Source of the DNA: Cenococcum geophilum
Taxonomy: Eukaryota
Assembly: GCA_050273025.1 (NCBI GenBank)
Contig: CP158635.1
Coordinates: 19,964,001-20,028,000 of the forward strand
DNA length: 64,000 bases
Direction: 5' to 3'
Part shown: piece by piece, positions 1 to 64,000 of the stretch
Numbering within the stretch: position 1 is the first letter of the stretch
Layout of the letters: every line of letters starts with the position of its first letter
Notes under the pieces: model-generated
Database searches by the model: none
Told to the model about the DNA's origin: nothing
The model's input: the letters and a program-made list of their open reading frames with translations, nothing else
Program-made: the position numbers and the translations under genes

Positions 1-384
1 ATTCCCGACCTCGCTTCTCCCTCCGGGCCACTTCGAAGTCCAAGACCCCACCAAGCTAGGACTTTCTTCCACATCTCGAGCCGACAGTACTTCAGCTCTT
101 ATTTCCTTCTTCCACCTTTACTTTTTTCGCCACCACTCTTTCACCGTCGCAATCACACTCACAGGTCGCGCTGTGATTTCAAAGACTCCAAATTATCCCG
201 CCTATTCTCCGGTGATATCGTAAACTCCGCTAAACATCACTTTTGCGCCTTGCACGCCCAGGTTCGTCTCACGCCACACCTCTACCATTTAAGAAGGCTC
301 ACCCGCTCACAGGCAACAGCTTCACTTTCCTCATCATAAGCAGACCTGAGACCCAGCATTCGACACCCCGAAACCACCTCCAAT

Positions 385-890
385 ATGTCGGACAACGGTT
401 CTCCAAACAACATGCACAAGCCCGAGGATACTGCTCAGCAGTCGGAGCATCTCAATATCAAAGTCACGGATAATAACAACGAGGTGTTCTTCAAGATCAA
501 ACGTACTACCCAGCTGAAGAAGTTGATGGATGCGTTTTGCGATAGGCAGGGCAAATCCCCACAGAGTGTGCGCTTTCTCTTCGACGGACAGCGTGTGCAG
601 CCTACAGATAATCCAGATTCGGTGAGTCAATCATCCCGCTGTTTCAGGTTCACGGTTCGGCATTTCTATTCTATGGCCGAGGGCTAGCACCGTGTCATGC
701 CTACTGGTGAGGGGCAGTATTCAGCAAATACTTGCTATATAGCTGGCTTCCAAAGACTTCGTAGCCTTGCCTGTTGCCTGCTCGTGATTATTTTATGCCA
801 GTCTGTAATTTACTAATACATTTTATACAGCTTGACATGCAGGATGGCGACACGCTTGAAGTCCACCAAGAGCAAATTGGCGGGTGTTGA
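385..890 (+). CDS. SMT3: SUMO (small ubiquitin-like modifier); exons 385-621 and 831-890
   Basis: HLNIKVTDNNNEVFFKIKRTTQLKKLMDAFCDRQGK...RFLFDG; GTGAGT..TACTAA..CAG intron; exon 2 reads LDMQDGDTLEVHQEQIGG-C-stop (di-glycine motif). Confidence 0.97.
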
Positions 891-1834
891 TCCGAAACTC
901 CTTTCCGACACGACATGATTGAAAAGAAAAGCTGGCTCCTGCTGAATGCTAGAAAGGTCAACTAGCAAGACGTGCACACGATAGATACGATGATAAATGA
1001 GCACTTGCTGCTAGGCTGGCTCGTCAGGTGAAGGACTGAAGATCTAACCAGTGAGACGAGGAATGAGGGTGGGACTCTTTTCTTTCTCGGATACGGTGGT
1101 TCTTCAGGCATGTTTGGGGCGTCTTTGGTGTCACCGGGGTTGCGTTTCGTGGCTTCCCCGCAGCGTGTATCTTTTATGTTATTTACTTTTAGAATCACTC
1201 CATCTCGCCGCCTAGAAAAGTATTTTTCACGTGATAACCCCTTTAACGGCTTGATTGATTCTATCTAGGGGCTCGTTAAAAATCTGTAATGCCAAGAATA
1301 CACTATGTACAATTTGGAAGTCACATGAAAAGGAACCACAGGCTTGGTGTCGTTCCGAAACGGTAAACCTCAAATTGCGGTGAGCTTTTATCCGTTATCA
1401 ACCAAGCACTCCCAGCTACCTTCAATCGCTTCACTATAGCCGGATAAAAAGCCTTGCTGGATCTGTAACTTAATATACTTTACTATTTTTTTAGCGGCTT
1501 GCAGGCCTAGTTACAGAATTTACCTCATGCATTAAGATTAAATGAATATCTCCTGCAATGCTCCTTCAACTATCATCTACTGGTGCAAAACCTCATATAA
1601 GTTAAATGAATATAATGGTTGATAAGTTGAGCCCGTTTGACTTGTAGTACTGAACCAACGGACAAAAGCAAATGAATGCCATGATATATAAGTTTTCGAA
1701 ACAATGAGTCGAACAAAGACGCCCCCCGATCTCAAGCCCGAGACCCACAATCCATACAGCGCAAGCAATACACGCGATCCACGCGTGACCCGCCCCAATA
1801 CTCCTACAAGCCCAAAAACCCCCCTCGCACCCTC

Positions 1835-2493
1835 CTAATCCTCCCAAACTGCCTTCTTCCGCCTCTCCGCCTCCTCCGCCTCCCTCCTCTCGCGCTCCCT
1901 CCGCTCCTCCCGCGCCCTCTTCTCCCTCTCCCGCGTCACGCGATCGAACTCCCTCTCCTCCTCGCTCCGCTTCGGCGCCCGCACCCCCAGCGCCCCCGCG
2001 ATCAGCCGCCCGGCCACCGCCGTCGTCTTCTCAGGCCGCCGCGCCGGGCTCGCCGTCCCGCTGTTATTCCCGCTGCCGCTCCGCGAGCCCCGCCCACTGT
2101 CGCCCGCGCCACTACCGTACGCCGCGGCGGCGGCGGGGGCAAGGGCGGGGAAGTCGAACGGGGCCCCGACGGGCGAGGCGGGAGTGGGCGGTGGCGGGTG
2201 AGGCGTCTCGTAGCTCGAGGCCGTCGCGATGGGCGGCGTGGTGTCGGAGGTCGAGGTCGTGGAGGCTGTCAGCGTGTCTTCGGTCTCGGCTTCGTCGCTG
2301 GACGAGACGTTGTCGTCCCAGGAGTCGGCGATGGGCTTCTTTTTGGGCTTGGGTGCTGTGCTGAGTTTCAGGTGGGAGAGGGCGGATGTGACTTCTGCGG
2401 GGGGGTGGGTAGGTTAGTAGGTGGTTGCTGGGAGCTGGGAAGGGGGGGCATGGTGGGGCACGTACCGGACTCGGAGGGGGTGACGTGAGACAT
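1835..2493 (-). CDS. Hypothetical fungal protein with one intron (~2397-2465) and a C-terminal charged coiled coil
   Basis: Spliced ORF MSHVTPSESEVTSALSHLKLS...IADSWDD...RRPEKTTAVAGRLIAGALGVRAPKR...KKAVWED*; GTACGT/CTAAC/CAG splice signals. Confidence 0.8.
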
Positions 2494-3755
2494 TGTGGTG
2501 GCTGGTCTATTGGGTGGTGGGGATGTGGGTGTGAACGAGCAGATGGTACAGTAAGCGGACAAATGTTATATACAGGGCGCGCGGTGACGAAAGGACGATC
2601 TCGGTGGTGAGAGACTAAAGAGCAGGAGACTTTGGGCACAGAATGTGGGGGGGTCCAAGCTTGGACTGGGCTTGTGAAAATCAAACCGGACGAGAAGGCA
2701 CATGCCAGACGACGGGCTTGCACGTCCGATATCTAGTACCTTCTCTTGATGGCGTTGCAAACCAACTTGTATTGAAAAGCTAAGACAAGCTCGGGTAAAC
2801 GGCGTACAGGTGTCTGCGCATAGGGGAGCACGAGGACGAGGGAAAGGCAGGTAGGCAGTTTCCTATCCGTCGAACAGGACAACTCATATGCGTTCTTAGG
2901 TCTCCGCGAACATGATTTAGTCTTAATTTAAATACACTGATCCTCAGCATTTAGGACTATGACTGTTAACGACCACGTTGCTGCGCTGCGGCCGCGACCT
3001 ACAATAATGAGAAACCTCATCTAGCACTTAATTAGGCATCGTAGTCTCGGCGCCGCCAAGCTCTTACCGATAACTTCGTCTCTACCTATATTGAGATATT
3101 GCATATAGGTAAGCTCTTCAGATACTACTGCAATCGGAGACTCGGTGCAGCGCCTCTTAAAGACAGCTAAAACGGTGTACACGTTTTACAAAAATTAATA
3201 AACTACTCAAACGGGCACACAGCATTAATCTCACGTCTCCATACTCGACTATTCCGCTTAGTTATACTCTATGTTTGTGTGTAGGTCCAGGGGGATGTAG
3301 GCTTTAGTTCTGTCTCTTAATTCCCGTCGACTAGCAGAATACATCCTTTTCGCGCATCTAGTGGATAACTTGCAGGAGGTTTTTCGGTAACAAGCAGCCG
3401 TTTAATGGCTTTAGCCCCGCTTCGTCCAAATCAACTCAAACTGTACAGCCGGATTTGAGATGTTCTGGCGACAGAGTGGCTGACGCTCTCTCCCGAGGTC
3501 GGAGCAAGCCAATTGCGTCGTCAGGTGCGGAATTTGTTTATTCCCTATTCCCGACGCTTTTACAAAAGCAACCTAACTCTCATTCTGCGCTATATACTTT
3601 CTCACTCCTCCAATAGAGCCCGAGTCTACTCTACCAATTGCTTTGCTCCTGCTCATGCCCATGTAGCGTGCTACTTACTAGCTTCCTGCCACTTTACAAG
3701 GACCTGTTGTTGATCCTTCCATCACACAGCGAGCATTACGTCTCATGTGTCAATC

Positions 3756-6098
3756 ATGCTTTCTCATCGTGCTTTCATCAAAAGAACTTCTTTTAAGCAA
3801 AGTTGTTTATATTTCAATAATCGTTCTTCTCATCTATTCTTCTCGTCCTCTGCAAAGTATGGCGCATACGCCGACACCATTCCCAATCTGAAGATCGGAA
3901 AGTACACACGGGTGATATATCAAGGCTTCACGGGTAAACAAGCTACGGCCAATGCCAAACAATCAATTGAGTATGGAACTCAAATAGTAGGAGGTGTAAA
4001 ACCTGGTACGACCGGGGAACATCTCGGTTTGCCTGTTTTACCGAGTGTGAAAGCAGCCAAAGAGCAATTAAACCCGGATGCTACCGCAATCTTTGTTGCT
4101 GCTCGGTATGCTGCTTCTGCAATCGAGGAGGCCATTGAGGCGGAAATTCCGTTGATTGTAGCCGTTGCGGAGCATGTTCCATTACATGATGTTATGAGAG
4201 TAAGCCATGTGTCCTAGCTAGGACAATTGGGGCAAGTCTACTGAACGGCTTTAGATCCATTCCATCCTCAGCACACAATCCAAGTCTCGCCTAGTAGGTG
4301 CTAATGCTCCTGGAATTATCTCGGCCATTGGAAGGTGTAGAATAGGCTTCCAACCATTGCCAACATTCTCTCCTGGTCATGTTGGCATTGTGGCTAAATC
4401 AGGAACACTGAGCTATGAAACCGTTGCCTCTCTCACAAGAGCTGGACTCGGTCAAAGTTTATGCATAGGGGTGGGTGGTGATGTTATTGCTGGAACCAAT
4501 TTTGTGGATGCACTCACAGTCTTCGAGACGGACGAAGATACTGAAACTATCATTTTGGTCGGTGAACTAGGCGGGACTGCGGAAGAGGAGGCTGCCGAAT
4601 GGATAAAGGTGTATAAGAAACGCGTGCCAAATCCAAAGTAAGCGTATCCTCTTCTAGGTCATTCTCATCAAACTAAACAGCAATCTAGACCCATTGCGGC
4701 TCTTGTAGCAGGTTTCCAAGCCGTCCCGGGCAGAGTGATGGGACATGCTGGAGCATGGACCGGCATCGGCGAAGGTACCTCTGAAAGCAAATACAAAGCC
4801 CTGGAGAGCGCTGGAGTAACTATGGTCGACCACCCAGCCAAGTTCGGCAACGTAATGAAAGGTCTACTATTAGGTAGTGGAAGAAGCGTGTATGAAATTG
4901 TATGTCCTGCCCCCTTACTTAAGAAATGGTTCTAAACAATCTGTAGCAAAAATCTGTAGTAAACCAACGCCGATCCTTCCACACTTCTCGCTCACGGCCT
5001 CATGTTCGACTAGCCCCAAGTCGCTCAGCTAGTATTCCTCACCGCAGCCTCCACCTCACTACAACTCAAGCTACAGACCTCCTCAAAAACTATGGCATAA
5101 CTATCTCGCCAGACCCTTCACCCACGCCCTCATCCTCCCACTTCGTCGGCATAACAGTTGACCGCTCATCCCGCAGCCCTTGCATCGTTGCCTCTCCCAC
5201 CACCTCCCCGACCCAGCTCGCTTACCGCGCACGTCGTTTCCCTTTCGATTACCGGCTGGGTCCCTCGCAAGCCACAATCCTCGCGGCGCTCGAGTACCTC
5301 CAGCTCGACGCCGCCCCTTCCAGTGCCAAAGCCTCCGCCGCCTCCCTAATCAACTCGCTCTGGTCGCTCTACCAATCCAAAGAAGCACTAACCCTGACCG
5401 TACACCTCTCCCTGTCCACCCAGCAAGACTCACTAATCCTCCACAACCCCTCCCTCACCTTCGACGACGCCGCCTTCAAATCCGCCTCCCGCCACCCGGA
5501 CATCCATTCCCTGCGCGACCTCTCCGCCATCCCCCCAGCCGAGCTCGAAGCCGAAGCCCACGGCATCGTCTACATCCCGCTCCCCTCCCCCAGCGCCGCC
5601 GCCGCGCAACCTCTTCTAATCGGCACCCTCGTCAACGGCGCCGGCCTCGCCATGAACACGTGCGACGTCCTCGCCGCGCGCCTGCACGCCTCCCCCGCCG
5701 CCAACTTCCTCGACACGGGCGGCAAGGCCACCGCGGCCACCATCGCCGCGTCGTTCAAGCTGGTCCTGGCGGATCCGCGCGTCGGGGTCGTGTTCGTCAA
5801 TATCTTTGGCGGGCTGACGCTGTGCGATATGATTGCGCGCGGTGTCGTCCTTGCGTTCAAGGAGGTTGGGGTCGACAAGCCGGTTGTGGTTAGGTTGAGG
5901 GGCACGAATGAGGAGGAGGGTGCGAGGATTTTGCAGGGGGCGGGGTTGCCGATTGGGGTGTTTGATGGGTTTGAGGAGGCAGTGGGGGAGCTGGGGAGGT
6001 TGGTTGAGGGGCAGGACGGGTGGGGGAGGGGGAGGTTGAGAGGAGGGGTGGATGAAAGTGATGTAGGTATAGGGATAGGGATAGGGAGGGGAGATTAG
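3756..6098 (+). CDS. Fused succinyl-CoA ligase alpha-like + truncated beta-like protein (~729 aa); exons 3756-4199, 4255-4637, 4689-4899, 4947-6098
   Basis: Alpha motifs QGFTGKQ, KSGTLSYE, GVGGD, GELGG, MGHAGA (phospho-His); beta motifs VDRSSR, FDDAA, GTLVNGAGLAM, NFLDTGG, NIFGG, RLRGTN. Three canonical introns keep one frame (2190 nt); N-terminus resembles a mitochondrial presequence. Confidence 0.9.
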
Positions 6099-6902
6099 GG
6101 TGAGGCGGAGGTAGAAGTAGAGGTAGAAGCGTTGAAGATAGATTTGGGTGGGAGTTGGTTATGCTAGTTATGCTAGCTATGCTAAATATAGACAGATCCT
6201 TTTACTCGCGTTTCAATTCCTAGTATACAGTTCATGCCGGTCCGCTCCCTGGACGCGCGGAAGAGGTAAAAAACAAAGACGAAGACGAAGAAAAGAAAGG
6301 GCTCTGCCGCCCGCACCCGCGTTTTTCCGCTGGGGAAGAAATGTTAGAACCGCCTGGCAAGCAGGCGCTCATCCCTCATGAAGAGAAAACACGAGTCAAA
6401 ACAGAACCCGCCTCCCACCCCTTCCTGGCTCATCCTATAAAACATAACGCCATGACCACTGCAACCCGTAGACCCGCTCCTAACGCCGCCCGCTTACGAT
6501 AAAAAAATGCAAGACTAGAAATGAGCGGAAAAAATAACTGCGTAGCTAAAGAAACCGAGAACTTCAGAATCAAAATATATAATGTGTGGCTGTCGGACGC
6601 TGGGTGGTTGGGAAAAAAGAAAAAAGAAAAAAGCGGTGTGCTGAAGAAATGAATGCTCGCTTCAAACGCTTCAGTGTTGCCGGAACAAGAAACAGAAGAA
6701 CGGAATGGAATACAATGGCATATCGAGTACTGTAACATGCTCACATACCCAGCTGTCGAGATGGTAGAACAAGCCCCTTCTTTAAAAAGCTTAAACCAAC
6801 CCCCAGGCCGTAACGCTGCCGTACCCAAGCAAACTATCTAATCAATGAGAAAGGATGATGTAGAGGGAAGAAGGGACAGCCTTAGAAAAGAGATTCTCTC
6901 CC

Positions 6903-8411
6903 TTAGAAATCCACACTCCACCGCATCCTCGGATCCCGTTCCAGCGACCGCTCCTTCCCCTGCCCATCCAGCACCTTCCCCAGTACCCTCCCCTCGCCCT
7001 TCAGCGCGCCGCCGTGCTGCACGTCGACGAGCAGCATCTCTTCGGCGCAGTCGCTCTCGGGCAGCCGGATGCGCGCCTCCATCAGCGGCGCCGACACGAA
7101 GCGCGAGTTCAGCAGCGCGTGTGGGGATACGAGGTCTTCCAGAATGTTGAGGGACGAGACGTCGGACGCGGCGAGCGGGGCGCGCGACTTCATGGCGCGC
7201 GGAATGGGGTCCGAGGAGGTGATGGTGGTCGAGCGGGAGATGCGTGCGGGTCGGCGCGGCTTGGAAGGGGATGGGTGCGCGTTTTGATCGGAGCTGCTTT
7301 GGGAGGAGGGTGAAGGGCATGCGGATTCACCGGATAGCACGGTCGAGAGCTTGTGTCTGCTGTTGCGGACACGCACGATGCGGAGGCTGGAGGTGGGAGA
7401 GGTGGTCGGCGCGGTGTGCACGATGGTGTCGCTTGATTCGCCGGAGGAATCGTCGTCGGTGGAGTCGGAGGAGATGGCTACGGGTGCGCTGCGGCGCTTT
7501 TTGCGGGATCCGCTTAGAGGGGGAAGGGTGGCTTTGGGGGTCTTGGGGTCCCGGTCGTGGCGCTGGCCTTTTGTTGCGTTCCTGTAGCAGCTGCCTCGTG
7601 ATAGGGGAGGCATTTCTGGAGTTTCGCCTCTTTCCAGTTTCACTTGCAGTTGTCTCGCGCTGACTTGGCGCTGCAAATTCAGCTCTATGCGGCTGCTGGT
7701 ACCACTTCCGCTGCGACTTCGGTCGGTGGCCCGTTCCTTCCCGTTCATGATCTTCGCTCTCGGCGGAGGTTGGAGCATCCATTTATTGTCTGCAGCATTC
7801 GGAGAAGGCATGCTGACGACGGGAGGGTGGAGATCGTTCACTGGAGGTGCGCGAGCGGTGTAGTAGCTTTCCGCAGTGGAATATGCAGTTCCTGGTCTGC
7901 TTATACCGGCGACTCCTACAGACGAACCGGTGCCATTGCTTTGAGAACCCTTCCGCGTTGTCGGATCCGGTTCCCCAAATCCCCATAGCTCTTCATCTTC
8001 TCTCTGATAACGCCGTCTATTCCAATTGTCTCCACTCAACGTATCATCTGAGGTCCGGGTTGGATCAGTAGTCTCTGGATGATTCATATCCAGACTGCTT
8101 CCTCCTCGGCTTGGACCAGTGCTGTGTGTTCCTGCCGTTGTGATACCCCTCTGGCTCCCGTTGTGTGCCTTGCGACCTGTTCTTCGCGGTGGAGGGCCTG
8201 GTCCGAGTACAATCTCTTCGGACCAGTACGGATTTGTCGCGGAGGGTTCAGGGTGACGGTATAGATCCGGTTGCTCCATTTCGAGCTGCCTCTTCTGCCC
8301 CCTATCTCTCTTTGCTTGTTTCCGCCTCTTGCTGCGGTATAAATATCCTGTACATGGTGCACAGGACACATAATGGAAGATGGCTGACTGTATTCCCCTG
8401 ATGAGAGACAT
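6903..8411 (-). CDS. Hypothetical protein, 502 aa, intronless, largely disordered
   Basis: Long ORF with motif-like blocks AIFHYVSCAPC, YRHPEPSATNPYWSEEIVLGPGPP, WNRRRYQREDEELWG, PPVNDLHPPVVS, RWSVDF*. Confidence 0.85.
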   Translation of the reverse strand: MSLIRGIQSAIFHYVSCAPCTGYLYRSKRRKQAKRDRGQKRQLEMEQPDLYRHPEPSATNPYWSEEIVLGPGPPPRRTGRKAHNGSQRGITTAGTHSTGPSRGGSSLDMNHPETTDPTRTSDDTLSGDNWNRRRYQREDEELWGFGEPDPTTRKGSQSNGTGSSVGVAGISRPGTAYSTAESYYTARAPPVNDLHPPVVSMPSPNAADNKWMLQPPPRAKIMNGKERATDRSRSGSGTSSRIELNLQRQVSARQLQVKLERGETPEMPPLSRGSCYRNATKGQRHDRDPKTPKATLPPLSGSRKKRRSAPVAISSDSTDDDSSGESSDTIVHTAPTTSPTSSLRIVRVRNSRHKLSTVLSGESACPSPSSQSSSDQNAHPSPSKPRRPARISRSTTITSSDPIPRAMKSRAPLAASDVSSLNILEDLVSPHALLNSRFVSAPLMEARIRLPESDCAEEMLLVDVQHGGALKGEGRVLGKVLDGQGKERSLERDPRMRWSVDF

Positions 8412-10089
8412 AGCGGCGAAAGGTAGTCAATGCCAGAGTGTGCGATGTAGTTGGAGAATGCGGAGAAATCGGTAATAGTGGGGATGCAAGGCTGGTGGAG
8501 ATGTTTGACGGGAATTATGCGTATTGACCTGGCTCTTTGGGGTGAGGTATCTTGTCGAGGCGCAGAAAGGTCAGTTTACACAGCGCCGCGCAAAGTCGTC
8601 GTCCATGCCTGCCGGAACCAGCGGCGGGGAAGTGCCAATTGTATAGGCACTGCGAGCGACTCCTTCCGGAAGGTGGTATAGCGGCAAAATGTGTTGTTGT
8701 CGAGGTGCGACCGTAGTGGCAGTTGCTTCTGGGAGCAGGGAGGGGGCGCTAGATGACGAATGATCAACGGTAGCCACTAGGGTAAGATGCCCGGTGCGGT
8801 GCGGCGGCGCGGCGAAAGCTTGGTCACTTGTAGAGCAGCGGCGCCCTGCACATATGAATTGGACCGGGCGAGGATGAAGTACTACTATATTATAGCTGGC
8901 CTGTCTTCCAAACTCAAGCTTCAGGGCTGTGCCGTTCGACAGGAGAGAACCAACGACGAATCCGGGACGCTTCTCGTATTTGGCTACCTTGGCGTGACTG
9001 TTCCTGCAGCGAGCTGAGGAACATCACATCCAGGACATACATTCCATCCAGTCTGGACATGAGGCAATTGGTAAAGTCTCACGGCACGTTGGGAGATGTT
9101 ACCCTTTCAAATTATGCACTCAGAGGACGGTGATGCATCCCGCTATCCCGTCCGTTTTGCCGGCGCTGTCTGCACCGTCTGCACCATCTGCACCGCCTCC
9201 ACCGCCTGCAATCTGCATCTCTAACCCGTCAACAACGCACAGTCTTTCTCTTGGCACAACCTCGCGACACGTCAAGCCACCAATCTTCGGCTGTGGATGA
9301 CAACTCCGAGACGTGGTATTTTCTCTACCGGCTGCGGCGGGAATGCACCCACGGACACGAAGAAGGCTACCACCATCTTTCTGCAAAACTATTCAGACCG
9401 CGGAATGCTTCTCTTCTTCTAGCCATCAGTCATGTGTCTAGCATACTTTCATGCACCTTACCACGACTAGAAATGGCATAAGGAATTGGGCAAAGTGTCG
9501 TTTAGATGGCAGCTCACATGGCGGCCCGCACGGCGGCTTAAATAGCGGATCAGATTGTCGTTCAAATGCCTCATGTGTCCGTCTGGCGGCTCCTAGCACA
9601 GCAGTGATCAACAACTGCCAGCTGCGCCATGCGTCAAAATTGCCTCTTCCACTAAGCCTGGATGTTGGAAGCTTACTGATTCAACAAGGATCATGTCATA
9701 TTTGTGTAACACGCAACGGCACCGTTGCTCGTTTCATGTTAGCAGACTGAGCATTTTCACTGTTAGGAACTTGTCACTATGAAGGTGTCGTTGACTTTCT
9801 CCACCTCGTGCGTTTCCTCGTCTCAATAACTATGGCGCTCACCACCCCCGCTGATGAGTCTCCTACACTTCACTAACAGCAGGTACTCTGCTTTTGTGGT
9901 TCTCGAGATAGTATTTAAGTGCATTTCTCTACATTCTCATGTGCAACAAGGCTAGTCTGTTTTCTTCGATGTTCCTCGAACGCTCCCTAAACCATTCTCT
10001 AAATTACCCTACCTCTTTTTGCAACCTATTTACCACTCTCCCTTTTTAACACTATACTATTCTCGCCAGTTCGACTCTTCGCCAGCTAC

Positions 10090-10548
10090 ATGTGCAGATA
10101 GGCTTGGGACCACTACCAGCACTGCAACCACTTAGCAAATGGAGCGATCGAGAGGTGTAATACCGTAGAAGCTGATATTAATGCCAGTCGCCCGCACAAC
10201 TTTTCTATTCCCTTTCGATTTTTTGATGTACTCTGCCCCACTTGCTTGGGGTTGCCCCAAGAGAACAATGCCCAGGGGGGAGCAGCAGACGCTCTTGCTG
10301 CAGATATTGCTCCTGTGGTGAACCCACCCACCCCTACCCGCGCTATTACCCCTGGCTTCAACTTTCCACTTAGCAACGGTCTCTGGGGACGTTCCTCCTC
10401 CGCCCCCTGGTTGGATACTTGCCCTCCTAATCTGTTCTTGCCTCCTGGATCTATCGCACCCGCCCCTCCTATGCTCCCTCCTGGCGCAGTCCCCGTGCCT
10501 CCTTGGTATCCCTTAACACGGCAAAATGGGTCCTCAGGTTATCGATAA
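10090..10548 (+). pseudogene. Small Cys/His protein gene (MC..Y..C.H..C...CPxC type) with an in-frame TAG at codon 4
   Basis: ATG TGC AGA TAG GCT TGG GAC CAC TAC CAG CAC TGC AAC CAC...CTC TGC CCC ACT TGC continues in frame into the 10246-10548 ORF. Confidence 0.6.
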
Positions 10549-11508
10549 GAATCCACCAATTAGATTAACCGAATCCGAATACACGTACTTAGAAATATAA
10601 AGCCAGTAATATTCGTTAAATCCTATATAAAATTACTATATAAGCTTAATCTTTGGAGCCACCCGATATGAGGTAGCCAGCAGTTATCCTTCCTGCAGAA
10701 CGGTATTTTAGTGATGGTGTAATTGATGATTGAATCCTATATAGATACACGCATTGTTTTGATTCTAGTGTTCGCGCACGGTCCACTTCCTCCGAGGGCC
10801 TGCCGTGTCAAGGGATAGAGCTCGTGGCGTTATATAAATCTCTCCCCCTAATATTTACCTACGACTTGCCTTCTATTTAAAATAAGTTTATAATCATAGG
10901 AAGTATATTAACTCTTATCAGAAAGCCCTAGGACTAATATTCGCGCATCTATTTAATAATTTAATCCTCCTAATAAGAATGCGGTAGGGTTTTATAGGCT
11001 AGGTGTTGAGTGAGACGCCCAGCAAGGCGATGGGCAACGGTGGAGGAAGATAATATGCGAATGTCGGAGGCTTTGCGAATTAACGGCTCAACGCCCCGAT
11101 TCAACGTCTTATATAGCTTCTTGTATAGAGACTTTAGCTTCGCAAGAACTGAATTTAGGAAGGGAAATGCTGATTTGTGCTAGAAATTTTCACTTTAGGT
11201 GTAATTTAGCAGGGGAAGAAGAAGGGGAAGCAGAACGTAGGTGATGAAGGTTTGCAGGTTTTGCAAACAAATTTCGTCTATGCGCTTTGCTTCGTCTGTG
11301 CTCCAACACTTTGATGTTCAAAACCTTCATAACCAGGGTCACCTTCATAACCCCATCACCTACGTTAGGCGAATGGCTCGCTGGGGGGTGTCGCGCTTCC
11401 TGGGGCCCCATGTTAATATGCCAAGACGTCTCGCCTCGAACCACCACCCGGCCAATTTCGCCAAAAACTATTTCTAACCAAATCCACCCTATTTTTTTCA
11501 AGACAAAC

Positions 11509-12522
11509 ATGGCGTAAGTACCTAGGTGTAGCGTATATATTAGCCAGTTTGCTAACTTAATTCGTAGCTCTCCCTATAAAGAAGGAGATCGTTTAACCCT
11601 ATACACAGAGGGCGAGCAAACATTTTGGGGAAATCTGCAAGTCCGAATAGGGAAGTTGTATCAACCTTGGACACTCTCTTGCGTAATGGAGGTCGACGTG
11701 TTACAGCCCACAACTAGCCCTGCTCGAGCAATCCTTAAGCTCTACGACTGGCGATTCGCAGCGCAGCTCCGTAAGGACAAGATGATCGATCCATGGACCA
11801 CCGACTACGAATCCGCCTATATCGACTTTGTCCGCAGTAGCCGCGCCCAGGACTTTCTAGATAAATTACGCAACGACGATGACTTTGAGGAGCCGGAAGA
11901 AGGCTGGGATATTGCTGAAAACGAAACCTATCTCCATGATTTATGTATAGACATGTTCAAAGCCGAAACAACAGTATATACTAAGTTGCAAAGTTACCAA
12001 GGGACCCAAATCCCGCGCCTATTTGCGCTAGCTACACTTAGCATTAAACCACTATATCTTGAAAACGACGTCGACTCTGCTCCACCCGACTCCGAGCTCT
12101 TCCAAGTAAATGGTATCCTGCTCGAACTTATCCCCGGCTTTACTCTCGCCCAGCTCGACGAGGACAAGGCCCCACATACATCCTGGCAGGCCATCGTTAA
12201 CCAGGCCATTCAAACCGTACACATCCTCTCCGACCATAATATACTAAACGAAGACATTCGCACCTCTAACATACTAATTACCCCGGACGCCCATGCCCAA
12301 GGCGGATATCGAGTTATTATAATTGATTTTGCGCAGTGCAGATTCCGGGGAGAAGATGAGTCGGATCTTAAGTGGGGTCGTGCAAAGTGGAGTCAGGATG
12401 AAGAGGGGGCCGTTGGGGCTGTTATGAAGGCGAGATTAAAAAAATTTGGGTTTAATTTGAAGTATGAAGGGTCGATGAGATATTTGGAGTGGGCTGAGGG
12501 AGAAGGGGATGAGGAGAGTTAG
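11509..12522 (+). CDS. Atypical fungal protein-kinase-like protein (~319 aa); exons 11509-11513 and 11568-12522
   Basis: ATGGC|GTAAGT..GCTAAC..TAG intron; ILKLYD (VAIK-like), E..VY.KL..YQG..IP.L, GILLELIPG, catalytic loop ILNEDIRTSNILI, IIDFAQ (DFG-like). Confidence 0.85.
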
Positions 12523-12751
12523 CTTAATTTATAATAGTAATGCTGACGTTAAACTAGAATAAACTGTGTTCTAGTGTCCATTAGTTAATTCGTTGATGGT
12601 ATCTCGCAGAAAATAAAGGAAATGGTAGGTATGCTAATAAGGAAGATAACGGTAGAAGGAGTATAGGGAATACCCGATAGTTACTGCTTAAGGACGTCGC
12701 GCGCGATAACGTAATAACGGTTCAGAATTAGGTAAAAAAGACGACACGCGC

Positions 12752-13510
12752 ACGGGCGGGCATACTGCTCCTTATTAACCAACGAAATTTTCTCCCGAGG
12801 ATCTGAGAGCTTATGGGCGTCGCCTTGGTGAGAAGTAAATGTTTTAAAAATTAGAAATTGTGTATTTTTGCGAGCAACGTCCTAACCACAAGATTTATTA
12901 TATATTTTATTGATACAATTGATTCTTTAGGTAATCGTATCTATATACTTATAGATTATAACCCCCTATTAAGAATACTAGGGGGTAAGATATATCGTCG
13001 CAGAACGTAAGTTGGATTTTAAATTGAGATGTTTATAGATTTTAACTAAAACCAACCAATACTAACTAATTACCTATATCTAACTTCTCATAAAATAGAG
13101 CTATAATATCGCCGTAATATAGAGGCAATAGAGGAAATAAAGGGCTTTTAGCTTTTAGCGTTTTAGAGATAATTAGATGTAGAGAAATATATAAGGTATG
13201 GCAGTAAGGTAAGATTTGCGACAAGGTTGCGATAAAATACTGACCACAAATGCGACTGACTGCCCATATCTAATATTTTATATAATATAGCTATAACATC
13301 ATTTTTTAATGCAATAGATAGAGAAGCTAAAGAGCTCTTACCTCGTAGTATTTTTATAATAACTAGGAGCTATAAAATAGTTGAGATACAGCAGTGAAAA
13401 AGGTGATTTTTGGTGCATTTGACGCTCCGTTACCACCAAAGCTGCGACCATAAACTCTCACCCTCAGGAGAAAATTTCGTTGGTTAATAAGGAGCAGTAT
13501 GCCCGCCCGT
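12752..13510. mobile_element. MITE / non-autonomous DNA transposon, ~760 bp, AT-rich interior
   Basis: Perfect 44-bp inverted repeat 12752-12795 / 13467-13510, continuing imperfectly ~35 bp inward; TA at 12763-12764 and 13498-13499; no ORF. Confidence 0.85.
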
Positions 13511-14070
13511 TGCGCGTAGTGCACGTACCAACGGTCTCCCGAGGGTCTGATTTATGAGATAATCGATACCTTGTTGGCCACTTAGTCACGTTACTTCACT
13601 TGTCTATAAAATTCTATCCTGCTACTCTTGCCTGTGCTGTTCATCTTCTACCCTTGCTTCATGTTATGGTCGTGGCTTCCTTTAATTCCTCAATCAATTA
13701 AACGCTTACAATATTGCGGTTCTTCTCCAACGTAATATACACATCATTGAATACTGAGTACATCTACTATCAATTATAGCAATTTTAATCGCCCAAAAGA
13801 CTCTCATTCCGATATCTCATCCTAGTACTGCCGCTCGCTACCGTCAATCAATGAGGAAATGCACTGCACACTACTTTGTTTTCAAGAAACACTTCTTAAC
13901 TCGCCAATCCGAACCTGCTGCTCAATCAGATCTAAGCAGTCAACCCTTAGCATAGTGGATTTGGGGGAACTGCTGTTGGGCGTTTCTGCGTGGCCCAAAC
14001 CCTCTAGATCCGGTTACATAGCTCCTAACAAGCTAAGAGGCATCACGCTTTAAACTGCACACCACCAATT

Positions 14071-14469
14071 ATGTGCGTCACCGCCACCTACATCTACCCT
14101 TGCAACATCAACTCACATTGCGAACACATGCATATCCGGTGCTCAGAGATCCAAAACCTCCGTCCCTACCCTGTCCCGGGCCTTACATACGGCAGCCCAC
14201 CACGATGTCCCAACCGCCATCAGGACGTCTACCGCGTTCAGGCCGTCTGTCCGAGATGCAATAAGCCCAGCCTGGATATAGAAGTAGCAGCAGAACCAAT
14301 GGGAAAAGAGATGGAATTTCTCGACCCGGAGATAGAACACACAGTGAGGAAGCATTTCCAGGCGCCGGGATCTATTGTGGGGAACACAGCAAAGCGTCAT
14401 AATGCAAGAGACGGTGGAAGAACCGCGAGACGTGATGATGGAAGCAAAGAGCTATGTCCGGAGAGGTAG
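14071..14469 (+). CDS. Small Cys/His-rich hypothetical protein, 132 aa (MC..Y.C..H..C..C..CPRC)
   Basis: Intact ATG-initiated ORF MCVTATYIYPCNINSHCEHMHIRC...RCP...VCPRC; same Cys layout as the 10090 locus. Confidence 0.65.
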   Translation: MCVTATYIYPCNINSHCEHMHIRCSEIQNLRPYPVPGLTYGSPPRCPNRHQDVYRVQAVCPRCNKPSLDIEVAAEPMGKEMEFLDPEIEHTVRKHFQAPGSIVGNTAKRHNARDGGRTARRDDGSKELCPER

Positions 14470-15117
14470 GGAACTCTGAGAGATGCTTGGAGGTGCTCCT
14501 GCCTGGGTGGCGCTGTGGATGTGCATGCTGGGTTGGAAAACCCTTGTGCCCGGCAATGAGATTAACCTTTCTAGGCCTTTTCGTGTTTTCTACTAGGCGT
14601 TATCGAAACTCGCTCTGGATGGCGGGGCGAGAGTGCTGGCGATTCGTCAGTGGTTGTCTGGAGACTTGATGAACTCAAGTATATTTAGGCGTTAAGGTGA
14701 AAGATGGAAGAAATTCTGGAAAAGTTCATGCCGAAGATGGAAACAGGCAGCCACCGATTCATCAGAGCAACCGTACGCCGATAATTAGCCCTCCCACTTC
14801 GTACAGTGGGCAGTACATGGACTAGGATCTAAAGGTTCCCGAGCAATTGTTTCGGCAAAGCGAAAAATCATGGCATCACTGTGCGTATTGAAATGCATAC
14901 GCATAGTTGGAGAAAGCAGTGTGCAGCTAGCATAGTATTACGTTAATTACGGGATATGTCCTACATCAAGTCATCGCAAAAATAAGGGCTTCTGACCGGT
15001 ATATGTGCCTAATGTCGACGGAGCCGTCCAACCGATCCACAGCCTAAGTATTCATTTACGCCGCCCCCCACAGACCCCATGTACCAAAAGCGCCGCCGCC
15101 AAAATGCCGAAATCACA

Positions 15118-16369
15118 TCATGAAACCATAGCATCGGCCTCGCCGTTCCCGTTCATAGCTTCATCGTCATCGTCGTCATCGTGGCCTTCTTTGTCTGCGT
15201 CTAGTCCCAGACTCAACTTGGACGGAATGTCCTTATTGGCTTCTCGTGCCTTCTTCTCCGCCCATGCTCGTAACCGGACGAGGTTTCTTATCCGAGCCTC
15301 ACGGCGCGCACCTTGATTGCCAAGTATGGCCTCATTCACCCGGTTTGCGACGGTTTGCCGTAGATTTGGGTCTAGGAGAGCGGCAAGAGGTGGTGCTAGG
15401 TTTTCCGGTGGGAAGATGAGGAGCGCCATCGTTCGTTCCAGGTCTTCCAGAAACTCTGGGTTCGTGGGTGCTCGAGGTGCGAGTTGTGAGGTTGCGAAAG
15501 TAAGAGCGGGCGTTATGTCGGCATTAGGGGTGGACATGCAGTTTCGGATGAGTTCGATGAGCTGCAGTCGCAAAAGAGCAAAGTGGAGGGAAGGGTCTAG
15601 GTCGAGAATCTGCCAGATGTGGATAAGGTTAGCTTATACTGGCGGTGAGAGGCTGGCTTGAAATATGCGAAAATGACACAATGTTGTTCATATTGAAGAC
15701 TGAAGTTTTGGAGTTTTTTATCATCAACACCCGAAGGCTATGAGTGGTGCATGAACTATATTAATCATAACAAGAGGGTGAGCACAAAAAATGAGGAGAT
15801 AGACTGACTTGAGGGTTGAGGTCATTAATTTTATGTATTGCAGTCTCAATATCGCCGGCATGAATGGCATTCCGGATTTCCACCCTTGGCCGTATCGATT
15901 CTTCTTCAATAGGCGGTTGGATGTTGGCTTCCATAGCGAATTTCTTCGCTGCCGACGGATACCCTTCGTTGATCAGGTAGTCCATAATGACGAAGTTTAT
16001 ATCCCTGTCGAGAGCGGCGATGCATGTTAGCTTCTTGTCTCCCATCAAGGCAGCGTGGTAAGCGAATAAACAACGAGAGCATAAGCTCGTAGATTATCAG
16101 AAAAACAAGTTAACATGTTCTCCACATAGAATTTCGGAGAGATTCCCAACTTGATATTTGGCACATCATGGAAGAAGATAGAGGAAGTGGGTCGTGCTAG
16201 GTAGCAAACATAGAGGAGGTCTTACGTCTTGGAAGGTTTGATTTCGTCTACCCGACGTTCGAAGGGATGCCGCGTCGGCGTGGCTGCCGAGACTGAAACG
16301 GTGGAGGAGCTCTGACGGACGGTAAGTTTGCGTGTCAGGCGCCATAGTCAAGGTGGTGGGTATTACCAT
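15118..16369 (-). CDS. GID8: GID/CTLH complex subunit GID8 (LisH-CTLH-CRA); exons 16369-16367 (ATG only), 16311-16226, 16004-15809, 15609-15118
   Basis: DINFVIMDYLINEGYPSAAKKF (LisH), IRNAIHAGDIETAI..INDLNPQILD (CTLH), LAPRAPTNPEFLEDLERTMALL...RQTVANRVNEAIL (CRA); canonical splice sites in frame. Confidence 0.92.
15684..15773 (-). ncRNA. Intronic box C/D snoRNA in GID8 intron 3 (snR40-like 18S guide plus a 25S guide)
   Basis: Minus strand: TTGT stem, box C ATGATTA, guide CATGCACCAC, degenerate D' CATA, GCC-TTCG-GGT hairpin, C' TTGATGA, guide ACTTCAGTCTTCAA, box D variant ATGA, ACAA stem. Confidence 0.8.
16095..16172 (-). ncRNA. Intronic box C/D snoRNA in GID8 intron 2 (U79-like 25S guide)
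   Basis: Minus strand: box C ATGATGT (16169-16163), guide TGGGAATCTC, D' CCGA (16137-16134), box D CTGA (16100-16097); guide complementary to LSU GAGAUUCCCA. Confidence 0.7.
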
Positions 16370-16966
16370 GGTGAAAGAGAGATGTTGCTACCGTATCTCC
16401 ATCAGTTGTGGATAGGCGCTGTTCGACCTAGGTCGAGGTACAGGGCCGGACGCAGATTTTTCTTCAGGCTGTGGAGAGAGAGGGATGCCTCGACGTCCAG
16501 CTTCGACAGTGGAGCCCGCTTAGCGACAGCTTGGCGCTTTATGTCAGCGTTCAAGCCCGAGGCCGGCTGACCGACAAGTCCCATGCAGCTTCGGTTTATG
16601 TACGCCGCGTTGCTAGGTAGCTCCATGGAAATACTTCTGGCTTGTGAAAGCGTACCAAGAGAGACTCTGAAATATATTTCCAAGTGAATATCTGCACTGC
16701 GTATGCACCCCTCGCATGTATGTTGATTTTGGATATTCACAACCCTTTCAGACGAACTCCGATTGGGTAACCTTGACTAATGCAAGCCTCGCTTCAGCCT
16801 CTTTAAGTTCACACTAATTTCTCGAGAAACGAATGCCGATTGTTTCCCTTATTGCTGACCAGGTCTATTGCTATCCTATAGTTAGCCGTCTTATACGTCG
16901 ACATATTACTATGGAGTGATATCATCATTTCCAGGAAGAAATTTGGCTCATATTCCTCCCCCCACC

Positions 16967-18750
16967 ATGGCGTCGGTCCAGAGAAGTCATTATTCTCCGC
17001 CATGGGGGAATGCAAGCATTATTGGAGTTGCTGGGAGCTCTGGTTCCGGCAAAACATCCTTGGCCCTTGCCATAGTAGCATCTCTTAATCTTCCCTGGGT
17101 CGTTATCTTGTCAATGGTCTGATCTCTCCTCACATGTCAGAGTTCTCATGAGCATACCTGATAGGACTATAGGATTCCTTCTACAAGTCTTTGACACCGG
17201 AGCAGTCAGCAGCAGCTTTTCGGAATGAGTATGACTTCGATTCGCCTAACGCTATCGACTTTGATATCTTGGTGGATCGTCTTCGAGATATCAAGGAAGG
17301 GTATACGTAGCCTTATCCCAGCTTTGCCTAATTGCTCATGGTAGTCTAGGAAGAAGGCTGAGATTCCTGTCTACTCTTTCGAAAAGCATGCCCGACTCGA
17401 TAAGGCTACCACCGTCTATTCTCCTCATGTGTTAATATTAGAAGGCATTTTTGCCCTTCATGATCAGCGAGTGCTAGATATGCTTGATTTAAAGGTAAAC
17501 ACCTAAGCATTCTGCTATCCGTAGCATTTCTTATACCACTAGCTAACTGATCTTTAGATATTTGCTGAAGCAGACAGCGATCTCTGCCTTTCCAGACGAC
17601 GTATATCTATCTTCTCGAAATAAAGTATCTTCTAAGCTAACGGTGCAGCAAGCAAGTCCTTCGCGATGTTAAAGAGAGAGGACGGGACATAGAAGGTTGT
17701 ATCAAGCAATGGTTTTCTTTTGTGAAGCCAAATTTTCATAGATACGTTGGGCCTCAGCGAGAAATAGCTGGTGAGTAATAGCCTTCTTTTGTCTAAAAGA
17801 CTTCTGAATCAAAAGCTTACGTCTTTAAGATATTATAATACCTCGAGGAGTTGAGAATAAGGTTGCTATAAGTATGTCATATATCTCCATTGTTGCAGAA
17901 TAGAGTCATCTCATATATGTTAGGCATGGTCTCCGACCGTATTCAAAAGATACTCTCACACAAATCAAAATTGCACCAAATCGAACTACGTCGGCTAGGT
18001 GAAGTAGCTGAGGATGCTCCTTTGTCCTCCAATGCCACCATCCTAAAACAGACGAATCAAATCCGTGGCATCAATACCCTCCTTCTAAACCCAGAAACAC
18101 CCAGAGAAGATTATATCTTTTACTTTGACCGTATGGTTGCGCTTCTAATCGAGAGAGCCATTGATTTTCTTCCGTTCCAGCCGAAGCAGGTTTGGACTCC
18201 TCATGGGAATGCGTACATGGGTCTGGACCGATCGGGAGAGGTACGTCTTCTATGACCGTTCCCCCGTTCCCCATCAAAAATCTCATTTCTCTATTAGGTC
18301 AGTGCAGTAGTGATTTTACGCGGTGGCAGCGTCCTTGAAACTGGTCTCCGGCGAACTATACCCGATTGTCGTACGGGCCGCATTCTTATCCAAACGAATT
18401 ACCGAACGGGAGAGCCTGAATTGCATTACCGGGCCCTTGCCTCTGGTACGCTTTCTTTTACTGTTAATCTCCATGTAGTTATGCTGATATCATCTTTAGA
18501 TATGTCGGAACACGCCATGTTACTCTTACTCGATTCTCAAATGTCAACCGGCGGGGCAGCACTTATGGCGGTACGCGTGCTGGTCGACCACGGAGTCCCA
18601 GAGGATCGAATCGTGTTCGTGACGTACATGGCAGGGCGAGTTGGTGTGAACAGGCTACTGAGTGTCTTCCCAGAAATGCGGGTCGTAATGTGTAGAATGG
18701 GAGATGATATGGAAAACAGATGGGTAGAAGCGAGATATCTAGGTTGCTAG
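16967..18750 (+). CDS. URK1: Uridine kinase with C-terminal UPRTase-like domain, multi-exon
   Basis: IIGVAGSSGSGKT P-loop, DSFYK..YDFDSP.AIDFD, ILEGIFAL, RDVKERGRD, YIFYFDR, ILRGG..LE.GL, LDSQMSTGGAALMAV. Start codon somewhat uncertain. Confidence 0.93.
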
Positions 18751-19051
18751 TGGAGCAAAATCCATATATGTACAGCGAACCATAAGCTCATGCTCTTTGA
18801 CTTCCTGGTGTGCTTGTCAGAATGTGCTTCGTTCCTGTACAAGCATTACGACTACTGTTCGGACAATGTCAGATACAGCCAAACTGTACACCTCTCGACC
18901 GTAGCCCGAAATCAATGGAAGGGAATAACGCAGCCCAAAACGCCTCGAATGCCACCAAAAACCTTCCTATCTTTAGCTGCTACTACAGAGCGCTCGACGC
19001 CAAAAATCCTGCAGCTCTGTCCCGCTTAGCAATACAAGCCCTAAGTCCATG

Positions 19052-20144
19052 TTATAAGAAGTACTCCGTCGTAACTTCTTTGCCTTGCTGTTGTTGCTGC
19101 TCCGCCCGGTGCACATCGTTCTCTGGCGATGCATCGAACACGTTAAAAAATCTCTCTCCGGTATCACTAACCTCCAATACACTAGCCATATTCCCACACC
19201 TGTAGCAATAATTAGGTGCACTCCATACAGTGCTCAATCGGTCATCGTACAGCACCTGAAACCCTTCCTGGCAAAGCTGGTGCGCGCGCAATATGTGTGA
19301 CATGGCGTTGACCTCCAAGAACTTCTTCACGACCTGTGCCCCGAATGTATACCCGGCGCCTCTGGGGCTCAGCGAGAACTCGTCGCGCTCGGAATCTGGA
19401 TCGCTCCACACAAGATCTGCCATAGGACCTTCGTGGGGTATTTCGCGGAAGCGATCGATGATCTTGATCTGGTCGATCGAGTGAATGGAGGGGGAGAGGC
19501 CACCGTGCACGCAGAAGATCTGGTCGTTGATCACGACGGACAACGTTAGGAAGTCGAACATGTCGGTGAAGTAATGCCACACATTCGCGTTACCGTATTT
19601 GCGCGAGCACTCGGTGTAGAAGCCATATGACTGTGTGACGCCACGCGATTCGTGGTTGCCCCGGATGAGATGTACGCGGTGCGGGTACCGCAGCTTGAGG
19701 CAGACAAGAAGGGATATTGTTTCGACGCTAAAGAGGCCGCGGTCGACGTAATCACCTGCGAACGAACGAGATTGTCAGTGAACGTCTGCGCGGGAGGGTG
19801 TCGCGTGCTAAGGAGGGGAGGCCGCTTGCATACCAAGAAACAGGTAATTTGTATCCGGACAAGGCCCTCCAATTTTGAATATCTCTATCATGTCGAAAAA
19901 CTGGCCGTGAATATCACCGACGACCGTCACCGGTGCGAGGATGTGCACCACGTTGCTCTCCTTCATGAGGAGCTCTTTCGTCTTCGCGCATATTGCCTCG
20001 ATGACCGACTCGGCCAAGAGTTCCTTCTTGTAAAGCCTTGCTATGCACTCATCAAGATCGACAGTTGCTACGGAGGGAGGAAGAAGTTAGCTTGAAGGTA
20101 TTTCTCGTTCCGGAAAGATATTGCTTACACGGAAGACCTGGCAT
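19052..20144 (-). CDS. PPG1: PP2A-like Ser/Thr phosphatase catalytic subunit (Ppg1/PP2Ac1, STRIPAK type), 2 introns
   Basis: MPGLP..VDLDECIARLYKKELLAESVIEAIC N-terminus; GDIHGQ, GDYVDRG, RGNHE, HGGLSP, RAHQ, SAPNYCYRCGN motifs; EYFL* C-terminus. Confidence 0.93.
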
Positions 20145-21079
20145 ATCTAGAGGTCTACGGTAGGTGAGGTTTGCGCCGGCTCCTTCATTCGCAAAGGTTC
20201 AGGGAAACAAATCCAAGCTGTTTGCCAAGTCTGTATCGTAAAATCATTCTCGACGCATCCTGAATTTCCTCTGCAGCAAGGCTGTTACCGGAGTCAACGT
20301 ATTTGGAGGTGGTATGGAAGACTTGAATGACTGTGAGGCGCGGGTCGTTTAGTCACTGCCAACCAGCAGCTCTTTTAGTCGTGACCGCGGGGTTACTTCC
20401 AGACCCTTTACCACAGCTTAAATGCAATTGTAAGAAGGTCTGTATAAGTTTTGCATATTCTATCTTTATAGTCTACTCTGCATGCTCTCAAAAAGCCTAT
20501 TAAAGACAATCATTACATTGGCACAGTTGAACGAATCGCGTTGCAAGAAGCCCGCAATAATCACTTAGTCAGCGAGAGCGCCGCTTCGGAAGACATCAAA
20601 CTAATAACCTTTACGTCCAACCTCACCAACGGCAAGTCGTGCATAGCAGCCCATCTTCAGCCTGTTCTACACATTTCCCATGTCTCCGCTACTTTCAGAC
20701 ACTCTGTGCCATAGCCAATTCGTCTCACCTGGTCTCTGGAGCTCTTTCTCTTGGCGGCTGTTCTCCCTCTCACCTCATCAGCTTTAAAATTTTAAGTCTC
20801 TCATTCACCACGTTTATCTCTATAATACTCTTGCTTTCACTCAATTTTTAAAACCCAAAGGCCTCCAATACGTGCTGCCTACTGCCTTGCGAAGGCTTGT
20901 GCATTTTCTTCGCCAAGCCTTGTGAACTGAATCTAGCTTGAGACGTAAGTAAATCCCCCACTTTTCCCTTCTCTACTCCACCAAGATAACTATACCCACA
21001 ACTTCGTTCATCAAAGCCTCATCTTGCTTTTGACAGAATTGTATTCTCATATTCCATTAGCTAGAAAGGCTGTTTTCGG

Positions 21080-23470
21080 ATGGCGTGGAGTGGTCCCGCG
21101 GCAGGCACGGCGCCATATCAACCACCCCAGTACGCAAATGGCCAGCCACCGTACCAGCAACCACCTTACAGTCAACAACCACAGCAATATCCTCAACAGC
21201 CATATGGTCAGCAATCTCCGTACGGTCAACAGCCTTATCAGCAGCCACCCTATGGCCAATCTCAATATCCTCAGGGTGCTCCTCCACAGCAAGGGCAACC
21301 TCCTAGTCAGTAAGTCATGCTCGATGATTTCTTATTTTGTGATCATTGCATTATTTTTGTGTAAAATTGATTACGCATAACCAACTATGACTCACTTCGG
21401 CACGTGTCTCGTAAACTAGTCGTAGTTTAATGGTGCTGATAACGTGATAGACCGCCATATCAGAAGCGTAAAGGCAATCCAATAATCACACGCTATCCAC
21501 CTCCACCAGGTTATCGTGGTCCTGCACAAAATCAAGGTCCTCCCTACGGACAGAACCAGTATCCACCACCTCAGGGTGGTTATCAGCCTCCTCCACAAGG
21601 TGGATATCAGCAGGGATATCAACAACCTCCAAACTATCAACAGAATCAAGGCTATCAGCAACCACAAAGTTACCCGCCACAGCAAGGCCCGTATCGACCT
21701 CCGCCAAATTATCAACAGTCTGGAGGGTACCAACAGCTTCCTCAGAATTATCAGCAAGGCTATCCTCAGCCTAGTTACCCGCCAAATCAAGGAGGGTATC
21801 AGCAACCGCAAGGCTATCAGCAACCTCCACAAGGCTATCCACCTCAGCAAGCAAGCTACCAAGGCTACCCGCCTCAATCCGGCCAGCCGCCTCAAGGTCC
21901 ACCGGATCCTAATGCCCCGCCATATCCACAGTCCGGACAACCTTGGCAACCTCCAAATCAACAACCGCCTTATCCTCCAAATGATCAGTATGGTCCGTAT
22001 GGCCCCCAGCCTCCTCCAAGCACACAAGACCCGAACGCAACGCCTATTCCAACCCCGGCACAGCCTCACACAGATCAAACCACACCGATTCAAGGACAGC
22101 CTTCCAGCGCTGTGAGCATGAACCCCGACCCGGCCAATGGATCAAAGCCCGGTGAACTATACCTAGCTTGGGATGACTGGGACTTCGACTTCGATGGTGC
22201 CATATGGCCGAAAGGAAATGAACCAATCGATCCGAATCTGAGCCTTGGTGTTATCTGTGAGTCATCAACGCCAGAGTTTCGGTATGAGAGTCTAATGTTC
22301 TATAGTATGGCGCCCAGCGAAGCAGGTGACCCGTGCTCTGCCTTCGACATATGCCGAAGCAGAAGAACAAGCGTTGCGGCCGCCTGCCGAGAAGCTTGGA
22401 AACGGAGAGTCCGTGTCCATCTATTTCACACTAGAGAACTCGCACGAAGCTTTCTTGAATGTGAGACAAACAGACGATTGGCCCAATGTCATGGACGATC
22501 CGATTTTCGTCGAATTTCCGGACATAAACGTTGAGCTCATATCTTTGGAGGATGTGGTTGCAAACCGCGACCGTCCTGATTGGTCAGTCGAAGAGGTTGT
22601 TCAGGATAGAGAAGATAGAGAAATAACTGATTCTAATTGGAACGTCATGGATAACCTTGAGCAAGCCTTGACTTCAGGTCAACATTCTGCCAACGAGCCG
22701 GAATCAGACGCAAGGGATAAATCAGATTCTCCACACGCCCAGCCTTCGGCTGCAAAGGATCAAAGTCAGGAAGATATACTTGCTCAATTGGGCGTTACGG
22801 GTTCACCAAAGCCAGTATTTCCGACTCCAGGTCCAGCCTATATGCCTCCTCAACCTGTAGAGGAGCCCATGAAAACTCCAGATAAACCCCCACGGTAAGA
22901 AGGTTGTTCGTATAGCTATGAATTTAACTGACGTACTACCAGACCTTACGGCGATAAGGGACCCCCCCGCTCTAATTCGTACAGCGGCTACCGGAGTTCG
23001 TCATATGGGCAACCTCCTCAGCGCGGCTACGGCTCAATGCCATCTCATCATTCACATCCTCCCCTCCTCCCTGAATCCGAGAATTCTCCATCCCATGACC
23101 CGTGGAAGGTTGATCAGCCATTGAATCGCGCCAATGGACATGCTAGCTACGATGGTACGCGCGATAGCCCTGCTCGATCCGAGGGAAGCAATCGTACCTT
23201 AGCAGGCTCTGACTTCGAAATGGAAAATAAGACTAACGCAACGAACGGGGCTGACAAAATCGGTCCACCGGAGCCTCGGCTGCAGCGCACTGAAAGTTCC
23301 GCCTCAAGGAAACGAAGCTATGATGAGACTGATCAAGAGGATGGTAAATTGCGACAGTCCGATGATTATACGCCTCGCTTAAAGAGACGCCAGCCACAAG
23401 TCGCCGCCGCTTATAGGTAAGATTGTTCCGGGGTGTTGTATTCATTGCTGATGTTCCTAGTCGTCGATAA
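21080..23470 (+). CDS. Hypothetical protein with a long Q/P/Y/G-rich (prion-like) N-terminal region; exons 21080-21309, 21451-22256, 22306-22894, 22943-23416, 23461-23470
   Basis: Four canonical introns give one frame; motifs KRKGNPIITRYPPPPGY, WDDWDFDFDGAIWPK, SIYFTLENSHEAFLNVRQTDDW, QEDILAQLGVTGSPKPV, RRQPQVAAAYSRR*. Confidence 0.85.
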
Positions 23471-24473
23471 TAGGTCTGCCATAGCGTAATGGAGATGTTG
23501 CTCTACGCTGTTAAAGTCCTGCTCTTTAAAGAGTAAAAGTAATAATCGCCGCCTGTACTATATACACTCTGCATCGCGCGATGGCGCGGGTGGGATTTTT
23601 CTCTCATGTCCTCTAGTCTGTTGACCTAATTATGGTCCAGCCTGGGTTGTCTCTTAATATCAGGCTTTAGCGATCGGGGCCAAGAAGCTCCATAGATCGC
23701 TCTCTGGCATTAGTGCACTTTCTATTTATCTTTTACTGTCTCCAGGCCTCTGTCTGTTGCTTCAGACCCTGTTATTCTTTTAAAACTTCATCTCGTGGCG
23801 ATTCGGTTTTCGTAGTCTTTTTCTGTATGTTTTTCAAGTTACTCAGCTGTCACACATGTCGTCCCAGCTAAATAGTAATCTCTTGTCACTCTGCTCGTTG
23901 ACCATGAACATTCCGAACCTCGTTAGCTCACTCGTCACTTGTCTGTTGGTCAGGGATCCGAGTTTCAACAACCTCTATAAATCCTTCAAATCACCTCTAA
24001 TTTCATGGCTCTCACGCTAAACCGTCAATCGTTAGATTCTCTACTGCCCAGTGGTGTTACTTTATTTATTAATTTCGGCTGTCCCTATAAATGTAGCGTT
24101 TATGGGAATGAGTTGGAGAAGACGTCACCATTCTATTTCAGAAAGCGTTGGGCGGAACCGAGACGATATTTTACCACCTAAATATCTTTACGAATTGGAA
24201 CGCGACTGCGCATAGCTCACGGTTATGCTTTGGGCCTCTTTTGAAAAATTTCAGAAGCTTATCGGAATGGCTTGTGGTGTGGCAACCATTGGACGACTTA
24301 CCCTTTCCACTCTTATTTTCCAAGAGCCGACCTGATGCATAACCCTGAGCTGTGTGTAGCTGAATTCCAGCACTCGTCATTCAGTATCACGACCAGGAGT
24401 CAGCCTTCGAAGGATAAGCGTCAATGGTAAGACCATAAGACCTCAAGAGGCATAGATTTCAGATAGTTAACTA

Positions 24474-27042
24474 TCATTTCACCAACCTATCCCCCTCGCC
24501 TTCGTCATCGCTTTCCTCACTCTCAGTCTCCTCTTCCTCCTCCGTACTTTCCTCCTCCTCTTCGGTCTCCTCTTCGGTTTCCTCGCTCTCTTCTTTATCC
24601 TCTGCCAGCCAATCATCCAACGACCTTTCCTTGATGCCATTCGTATTTTTCGGGGCAAGGCCCGTATCTACAACCCTGCCAACACCAATTGCGCTGTCCA
24701 ACTTCTCACTTGCCGTCTCCCTCCGACCTGGCTCGTACTCCTTGCCAGGGCCTCCAGCCTCGTCTCTCAACCGTGAATCAGGCTCCTTCCCTTCTTCCAC
24801 CCACGGCGGTAGATCCTCGTATCCTCTGAGTCCGCCCACACCACCTTCATCCCCGACGACCAGACTCGCGCTTCCGAGCGTATAGCCCTTGCGAGTTTCG
24901 CTGGGGCTTGGCGTCTGCGGAACAGGTTTCGGTGCGAGGAGAAGGAGAGAGGCCAGCTGGGTGGATGAAGGGGTGGCGAGCAGCGCACGGTAGACGCGGG
25001 CGCGATCTCTAAGATCGTAGGAGGTGTCATAGCGGGTGAGAAGCAAGACATAGTGATAGAGTGCTTGTATCGGATGCGGTTTCTCCGCTTCCTTATGCCC
25101 TTGGTGCGGGACTTCCTTCGCCAGCTCCGTGTCCCTGAATCCACCCTCCTCCTCAAACCCAGATAGCAGCGATGCCGCGTCCTGAGGCTGCGATGTCTGA
25201 GGCACGGGGTCTGGAGGCGGATTCGCGTTCAAGTAATGCACATACACTTTCGCGGCCAGCAGCACAATCTGCAGTTTGGCCGCCTCCGCCTCGTCACTAA
25301 ACCCCTTGACCAGAATGCGCAGCACGTCGGCAGCGATGTTGTTCTCCGGGTCCAGTCCCGCGAACTCGCCGACCAGCCATATGATGCTGGCGCGGGCCTG
25401 CGCGCTGGTCGCCGCGTCCAGATGTTTCGCCAGCCGCACGACGGTGGTGCGGTGCGCGCCGGGATCCCGCTGGATCAGGTGCCGGATGACCTCGAGGCTC
25501 TCGGCGACGAGATGCGCGTCCGCGCTGCCGATGTGCGCGAGCAGCAGGCGCAGGCAGCGCGCCGAGGTGCGCGGGCTCGTCGCGCTGCTCTGCGCGCAGC
25601 GGCCGATGGCCCGCACGGCTTCGCGCACCAGGCCCGGGTCCTGCGACCCGCTGCGCGAGAAGTGCGACAGCTCGGCTAGGATCAGGCTCTGCAGCCGCGC
25701 CGGCGCGTGCGGGAAGATCAGGGTGAGTAGCTCCAGCTTCAGGCGCCAGATGTGCGGTGCGTCGGTGCTGCGCACCAGGAAGTGCGTGTAGTGCGCGGCG
25801 AAGGGCTCGGGCCGCGCCAGACACACCTGCACGATGTTGTAGAGCGCAATGTGCTGGATGTCGGTTCCGGAGCGTAGCAAGGAGATTAATGGCCCGATAG
25901 CGCTGTCGAGGTAGGTCGAGTTCCCGAGGTAGAGGTAGCAGCGGACGACGGCGATGACGACGGCGGAGTTGCGCGATTGCAGGAGGGGCGTGCATGATTT
26001 GAGGAGGAGGTCGAGATCTGGGTCTAGGAGGACGATTTCCTCGGTAGTGTGGGAGGGGTTGTCGTCATCTGAAGAGCCGTCCGAGTCGTAGAATCCTTTG
26101 GTAGTTTTTGTAGTGGCAGTATCATTAGTATTCGAACTACTTTTCTTAACACGCCTTGTCCGCCGTGGGAAGCATTTCCGTGCATATATCATCATGAGTC
26201 GCAATGTGGCCAGCTGACCCCATTCGTCCATGTCTACTAGCTTGCGGATGAGACTGCGATAGTGGGGGTGTATTAGATCCATCCGTTCTGGGCAGACTTC
26301 CAGAAAGGCGGCGACGGCCGCGCCGGCCACGAAGTACTGCTTGTCTCCCAGCAGTGTTGAGAGGTACTCCAGAAGCTGCGGCAGCGTTGTAGGGTCCAGG
26401 GAGTAGCATTTCGGTATAGCCAACGCCGCTGCTCGCCGTACATACGGACTCATATCGCCTGCTCCACGCTTGATACCTAGGGACACGATCTGGCTAATGA
26501 CGGGGACACGGATGCCCGACATTACACGAAGCGCTAGCGCCCGCAGCTGGGGGTTCGAGTCTGTGAGAGACTTCTGGATCGTGTTGATGGACAGCAGCGC
26601 CGTATCCGGCTCCGCTTCGGCATGGTGGAGTAGGTATATGTAGACGAGCTTCTTTATTTCAAGGGAAGGCGATGCGATATTTTTGATTACGGAGCTGAAG
26701 TAGGGAAGGGTGGGTTGGTTGCGGTGGGTCATCTACACAATAATATAAGTTAGCATTAGACTTTATGCCGGATAGCGGAGGGGTGGTCATACAGTGATGA
26801 CTTTCCGCAGACCTTCAAGCACGTCGCGGTCGGAACGGCTGTCGAGCAGCTTCTTGAGTTGGGCGGCAGGGAGCACGCGAGTCGACGTCTTGCGGATGTA
26901 ACTGGCATCGCGTGCAGCTTCGAGGGTGAGGTCTCGAGCTGCGGGAGTAAATTGGGCGTAAGTTGCTGGATGCATGACGAGGGGTGATGGTGTAGAGTGT
27001 ACCTGTTTCCAGCATGCTAGAGATGCGGGATATAGACTCCAT
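24474..27042 (-). CDS. APL6: AP-3 adaptor complex beta subunit, 2 introns near the 5' end
   Basis: MESISRISSMLET ARDLTLEAA; FSSVIKNIASPSLEIKKLVYIYL; DTALLSINTIQKSL.D.NP..RALALRVMSGIRVPVI; RYDTSYDLRDRAR; acidic C-terminus. Confidence 0.95.
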
Positions 27043-27375
27043 TTCTCCGCCTTTCCTCTCGGAGGAGTTGAGACGTATGAGCGTTGTTGGTTGCAGTTTT
27101 TTCGGGAGAACGGGTGGGGGTGACGTTGAGGTCGTTGCGTGGGATGGCTCAAGCTGTTTCTCCTCGACTCCACAACACAATTCCGCTATGGGTTGAAAAA
27201 CAAAGCGAGGCGGCATCTGTCGATATACGGTGCTCTCTATAGCTTTCTAAATCTACGGAGACACCACCACACTCTACTATTTCAAATATGTCCAGCACAC
27301 GACCAGACTCAACCCCACCACACAGCTCCATACTCTAGAGCAATCCAACAACACAACTTCCTCCTCCCTCCTCCA

Positions 27376-28191
27376 ATGGACCCAGCTACACCGCGCAAGC
27401 CCTCCCTCACTCCCACCGTCCTCCACCCGCTCAGCCTCCCCGGCTTCCTCACCCACCTCGTCTCGCAGCCCTCGCCGCCCCAAACCATCATCATAGTCTG
27501 CACCTCGCGCTCCGCCTTCCTCGCCGACCTCCTCACCTCCCTCACTCCGACACCCCAATCAAACACCGAAGACCAAGACCAAGCAGCCCAGCCCCTCCTC
27601 CCCCCAACCCTCCGCACCCTCCTCGCCTCCCAGCGCATCCGCCTCGCCTTCTGCGCCTCCGTCCCCGCCCTGCACGCCTATCTGGCCGCATACAGCGGGC
27701 CGGCCAGGGAACCAGGCGCTGGAGCCGATATGGCGCGGAAGGAGAGCGAGGACGAGGAGGAGCAGCATCCGGTGCTGGTGCTGCTGAATCCGCTCGCGCT
27801 GCTTGCGCCGACGCCGGCGTTCTCGGCGCAGGGGCTCGGGAGGCTGGTCGCGGCGGGGGTGGAGGCGGCGGGGAGGGCGGGCGCGAGACTGCTGGTTGTG
27901 GAGTGTGTGGGGGCGGGTGCTGGAAGGGGGCGGAGAGGGGTGGTGGGGGAGGGGGAGGATGTTGATATGGAGCTGGGATTGGACGAGGAGGATGCTGGGG
28001 ATGGGGAAGGGGTGGAAGGGCGATCGGATTCGAGGGAGGAGGATCCATGGGAGCAGGATATTCCTATTCTGAATGTGTCGGTGAGGAGATTTGGGTCGGG
28101 CGGTGGGGAAAGGGGATGGGCGGGACGGACGGTTAAGGCGAGGAGGGTGATGGAAAGGTGGTGCCGGTTCTCTTCTTTGGAGGGTTATTGA
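27376..28191 (+). CDS. Hypothetical protein (~271 aa), possibly a degenerate RecA-fold (Shu complex / Rad51-paralog-like) protein
   Basis: ORF from ATG 27376 with alternating beta/alpha pattern TIIIVCTSRSAFL, IRLAFCASVPALHAYL, VLVLLNPLAL, FSAQGLGR, LLVVEC, WEQDIPILN, WAGRTV. The function call is inference. Confidence 0.75.
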   Translation: MDPATPRKPSLTPTVLHPLSLPGFLTHLVSQPSPPQTIIIVCTSRSAFLADLLTSLTPTPQSNTEDQDQAAQPLLPPTLRTLLASQRIRLAFCASVPALHAYLAAYSGPAREPGAGADMARKESEDEEEQHPVLVLLNPLALLAPTPAFSAQGLGRLVAAGVEAAGRAGARLLVVECVGAGAGRGRRGVVGEGEDVDMELGLDEEDAGDGEGVEGRSDSREEDPWEQDIPILNVSVRRFGSGGGERGWAGRTVKARRVMERWCRFSSLEGY

Positions 28192-28953
28192 CCATGAGGT
28201 GGAACGGGTTCTTATGGGGTTTATATAAGAACAATATCACGCTCATACAACCCTCCAGCTGCTCCTCCTGAAGCGTCTCGGATTACCTCGAGTAGTGCTT
28301 TGGCTCTGGAATACGGTGGCGGTATCCTTCTCAATGCTCTTCTTGATCGTTTTCGCGTTTGCGTCGGTCACCACTACAATTCCCTAAGAGATCTCTTATG
28401 CTGGATTTGAACCCCTCAAATCTTTTGATTACACTGCTCAACTCTGCCTGGATATTGTACTTTGCTAGTGAAGCGAGGTACTGAAGTAGCGTTAAATCAC
28501 TTGCCATAGGTTCTCTATCTCCCAGATATTAATTAGATCGGATTGGGCTAAACATACTAAAGCACTCCAAAGCCTTGGTCCAATCTCAAAAGATTTGGTC
28601 AAGGGTCGTACCATGCTTTATGCGACTAAACACCTGTGCTTAAGAATTAAAGAGAAGTAAGGCAGTCAAGCTCGCTTGAAAAGGATTTGAACTGCAGTTG
28701 GATTGCTCTCTAGCTCCACCTTAGGCTTTTGCACCTACTCAGTCCCATAGGATCTCATGATATCATCTACATCCTCAACCACGAGCAACCCTTGCCCTAA
28801 ATTTTTCTTCTAGTACAACCAACTAGCTACCTAAACTAAACAACGCTTCTAGCCAGCCCACCCACAGTTCATATTCGGTATCATTTTCCAACTTAATACA
28901 CCACTTCTACTACAGATGCCACAGCCCAAGAAAAGCCCATAACAGACCGTCTT

Positions 28954-29962
28954 CTACCAGTCCTTCTTGATATCAAAAGACCACTCAAACTTGAGATGCG
29001 TCTGGTTGTCGTCGTCGACGAATTTGGAGGTGGCATTGTAGTGACCGCGGGTTATCATGCCGGAGGGGGCGGTTTCAGGTTCAACTGTAGGAAGGGGACA
29101 TTAGCAGTGTTTTTTTTTCCGAAGCGGAAGAGCAATGAAGTCCATCACACTTACACTTCTTCTCATAGAGTGGTTTCTCCTCGGTATTAGGGCTATAAGA
29201 ACCCTGGATATCATCCAAGTCAGCATTCCATCCATCGTTCAATGAAGTAGGGTCAATTTACAATCATCTCCTGCATCTTGTTCGACACGCCCAGCCGCTT
29301 AACCACCTGCACGTATTTCATGCCCGACAGAATCTGATGTTGCACCTTGAACTGTGCCTTCATGCGGAATACTGCACCCTCCTTGATTGTGAATGGCTTG
29401 CTCTTGAGAGCGTCGACGGCGCCCGGCTGCTTCAGGTCAATAATTATGTCGGGTCGTCCTTCGACTTCGAGACCGAGGGAGAGGATGATGCATTTGCGTG
29501 GGTCGCTGGGGTCGGAGATGTCTTTTCCGGCGCCAAGTCCTAGAGACTCTTTCCACTTGCGGAGGGATTCGTCGTTTTGGTCTGGTGTTGTGGTCAGTTA
29601 GAGGACTAGATCGGTTGGCTCAAGCATTGCGTATAAATAATGGTAGAGAATAATAGAAGCAAATGTTTTAATGTTTGGGTTAGAAGCAGGGATATATGCA
29701 GGGGAATAGTGTACGCTATGGCGTGTGTTCAGAGATACGAGGACAAAAGTCACAGTGAGGGGCAGCTCAACTTGCTCGTGAGACCGAAAAGCGGCTTCCA
29801 GGAATTCAAAAGTACATATGCGGTGCTGATGGTCTAGAATGGGTAGCAAGAACTCCGAGATCACTCACCTAACTTTTGATACTCATCAATGGTCTTCTTC
29901 TCACCAACCTTAAACCCCTCAGTGTGCTCTGGCTGAAGCTCGTCGTCGTGATCGTGCGTCAT
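28954..29962 (-). CDS. RDI1: Rho GDP-dissociation inhibitor, multi-exon
   Basis: TEGFKVGEKKTIDEYQKLD, DESLRKWKESLG, DPRKCIILSLGLEVEGRPD, PFTIKEG, PSGMITRGHYNA, FEWSFDIKKDW*. Confidence 0.95.
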
Positions 29963-31362
29963 GTCTGCAGCTTTTTGAGGGATTCGGTAACAAAAGCGAG
30001 GAGATGGGCTTCGATGCGGTTAGAGTTGTAGGTTGACTAAAGTATCAGGCGGCTGAAGAGGGGTGGGTATGCGAAGAAGATGTGTCAAAATGCGTGAAGC
30101 AGCCTTTTGTTGCCTCATCTGTGACATGTGGGGCAGCAGCAGGGCCGTGCAACGAACGTCCACACCGCCTCTCGAAATAGCTCTGCGACTGGTGAAGCAC
30201 GAAGTGGCAGGTTATGTAAGCCTGCGCTGAGATATCGAGGCCCATGGCCCATGATTGGATTTGCGTTGAAACGGGTGGTGCGCCAGCTGAGGCACGTCTG
30301 AGGTGTCATTGCTGTGCCCCGCTACGCCTTCGCTGTGCCTTTTCACGATGGATGGTGTGAAGCTTTTGACATGATAACGGATTTCGGCTGAGCCTCGATA
30401 GCCTCGAGGCGACTGTTTGAACGGATACTTCAATGTGAAGGCGATGACTCCCGAAGACGTATGCAGGTGAATCTGGAGAAATCATTTTGGAACTACTTCA
30501 CCTAACCAGGAACACGTGTCGGGATATCCTATCCACAAAAATATTCTTGCTGTCGTGAGAGCTTCTTCACGACCTTTCAATAATGAATTCACTTCTCTAA
30601 ATGTATTCAAGACATCCAGCAGAGCCATTCACCCACTACTCGAGCTCCAGCAGAGCTGTCAGGACTCGAGGAAACTAGTGGGGATCCCCGGCATGCCGAA
30701 GAGGTGGATCTGACAGTGCAGGTCATTCTTACCTATTCGATAACTCGTTCAAGCTTCGAAACTAGCATGACCGTTGAATTTATGGAAAGATCTGGTGTGC
30801 CATGATGCACACCCTTCCCATCCCTGGTCCCCCCAGAAAGGAGGCGCAAGCTTGATCAACGACAGGCTTTGACTGGCTTGAACAAGCTTGGTCGCTCTGT
30901 TGCACCGATTGATGAACTCCCTGTCGCATCGTCGCATCTATCACATCCCTGATGGGTAATCCGAGGCCGAAATAAGGAATTTGCGTGATCGAATGATGAT
31001 TGAAGTCCGGGGAAAATCTCGACTCCCAACCTCTTTCTGGCCAGCCACGCCTCCATCTGCCTAGCCCGCAAGGATACAACCCCGAACACCCAAGTCAAAG
31101 CTCTCACCATCTCCCTCGCCTAGCAACCAGAACTGCATCTCCAAACATTCTGCAGAGACGTTAATTGCATCGCGCGCATACTTTATTTGCTGTCGCATTC
31201 ACTCACGAGCCGACTCCATCCACGGTAGCAGCTTGCCAGCAGAGCCGGTGGCTGAGGTTGCGCGCCCAAGTCACCCTCTCGTCACCCCCATCAACGCGCT
31301 GGCGCTGCAGCAGAAAACTTCTGCTTCCCGACCTCGTTTCATCATCTCCATCACTCTCCAAA

Positions 31363-32827
31363 ATGGTTTCCAAGCGATCACTACCAGAGAGGCGAAATCC
31401 TCTAGTTGAGCCTGAGAACTCTCCTTCCCGTACGTACACGTAGTGCATCGCGCATTGCGCATCTCCTGGAACTCCATCGCTAACCATCGCAGACGAGATT
31501 CTTGTCGAGCGGCGGCGGTTAGGCCAAACGAACCTTGCCGTGAAGCCCGGCCAGACAGGCCTCGTAAACGCCTCCAAGATTGAGAACTTGGGTTCCTTCG
31601 ACTATGCCCACCTCCGCGCCCCCTTACCAAAGGACCTGAGCGGATCCGGCATATTTTCGCTGTCGAAGACGTCCTCGTACCCCGAATCATACTTCTTGAT
31701 GGTACGATAATGCGGTGGTTGATTGAGCAAGAACTCGATGGCTGACCTGAAATCTATAGCGCCGAAGCAGCGATGGTTACATAAGCGCGACTGGGATGTT
31801 CAAAGCCGCATTTCCATGGGCATCTGTAGCTGAAGAGGAAGCTGAGCGAAAATATCAAAAGACGTTCCCGTCCGCTGACTCCGAAGAGGTGGCTGGAAGC
31901 GTATGGGTAGCGCCAGAAGACGGTACGTCAAACAGCGTTGGATTATTACGAGGATTACACCAGTCGGCATTCTAACATCAATATTTTCCTAGCACTCAAA
32001 CTTGCGGATGAGTATGGCATGCGCGGATGGATCGTCGCACTACTCGACGCTGAACCGATAGAAAAGGGCAGCAAGGACAGGAACAACATCGAGATCATGA
32101 CACCTCCAAGGTTTATCATACCGGAAAAGGGCTCGCTACTCCCGCCTTCGGCATCAGTCCGCGCTACGCGGAGCAGGACTTCTCGCTCTGTGTCCCCAAG
32201 CAAGGTTGCAACCCCCGGCAGGAAAATCGCGAGCCCTCGAAAGTCACGTACCACAAGGAACTCAGTGAAGACGGAACCCTCTACCGCTCTAGGCACTATC
32301 GCCGCGACTAGCCCCTTGCAGAATGTCATGGAGAATGGGACACAGGGTTCTGAATCAGCTGTCTCCGAGTCTGTAGATGGCGAGACGGTCAGAATTGAGG
32401 TCGATGAGGCAGTCGAAAAGAATGGGGACGTCGAAACAACTACGACAACCGTAAAGGTCGACATACCTGCTGAACACCCGGAGCTCCCATTACTAGAGAG
32501 TACAGAGGACTTAATCGCCAAGGCAAAGGAGATGGTTGAGGAAGCGAACAAGTTAGAAGGGCCAAAAGTAAATGGCGTCAAGTCATCGAAGCGCAAAGCG
32601 GAGGAGCTAGAAGTTGACGAAGAAGAAACTGTGGCAGAGGCACAACCTGTCAAGAAAGTCAAGGTCCTAGAAGAAGAAATCAAAAAGGAGAAAGTAACAA
32701 GAAAAGCCCTGATTGGGCTAACTGCAATGGTTGCAATTGGGTTCGTACACCACCTGCAAAACCTCAGTTCTGTGATTGACAACTAACCTGGAAAAATAAT
32801 AGGGCAACAATTCCATACTTCTTCTAA
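31363..32827 (+). CDS. BQT4: APSES/KilA-N domain protein with C-terminal transmembrane tail (Bqt4-like inner nuclear membrane protein), 4 introns
   Basis: [72 protein letters not shown]-terminal [19 protein letters not shown]. Confidence 0.85.
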
Positions 32828-33772
32828 ATTCCCAACGGCCATATTTCCGAACTCTATTTATTGCTTGCTTTTGTCTAGTCTTCATTGCACGGCTGCTTGT
32901 GCCTCAGTTACAATCCCTTCCCCTTCCTCCTTCATCCCCTGATACCACAGACTTTACACCTACTTTCCTCTTATCTACTGTTTAAGGGCGCATGGCACAA
33001 CCACCTGTCTTGATCTCCCGGCGTTGCACAGATAGCACCTTTTTTCCGTCCTTTCGTTTACCTCCCAGGCAAGGTAGAGGTTGACAAAGCACCCAAGTCT
33101 CCGCGAAGTCTGAACTTTGCGCATCACAAAAGAGACTGAAACATGCCCTGTTCGTAGATATTGTAATTTCACGTCCTTCATCCCCCTCAATCCTCGTCAC
33201 CTCGCTCGCACCGGGCTTCACACGCCGCACTCCCATTCCTACGCTCCCGGCGCACTTGCACCTCATCACGACGTCATGCCACGTCCTCGCACGATATATA
33301 GGATTCAATAGAGAATTTTGCATGGCGACCCTACTCAACCTTTTTGAGTGTGTTCGGGAGGGCAGTACTGACCCTTGATATATCAGGGACAGGCGGCTAG
33401 ACTGAAACTTAAACGAAGAGATAGACTCTATCAGAGCCCTCTTACCTAAATATAGCATTTGGTGTTTCGCTATCAACATGACCTCGCCATCACCATACCA
33501 GCCCCTCCAAGGTCCTGTCAGGCCGATCTGTTGATTCAGCATTACTGTTGTCATACGCTACTGGGTCAATGACTCAGGACAGTACTAGTCATGGCAGCGG
33601 GAACACTATGCATCAAATGATTCGATTACAAAAACTAGTTCAAGAGAGGTCTAAAGCAACATTCGAGCCCAATTTTACCCGACGAGGACCTCCCAAACGC
33701 CTTACTGATATCGGAAAAGATATCCAACCTCTCGTAAACTCAAATTCGTCATAAAGCAATCAATGCACAAAT

Positions 33773-35350
33773 TCAGAGACTCTGCTCCATCTCGGTAATA
33801 TACAGCTTGATATGTGACTCCATCTTCAGATACTCGTCATGCGCGCTGTGGACCTCATTCTCGATGTTCTCCTTGAGATCGACCATCTGAGCAAATAGTC
33901 AGTAAAATATTTCTTTCATGAATGGCTTTAACTGGAATGAAAAGATGATACGTACCTTCTTCTCCGTCTGCTCGATCCTGACCCTTCTCCTCTCCATCTC
34001 ACGGCCCTTCTCCCCCCTCTCCTCTGCCAGCCGCCTGTGCACGCTCTTCAGCTCCTCCATGCGCATGCGCGCCGCCTCCGCCTTCTCGTCCGCATTGCGC
34101 CGCAGCTTCTCGGTCCGCGCGTTCACGTTCGCCAGCTGCTTCTGCAGTAGCCGCTCCTGACGCTCGACGTCGCGCACGTTGTTGCTGCGCTCAGACAGCG
34201 CGTCGCGATGGCGGGCCGCCTTGGCCAGCTCCTCCTCCTCCTTGCCGAGATCGGCCTGGACGTCCGTGAGCAGGCGCGTGCACGCGTGCACGTCGGTGGC
34301 GGCGACGGCGAACGAGTCCGTCGACGTGTGCAGCGCGCGGGCGCGGCGGTCCAGCGCGTCGATCTGCGTCTTGTCGGCCGTCAGGCTGGCGTTGAGGTCG
34401 CGCAGGGCCTCCTCGAGCGCCGCGGGGCTCTGCTGCGTGTAGGGGCGCAGCTTTGCGGCTTCCTGCTTGACGCCCATGGTCGCGGCCGTCTTCTCCTCCA
34501 GGATGCTCTTCAGCCGCGCCTGCTCCTCGCGCACGCGCTCCAGCTTCTCCGCCACTCGCTCCTGGCCCTTCTTCAGGTCCAGCAGCCGCTGCTTGAGCTC
34601 GTTGTTGCGCTTCTCCTTCTCGCGCATCGCGGCCTCGGTCGCTTTGCGGTTGCGCTCGAGCTCCGATAGCTGTGCTTCTCTCGCTTGGTTGTCGTGGTAG
34701 AGCTGCTCAATGCGCAGTTTGGTCCGCTCGGCTTTGTTGAAGTGCTCGTCGATGACCGAGGTCTGCGACTCGCGGAAGCGGATGAAGTTGATGATGTAGG
34801 AGAAGATCTTGACGAGCCGCTCCCGCGTCGGCTTGTACAGGTCTTGGAAGGTGAAGTCATGGATTCCACACTGGGGTTTGGAGAAATTCCTTCGTAAGCC
34901 GGCGTTCGCGGTCATGGTGGTGGGGTATACAAACCTCAGAGAGAAGCTTCCTCAGCACGACGAAGAACCCCATCAGGTCCCGCGTGTCCGACGTGAATAT
35001 CCTGTCGGCTTCGGGCCCGCACATGTCCTCCGCTGCGGCCTTCATGGCTGGCGCAACCACCTCGCGCGTCGTGTTCATTAACAGCTCGGCAAACCATTCG
35101 AAGACTTTCTGAATTTGTTGCGGGTTGGGTTTCTGCAGGTCTGCGATGGTGAAGTTGATGCCAATGTCGCTGATGCAGCCAGCGATTTCTCTGTCAGGCT
35201 ATGATTGCGTTAGAATAAACGTCTTCATAACTTGAAAATGTGGGTAGGTACTAATGTCATAAAGGCATCGCTCTCGTCTTGTTGCCGGCCGCGCTGGTTG
35301 TTGTTATTGTTTGAGCCGCGCGCCATGCTCATGCGCGGGTTGAAATCCAT
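33773..35350 (-). CDS. NUF2: Kinetochore protein Nuf2 (Ndc80 complex), multi-exon
   Basis: [75 protein letters not shown]; long coiled coil; [13 protein letters not shown]. Confidence 0.95.
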
Positions 35351-37403
35351 GGTGAGATTACTTTGAAAATATCGGTTTAGAGAAAGAGATTCCTTGAAAA
35401 CTTTTCGGATCGTGAGGCTTGTGCTGGTCAGTGAGTTGTTGGTAAACAAAGGCGCCTGGGCGGTGTTGCCGACAGATTTCGCTTATCGCCTACTGCAGGT
35501 GTCTCTCCTCGTCTGTTTCACGTGATTGCGAGTTATCGTCCATAATTGTGAAACGCTCTCCAAGCGGTTCGTGATACGAAGACTCTTGGTCGTTGTACTC
35601 CGCCGACTGCTCAAGGCTCCGGGTATGTCGCGGATAACATCACTCAGAAAGCCAGACTGTGTCTAATACTTTCCCAATAGACTGTACCAGGTTTGGGGGA
35701 TCCAAATGATCAGTCATCCTTGCTAGGAGGCTGAAGTAAGAGTTCGGCCAATGTTCGAGAGCGGACACCCTCCTGGAGGCCTCCAATGCATGAAAACTTC
35801 ACCGGAATGAATCGGCTGAGAGGCGGCGGGGAAGCTTCGAGTCGATTTGAAAGTTCTTTTTCCGTAGAGATATAAGGGCCTCGGAGCTGCTACTTGGAAT
35901 GGCTATGGTGATGTGCACTTTGAACAAATTTTGTGAAGCTTCTGTCATGTTGCACAATAATAATAAGAGGCTGAAGCTCTGCGTCAGACACGACAGATGT
36001 ACCGAAAATGAATGAATGCACTTATCCCGTCTGCTTGGAACCCAATATTGACATTTTCTGCTTTGAGATATCATGCTCCGGGAATCTTGATAGGCGTTCC
36101 CCTGTGCTTTGCGCGCCAGCTGGCATCGGCCTTTCTGCAGGTTTTCCTAACGGGGTATGCACACCTCGATACCTAGGTACTTGGATGGCTAGATAGCTCC
36201 CGTCTCTTATCCAAAGGTGACGCTCTCAAAGCTTTCCCCAGCTCGTGTTGCCGAATGCGTCGTGCTCTCATTGGGCCCCCAGCGAATTTCCCGTGCGCCA
36301 GGCTTGGCGGTTCACCGTTCCTTTTCTGCAGGACAGCGTGGCTGGTCCAATATTGCTCTTGCATATAGGACCCTCGAAAGGCCTCAGGCTCTGGCCGTCC
36401 GCAGACGCCTGGATTTGCATACAATAATTAGACCCTATGAGCTGTAAGAAGACAGCCGTTCTAGAGGACTAGGGTGAAATTGAGGGTTGAACGTGCCCTG
36501 TGGCCCTCTAAACCGTTCCATGTCCTTTGGCGTTTGATTGGCACAGGTATTATGAATACAGTTTGAGCCCAGCTAGCAAACAGTGCCTGGGGAGGCCGTG
36601 ATAGGAACAAGGATGAGATTTCCAGAAGACCACTCATCAGCCACAAAGGTATTAAGAGGCATGTCTTAACGACAGGCACTCGGTGTGGAGCGTTTGGACG
36701 ACTTTGCCACGCGATGGAAGTGGGAGCGATCGCTAGCCCCCGCGAAGGAGCCAAGATGAAGACGGTGGACGATGGAGGCGAGGTACGGCGCGTTAAACTT
36801 GGACCGGCACACGATCTGCCCTGCCCCGTCCAGATGACCGTCGACGTTATGGCGTCGGCCAGTTGTGACGAGTAGGGAAGGCTGCATGCCCGCTGATTTC
36901 TTCCCCGGCCCTGAAAAAGGCCCAAACCAGCGCGAAAAGCCTGAGCTTTTCGCACCATGCACGGTCTGCACATCTGCACACGTACCAACTAGTTTATTTC
37001 CCGAAGGCAAAAAGCAAAAATAACATCGGGATCGCTGCCGCTGGATAGGCGTATTTCGTCGGGGCGGAGACCAGCTGTTAACTGTCGCGAAGTCCCTCAC
37101 TGCTCCCATCCTTGCATAACCATTAACCAAGAGCGCACACTCCCGCCCCATCACTCTCCTTTTCATTCCTCTTCGTTAATCGCCATCACCATCAAAGCCT
37201 CACCGTCTCGGTGCTTGCATTTTTGATCCCGCCTAGTCGATCGCTTCCGCGCCGCCCACCCGCGCTATGATTCTCGCCACCTCTTTCGACGTCAGATAAC
37301 CTCTCACCACGATCGCTACGCGTCCTGCGCTGCATGGCCTTCCAGGCCGCAACACTTTCGCAGGACCAGCCGCCAACATCACTAACCCTTCGGCCTGCTT
37401 CCA

Positions 37404-40073
37404 ATGCCGATGTGGCCGTTTGGGCGGAAAGGCCGTCGCGCCACGAAATTAAGGGCCGAGGGTCCCACTGCCGTCGCTGAAGGGAAGAAGCCTGCCGCAG
37501 CTTATGCTAGCCAGCCTTCAGGCAACATGCCGGACACCACGCATGGGGTTGGAAGGAGTCTTAGCCGAAGACAGAGCCGGCGGAAAAGGAGGGCTCCTTC
37601 ACAATCTAGCACATCGCTGCAAGGCGGCGAGAAAATATCATTAGACCTCGAACCTATGCAAATCACGTCCGAAAAGCTGCATTCATTTCCCCAAGGCAGC
37701 GCCGAAGACATCACCGCTCTACCACTCACCAAGGAACTCGGCACCAGTCCGCATCTACGACCTGTCACACAGGACCACGAAATACCTTACAATTTTCAAC
37801 TACAATCACAGTCGCATACTAGCATACCATCGGCGAGGGACCGGGGCAGACTGCAGCGCCCACAGACCTTACGAATCAAACGCAGTGCCAACGACTCGGC
37901 ACTTCCTCGACGGAAATCCAGCAAAAAGAGGAAAAATGATCATGTGCGGGAAGAGGAGATAAGGGCTATGAGCATGCCACTACCGCAGAAGCGTCCCGCT
38001 GGAAATTTTGGAGGAATGTTACGACGAGACAGCAAAAAGATGCGCAGCGGGCTGAACCGAAATCTTGAACGGCCGACTTCCAACATATCTCTTCCGCTCG
38101 AAGAGTCGATACACTCGTCAATGTCTGGAAACTCCGAGACCCGCGCGTTCATAGTTAGCGCGCTGGACATTGTTTTCCCCCGGCCAAAGATTAGGTACTC
38201 AACAAGCCCGCAATATCCCCTTGCTGGCATAAACACGTCTTCACATAATCCCTCAAGAAGTGAGTCGAGGAGAGAGAAGGCACCAATGCTCAGCAAAGAC
38301 GATAAGGGGAGTAAAGAGAGGCTTAAAAAGAGTAGGACTATTGACGATCTTGCCGACACTCTGGACGCAGGCGCTTTAAGGGAAATCATGGAAAGAGATA
38401 AGAGGCGGAGAGAAAGGAAGAGGAAAGCCGAGGAGGAGCGCATGCGTCGTAGGTTAGAACGCAGGGCCGAAAAGCAGCGTGCGAAGGAACAACGAGACCA
38501 GCAGGGCACTCCCGCAGCCGTGCCGGATCAAGCCAAGGGAACTGTTGGGTTGGGAATTGAAAAGGACCCTTCATCCGCCCAGGAAGATGTCAATGCTCCA
38601 GCATCAATAGAACGACAGGAAAACACTATGACCTATCTCGAATATCCTCCTGAAGGGCCAATATCTCGTGATCCGTTTGCCGAAAAAGAAACGGAGACTA
38701 TCAGTCAACGAGCTGACCTGCCAACTCCAGCGGAAAGTCCTATAGAAGAACCAGTTATCGCCACTGCACAGGCCGTTCGCTATTCTCAAGCAAGTATGTC
38801 ACCGCCAACTCCATCTGTGGATCACTCTCGCGGCCCTTCGAACATCTCTCAGATGCCAAATCTTATCTCAGAGATCGCCGCTCAGCCGGTGGAATCAGTG
38901 AAGCCTGCAGAATCCGCAAAACCCGAAGAACTTACTGCCGCGATTCAACAACCACCAAGCGCAAGACGAAGTTCCGAAGCGAGCGGGAGACGAATGGGAG
39001 CATGGGCAACGATTTTTCGACGAGGTGGGAATTCGGGGAAGAGGGAGTCTATTGATCGAGGAAAGTCTACTCCATCTGAGGTGTCTTTTTCAAATACTTC
39101 ACGGGAATCAATGTCTCGACAGAAGCCGCCAGCCCACTTGGTAGCCCAACCACAGGTTCGGCGAACTTCTGGTACGCCGGCTCGTACTCTATCAAAATTC
39201 AGAGAGGATCTTCCTGAACTGCCGATATCTCCACCAGATTCTAGAATGCAATCCCCTGAAGCAACTGCCTCGTCGGCCAAGCCCATTGCGACTCGACGAG
39301 GTTATAGACAGCCATCTAACCTTCATGTTGATCCCAATGCTCCTGTCCCTAGCAGCTCCTATGAAGATCCTCTATCTCGACGTCGCACAGATTCACCAGT
39401 CAGTCCCGGCGCTCGAGCGTCAGGGTTGATGTCGCAGTCTCTTGCTTCTGTGGACTCCGAGGGTTCATGGCTCTCAGGCAAGCCCCTTAAAAGACCATCA
39501 AATCAAGCGCACGTACGGACCAGTGTTGGATCGGTCTCTGCGCCAAAACAGCACGAGGATTTCTCTGCTTCATACGAAGAACTAGATGATGAGCATTTCC
39601 GTCGGTTAACGCCACAGCCTGATGATTGCCGATCGGGGCAGTCCGGTGACGTATTTGCGCAGAAACCTAGCAGCACCGCAATAGCTGCAACAGCCGAATC
39701 CGACACGGAAGACGAGCTGCAAAGCAGTCCTGTCGAACCAACGTTTCGCGAAGAGGAAAATATCATCCATACAGGCGTCGGCCGTCAGCCAACGGTGGTG
39801 CATCGTCAACCTCGCGTCAAGTCTACAGAAGGATTACTCAGTTACTTCCAAGCAGATGAAAATTCGCCAGGAACCTCCCCATCAAATATCGACGAGACGC
39901 CGGAAAAGGGATCACCTACTGATGACACGGCTCTTGTGCAGCGTGCAAAAAGCGTCGACCTCGGCAAAGGCCACGCGCGCCATCTCAGTGCAGGATCTGC
40001 AAAGTTGTTGGACATCCCTGCAAAGAGGGCGTCCGTCGACCACAAAAGAGCGAGTTCAGCATCTCAACCGTGA
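37404..40073 (+). CDS. Hypothetical protein, 889 aa, intronless, Ser/Arg/Pro-rich with a central charged coiled coil
   Basis: 2.67 kb uninterrupted ORF; blocks EDITALP..SPHLRP, IDDLADTLDAGALREIMERD, SQSLASVDSEGSWLSG, GHARHLSAGSAKLLDI. Confidence 0.88.
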   Translation: MPMWPFGRKGRRATKLRAEGPTAVAEGKKPAAAYASQPSGNMPDTTHGVGRSLSRRQSRRKRRAPSQSSTSLQGGEKISLDLEPMQITSEKLHSFPQGSAEDITALPLTKELGTSPHLRPVTQDHEIPYNFQLQSQSHTSIPSARDRGRLQRPQTLRIKRSANDSALPRRKSSKKRKNDHVREEEIRAMSMPLPQKRPAGNFGGMLRRDSKKMRSGLNRNLERPTSNISLPLEESIHSSMSGNSETRAFIVSALDIVFPRPKIRYSTSPQYPLAGINTSSHNPSRSESRREKAPMLSKDDKGSKERLKKSRTIDDLADTLDAGALREIMERDKRRRERKRKAEEERMRRRLERRAEKQRAKEQRDQQGTPAAVPDQAKGTVGLGIEKDPSSAQEDVNAPASIERQENTMTYLEYPPEGPISRDPFAEKETETISQRADLPTPAESPIEEPVIATAQAVRYSQASMSPPTPSVDHSRGPSNISQMPNLISEIAAQPVESVKPAESAKPEELTAAIQQPPSARRSSEASGRRMGAWATIFRRGGNSGKRESIDRGKSTPSEVSFSNTSRESMSRQKPPAHLVAQPQVRRTSGTPARTLSKFREDLPELPISPPDSRMQSPEATASSAKPIATRRGYRQPSNLHVDPNAPVPSSSYEDPLSRRRTDSPVSPGARASGLMSQSLASVDSEGSWLSGKPLKRPSNQAHVRTSVGSVSAPKQHEDFSASYEELDDEHFRRLTPQPDDCRSGQSGDVFAQKPSSTAIAATAESDTEDELQSSPVEPTFREEENIIHTGVGRQPTVVHRQPRVKSTEGLLSYFQADENSPGTSPSNIDETPEKGSPTDDTALVQRAKSVDLGKGHARHLSAGSAKLLDIPAKRASVDHKRASSASQP

Positions 40074-41489
40074 TCTCCTCCAGAATGAGACATCTATTTT
40101 TGGTCGTGTGGAGTAGAGTTTAAGTACAAGCCTCGATTGCCAGCTGTACCGTTCTTTTAGCTTTCCTTTGTACCTTTCTGTCTCTCCCCATGCTTATCTC
40201 ACCCCAGTCAGTCTTTTTACATTTCCTTATCCGATCTGTTATCTTTGGATTGGCAATCCTGGCTGTACCTTGCCTTCTCATCCGTACCATGAAAGATTTT
40301 TCTCTTTTCGGTGTGGAGTTTGCGACTTGAATGCTGAAAGGTTAATGAACACATCTGGGAGTAATAAATCTAATGGAGTTGGGGTACTGGCGGGAAATGT
40401 ACTTTTCACATTTTGGTGTGTACATTAGGTGTCAAGAACAACCTATTTTAATTTGTTTCGTCGGATTTTTTGGGGGTCAAACGAATTGGTATAGACGGCA
40501 CGGGGCGACGTTTGGTCTCTGCTGACCTGGTTTTGGAATGTGTGGCTATCTTCTTCGTCGGACAGCGGGATCTGTGCTTTTACATTAACAACAACTGCAT
40601 TGGGAACCGTTACCGGCCATATACCTTTAGGCTGAAATTGTAGTTTCACCACAATGTATTGATGGTTTTTGACCTCATTCACTATGTCAGTGCCAAAAGT
40701 AATCCTTGAAGCATTTCAGCTCCTCTATTAATAGCTCAAAGGATGAAGTGCAAAAATACGCTGACCTATCCCTTAACCTGCTGAGGTGCAATGCCAAGCT
40801 GCACCGTGCACCAACACCGAGAACAAGATGGGGCTGTTCTGTGTGTAGGATTCCGTTCTGCACGACAGGGCCCTATTGGGAGGAACACCTGGCAAAGTTC
40901 AACTCTAAGGACCAGCCTACAAATATATATATACATAGAAATCACGGATTTGAATAACCCACGTCGCTGCAGTTCTTATCACAGTGGCCAAGAATCAGGT
41001 CAAACAAGAGCCTCTAATTGGCTAATCCTTATTAATAACTGAGAGAGCCAGATTCAGCTTGTCTCGTTCCCAGACCTTCTTGCCAAGGCTTACCTTGCCG
41101 AGCCGCTAACCGCTTTTGGCAAGACCTTCGTAAGAAGGTCTGGTACACGGTTCGGATTTTTGTTAGTCCCGCGCGGGGTATTTGGGCCTATATACACCTA
41201 CTTTAAGCCAAATTATCTCAACTTCCACAGCTCCCTAGGCTATTCCTGATGGCCAGAATTACCAAATCAAACCTGGCGAAGAAGACTACGTTGCCCGATT
41301 TGCCCGATTCCAATTCGTTGTCTCGTCGTCGCGCCCGACGCCCCCGAGTCGTAGCAGCCGCACCTCTCCCACGACCACCGCCGCCCTCTTCCTACCGTAG
41401 CCAGAGTACCCAAACCGACGAGCCAGCTTTAAATAATACTTAAGGACTACTAGTAGGTATATATTTGCCTTGCAGAAGGGGGTAAGCTT

Positions 41490-42100
41490 TACATAGAGCT
41501 TTGGTAGAGCCTCGTACGGAGCTTCGTGCAGAGCTTCGTGCAGAGCTTCGTATAGAGCTTCGTGCAGAGCTTTGTGCAGAGCTTCGTGCAGAGCTTCGTG
41601 CAGAGCTTCGTGCAGAGCTTCGTGCAGAGCTTCGTGCAGAGCTTCGTGCAGAGCTTCGTGCAGAGCTTCGTGCAGAGCTTCGTGCAGAGCTTCGTGCAGA
41701 GCTTCGTGCAGAGCTTCGTGCAGAGCTTCGTGCAGAGCTTCGAGCAGAGCTTCGAGCAGAGCTTCGAGCAGAGCTTCGAGCAGAGCTTCGAGCAGAGCTT
41801 CGAGCAGAGCTTCGAGCAGAGCTTCGAGCAGAGCTTCGAGCAGAGCTTCGAGCAGAGCTTCGAGCAGAGCTTCGAGCAGAGCTTCGAGCAGAGCTTCGAG
41901 TAGAGCTTCGAGCAGAGCTCTGAGCAGAGCTTCGAGCAGAGCTTCGAGCAGAGCTTCGAGCAGAGCCTCGAGCAGAGCTTCGTGCAGAGCCTCGAGCAGA
42001 GCTTTAAGCATAGCTTTAAGCAGAGCCTTAAGCAGAGCTTTAAGTAGAGCCTTATATAGAGCTTTGTGTAGAGCCTTATATAGAACTTTATATAGAGCTT
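41490..42100. repeat. 12-bp minisatellite GCTTCG(T/A)GCAGA, left array
   Basis: 13 perfect T-units (41581-41736), then 13 perfect A-units (41737-41892), with degenerate flanks. Confidence 0.97.
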
Positions 42101-42209
42101 TATATAAATATATAGGCGTATAAATATATATTTTTATACTAGTAATTAATTATAGAGTTTATAGAAATAATTATATAGGAAATTACATAGATATCTATTT
42201 ATTTATTTA

Positions 42210-45200
42210 TAGTAAGGCTAATAATACTATACGCTCTTAGATCTAGGGCCAAGGACTAAATAGTAAGGTATTAATAAAAAGCTCCCTAGCACTACTAGCT
42301 AAGCTATAAAACTAGTAGTAGTTCTATTACTAGACTTATATATTAATATAACTACTATATAGAGAATAGTTATAGTATAAAGCTATTTAGTAGGGAAAAA
42401 ATATACTAAATACTAAAACTTATATAAAGAACGAGATATATATAAGGAGCGAGGGCCCCTTAAAGGGGTAATATACCTGAGTATACTAGCTAGGAAGCCT
42501 CTACCTATAGGTAGTAGAGAGAAAAGAAAATATAAAAATTATTAGCTTACTAAATAAAGACCTAGCGCCGTATTAATAGAGTATTACTATAGTAATAGAG
42601 GATAAAAGGCTATTAGTATAGATAGAGATCTACTATACTTATTATAGGATAGGTAAACCTTAAATAAAAGCGATAATAGAAGGAGGTAGTAAAAATATAA
42701 AATATAGCTATATAGAATACCCTATAATTAATACTAATACTCTCTATATATAAGGGACTAATAAAGGTAGAATCTATAGCCGTCTTCCTACTTTAGATAA
42801 AGGTCTTAAGCCTAAATATATAGCTAGTAAGTATCTATATTCTAAATACTATACCTTAATATACTTATAGATAGCCTATTTAGTTAGTATACTATATACT
42901 ACTTTTCTATAGCTATCGCTTAGTAAGGGACTAGCTATTTACTAGTATAGATATAAATAATATTACCTATACTCTCTATAAGTAGGTATTATAGCATTAA
43001 CGTATAACTTGGATAGGGGGCTTAATTAGGGGTCGGCTAAAGGCTTAGCTCCCCTATATATATAGATATATCCTTTTTACTACCTTTTTTTACTCCTTAT
43101 TTTAATATCTAAGTCTATAAACTACTAATTATATAGGCTTACGCCGTTACTTTATGCTATACTAGTGCCTTAATTAACTAAGTTGCCGTAATAGTAAGGA
43201 CCTATAAGTAATAGTAAAATAGCTATAGATTAAGGAGTCCTCTAGTAGTTTTAAATATTATATAAGATCTAATAGGAGGACACTAAAGGATATACCCCCT
43301 TTTAGCCCCTTAGAGACTAAATACCCCCATCTAGCTATAAGTAGTACGTTAGTAAATTACTATTATTATTAATTCTATTTATCGCCCGATTCGGTCCCTT
43401 TTTAGGTCCATGCAGGCTTCTACCTTCTATATATAGGAAAAACCCCCCTAGGGGGGAAAACCTAGGTATATCCTTTCAGCTAGTCTTACGCGCTCCGCCT
43501 TCGCCTAGCCTGTGTACCTTTATATAATGTCTGCCTTACGTACCATGCTTCCAAGGTGTCTTGGAAGATCTAGGGGGGTAGTGGGAGGGTTTGGTGATTC
43601 GCCGGCGTGCCACCTTCGACTAGGTAGGGGGTGTCCAGTCTCTAAGGGACTGGAAGGGGGCGTATCCTTTAGTGTCCTCCTGCTGGATCTCATTTGCTGT
43701 CTGGAACTGCTGAAGGACTCCTTGGCTTATAAGCCATTGTGCTGCTTCGTGTAGACCCCTGCTTGTGGAGAGCATTCGGGTAATATCATTTGTGCCTGCT
43801 CTAGCGAACAACTGGTCTCTTGCAGTGCGTTGGTTGCAGAATAGTAGTACGTGGCGTACTGACTGTGTAGGCCATCCGCACGTACAGTGTGGCGTAACCA
43901 GAATACATATGCATTGTAAAACTACTATACACAGCAAGTTTGCCCGAACTACTTGCCCAGTTCCTTGCCACGGTTACGCAGGAGAGGTGGTCAAAGCCAG
44001 CTCCAGCTCCTGCACGTGTGCACCCTGATTTGCTCCATAAGCCTATCCTTACAGCCTGCCCCTGCCTAGATAGACCGACACGCGCGTCCGTCCTTTCGGG
44101 CTATACAGACAGTGTCGTCGACAAGGTATTAATCCTTCCTCCGAAACAGGTCCACCAGGAGTCAGAGCCCAGCAAAGGGGTGAGGTTCCTGGAGTCGTCC
44201 GTCGCTGCCATTGTATACCACGCCCCACAGCTGTTGCCAGCTGCTTCGCGTTACCTGTGACGCTCTTGCGACGACAGGCCGACCGTGTCTTGCAGGCGTG
44301 GGCCCATGATAACTCGGCGCCGCGCAGCTACCGTCCCTCAGCCGCCTACTAACCAAACTTGCTGTCCTCCCATCTTAACCAACACCTGCATCTAAGTCCG
44401 TTCCAACCTATCCCGCGGGTCCGTTCCAGGTCCGTTCCAGGTCCGTTCCTACCTAAACAGGTTCGTCCCAGCTCTTTTTAGTCCCCAGAGAGGGTTAACG
44501 CCGCTGCGTAAGAGGATTAACGTCGGAGGATTAACGTCGGAGGATTAACGTCGCCTCGTCGACAGGTGGATTAACGTCGCTAAATGTGGTTGACGGTGTT
44601 GAGATTCTTCCTGTGCCCTCGCTGCTGGTGCAGTCTCAGAGCGGAACAAGTACAGAGGTGCCCTGTCGTCCCCATAGATTCCAATCGCTTCCACCAGCAA
44701 ATGCAAGCGCTGGCTTATGGCCCTAGGTCGGTGCCTAGGTAAGGAGACGTCGGGTAGTTTTTAAGACCATTCCTCTGTTCTTAATAAATTGCCTTGTGTT
44801 GTTAACGAGTGCCAAGACCCGCGAAAACTCTGCTGTTCTGACGGCGTTGAGGACGACGCATTCGAAAGCGCCCTGTAGCCGCGACGTAACGCCGCTGCAT
44901 CAGTAACAGACGAGATCCTCACTCTCAGCTTGACCGTACGGACAAGATGAGACGGAAAAGAACCCCTATAGGACAGTATGGGTCGGATCTCGATTTTGGT
45001 GTTCTTTTCTTAGTAAATTACTAGATACCCCTATAACCCCCCCCGTTAAATCTTCTAATATATCTAAAAAGTATAGTATATAAGGTAGACCTAAAGATAT
45101 AAAGATATATTAGCTAGATAAAAGTAAAACGCGTAGTACTATCTAAAAGGAAATACTTAGGTTTTTCCCCTTAAAAGACCTTTTTTTATATAGAAAGGTA

Positions 45201-45260
45201 AAAGTCTATAAAGACCTAAATAGGGACTAAATTAGGCAATAAATAGAATTAATAGAATTA
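42210..45260 (+). mobile_element. RIP-degraded 3' part of a Tad1-like LINE (ORF2 C-terminus and 3' UTR), interrupted at 43363-45009
   Basis: TpA-saturated; homologous to the copies at 45565-46800 (inverted) and 52260-53040; ends ...ATAAATAGAATTAATAGAATT near 45260. Confidence 0.8.
43363..45009 (-). mobile_element. Young non-autonomous LINE derivative, 1647 bp, with 14-bp TSD
   Basis: TTAGTAAATTACTA at 43349-43362 and 45010-45023; its 3' ~570 bp encodes CTCGWPTQSVRHVLLFC (LINE ORF2 zinc knuckle) plus the 3' UTR ending ATAAATAGAATTAATAATAA; GC-rich with little RIP. Confidence 0.85.
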
Positions 45261-45564
45261 TTTATTTATATAAGTATTTATATAAATATAAGGAATATTT
45301 TATCCCTTACTTAAGTATAAGCTCCTTAGGCTTATAGCCCTCCTTACTCTCCTTATTGGTTTATCTCTTCCTTTAAGGCTATACCTATACTCTTTACTAT
45401 ATTATCCTCTTCTATTAACTCCCCGTAACCCTTACTTAGCTTACCTCTTCCCTACTATATACTCTAGGTAATATACCTTATAATAGATATATAAATATTT
45501 AAATATTTATAAAGAGCTTTAAAACTTTATATTAAGCTTTAAGCTTAAGTATATAATTATTATA

Positions 45565-48500
45565 TTATTTCTATTTATTGCCCAATTTAATCCCTTTTTA
45601 GGTCTATATACTTATACCTTTCTATATAGGAAAAGGCCCTATAAGAAAAAAAAACCTAAGTATTTCCTTTTAGCTAGTCCTATATGTTTTACCTTTACTA
45701 AACTAATATATCTTTATATCTTTAGGTCTACCTTATATACTATTTTATCTAAGTATATTAGAAGATCTAGAGGGGGTAATAGAAGTATTTAGTAATTCGC
45801 TAACGTACTACCTATAGCTAGATAGGGGTATTTAGTCTCTAAGGGCTAAAAGAGGGCGTATCCTTTAGTGTCCTTCTATTAGATCTTATATAACATTTAG
45901 AACTACTAAAGGACTCCTTAGCCTATAGCTATTTTACTACTACTTATAGGCCTCTACTTATAGAGAGTATTTAGGTAATATTATTTATATCTATATTAGT
46001 AAATAGCTAGTCCCTTACTAAGCGATAGCTATAGAAAAGTAGTATATAGTATACTAACTAAATAGGCTATCTATAAGTATATTAAGGTATAGTATTTAGA
46101 ATATAGATACCTACTAGCTATATATTTAGGCTTAAGACCTTTATCTAAAGTAGGAAGACGGCTATAAATTCTACCTTTATTAGTCCTTTATATAGAAGAA
46201 GTATTATTATTAACTATAAGGTATTTTATATAGCTATATATTGTATTTTTACCACCTCCTTCTATTATCGCTTTTATTTAAGGTCTACCTATCTTATAAT
46301 AAGTATAGTAGATCTCTATCTATACTAATGGCCTTTTATTCTCTATCGCTATAATAGCGCTCTACTAGTGCGGCGGTAGGTCTTTACCTAATAAGCTAGT
46401 AGTTTCTATATTTCCTTCTCTCTCTCTACCTATAGGTAGAGGGCTTCCTAGCTAGTATACTTAGGTATATCGCCTCTTTAAGAGGCCCTTACTTCTTATA
46501 TACATCTTATTCCTTATATATATTTTAGTATTTAGTATATATTTTCTTCTACTAGGTAGCCTTATACTCTAAATATTCTCTATATAGTAGTTATATTAAT
46601 ATATAAGTCTAGTAGTAAAACCGCTAATTCGCGTTCTAATATAGCGCGTAGTATTCTTCTATAAGTCCCTATAGTTCTATATAGGTACTAGTTTTATAGC
46701 CTAGCTAGTAGCGTTAGGGAGCTTTTTACTAATGCCTTATTATTTAGTCTTAGGCCTTAGATCTAGGAGCTATATAGTATTATTAGCCCTACTACTACCA
46801 TATATAGTAGATATATGCATCTAAAAGAGGGTCTCTATATTAATATAGTAATCTATAATACTGCCGAAAATGCTATTACTCCCCTATAGGTCGTCTATAT
46901 AATATATACATTTTAGTCTAGTAAAGACTTTACTAAAACCCCTAAGACCTTAAGGGTAGCTTCTAGTTTTACTTTATAGCCCTAAATATTTACTATTAAG
47001 GCTAGGTTACTACTTGTCTTCCTTTTCCTTATAAAGTAAATAAGATAGTGTTTATCTAGTGTAAATTTAATATAGTATTGTTTTACCTATATAATGTACT
47101 TATTATACGCCTATTCTAGCCTAGTATAGTTTTTTACTACTATATTTCCCTATATAATTAGGTTTATATTAGCCCTCTCTTTAATTACCTTAAGTATTTA
47201 AGTGGTATAGCCAGCTTACTTAAGATATACTATATTTATACTAAGCTTAGACCTAAGCGGAGCCTTTAATAATATATTATATAAGAGATTTTTATAGATC
47301 CTAAGAAATAAAGGCCTACTAAACTAGATAATTAAGTTTATCTATACCTTTCTAATAGGGCATATTATAAAAATTATAATCGAGAGCTATAAAAGTGAAT
47401 TAATACTAATACTTATAGGTATTCTTTAGAGATTACCTCTATTACTAATCCTATTCCCCTTCCTTTATATTTAAACTACTAGAGATATATAATAATAACT
47501 AAGATATAATAGCTCTAAGATTTATAAATAAGAGGGTTAATCGTTTCTTCTTACGCCTATTTATATCTATAGTAGTAGCTCCTATACCTTTACTTTTTCT
47601 TATATACGTTCTATAACTATCTTTTCTAAAAGCTTTCTTAGGGTATTTTCTAGGGTAATTAGTTAGTAGCTTCTTAAAAAGAAGTAGCCTTTTTTCTTTA
47701 CCTTTTATAAGACGACTATAGTTATTACTTTAAAGTATTTAGGTAGTTCGCCTCCCTAGAGGTAGGTAGTTATAGTATTAGTAAGTAGTATTACTACCGC
47801 TTTTACTATGGCTTTAAATTATTTTATATAGAATTTTGTTTAGCCCTAGCGCTTTACTAATAGGGAGCTTTTATATAGTATTTTTTTTATTTCTATACTA
47901 ATACTATATAGCTTATTTCTAGAGGTAAGGGGTAAGTTTAGCTACTAATATCTAGATCTACTTAGCCCGCGCCTAGGAAGAACCTCTCTTTTAATATATT
48001 TATTTTTTCCTTATTATTATTTATATACTAGTCCTATTCTATCCGGTAGAGTATAGGTAGGTAGAGATCCTCTAGTATCTTCTTAGCGGCTTACCTACTC
48101 TACTTTAATATACGCTAGAGTTCTTTATTATATAGTTTAATAGGGTTTAAGGTAATTTCTTTTAGGAATTAACGCTAGTTATTTTTACCCTCTTTCTATA
48201 TTATCTTCTTAAGCCTATATTTTAGGACTTTATAGCTCTATTAGTAGTAGGCTTCGCCTATTACACTATACTATCGCCTTACTTTTTTTAGCGCCCGTGA
48301 GTAGCTAGGCTGCCTTTAGCAACTACTTATAGTAAGCATATTTACTAGGCTAAGCCTTTAAGTAGTATTCTTCTAAGTAGTTACTTATAATCCTTTAAAT
48401 ATCCTCTAGTAATACCTGGTATAGCTGCTAGCCTATTAGTAACTTCCTAGGTATATCTTTCCTAGTTAAGTTTATTAGTAACGTATCTCTAGTAGGTTTA

Positions 48501-50300
48501 TTATATTAGTGCGGTAAAGTTAAGCGTTATTTATATAGATATATAGTCTATAGTAATTAATTATATATTTTCTAGTCCGTAAAATACTAGTCGGTTTATA
48601 AGTATTTCTTATATAAATATAAGGTCGATTATACTCTCTTAGGTTTCTCTTTTCTAGGTAGATTTGTTAGTTAGAGTAGTTAAGGCAAGGCCCTGCGTTT
48701 CTAGCTTATTTAGTAAGTAAATCGCCTATACCTTAACTATAGCCTACTATCCTCCCTATAATATATAGTATATATTAAAGTCCCTTAAGACTATTACCTT
48801 ACCTTCCGCTATATTAATAGCTTATTAAAGTAGTCACTATATAGTAATTTAGGGCTTATTATCCCTTAGATTGTAAATATCAGTTATACTAGTTTAGCCC
48901 CTATTAGTAGCTACTTATAGTTTGCCTATATTAGGCCTAATAGTATAGTAGCTCTATACTTATATATTAATACGTTAACTAACTAGGAAGTATATATAGG
49001 TAGTATCCTTTTAGTTAGTATATTTTACGGGTTTACTTTTTATATACTAGTTCCTATATAGCTATTATCTAGTACTCTTCTAGGTCTAGGCTATTAAATA
49101 AAGGACGTATTACTCTATAGTTTAAGTATCTGTAGTTATATTATACTATTATTAGCCCTTTTATAGTATTAGTTAGTCTAGTAACTTATAGGTATTTTCT
49201 ATTTACGTCTAGCCGGGCTTTATACTAGAGGTTATTTAAACTATTTCTTTACATACTACCGCCGCTATAAGAGTATATATATTAGATCCCGCCATACTTA
49301 TAATAAGTTTATAAGTACTTAATATCTTTTTAGCCGTATAGTAACGTAAGGGGGGATACGTTACAGCCGATTATATCTCTTAGATTAGTAGGTTAATTAT
49401 TAAAGTACTATATATTTTAACCCTTTAGAACCCTAGTAATACCTCTATATATATTATACGTACTTTATAAAGCTATATAAACTTATATAACTTTAGATAT
49501 AGTAATTCCTAGGACTAGCTTTATAATAACCTTTATAATTTTTTAGATAAGTTATAAATTTATAGCGCCTTGCCTACTTTCTACTTATATATTAAGGGGT
49601 ACCCTAATTACTTTAACTAGGTAGTTTTAGTAGAGGATTTTATACTTATAGATATCTCCCTAGGTAATAGCCTAGTCCTTTACCTATTAGTTAGGGAGTA
49701 TAACCTCTATACTACTACTATATAGGACCCTTACTACTACTGCCTTTAGTATATACACTCTAATTAATATAAGGATCTATTTTAGCTCTACTTCTATAAC
49801 TTCTAGTATTTAGACCCTAACTATAGACTTAATAGGTGCTACGCTAGGTATACGCTAAGGGGGCACTAGTTAGGCGCTGGCCGTAATATTAGCCTATAAG
49901 GGCTTTATTATATACGTTATTAGTATTCCCTATAATTTTATCGCATCTTTAATACGCCTATTCTCTATAGCGTCCTAATTCCTATTATATCTTATCTATA
50001 GTTTCTAGGCGATTCGCTTTGCCTATTAAGCTATCTGCGCTACCCCTATATATAGGTAATTATCTTCTCCCTTCTCTAGATCTTCTTTAATGTCTTTTAG
50101 AATATTTATAAGTTTCTACTATTTCTAATTATTATCCTTTAGTTATTATAGTTAGGTCGTCTCCTATTAAGTATATTATAATGTTATGTTTTTCTATACA
50201 GCATCCTACTTTTAAGTTTATTACAACCCTTCTACATCGCGTAGGCTTTCTAGCTGTACTATATATATTAGCTCTAGGGTATATTATACCCTAAATTTAA
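45565..50300 (-). mobile_element. Near full-length RIP-degraded Tad1-like LINE (gag-endonuclease-RT-zinc knuckle)
   Basis: De-RIPped motifs: endonuclease GDFN.HH..WGG (~48760-48790), RT F..DK..LIHF and LKVLGV (~46940-47070); same 3' UTR as the other copies. 5' boundary approximate. Confidence 0.8.
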
Positions 50301-51429
50301 TTAGGAGTGGTTATTTCTTTATTAAATAAGTAGTAGGCGCGTTCTACTACTATAGCAGCTTTATCTATAGATATATAAGCGTCTTATATACTTTATGTAT
50401 ATATTTATATAAGCTACTCTTCTATACTTTAACCCTAATTTCTCTTTAATAATTATTACTAATGCCTTAGACTTTATATATACTATAATACTTATACCCT
50501 ATTATATATTATAGCTAGAGGTTTAATAATACTAAAGTTTAATATAATACCTATAATAAAGAGCTTTATACTATAGTATAAAGCTTTAATGTATAGAAAT
50601 ACTATTTTTAATATACTCTATATATAATATATACTTAATAATTATAAAGAGCTAATTAGTATACTAGGCCTATTATATAAAGAAATTAACTAAGTTTAAT
50701 TATAAGATTAAATATAACCTTAGTAAGTTAAACTTAGTAAATATCCTATTATATTACTTAGACTATATAAAAGAGTTTTAAAAAGGCAGTAAAAGGATAA
50801 TCCTTAATACTATACTACTAATAATATAGTAAAAGTTATAGGTAATAAGCCTTATAGGATGCTTATCTAGTACTACTACATTAACTATACTATAAAAAGT
50901 ATATAAGTGACCTTTATAACTATAGTACTAATAAGCTAAGGTACTCTATTATAATAACTTTATAAGTAGTATCTATATTATATATTAACCTACTAGTATA
51001 GACTTTATATAGAGTTATATACTATAGTAAGAAGTAATAGTAATAGCTTTTACTAAAAATAACTTTTAAAAAAGAACCTTCTAAACTATATTTAAATAGT
51101 ATAGGATAAGGTTACTAATTCTTATACTATTTATAAGAAGTTATAAAGGGGAAAATGCCTATTAGTATAAAAGATTATATTTCTTAATTAAAATAATCTT
51201 ATATAATAAAAGAGTAAAGTTTTAATACAAATTTTTTTTGGCTTTATTAAAAGATCTTTTAAAGGAATTATAATAATCCTATAATAGACCATTATAGCTT
51301 TAATTATACTTATAAGGTAATTATATAAAAGTATATTTAAGATATAGTTTTTTAAAAACCTTTATAGAGATTAAATTTAATATAATACCTACTAATGTTT
51401 TAAAACTTATTATTATATACTTATAGTAT

Positions 51430-53045
51430 ACTAGAAAACCTTTTAGAAAAGATAGTTATAGAACGTATATAAGAGGCGGCGGAAGTATAGGAGCTACTAT
51501 TATAGATATAAATAGGTACAAGAAAGAAAAGATTAACCCTCTTAGCCCTCTCCCTAATTACCTCTAGTATTTAAGCGGTATAGTAAGATTACCTAGGATA
51601 TATTATATCTATGCTAAGCCTAGACCTAAGCAAAGCATTTAATAATATACTATATAAGAGACTTATATAAATCTTAAGAAATAAGGGCCTACTAAACTAG
51701 ATAATTAAGTTTATCTAAGTTTTCCTAATAGGGCGTACTATAAAATTATAATTAAGAGCTATAAAAGCGAATTATACTAGGTATCCTATAGCGATTAACC
51801 CTATTACTAACCCTATTTCTTTTCTTTATATCTAAACTACTAGAGATATATAATAATAGCTAGGATATAATAGCTCTAGGATTTATAGATAATATAAACC
51901 TAATTATATAGGGAAATACTCTAGTAGAAAACTATACTAGGCTAAACTAGGCGTATAATAGGTATATTATATAGGCAAAACAATACGGCGCTAAATTTGC
52001 ATTAGATAAATACTAGCTTATATACTTTATAAGGAAAAAGAGGGTAAGTAGCGATCTAGCTTTAATAGTAAATATCTAGAGCTATAAAGTAAAACTAAAA
52101 GCTACTCTTAAGGTCCTAAGGGTCTAGGTAAACTCTAGGTTAGACTAGAATGAGAATATTATATAGGCAACTTATAGGGGAGTAGTAGTATTTTTAATAG
52201 TATTATAAATTGTTATATTAATATAGGGACCTTCTTTTAAATATACACGCCTACTATATATAGTAGTAGTAAGGCTAATAATGCTATACGGCTTCTAGAT
52301 CTAGGGCCTAGGACTAGGCGGTAAGGTGCTAGTAAAAAGCTCCCTAGCGCCGCTAACTAAGCTATAAAACTAGTACTTATATAGGACTATAGAGGCCTAT
52401 AGAAGAACACTACGCGCTATACTAGAAAGCGAAGTAGTAATTCTATTACTAAACTTATATATTAACTTAACTACTATATAAAGAGCAGTTATAGTATAAA
52501 GCTACCTAGTAGAAGAAAATATATATTAAATATTAAAATGTATATAAGGAACGAGATATATATAAGGAGCGAGGGTCCCTTAAAGGAGCAATACGCCTAA
52601 GTATACTAGCTAGGAAGCCCTCTACCTATAAGCGGTAAAGAGAAAAAAGGAAATATAGGAACTATTAACTTACCAGGCGGAGACCTAGCGCTATACTAGT
52701 AGAGCGCTATAACGGCAATAGAGGATAGGAGGCTATTAATATAGATAGAGATCTACTACACCAATTATAAGATAGGTAGATCTTAAATAAAAGCGACAAT
52801 AGAAGGAGGTAGTGAAAAAATAAGACGCAGCTATATAGAGCACCCTATAGTTAATATAAACTATCCCCTAATATAAAGGACTAATAAAGGTAGAATCTAT
52901 AGCCGCCTTTCTACTACGGATAAAGGTCCTAGGTCTAAATGTATAGCTAGCAAAGCATCTCTATTTTAAATACCTTACCTTAATATATATACGGGTGGCC
53001 TATTTAGTTAGTACGCCATATTCTACTATTCTATAGTTACCGCTT
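51430..53045 (+). mobile_element. RIP-degraded LINE RT/C-terminal fragment(s)
   Basis: GFIDNINL (~GFVDDTNL RT motif, ~51880), KFALDKY*LIYFIR, LKVLRV*VNSRLD*; homologous to the inverted copy at 46000-47600. Confidence 0.8.
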
Positions 53046-54100
53046 TAAGCAGAGCCTTATACAGAGCTTTGAGTAGAGCCTCGTTTAGAGCTTTAAGTAG
53101 AGCTTCGCGTAGAGCTTTGTGCAGAGCTTCGTGCAGAGCTTCGAGCAGAGCTTCGTGTAGAGCTTCGAGCAGAGCTTCGAGTAGAGCTTTATGCAGAGCT
53201 TCGTGCAGAGCTTCGTGCAGAGCTTCGTGCAGAGCTTCGTGCAGAGCTTCGTGTGCAGAGCTTCGTGCAGAGCTTCGTGTAGAGCCACGTGCGGGCGTGT
53301 AGAGGTGCAGATGTGCAGACGTGCAGACGTTCGTACGGGCGATTAATTGCAGAGACGTTTATAGAGACGATTGTATGGGCGTTCGTACGGATGTTCGTAC
53401 GGGCGATTGTAGAACCTTCCTAGTATATTAGCGCTGCGTGTTAGTAGAGCTTTGCAGCTCTATATAGGGCTTTAAGCAGAGCTTCGAGCAGAGCTTCGAG
53501 TAGAGCTTTTACAGAGCTTCGTGTAGAGCTTCGTGCAGAGCTTCGTGCAGGGCTTCGCGCAGAGCTTCGCGCAGAGCTTCGTGCAGGGCTTCGCGCAGAG
53601 CTTCGTGCAGACCCCGTGCAGAGTCACGTGCAGGCGTACAGACGTGTAGCTGTGCAGACGTGCGGATATTCGTACGGGCGATCAATTGCAGAGACGTTTG
53701 TAGAGACGATTGTATGGGCAATTGATCGATTGATTGTATGGGCGTTCGTACAGGCGTTTGTACGAGCGAATGCAGAACCTTCCTAGTATATTAGCGCTGC
53801 GTGTTAGTAGAGCTTTGGAACTCTATATAGGGCTTCGACCAGAGCCTTAACCAGAGCCTCGACCAGAGCCTTGACTAGAGCTTCGACCAGAGCTTCGACC
53901 AGAGCTTCGACCAGAGCTTTAAGCAGAGCCTCGTGCAGAGCTTCGTGCAGAGCCTCGTGCAGAGCTTTATATAGAGGTTGTGTTCGTGCAGGCGTTCGTG
54001 CAGGCGTTCGTGCAGGCGTCGTGCAGGTGTCGTGTAGGCTTCGTGCGGGCTTCGTGCAGGCTTCGTACAGCCTTTTGTACAGGCGTTCGTGCAGGCAGCA
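53045..54100. repeat. 12-bp minisatellite right arrays arranged as higher-order repeats (array + ~170-200 bp spacer)
   Basis: GCAGAGCTTCGT-type units at ~53045-53290, ~53470-53610 and ~53830-53970; spacers ~53290-53465 and ~53620-53830 share GAACCTTCCTAGTATATTAGCGCTGCGTGTTAGTAGAGCTTTG. Confidence 0.92.
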
Positions 54101-55280
54101 GAGGAGTAATAAATCAGGTAATAAGGTACAGAATGAATCTAGATATAATATATTAGCTATTTAGGTGTTTATCTACTATAAATATTGATATAGGAGGTCA
54201 AACGTTAAGGATTGGTGATGGTTGATGGCTCTAGCTGAATGTTTACTGCTTTGGCGGTAATATTTAAGGCGAAACGTAGCGGTAACCACCAGGCCGTTCG
54301 CAATAATTTTGGCAGCGTTGGAATCGCCTTATAAAGTTCTAGAACATAACGTTGGCCGATTGTTTATAAAGGCGTTGGTTTGTTGTTGATTGATAGCTGA
54401 AAAATTAGTATGGCGCGCGAGTTTGTATGAGGATTACATATAAATTAGCGCGCGGGACTAACAAATTTCCGAACCGTGTACCAGACGATCATCATTATAA
54501 GCTGATTAATCTTTATGTAAGCAGCTTGTGATTGGATGATCGTCTGGGACCGAGATAAGATTCAGCGGGTTAAGGGATAACTCTGGAGGATCTCAGCAGC
54601 CTTTAGCGATTACGAACGTTAGACGGAAGTGAGCCGAACCAAACGCTGACCTCGTACTTTCTAAGAATGGCTGAGTAATGGTTGCTTCCTCTCACCCTTT
54701 CATCCTTTGATTCCACATGCTATGACTTGCAGCTTTGTTCGCCCGAGATTCGGCTTGGCCGAATCTGCCCCGCCGCCTTTGGGCATCCTTCAGCACGGCA
54801 GGCACGTCATCTTTCCGTGGCGGGGCCAGGCCTTTGTAACAGTAATCAAAGCTGGCCTTCGTATCAATAGCCTTCCCACCAGAACCTTCGAGTGATTCCT
54901 CAACGTCACGATTCGAGCTTCGACCACTATTGCAAATATCTAAACTCGTAAGTCAAATTCATTGTTATGGGTGTTGCGCAAGACCACAGCTTTTCGCGCA
55001 ATCTCAGCTATACCAGAGCTTGCCGAGTTTCTCACTAAGCATCATTGAATAATCGGCGACACTCCAGTGCATTCCATCGAAAAAGCCATCTCAAATTCTT
55101 TCCCATAATCAAATCAACCTCTTTCCCTATATATGGTCCTCTTATCTCTTAATGTTTGCTCCTGCATCATTCAGAAGAGCCATACTCACTACTGCGCGAT
55201 CTCGCATAGCTACCGCTTCGCAAACAAACCTCTATCGACTCATCCCCATCCGTCAGTTCTCCCATAATACAAGCAGAAAA

Positions 55281-55791
55281 ATGGGCGTCAAAGACTTGGG
55301 ATCGTGAGTATTCCTCTTTTATAAGCTTCAGACCGCGTTGGTCATTTAGCTTGAGAAAGGCTGCTCGCGAGTATTACAGCATTTATGCTAACTTATCTGC
55401 TATATTATAGAAAGGCTGAGTTCGACAAGGCCCTTAAAGACAACAATGACAAGCTTGTTGTTCTTGACTGCTTCGCAGAATGGTGTGGTCCTTGCAAGTT
55501 CATCGCACCCCATATTGTCAAGTAAGATCTCACCCATTTTCTACCGCCCTCACTACTGGGCATAGACTGACACAACATTTTCACAGGTTTTCAGACACCT
55601 ACAAGGAGGCCGCATTCTTCAAAATCGACGTAGATGAAGTCCTTGATGTCTCACAAGAACTAGGCATCCGCGCCATGCCAACATTCCTGTTTTTCAAGGA
55701 TGGCGAGAAGGTCGCCGAAGTTGTTGGCGCGAACCCGAAGGCTATTGATGCAGCGATCAAGGCCAATTTGCCCAAAGAGGAGGATGCATAG
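55281..55791 (+). CDS. TRX1: Thioredoxin, 2 introns
   Basis: [19 protein letters not shown] (WCGPC active site); FFKIDVDE...[26 protein letters not shown]. Confidence 0.96.
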
Positions 55792-58097
55792 ACAATATTT
55801 TATAATGGGTTGGTTGAGGCCATAATGCCAATTAATGGCAAGACATGACTTTGGGATTTGGGACTGGCGTGATGGGCAGCGGGCTTTGCATACTCACGGC
55901 GGTTCTACCTGTGGTGCTGTCATTCAACGAATTCAAGGATAACAATAGATGTGCGTTTGGAAAGTTCTGTACATTTGTGACAAGCGCCAGCTCCCATAGA
56001 TGTTCTGCACCTGACAAATTCCCAACGAATTTCGATTTCCTGATGGATATACCATTTCACTAAATTCATTAAATTACGTACAGCCATGATTATCAAGCTA
56101 ATTAAGAGAGAATAATTATATATGTCGTACAGTCACCTCCCAGCTTACTACCACCTGCGATATCGGTGCAAAAGAATTTAACCGGCTTCCGCAGAGCACA
56201 ATTGCCGAGGCGCGACTCTTTTTATCAGTGAATAGGACATTTGGAGAAGACATTGAATAACGATCCGTAGGGTAGAATATGCATAGCATCACGGTCTGCT
56301 CTCTCCTTTAGAACCTTCTTCTAAATGATGTCTAGGCAGCGTCAAGAATTCGAAGGACCGCCTACCCAAGGTGCTGGTCGTCCAACTCGTCACAGCTCTT
56401 GTACACTTTATACTTATGCCCTTTTAAAATGGTTTGGAAGTTCTAATAACAGATCTTATCTTGGGTTTCATTAGAGTCGTGAAAAAGCTTTCGCTTTACT
56501 GCAAACTATCTCTGAAGTGCATCGCATCTTGGATCGTGCCTCTACCCTTCAACAAAAACACTCTTGACCAGCACCATCCATCAAACTTCAGCTCACAAGT
56601 CTATTACCATTTCACATGTCTCAAATTTCACATGAATTAGTAAACGGACATCATGCTTGCAATGAGATTTCTCGAGATCTTCTGAGCCGGCTTTTACGGT
56701 GTACAAAAGTCAAACAATCAGCACTTCATGACCGCTGGACGAAGATTTACAGATATTCAAGGCTTCGGGCAGATTGATATTCGGAACAAGCACGCGGATC
56801 TGAAGAGTGCCATATCCTAAGCCCTGGCGCAATTCATAACGAGTACTTTCATCTAAGTACCGACATGTCCTATTGCACCCGAGTTTTAGTAGTTGCAGGG
56901 CTAATTTTCATTTTTTACAGACCTGGATAAGTACCAAAGGAAAATCTAATGACATCTTAGCGCCACAAACTGCTCTTGAGCGCAGGTTCACGGGAATACC
57001 CATTATGCAGGCCCTTTGTGTCTTTGGACGTTGTCTTGGTGGTGATAGGCTTGCCTATTTTATCAACTTTCTATTCAGCCCTAAGTCTCTTTTCTATAAC
57101 TTGTGATGCATTCCGACCAATAAGATCCATATATGCTCCGTTTTCAATCTTCTCTGTTTGAGTTAGCCGACCTTGAATGTTCTAGAGTCTTGCCGCGCTT
57201 ATTAGCGGACTCGACGCTCTTCGTACCATCCAAGTCTGGCATCACAATATTGATATAATTATAGGTATGTTGGAGAGAATGCGTGGTGCTGGGGTGAATT
57301 GAATCCAGCCACTTTCACTCTAGGAAAGAAGACGACTTCTCTGAAGGCACAAAATCACTCGAGGAATCTAGCTGCTTACAGCCTACCAGAACTTTGACAA
57401 CGTTGTATCTTGGCCATTACGCTAGGGCCCCTCGATAATCCCCCTTGTCGGGAGCTTCCAGGAAACTTTGGCGTTACCGTAACGGCCATCCCGTTACTTC
57501 GTTGCTAGAAAGAATTTTCATGTTGTTAGCTTGTTTGGTTTATCGAGAACTCGACCGTAAAGTTAACTTAGGCTTTTACACATGCCCAACACCACCAGTG
57601 CTTGCAGTGATTACAATTCTCTGAGAGACTAGTGTCGCCCCAACGTCCTATTCCAATAATGAACCTTAAACTTCCAAGACCAAGAGAGTTACTTGCAAAT
57701 ATCGTTTCCATCTTTTTTCCAATACAAGCCATTCTTACTTTTCAATGTTCGGCCGTCCTAATTCAAGCCTAGCTTCTACCGCACTATATTTGGGTACAGT
57801 CTTTTAGAATTCCTATTTACCTTTCAGGGAAACTAACTTCCTCTCACTACTTACATCGACATTGGTTGACCTCATAACGAGACATTACACCCTATCGTCT
57901 GGTCCGCACCTTGCCAAGGTCAAGCTTCAGTTCATGAGTGGGTTCAACATGAGAACCATTTATCTACATGTTTTTCGTCGCATCCAATGGCTCAGAAGAG
58001 TAGAGAGCTATTAAATATAGAGGCTTCCCTGACCCATCAGTATTGTTTCCGCTGGTCAAACTACACTACAACTCCGCCAACCTACCTCAAGCCGCCA

Positions 58098-60148
58098 TGA
58101 CTAATGTCAAAGGGGTACTCGCGCTCCTTACGCTGCTTAACAGTACTGTGGTTGCATTGCCTCAGGCCAGTAACAGAGCAGGGACGAGAACAGGTAAGTA
58201 CGCGGACAGTCCACATTCTCCCAATACTAATGTTACAGTCCTCTCTCTGATGCATATCGGGTTCCGCTGGTACTCGTTCTAGTTACGGTGTACCGACTCA
58301 GCAACCTGAGACGTGCTACTATGTTGGCGGAACAGAATATTGTGGTAATTGATCCAATATCCCTCTCCAATCAAATTACTCACTTTCTGCCAAGGATGGA
58401 TTGATTCTACTTCTACCGAATACATCAGCTCCAGCTCTCAAATGCCAAGTACCCAATATGTAGTTTACACGGCTAAGACTACCAGAACCACCTAGACCAA
58501 GTATCTGAGTTCAAGCATGTAAACATCAAGTAGCCAGTCGATTGCACACACAACGAAGATAGAGAGCACTACCGCCACAAGCTGTGTCACACCCAGCTCG
58601 ACCACGCAGACTACGAGCGTTATCTACACGACCAAGGCTGCAAGCACCACTCAAACTGGCTACGCCACCCCCAGTTCCAGTATGCAGACACCAAGCGTCA
58701 TCTACACAACGAAAACTACCAGCACAACCGCTACGGAATACACTACCTCTAGCTCGAGCTCGCAATCAGTAAGCGTTGTCCGCGCGGCTAAGGCTGCGAG
58801 CGCCGCTCAAACCGCCTACGTCACTTCTAGCTCAAGTACGCAGGCCCCAGGTATCGTGTACACTACTAAGACTACGAGCACAACCGCTACAGAGTATCCT
58901 ACCCCTAGCTCAAGCCCGTAACCAACAAGTATTCTCTACCAACTAACACTACATGTACAACCGCTACTAGCCACGTTGCTTCTAATTCAAGCTCAAGTAC
59001 TTAATCACCAAGCATCATTTACACAGCAAGAACGACCGCTACGGAATACACTACTCCCAGATCAAGCTCAAGCACGCAGACGCCAGAATCAAGCTGGCCA
59101 GAACTAAGGTGGTCAGAACCAGGGTGGTCAAAGTCAGGGCGGCCAGAACCAGGGCGGCGCTCCCTCAGCCGGAGCCCAATCTGCATATCAGCCATAGGCT
59201 CCATAGGGACCCCAGAGTGCATACCAGTCCTACCAGTCTTGTTACGCTACTGCCACAACATCGGCTGTAGCTAGGAGTGCCACTTCTGGCGCAACTGAGT
59301 CACAAGCTTCAAATACAGCTGAAGCACAGAGTGCAAATGCGTCTGGATCGCTAGGTGCAGGCCAACCCGCTTCGCAGACGGCGGCCCAGTCAGGCTCACA
59401 AACAGGATCTCAATACTTCCAACCCATGTATACAACATACCAATCAGGTGCCTAGACTTCTGCCCAACCGGCATCACAAACGTCCGCCCCGGAAAGTTCT
59501 CAAGCGGTTCAATCAGGTTCGTAGGCCTCTGCTTCAGCGGCCTCACAGATATCCGCCCAACCAAGCTCGCAGATTCAATCGCGGACCATAGCTGCTGTTA
59601 CCAGCTCTTCGAATGGACAGGCTTCAGTCACGACGGGAGCTTCGCAGACCGTTTACCTCACCTCTACAATACCTTGCTCGTCCTGCGCTAGCAGCTCCAC
59701 CGTAACTGTGTGTAGTACAAGTGTCGGCCCAGCCGTTTATGTCACCCAGACCGTCGCGTGTACGTCGTGTGTCGGCGGATCTACCACAACTGTTGTTCCA
59801 GTGCAAACTTCGTATGTGGCAACTGTAAACATATCTTCCAGGCCCAACTATCGAGACAACCATGACCAATGATTGCACCAATTGTAAAGGCGGTTCAACA
59901 GTCGTTAAGTCACCCGGTTCTCAATCTATCCTTCGAAATATATTTACTAACCATTTCTTACAGTTGCTGCCTCAACAACGGCAGCCGCGTCAAGCTATGA
60001 AGCCAATGCATCTGCCACTCAGAACAACAACACGCCCACGGCTTACAGCCCCAACCCATCCTCTACCTTTGTGAGCAGCGGCAGTGTCATGCATACTCCA
60101 ATCTTTGGGGTCGTCATGGCCATTGTTGTCTGCTTCATTATAATGTGA
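58098..60148 (+). pseudogene. Decayed secreted Ser/Thr-rich GPI-anchored cell-wall protein / adhesin with 26-aa repeats
   Basis: Signal peptide MTNVKGVLALLTLLNSTVVALP; canonical introns; repeats QTPSVIYTTKTTSTTATEYTTSSSSS; C-terminal ...FVSSGSVMHTPIFGVVMAIVVCFIIM* (GPI-signal-like); several in-frame stops and frameshifts. Confidence 0.75.
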
Positions 60149-60968
60149 TAACCACATTGATACTGTCAGGCTAATGTCCCAAGATTCCTACGTTGACGGA
60201 GTTGACCCGAGGCCTCGGAATGATTTCTTTTCCCTTTACTTGACTCTATCTTAACCTCTTAGCCACATATCTTTACCCCAGTATTAGTCGTTATGAATCT
60301 TATTCCTGTTTTATCTCTACATGTTTCTGGTGTGGATCTGAGTGACAATGTCTCACTCTTTGCGCCCCCCAACGTTGAGTACATATGATAGAGTCAGAGG
60401 TACTAGCGATGAGCAGGGCTGCTACGAATAATGAGCCGTCTTGTATCTCTCTCTCTCCTGAGGCGATTGGACGGAGCAGCAACCAACTATGATATTGCTG
60501 AGTGACTAGTTTGCGGGTAAAATGGGACTACCGTACTTTTTTCGATATGATCCTTTTGATATACGATAAGCTCGAGAGTATAGGGTATGAGGCCGTGGAT
60601 CATAGGTTCTAACAGCTTTGATATTTTGTGGGGTTTGTAGTAGAGAAAAAGCTATGCTGTTTATTATTAGCCCTACTACGCCACAAAGATGTGATGATCC
60701 ATGCGATTAGTGCTATCTGATCCAAGTCTATGACATTCAGATACTCTATGTTTTTGACAAAGCCGTCCACGCGAGTTGACCATTTCCTCAGTTACTGCCA
60801 TGTCACGTGAGTTTAGACAAGTGTTCAAACTTGGGTGTCAGGCCATTCACAAAAATACAACTAAAACATCAGATATGAAGTGGACCTTCAAAGGCGCATA
60901 GAATATCCCTACCATCTATTCGCTAACAAAGGTTGGGAAAATACCCTATATTCCCATTCTGCTCTAGC

Positions 60969-63900
60969 TCAAGTCCCGAATGACTTGGCCTTGTCCTTGA
61001 GCTCTGCCGCCAACCTCTCCAGGTAGAACTTGCCAACATCCACCGGTAGTCCTTGAAAAGACCTGAAGATACGTTCTACATCTCTCCTGCCGTTCTCATA
61101 TGCCTGAAGGTCTCGATTGCCGTATACATCCTTTCCAACGGCATAGCCATGATCAAGGTTACGGAAGAACACATTTACGGCCACGCTCATACCGTCAGTC
61201 GGTGTAGCTGTATGGGGCCACATTGGCGGGATGAAAAGAATGTCTCCCGGGCTGAGATTAGCGTCATGTGGATGTGTATTCTCGAGGGCAACATGTTTCG
61301 CCATAAAAACATCGATATTGGAACTTGAGCCGCCAGGCGGAAAACCCAAGTGCGTAACGTCGGAAGGAGGATAGAGTCGGAGAGTCTTGGTGCCGCGGAT
61401 CTGGCAGAGGACGTTGGCTAAAACATCGTAATGCAGCCAGAGTGTGACTGGGCCTGAGACTCGCAACGGCGAGCTATGCATATTCTCGGCGACTGGGGCG
61501 AGCACCTGTGGTAAATGGAAGTCCTGAGAAATTCCGGGAAAGTCCTCTCCTAATTTTGTGGGCTGTCTTGTAGGCTGACTAGCTGAAAGGGCGCGTAGGT
61601 AAGATTTCTCTCCTTGAGAAACCCCTCTGATAAACTCTCCGAACGGCTTTCTGATGTAAGAGAAGTTCTTCTCCTGGAAAGTCATGCGGTCTGTAGTGCA
61701 AGAGTGTACAACCACAGATCTCTCGGAGCCGACCATCTCTTCAAGATACTCGGGTGACCACAGGTGGACGCAAGGTCCCACATCCAATCCTTCTAGCACC
61801 GCTGGCTCTGAAGCCTTGAGTAGGTCTACGAAATCATTGGTTGATTTAATCCGGACTCTCTGAATGGCTTTCGGTTGTGGCCTGGCACGTTTCTTTGATG
61901 ACAATCCACTCAACACATTTTCGGTAGCCTTTCCTTTCATGGCTGGCGAGTTTCTGTTGTTTAACTTACGAGGTACTTCCTGCTCGTTGGTTGGATTACT
62001 ACACCAACTAGTTTCTCCGGTTCTTTCCCTTATTGAAAGGGGACCTGCGTTCCAGAAACTTCCCATAGAAAAACAAACGGCCCCGCCTCCTACTAGGAAT
62101 ACCTCCTGGTCTGAAATGCCGACTGCACCAAAGCCCACCAGTAGAGGCCGTGGTCCATTATTCGATAATAGGTCTAAGCTCTTCACTTCGATGTTTCGCC
62201 TAAGCCTGATGACCAGGAGCTCTTCCTTTGCAAAGAGTATCCGGTTTTTGGTAACTCCACCTATCAGCAATAGATCCTTTCCAAAAGGGACAAGATTCGC
62301 CCCAAATCGTGGATAGCTTAATTCGGCGCAGATTGGTGTAACATACTGGCTTCGATCGTTACAGGAGATCTCTACTCCCTGGCCAATCCTCAACTCCCAC
62401 TCCCAGATGTCCGAAATCAGCTTTCCATCAGCAGTCATACCGCCAGTGAGCACGCCTGTGACCACTGTAGTCGTGAATTCTCCAAAGGTAGCCATAGACG
62501 CACCAAATCTTGCAGGTGGACAACCTCCACTCACTGAGACATTACGCCAACCTCGGTCAGGTTCCCATATTTTCCATTCATCTAGTGTACTTCCTGAGCT
62601 TGTCTTGCCGCCAAATACAAGAACACCTTCAATGTCACTGTCCTCGTGCACAATTCGCACCCGCACTGCACAATGCCTAAAGCGGGCAGGTTCCAGAATT
62701 TCTACCTGTTTCCAGATGCCGTCCTTGAAAAACCAACAGTTTGGGTTTGCATGATTTGGCGATGTTCGGCCACCCACCATGAGAGCATATTCATCTTTGA
62801 TGGTGGTAATCGTATGACACATGTAAGCTTCCTTCGTCGGTGGCCCTTCAAGTGACTCGAGTCCCTTATTCGATCCTGTTTCTGCTTTTAAGTACGAGTC
62901 AGCAGTCATCAGTCGGGTTTGTGCACCAAGCCCTCCATGGAAAGCTACAATGCCGCGCCCGAGACTAAAGGCAGCACCGAAGCGACGTCGATTACCGGAA
63001 CCATTTCCAGAACAAGCCGCATAAGTGAATTCAAAGTTCGGGCTATCCAGAGCGGGTGGAATATTATTCCAAAAGGTAACATCGAGCACTTCATCGTTCG
63101 CGGATGCGACATTGGTGTGATTGAATCCACCCTGACAGTTCCTTGCGACCAAGAGAAAATAATGTCCCGAAAATAATGCAAATTCCTCCCATTCGTCAAA
63201 TGGCTCAATTAAATCTAACGCCAGCCTTTGCTCTTGAGAGATATACTCAGAATTAGCCCAGAGCTGCCACAAGTTTTGTACATGGACTGATGGCCAACCA
63301 GCCTCGACGAAGCGGCGATGCTGATCCTGCAATTTTGGGTAACTCGATATGCATCGAAGTGCCGTTCTGAGCTTTTCAAAGTGTTTGATCATCGTCTGTG
63401 CAAATGGATGATCAGGTCCATCGGGAAGGTATTGCTCTAGCAAACAAAACCGTGCTAGGTAAAATAGCTTAGAACACGAAAATTTGCGAATTATGGTAGA
63501 CGCTTACCGTCGTTAAAGGAGCTGGTCCACCTAATAAGAGAATTGGCCTCTTCAACGCCCATATACGTAATAGATACCTCTGCCACGAATAAGACCGATT
63601 GATTTGCAATGTCAAGCTTCCTTTTCAGCACTTGCTCGAGTACTTTAAGGTCTCGAAGATCACATCCCAAGGCAATGTATCTCTTGTTCCGAAGTAATAT
63701 AGGTGGCTCTGACATGCAACGTTTCTCGCCTAGAAAAGACTCCCGAAAAAGGCTACTGGCCAGAATGATGTCTCTCTTTTTGGCCACGAGCTGGGGATAA
63801 TCCACATCCACGAAGGTAGCATGATTGCATATCGAGGGGTATTTGTGCCAGAACTGAAAGGGTAAGGGGTCACTGGCGGTATGAGTGTCCAGGAAAAGTG

Positions 63901-64000
63901 GAAAACTGAACGATGCCTTTCTTACTCACTATCCACATCCTAGATTGATGACAACCTTCTCCTTTCCTGTATCTTCTTCCAAGAATTTCCGTACTACAAG
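60969..64000 (-). CDS. TYW4: tRNA wybutosine-synthesizing protein 4 (LCM methyltransferase + Kelch + JmjC); 5' end lies beyond the window
   Basis: VVINLGCGYDPLPFQ, FVDVDYP.L, LFVAEVSITYM, PDHPFAQTM.KHF, EPFDEWEEFALF; Kelch GG repeats; JmjC LWLHYDV.AN...LFIPPMWPHTA...VNVFFR. Confidence 0.93.

Follow-up and report, generated by a model that had tools for sequence, protein, structure and literature searches.

A gene on the forward strand of the 64,000-nucleotide stretch of Cenococcum geophilum DNA analysed here (the window) encodes two SCS-type halves in a single frame, an alpha-like half followed by a beta-like half (Table 1). Direct reading of the sequence gives four exons separated by three GT..AG introns, and the coding parts sum to 729 aa (148+128+70+383). 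The motif CT(A/G)AAC lies 8-10 nt upstream of the 3' AG in all three introns. Exon 4 is directly preceded by an in-frame TAG (4944-4946) and has its first Met codon at 5652, exactly as an earlier note on this DNA had read it. The neighbouring ORFs, a SUMO-like ORF and low-complexity proteins, include no metabolic cluster pointing to a substrate. The C-terminal tail of the predicted protein is encoded within a GC island, at its G-rich end.

Table 1. Features of the fused gene, in window coordinates
Feature	Position	Strand	Content and basis
Exon 1	3756..4199	+	ATG at 3756, presequence-like N-terminus, CoA-binding domain; Pfam CoA_binding 75.4 bits
Presequence-like N-terminus	3756-3860 (about aa 1-35)	+	low pLDDT, acid-free basic window
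Intron 1	4200..4254	+	55 nt, GT..AG; 10 spliced X19 reads
Exon 2, alpha Ligase_CoA domain	4255..4637	+	Pfam Ligase_CoA 60.9 bits
Intron 2	4638..4688	+	51 nt, GT..AG; 15 spliced X19 reads
Exon 3	4689..4899	+	phosphohistidine loop MGHAGAW (His295 codon 4744-4746), alpha C-terminal helices; direct reading
Intron 3, between alpha and beta halves	4900..4946	+	47 nt, GTATGT..CTGTAG; CTAAAC 9 nt before AG, as in confirmed intron 2; no read coverage
Exon 4	4947..6098	+	linker, truncated ATP-grasp remnant, beta C-terminal Ligase_CoA domain, tail, stop 6096-6098; ORF list
Linker motif 1, Q-R-R-S-F-H-T (aa 353-359)	4965..4985	+	candidate cleavage/recognition site; conservation
Variable basic acid-free spacer (aa 360-377)	4986..5039	+	composition
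Linker motif 2, H-R-S-L-H-L (aa 378-383)	5040..5057	+	aligned with R-x-L-S-I-H-E-Y of stand-alone beta subunits
Beta ATP-grasp remnant	5049..5627	+	MAFFT alignment; part matching canonical beta ~21-107 missing
Beta C-terminal Ligase_CoA domain	5628..5954	+	Pfam; aligned with E. coli SucC residues 177-387
Gly/Arg-rich C-terminal tail, 31 aa	6003..6095	+	alignment; not common to orthologues

Splicing of the first two introns is seen in RNA reads of run X19, which comes from a close relative (reads 95-99% alike). These reads join 4199 to 4255 and 4637 to 4689. The three canonical introns and the one 729-aa frame of the earlier note stand, and its intron 2 is moved by these reads from 4639-4689 to 4638-4688, which leaves the protein the same. 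For intron 3, comparison with relatives points in the same direction. On Logan contigs no longer than 3772 nt, P0001 forms a 727-aa ORF without interruption that reads straight through all three junctions and is 89% identical to exon 4, and once intron 3 is removed the reading frame is colinear with both P0001 and P0002. The unspliced metagenome ORFs P0123, P0124, P0126, P0130 and P0132 likewise continue from the alpha C-terminus across the linker and into the beta half without a break. Among sampled words of 3650-6250, a share of 0.90 is present in each of 14 runs, which weakly favours removal of intron 3 (0.905 expected with all introns out, 0.935 if it is kept). A fourth intron near 6003, prompted by the C-terminus of P0001, was considered and set aside; the same share fits three introns only. 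X19 covers the alpha part at about 10x and 5112-5646 at up to 138x; these differences are not taken as expression because nearly all reads lie at the 95% likeness limit. Run X7 contributes two pieces only, both upstream of the gene (3400-3621), and runs X6 and X14 contribute no contig.

The gene model could be wrong in two ways: intron 3 might mostly be retained, leaving a 357-aa alpha-like protein alone, or the beta-like frame might be a decaying remnant. The exon 3/4 joint lies outside read coverage (X19 depth 0 over 4898-5004 at 95% likeness, 0.31 over 4791-4897), and a retained intron 3 would terminate the alpha frame cleanly, 11 codons on, at a TAA (4933-4935). However, the beta frame lacks its own start codon, and the ORFs of relatives, P0001 among them, cross the junction without interruption. 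Across hundreds of species the beta half is 45-89% identical, and of the 25 differences listed between it and the X19 relative, 15 are synonymous. Among all 40 listed differences, 24 are synonymous and 16 non-synonymous, which speaks for selection. We regard an error of this kind as extremely improbable. The fused gene is almost certainly real, and it is expressed.

The fusion is not confined to this genome. Orthologues of ~700 aa occur across Dothideomycetes, Sordariomycetes and Leotiomycetes, and also in Mycena. The best 120 of 551 matches are all ~700 aa long and carry CoA_binding together with Ligase_CoA, and a further 100 fused proteins, each of 600 aa or more, belong to other fungal classes. 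P0083 of Aureobasidium pullulans is one member of the family. These orthologues and the unbroken metagenome ORFs bear out the earlier description of a single gene with the alpha-like half first. In a beta tree of 26 author-selected rows, rooted at the midpoint, the fused beta halves group together in a single clade (support 100/100) that stands alone on a long branch (0.94). This 26-row tree leaves the fused clade unplaced relative to mitochondrial and bacterial beta subunits, and it shows neither a donor nor an order of events. Two named species that carry the fusion also have stand-alone beta genes whose ATP-grasp is intact. The fusion belongs to a large fungal family that has been annotated automatically. 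The family name in the database, "succinyl-CoA ligase-like", is an automatic one; a literature search of open-access papers found no paper on the fusion, and this name was absent. Another database name, "succinyl-CoA ligase subunit alpha", conceals the beta-like half and overstates the function.

The alpha-like half retains its CoA-binding domain and phosphohistidine loop. The CoA-binding Rossmann domain (PF02629) scores well above its cut-off of 22.3 bits, and the loop residues G294, H295, G297 and A298 are invariant in 33/33 aligned proteins. With P0001 as a stand-in, the half matches the NCBIfam alpha models TIGR01019 (313 vs a cut-off of 353.2) and NF004230 (310.9 vs 336) at full length, though below the cut-offs. 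The N-terminal region has a composition of 1.7% Asp+Glu and 16.9% Arg+Lys, which serves as a proxy for a presequence, and an acid-free basic window of 25 aa is found at the N-terminus of 93/121 family members. The strict motif R-x-Φ-[SAHT]-[STCA] is present in this region in only 39/121, and therefore no claim is made on an N-terminal cleavage site.

The beta-like half is incomplete. Residues 228-336 of exon 4 match Pfam Ligase_CoA with 76.2 bits, and ATP-grasp_2 (PF08442) has no Pfam match in the window. A MAFFT alignment places the loss at about 75-85 ATP-grasp residues, including the segment with the V-V-K-x-Q...G-G-R-G-K-G loop. NCBIfam beta models match at profile positions 108-385 only, and PDB chains align to the beta half from about residue 113. 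With NF001913 the fused beta half scores 185.6 against a cut-off of 370, and the control P0199 scores 449.7. PF08442 is present in 0/120 of the best 120 among the 551 matches; in a second match list, 5/120 carry a precomputed PF08442, so that some relatives keep more of the ATP-grasp. To judge from the sequence, nucleotide binding by the beta half has very probably been lost, and since such binding is unlikely, the fusion would not be a normal SCS. The earlier note had proposed that stoichiometric alpha and beta subunits of an SCS paralogue are delivered by one precursor. The alpha-like and beta-like halves hold, but a competent SCS beta does not: with the nucleotide-binding part of the ATP-grasp missing, the beta half is predicted not to be one.

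Between the two halves lies a linker made of two near-invariant Arg motifs, Q-R-R-x-Φ-H-T (motif 1) and Q-x-R-x-[LI]-[HY]-L (motif 2), which flank a spacer of ~27 aa. The acid-free, Arg-rich start of exon 4 described in the earlier note is confirmed by sequence reading, with 7 Arg and no Asp or Glu in the first 43 residues (p ~0.009 for 43 acid-free residues at the 10.5% Asp+Glu of the rest of the protein), and an acid-free linker recurs in the orthologues. In 95/121 members the linker contains a window that has no acidic residue and 5 or more Arg/Lys; the next commonest internal place has one in 58/121. Counted from R355 through the residue preceding L381, the spacer has a median of 27 aa; its content of Asp+Glu is 1.2% in the first set (10.5% elsewhere) and 1.8% in the second, and that of Arg+Lys is 21.6% and 23.6%, respectively. 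In motif 1, R355 is kept in 117/121 proteins of the first set and 100/100 of the second, H358 in 115/121 and 97/100, and T359 in 110/121 and 96/100, with R-R-P often following H-T in the second set. In motif 2, R379 is kept in 112/121 and 100/100, and L381 in 116/121 of the first set.

The same features are found in front of stand-alone beta subunits. The N-terminal extensions of 42 such proteins have a median of 25 aa with 1.1% Asp+Glu and 21.3% Arg+Lys, and they end in R-x-L-[ST]-[LI]-H-E-Y. Motif 2 aligns with the point at which the presequence ends and the mature protein starts. The earlier claim that the linker ends where a mature mitochondrial beta subunit begins is thereby upheld by the alignment, as R-x-L followed by the mature N-terminus. 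Conservation of presequence character in the orthologues had been named beforehand as a point on which the proposal could fail; composition and Arg motifs are kept in both sets, and the proposal withstands this check. The maximum hydrophobic moment does not discriminate (0.54 in the spacer, 0.60 at the N-terminus and 0.48 in random 27-aa segments). Selection on the linker for presequence character is highly likely. Because the tree leaves the fused clade unplaced, it is alignment and composition that suggest that the linker descends from the presequence of a beta subunit.

A presequence-like linker need not be cut. In the AlphaFold2 model of P0001 (pLDDT 82, pTM 0.82), pLDDT falls below 50 in just two segments, 1-35 at the N-terminus and 354-379 in the linker. 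The alpha half resembles SUCLG1 (47% identity, TM 0.95), and the beta half resembles SCS beta (28-30% identity, TM about 0.63). The model folds the single chain into an alpha-beta body resembling SCS, in which the linker of 26 residues is disordered; because the whole chain is built as one body, cleavage is not structurally required. The fusion may thus stay whole, as ATP-citrate lyase does, with the linker as a flexible tether whose presequence character aids import via Tom70. PMC5881500 describes internal segments with presequence character that promote import without being cleaved. A tether or a Tom70 site, however, needs charge and not a fixed Arg register, whereas the Arg two residues before the L/I that opens the beta fold is kept almost throughout both sets, at the position it has in stand-alone beta presequences. 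Also against an uncut chain, the composite precursors listed in PMC8734313 all have predicted sites for the mitochondrial processing peptidase (MPP) at their junctions. An uncut fusion is a possibility to be taken seriously, although we lean away from it.

Motif 1 raises a separate question. Its H-T is 96-100% conserved, well above usual MPP sites, which hints at another or an additional role. Q-R-R-x-Φ-H-T may be a functional or control element, such as a docking peptide, a phosphorylation site or a flexible arm with a phospho-acceptor His, and not a protease site, whether the chain is cut or uncut. The near-invariance of H358 and T359 within an otherwise variable, disordered segment fits such an element, and R-x-[FY]-H-[TAS] occurs in 0/42 of the stand-alone beta presequences. 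Nevertheless, the motif is undocked in the AlphaFold2 model (pLDDT 32-42), and P0207, a stand-alone beta with a full ATP-grasp, has R-S-F-H-A within its N-terminal extension. The R-2 and R-3 cleavage patterns also accommodate an R-x-Φ with a small or polar residue after it. We consider it distinctly improbable that motif 1 is such an element in place of a protease site. A reading of motif 1 by the R-10/Oct1 octapeptide pattern was rejected; Ser/Thr stands at -5 in just 66/121, and in the second set this position is usually taken by Ala, Met or Ile.

The explanation that we prefer is a mitochondrial precursor with a selected linker that is cleaved. Since the linker resembles a mitochondrial import signal, the precursor may be cut in two after import. 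The product of the fused gene would be a predicted mitochondrial precursor with the alpha-like half, which keeps the CoA-binding domain and the phosphohistidine loop, followed by the beta-like half, which keeps the C-terminal domain that forms the acyl/CoA site with alpha; the nucleotide-binding part of the ATP-grasp is missing. The linker would represent a presequence with the length, charge and end-point of that of a stand-alone fungal beta, with a family-specific motif added at its start. Import would be driven by the N-terminal presequence, and MPP would cut the linker at R379-x↓L381. A possible second MPP cut at R355-x↓Φ357 would excise a spacer of ~25 aa. Equimolar alpha-like and beta-like chains would result and could assemble like the alpha-beta pair of SCS. 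The putative internal cleavage has, in our estimate, roughly the same chance of being right as of being wrong, and for this explanation as a whole we judge the case to be evenly balanced.

An enzyme lacking the nucleotide site would probably be limited to "site I" chemistry, that is, acyl-CoA + Pi <-> acyl-phosphate <-> phospho-His + acid. Its role would then be other than that of an NDP-forming ligase; we speculate that it could be, for example, a phosphate-dependent CoA-transferase or a thioesterase. Unlikely, in our view, is the full course in which a filamentous-fungal clade brings a two-part enzyme into the mitochondrion as a polyprotein, both Arg motifs are cut by MPP, the spacer is discarded, and the SCS-derived enzyme without a nucleotide site uses phosphohistidine chemistry for a reaction undescribed in the superfamily, such as a phosphate-dependent transfer of CoA from one organic acid to another.

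Several known systems share parts of this arrangement. Mitochondrial SCS (SUCLG1 with SUCLA2/SUCLG2; yeast Lsc1/Lsc2) has the phosphohistidine loop, the beta C-terminal domain and the alpha-beta body in common with the fusion, which differs in being one gene in alpha-to-beta order, in the deletion of ~75-85 beta ATP-grasp residues and in scoring below the NCBIfam cut-offs in both halves. ATP-citrate lyase also carries SCS-type alpha and beta modules in one chain. Its order is beta-to-alpha, its ATP-grasp is intact, and it has citrate-binding and citrate-synthase-like domains. The fusion, in contrast, has the order alpha-beta and no intact ATP-grasp, and PF16114 and PF00285 were found neither in the window nor in the best 120 of the 551 matches.

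As to cleavage, PMC8734313 reports composite precursors in which MPP cleaves an internal segment that resembles a presequence and carries an R-2 motif; import of Arg5,6 into isolated yeast mitochondria is part of that work. The main text of that paper, where the authors set out the composite precursors they know of, does not contain the word "succinyl". Arg5,6, Atp25, Etp1 and Rsm22-Cox11 resemble the fusion in having two linked polypeptides per precursor, a presequence-like junction and an Arg at -2 of the candidate site. Unlike in these precursors, the halves here would form one enzyme and not two consecutive ones, and the cleavage here is putative. The stand-alone fungal beta-like paralogues P0177 (Aspergillus sclerotioniger), P0245 (Fusarium), P0187 (Ophiocordyceps) and P0291 (Thelonectria) share an R-x-L-type presequence and the absence of a GGRGKG-type loop with the fused beta half. 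They are unfused, however, and the tree groups them with the intact fungal beta P0199 (98/96) and not with the fused clade. Fused SCS-like clusters of Thermodesulfobacteriota, with CoA_binding and Ligase_CoA in one chain of ~700 aa, are taken as a lead (feature scores 0.88-0.89); they differ in that ATP-grasp_2 is present in 95% of the members of one of the two clusters, and in being without mitochondrial signals.

The loss of ATP-grasp in the beta half, and two conserved linker Arg motifs like those of stand-alone beta presequences, go beyond the earlier note. If the cleavage is true, the family would be a widespread addition to the short list of mitochondrial polyproteins, covering hundreds of species in three filamentous ascomycete classes plus Mycena. 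The internal signal would then be one that can be aligned with the partner's own presequence, and gene fusion could reuse an import signal as a processing site. An SCS-type protein with the CoA/acyl site and the catalytic His, predicted to be without a nucleotide site, may indicate chemistry that is new to a textbook superfamily.

The gene is assembled from four exons, which join into a single frame of 729 aa. Its introns measure 55, 51 and 47 nt, all have GT..AG ends, and CT(A/G)AAC lies 8-10 nt before the AG in every one. An in-frame TAG stands directly before exon 4 and the first Met codon of this exon is at 5652; translation can thus reach exon 4 only by the splice from the alpha half, as the earlier note had argued, and the one-frame fusion with its linker is confirmed. 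If intron 3 is retained, the alpha frame stops 11 codons on. By Pfam, exon 1 carries CoA_binding, and Ligase_CoA occurs both in exon 2 and in exon 4; it is the sole domain found in exon 4 (exon residues 228-336), where no ATP-grasp_2 matched. In P0129, from an ENA contig of another relative, an ATG inside the intron 3 region is in frame with exon 4 with no stop; in the window (4926-4946) the equivalent frame ends at the intron's TAG, and the P0129 reading is probably an artefact of ORF calling.

Exons of the fused succinyl-CoA-ligase-like gene (positions within the window)
Feature	Position	Strand	Remark
Exon 1	3756-4199	+	ATG at 3756
Exon 2	4255-4637	+	
Exon 3	4689-4899	+	
Exon 4	4947-6098	+	

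The share of sampled words of 3650-6250 present was 0.90 in each of 14 runs (11 recorded as RNA and three whose RNA kind is a guess). By our own arithmetic, 0.905 is expected if all three introns are removed and 0.935 if intron 3 is kept, so the share fits, weakly, mRNA lacking all three. Run X19 is from a relative rather than the source organism, with 516 of its 526 aligned reads 95-99% alike. Intron 1 is confirmed by 10 X19 reads, and intron 2, placed at 4638-4688, by 15. X19 depth falls to 0.31 over 4791-4897 and 4898-5004 is without coverage; the third junction is therefore not among the observed splices. P0001, an uninterrupted 727-aa ORF of the fused family from Logan contigs of up to 3772 nt, gives indirect cover of that junction: it is 89% identical over exon 4 and continues through all three junctions. 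Other fungi have no intron at the alpha/beta junction, and unspliced metagenome ORFs (P0123, P0124, P0126, P0130 and P0132; the P0124 cluster has 106 members) span the alpha C-terminus, the linker and the beta half.

X19 depth is uneven: it is 35-138x over 5005-5646, whereas the alpha exons have about 10x and 5647-5967 has 9-18x. Almost every read is 95-99% alike, so a likeness filter may be the cause. Four X19 reads skip 47 nt at 5399-5447 in exon 4, with GT..AA ends and a shift of frame; either a rare variant or an artefact could account for them. At 5611-5613, about 20 aa of low-complexity, Pro/Ala/Thr-rich sequence are inserted in the X19 relative and in P0001, where the insert agrees with the loose ends of X19 reads at 5611. 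The Glonium stellatum protein P0002 has other inserts in this loop. GC-rich islands of 0.7-1 kb (at least 60% GC against 47.3% overall) lie at 1701-2500, 5101-6100, 6901-7600 and 27301-28100, with a weaker one at 24701-26000. Forward-strand GC skew in each climbs from roughly -0.6 to roughly +0.7, regardless of the strand of the underlying ORF. Near 5750 in exon 4, third codon positions turn from C to G, and the unusual Gly/Arg tail of the fused protein falls in the G-rich end of its island. The ORF at 340-687 (+), recognised by eye from its translation, is presumably SUMO/Smt3-like.

Searching longer proteins with exon 4 gave 551 matches. The best 120 are all of 674-1548 aa and all carry CoA_binding and Ligase_CoA; they are Dothideomycetes nearly throughout, with G. 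stellatum as the top named match, and also include Mycena, Chrysothrix and two Quercus suber entries. With a Nemania serpens member as query, Xylariales, Sordariales and many Leotiomycetes were among the matches listed. ESM Atlas clusters of the family hold 335 and 105 members. Databases name the fused proteins 'succinyl-CoA ligase(-like) subunit alpha', and a search of the open-access literature found no paper on them; the family is annotated but uncharacterised. In a tree of 26 rows of our choosing, the beta halves form one clade (100/100 support); the tree does not settle where that clade sits among the mitochondrial and bacterial beta subunits. Between the window and X19, 24 of 40 listed differences are synonymous (9/15 in the alpha half, 15/25 in the beta half; 25 further differences are unlisted). 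Rhizodiscina lignyota has both the fusion (P0058) and a separate intact beta gene (P0199), as does Paraphaeosphaeria sporulosa (P0030 and P0304, respectively); the group of P0199 may itself represent a paralogue and not the housekeeping LSC2. Mycena (Basidiomycota) contributes P0096, P0112, P0120 and P0152 to an otherwise ascomycete family, perhaps by gene transfer or contamination; P0096, P0120 and P0152 cluster within the fused clade of the 26-row tree, which did not include P0112.

The linker was aligned in two sets: the window plus the best 120 of the 551 exon 4 matches, and, from the N. serpens search, the 100 of 120 listed proteins that reach 600 aa (the 20 shorter ones were excluded). 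Two motifs, Q-R-R-x-Φ-H-T and one around R379-x-L381, flank a sequence-variable spacer with a median of 27 aa.

Conservation of linker residues in the two alignment sets
Residue	Set 1	Set 2
Q353	104/121	
R355	117/121	100/100
Y or F at 357	106/121	
I, M, L, V, F or Y at 357		99/100
H358	115/121	97/100
T359	110/121	96/100
Q377		95/100
R379	112/121	100/100
L381	116/121	
H382	96/121	

The spacer was counted as starting at R355 and stopping one residue short of L381, leaving out 21 of the 121 in set 1 (five gene models lacking the motif and 16 missed by the motif 2 pattern). In set 1, Asp+Glu make up 1.2% of it and Arg+Lys 21.6%, compared with 10.5% and 10.2% in the remainder of the protein, and 72/100 spacers are acid-free; set 2 gives 1.8%, 23.6% and 63/100. 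The Arg-rich, acid-free linker claimed in the earlier note is thus borne out in orthologues. Presequence-like windows (25 aa, acid-free, at least five Arg or Lys) are centred at the linker in 95/121 and at the N-terminus in 93/121, and basic patches within folded domains occur in 45-58/121. In an AlphaFold2 model of P0001, run with 33 aligned family members (pLDDT 82, pTM 0.82), pLDDT is below 50 only in segments 1-35 and 354-379.

Stand-alone beta subunits provide a comparison. Among 120 fungal ones found with P0199, 42 have a Met start and at least eight residues before x-H-E-Y; the remaining 78, being fragments or models that lack such an extension, were left out of the count. Median length of the 42 extensions is 25 aa, with Arg+Lys at 21.3% and Asp+Glu at 1.1%. 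They terminate in R-x-L-[ST]-[LI]-H-E-Y, and the 12 commonest forms (30/42) all start with Arg. R379-x-L381 of the fused proteins aligns on this R-x-L (MAFFT), so that the linker's second half corresponds to a beta presequence in its length, its charge and its register. Motif 1 occurs in 0/42 extensions; P0207, a stand-alone beta subunit outside the 42, carries R-S-F-H-A within its extension. The H-T of motif 1 is conserved beyond what we expected of a site for the mitochondrial processing peptidase (MPP). The chief alternative is that the single chain is left uncut and its linker aids import through Tom70 (PMC5881500); neither this reading nor cleavage explains the H-T conservation.

The alpha half is close to human, pig and E. 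coli SCS alpha (46-47% identity, TM 0.95, Foldseek), and the G-H-A-G-A loop is invariant among the aligned family proteins. The alpha half of P0001 scores 313 bits against the NCBIfam model TIGR01019, narrowly under the cut-off of 353.2. The beta half shares 28-30% identity with SCS beta over only about 0.63 of the target (Foldseek). Its alignment with canonical beta covers the first ~20 residues, breaks off for some 75-85 residues that comprise the V-V-K-x-Q...G-G-R-G-K-G stretch and the following strands, and picks up again near the counterpart of residue 107. E-I-N-P-L is replaced by T-V-H-L-S, and the Asp of the next strand by Asn; in E. coli SucC these residues are the catalytic Glu and the Mg ligands. 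Against NCBIfam NF001913 (cut-off 370), the window's beta half scores 185.6 bits and the stand-alone control P0199 449.7. Some Leotiomycetes may have lost less of the ATP-grasp domain, since 5/120 listed relatives from the N. serpens search have a precomputed PF08442 match. Stand-alone beta-like paralogues P0177 (Aspergillus sclerotioniger), P0187 (Ophiocordyceps), P0245 (Fusarium) and P0291 (Thelonectria) likewise have no GGRGKG-type loop and cluster with intact P0199, so theirs is a second, independent ATP-grasp decay. In P0329, P0333 and P0381 (Ilyonectria, Colletotrichum), a beta subunit is fused to short-chain dehydrogenase domains (PF00106, PF13561).

The earlier note had read the gene as a candidate MPP-cut polyprotein that could deliver both subunits of an SCS paralogue. 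This reading is supported in part and sharpened: the gene is single and conserved, its presequence-like linker is under selection, and its beta half lacks the nucleotide-binding segment. The main text of PMC8734313, on composite mitochondrial precursors, does not contain the word 'succinyl'. The polyprotein is a testable hypothesis, in which the N-terminus would drive mitochondrial import of the fused precursor. Speculatively, the chemistry of the fused protein would be confined to the acyl-CoA/Pi/phospho-His site.

Follow-up and report, generated by a model that had tools for sequence, protein, structure and literature searches.

The Cenococcum geophilum gene at 3756-6098 (+) of the window (the whole 64,000-nucleotide stretch of DNA analysed here) is a spliced, expressed fungal gene of four exons, whose 729-aa product is a fusion of a succinyl-CoA-synthetase (SCS) alpha half followed by a beta half that has lost the lid of its ATP-grasp nucleotide site. 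The CoA fold, the two power helices, His295, Glu139 and Glu252, which make up site I of the enzyme, are all intact and conserved; site II, the nucleotide site, is destroyed. The sequence-only reading of this DNA had proposed just such a division, with the nucleotide site lost and the acyl-CoA/phosphate/phospho-His site kept. Sequence and RNA data, the homologues and a pair of AlphaFold models now support it. We tentatively read the protein as a nucleotide-independent, phosphate-cycling CoA transferase of mitochondria, a predicted activity that we favor with slightly more doubt than confidence. The features of the gene, with conservation counted over the 109 family representatives described below, are:

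3756..4199, + strand: exon 1, presequence-like N-terminus and CoA-binding domain 1 (aa 1-148; PF02629 at aa 50-140, E 6e-21; RNA splice joint 4199-4255).
3756..3863, + strand: putative mitochondrial-presequence-like N-terminal stretch (about aa 1-36; disordered in the model of homologue P0002; family composition R 14.5%, S+T 24.8%, D+E 4.2%).
4170..4172, + strand: Glu139, aligned with human SCS alpha Glu105 (alignment of homologue P0005; 108/109 representatives).
4200..4254, + strand: intron 1, GT-AG, 55 nt (gene model and RNA).
4255..4637, + strand: exon 2, alpha domain 2 with power helix 1 (aa 149-276; PF00549 E 1.8e-16; RNA joints).
4297..4314, + strand: aa 163-168, the canonical GPNCPG with Pro-to-Ala and Cys-to-Ala changes (position 166 variable across the family).
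4564..4566, + strand: Glu252, presumed phospho-His partner at site I and, by alignment, the equivalent of E. coli alpha Glu208 (109/109; role as described in PMC10342173).
4638..4688, + strand: intron 2, GT-AG, 51 nt (gene model and RNA).
4689..4899, + strand: exon 3, phospho-His loop and end of the alpha half (aa 276-346; gene model and RNA).
4744..4746, + strand: His295, catalytic phospho-histidine, equivalent of E. coli alpha His246 (108/109 representatives, one gap).
4900..4946, + strand: intron 3, GT-AG, 47 nt (gene model and RNA).
4947..6098, + strand: exon 4, linker and lidless beta half (aa 347-729 and stop; a single 383-aa open frame, continuous in spliced contigs).
4947..5048, + strand: linker like an internal presequence, in which the processing peptidase may cut at Arg355 and Arg379 (aa 347-380; P0002 pLDDT <50 at 354-379; Arg355 108/109, His358 102/109, Arg379 106/109).
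5049..5099, + strand: beta N-terminal strand and helix (aa 381-397; matches mature SCS beta from residue 1, model residue 35 being residue 1 of 2fp4_B and 1scu_B).
5100..5138, + strand: 13-residue stub replacing the ATP-grasp lid, 84 residues gone (sequence, RNA, structure match).
5139..5579, + strand: ATP-grasp remnant, domain 4, folded (aa 411-557; mean conservation 0.49 over aa 390-557).
5193-5216 (aa 429-436) and 5394-5408 (aa 496-500), + strand: replaced nucleotide/metal motifs inside the remnant (alignment with canonical beta).
5628..5954, + strand: beta domain 5 (CoA-ligase), power helix 2 and substrate loops (aa 574-682; PF00549 E 3.4e-21; invariant columns; family-typical Thr603, Lys606, Leu636 and Thr637).

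The deletion is apparent from comparison with the canonical SCS beta encoded in the same genome. In the fusion, the beta N-terminal helix ends with residues 391-397 (5079-5099), and only 13 residues separate these from the strand bearing Asp418-Arg419. Measured to the Asp-Arg strand, the interval is 19 aa, versus 103 aa in the canonical protein; the K.Q and GGRGK motifs are among the 84 absent residues. At the places of the canonical GG.DIE and EINPL motifs the fusion has unrelated residues, with Thr497 and His499 at the site-II Glu and metal-ligand positions of EINPL, and the alignment thus bears out the earlier statement that the beta GG.EIE and EINPL motifs have been replaced. Exon 4 gave no match to PF08442 (ATP-grasp_2) at E<=0.1, and the sole PF08442 match in the genome is the canonical SCS beta, on contig C2. 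PF00549 has five matches in the genome, namely canonical beta, canonical alpha, an ATP-citrate lyase subunit and the fusion's own two halves. A search of the genome for a separate lid gene or stand-alone ATP-grasp partner, which a very short or divergent lid gene could escape, found only the canonical beta with PF08442 and nothing with PF13549, and a genome search using the lid-bearing sister protein P0308 returned known loci only.

To establish what the mRNA contains, we mapped four RNA runs on 3400-6500, as contigs from three runs and as stranded raw reads from a related strain (930 reads). The contigs from all three contig runs show exactly three introns, and cover 4947-6500 free of gaps and differing letters. 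Among the raw reads of the related strain, the three splice joints are backed by 11, 16 and 48 reads, depth is about 124 over 5064-5167, and none of the insertions listed falls where the lid is missing; within coding sequence the list has a single insertion, of one codon, at 5041. Gapless contigs together with the lack of an insertion in the raw reads indicate an mRNA without the lid. A hidden exon or an assembly error is ruled out by these RNA data and by homologues with the same deletion, in agreement with the earlier observation that only some 13 residues stand in the lid's place, with no room for a hidden exon.

The close full-length homologue P0002 is modeled by AlphaFold with a mean pLDDT of 88.4 and disorder only at residues 4-28 and 354-379, and its alpha half falls on mammalian SCS alpha with Z 37-39 and rmsd 1.4-1.8. 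The window's own exon-4 protein (pLDDT 87.8), superposed on pig beta 2fp4_B, spans residues 1-393 with 302 positions aligned (Z 27.5, rmsd 2.3); this superposition on SCS, a check that had been suggested from the sequence, gives an end-to-end match to pig beta minus the lid, about 90 pig residues being left unmatched. Against isolated ATP-grasp folds, 128-141 of 204-239 residues align. In these models, the domain-4 core persists as a scaffold and the lid is gone. The beta N-terminal domain is described as the nucleotide site of SCS (PMC2440562), and subdomain 3, the lid, as required for binding ATP and passing on its phosphate (PMC11494057). Sequence and models together support the conclusion that the fusion's own beta half would be unable to form a normal nucleotide site.

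The deletion is not peculiar to this genome. A search for longer relatives yielded 550 proteins among 8000 scored candidates, and the 120 matches listed are fused proteins, mainly from Dothideomycetes, with PF08442 in none and the lid in 0/120; among these matches the spacer is 18-20 aa in 115/121 aligned rows and never >25. Beyond Dothideomycetes the family ranges over Eurotiomycetes, Sordariomycetes, Leotiomycetes, Lecanoromycetes, Pezizomycetes and Mycena, with AN1193 (A. nidulans) and AFUA_1G10830 (A. fumigatus) as Aspergillus members, and its proteins carry database labels such as SCS alpha subunit, SCS-like, CoA-ligase and hypothetical protein. For conservation, 276 full-length alpha-beta proteins were reduced to 109 representatives under 80% identity, a diverse, ascomycete-type set. 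Two motifs and Lys606 served as filters for membership of the set, six of 281 proteins, all from Fusarium, being dropped for having no Lys606; the invariance of Lys606, of the domain-5 Asn-Gly motif and of Ser197/Thr199 in it is therefore partly by construction, and the same positions are invariant in a hand-picked alignment (A1) made without that filter. His295 (108/109), Glu252 (109/109) and Glu139 (108/109) did not serve as filters.

Domains 1, 2 and 5 show mean conservation values of 0.83, 0.77 and 0.76 across the 109 representatives, and the ATP-grasp remnant a value of 0.49. The lid is absent in 109/109, the distance from Arg379 to Arg419 being <=69 aa in all and 36-45 in 105, versus 124 in canonical beta; the site-II glutamate position is Glu in 33/109, and Asn is not among the five commonest residues at its metal-motif position. 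The deletion is thus shared by the orthologues, both in the 120/120 among the matches listed and in the 109 representatives. Of the proposal that they are under purifying selection, what we can affirm is conservation at the protein level. We also looked among these proteins for orthologues retaining the lid alongside a relaxed copy here, the pattern that would have spoken against it, and encountered none. Lineage-specific decay is rejected on the same grounds, the deletion being common to 120/120 among the matches listed and site I being conserved.

There is nevertheless some residual ATP-grasp signal to account for. Certain relatives still match PF08442 (A. fumigatus, E 7e-5; Fusarium, E 2e-9), and the sister-clade proteins P0308 and P0286 have a lid, as one would expect if the remnant bound nucleotide weakly and acted as a slow ordinary ligase, or if the copy were a decaying pseudogene. 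We regard this explanation as highly improbable: the lid, the phosphate-binding loop and the metal ligands are all absent or variable, and the gene is intact, spliced and expressed, with its deletion shared throughout the matches listed. The pseudogene reading in particular is refuted by the intact expressed gene and the homologues that share the deletion.

All alpha and domain-5 motifs previously named as retained are present. The change of GPNCPG to GANAPG noted earlier is real in this protein, but its Cys-to-Ala part is not family-wide, position 166 being Ala in 60, Ser in 30 and Cys in 19 of 109; we therefore rejected Cys166-to-Ala as a mark of the family. With Cys166 replaced in 90/109 and the nucleotide site lost, one could envisage a regulator or sensor, in which beta' or the whole protein would bind acyl-CoA or canonical alpha and dampen the main SCS with little turnover. 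The full site-I catalytic set is kept in many fungal classes, however, and a binder would need less, making such a role very unlikely in our view. Further family-typical changes lie near site I (His140, Phe180, Asn583, Thr603, Lys606, Leu636 and Thr637), and these may shift substrate preference.

The SCS reaction is described as proceeding in three steps (PMC2440562). With site I intact and conserved and site II destroyed, we infer that steps 1 and 2 would be kept and the handover of phosphate to NDP lost, and the intact canonical SCS alpha and beta that the genome also keeps mean that Krebs-cycle duty is covered. In the mechanism that we propose, an old ascomycete SCS paralogue would be made as a single alpha-beta precursor and enter mitochondria, where cleavage of the linker would probably release the subunits alpha' and beta'. 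Of the SCS reaction, only steps 1 and 2 would run: acyl-CoA and phosphate would give acyl-phosphate and CoA, and then phospho-His and the free acid. With no NDP to accept the phosphate, the phospho-enzyme would reverse the same steps on a second acid, the net result being that an acyl-CoA, perhaps succinyl-CoA, hands its CoA to a different carboxylate while phosphate acts as the catalyst; given the altered substrate loops, at least one partner acid is perhaps not succinate. The neighboring genes gave no clue to substrate or pathway. No CoA-transferase Pfam domain matched the gene's exons or the full-length homologue P0002, and the protein may act like a classical CoA transferase while belonging to none of those families.

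Several considerations weigh against this reading. Conservation of site I equally fits the hydrolase, phosphodonor and in-trans readings taken up below, which counts against singling out CoA transfer. The sequence-only reading had itself put forward a phosphate-dependent CoA transferase, an acyl-CoA-cleaving enzyme or a need for canonical beta in trans; its suggestion of a non-succinate acid is no more than hinted at by the altered loops. One E. coli beta Glu197 mutant reportedly failed to be phosphorylated from either side, suggesting that a damaged site II can put site I out of action. Ordinary CoA transferases are already present in filamentous fungi (PMC7324963), which makes the need for a lidless one unclear. 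Our literature search found no documented nucleotide-free exchange reaction of SCS, and the exchange step is deduced from the reversibility of the mechanism.

The same half-reaction might instead have a different exit. The phospho-His could be hydrolysed, making the protein a CoA-recycling acyl-CoA hydrolase, or passed to an acceptor such as a kinase, or else acyl- or carbamoyl-phosphate could drive CoA ligation. All of these need the same conserved site I, and SCS is reported to bind mitochondrial NDPK (PMC10342173). In P0284 and P0285, which are lidless, Taphrinomycotina-like and of beta-alpha order, an adenylate kinase complete with its lid domain sits at the C-terminus, which could be a real fusion hinting at phosphoryl transfer or a gene-model read-through. 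The main family is without a kinase fusion, however, no adenylate-kinase tail was found in the window, and a pure hydrolase would waste the thioester and have no need for such elaborate machinery. We consider an alternative exit of this type rather unlikely, though worth keeping in mind.

A system relevant both to such exits and to the CoA-transferase reading is the oxamic transcarbamylase AllFGH of E. coli. Its AllF (FdrA) subunit is very distant from the fusion, 3dmy and the alpha half matching weakly in sequence (E 0.00028), and AllF is not known to contain an SCS-beta remnant. As described in PMC11326118, AllF is a PF00549-annotated subunit in an NTP-free, phosphate-dependent group transfer, which sets a precedent for nucleotide-independent chemistry by a protein with this annotation, and AllFGH interconverts acyl-amide plus phosphate and carbamoyl phosphate; unlike the fusion, AllF requires AllG and AllH, and the reaction reported there is without CoA.

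The linker between the two halves bears on how the protein might be assembled. Residues 347-380 contain the disordered stretch of the P0002 model and have a presequence-like composition of R 14.2%, S+T 21.6% and D+E 3.9%. An Arg-x-hydrophobic motif (Arg-2/-3 type), picked after inspection, occurs in 102/109 linkers, whereas 200 shuffles gave 9 on average and never more than 19; the four mature regions have it in 0, 1, 16 and 2 of 109. The same motif is found in 7/8 fungal-clade beta-alpha fusions versus 0/5 other beta-alpha fusions (13/18 parsed). Arg379 aligns with the Arg preceding the mature start of canonical beta. Mitochondrial processing peptidase (MPP) cuts internal presequence-like linkers, as in Arg5,6 (PMC8734313), and the tandem precursors treated there (Arg5,6; Atp25; Etp1; Rsm22-Cox11) likewise comprise two mitochondrial proteins and an internal presequence-like linker, although cleavage of our fusion is only predicted; the main text of that paper names no SCS protein (0 matches for succinyl, succinate or Lsc). 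By these sequence features, the linker is probably cleaved to give alpha' and beta' subunits. In run X19, raw-read depth is 102-147 over 4960-5583 versus 11-17 over most alpha exons, with no start cluster listed at window 4752-5583; this step may reflect coverage bias or a shorter, beta-half-only transcript.

A presequence-like linker, a feature that the sequence-only reading had missed, makes subunit mixing in trans physically possible. Cut alpha' could pair with canonical beta, which the genome encodes, as an NTP-dependent ligase of altered specificity, or alpha'beta' could borrow the site II of canonical beta within a larger complex; the processing-type motif in nearly all linkers and the close fit of the alpha half to mammalian alpha agree with this. 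Against it, conservation in domain 5 of beta' matches that of the alpha domains (0.76), and this domain has fixed changes of its own, both of which suggest that alpha' finds the rest of site I in beta' itself. The cleavage, too, is presumed from a motif chosen post hoc. On balance, we judge an arrangement in trans to be unlikely.

Judged by its relationships, the gene belongs to a family of paralogues that is old and widespread and in which the lid has been lost by degrees, a point that the sequence-only reading had overlooked. In P0308 (Xanthoria, beta-alpha order) the lid is whole but its motifs are worn, and the sister protein P0286 still has EINPL. Part of the lid survives in Fusarium proteins (alpha-beta order), whereas nothing of it is left in Taphrina-like proteins (beta-alpha order) or in the main family. 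P0308, P0286, P0287 and P0346 appear as a sister paralogue group with whole or partial worn lids and both fusion orders; the search with P0308 found no paralogue of this type in the C. geophilum genome. A phmmer scan of 291 two-half proteins and the window protein with the canonical lid (88 aa) recovered P0308, P0286 and P0259, and one Fusarium protein weakly (E 0.002), with no other alpha-beta protein below E 0.9, a weak test given that some lid-bearing fusions reach only E 0.01-0.1. In quick trees of the alpha and beta halves (SH-aLRT support, no bootstrap), the fusion family and its sisters split from the genome's canonical SCS with SH-aLRT 93-95 (alpha) and 98 (beta), and branching among them is left open. 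Since the fusion orders differ, the lid was likely lost more than once. Taken as a whole, an account in which lid loss, perhaps repeated and with intermediates still alive, made an ascomycete SCS into a nucleotide-free CoA transferase that uses phospho-His, with phosphate as catalyst, and is supplied as a mitochondrial polyprotein that undergoes processing, is possible, but we hold it with somewhat more doubt than the predicted activity itself.

Some members of the collection stand apart. The Mycena (basidiomycete) proteins P0097, P0121 and P0123 fall beside Lasiodiplodia within the dothideomycete branch of the quick trees, a placement that suggests horizontal transfer or contamination. Among Aspergillus entries (P0400, P0401 and P0457), some gene models are about 890-900 aa long and an adenylylsulfate kinase is grouped with the A. 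fumigatus cluster, a pattern suggestive of models running on into a neighboring gene; no adenylylsulfate kinase match was found within the window.

Mitochondrial SCS (pig GTP-specific 2fp4/1euc, human SUCLG1-SUCLA2 6g4q/9swj and E. coli SucCD 1scu) shares with the fusion domains 1, 2 and 5, the domain-4 core, and the phospho-His with its Glu, at about 47% identity and rmsd 1.4-1.8 for alpha and Z 25-28 for beta. Of the features that define an SCS, the fusion has the CoA-binding Rossmann domain 1 (PF02629 E 6e-21; structure match), the phospho-His loop with the domain-2 site-I Glu (His295, Glu252), and domain 5 with the second power helix (PF00549 E 3e-21), the last with altered substrate loops. 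It differs from SCS in having one gene for both halves, in deletion of the lid (domain 3), in loss of the site-II motifs and in its changed substrate loops, and its clade is separate from the genome's own SCS. Two defining features thus fail within an SCS-like build, and the protein should not be filed as a working SCS. ATP-citrate lyase (of which C. geophilum encodes its own), citryl-CoA synthetase and other NDP-forming acyl-CoA synthetases draw on a common domain toolkit, often fused or shuffled, but unlike the fusion they rely on a lid-bearing ATP-grasp (PMC11494057).

The family is real and conserved and, it appears, undescribed. In the literature as covered by titles and abstract openings, with few subscription papers among them, we found no description of it and no mention of AN1193, AFUA_1G10830, Afu1g10830, PADG_02910 or PABG_00493, although supplementary omics tables may list such genes. 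Genome-based metabolic models may give these proteins the wrong reaction, and their retention across many fungal classes, including Aspergillus, points to a mitochondrial acyl-CoA reaction still to be assigned. The family also offers a natural experiment in which the two active sites of SCS have been separated, with living intermediates; if the CoA-transferase reading is true, the mechanism of CoA transfer would be unlike that of known transferase families.

The neighbors of the fusion gene in the window are SUMO, kinase-like, phosphoesterase, adaptin, Nuf2 and JmjC genes. Directly upstream lie a SUMO-like gene at 385-890 (+), recognized from its translation, and a small gene at 1835-2490 (-) with no Pfam match; the A. 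nidulans SUMO gene is presumably AN1191, two loci away from AN1193, in which case gene order around the fusion would be conserved. Within exon 4, five reads skip 47 nt at window 5399-5447, with GT..AA ends, a minor, non-canonical and frame-breaking event, and there is slight antisense depth at 5270-5690. Opposite-strand reads at window 6104-6415 (-) stop near 6160, not far from the fusion gene's 3' end. Farther along, window 46001-52000 is an AT-rich block (GC 0.24-0.30), possibly of degenerate repeats.
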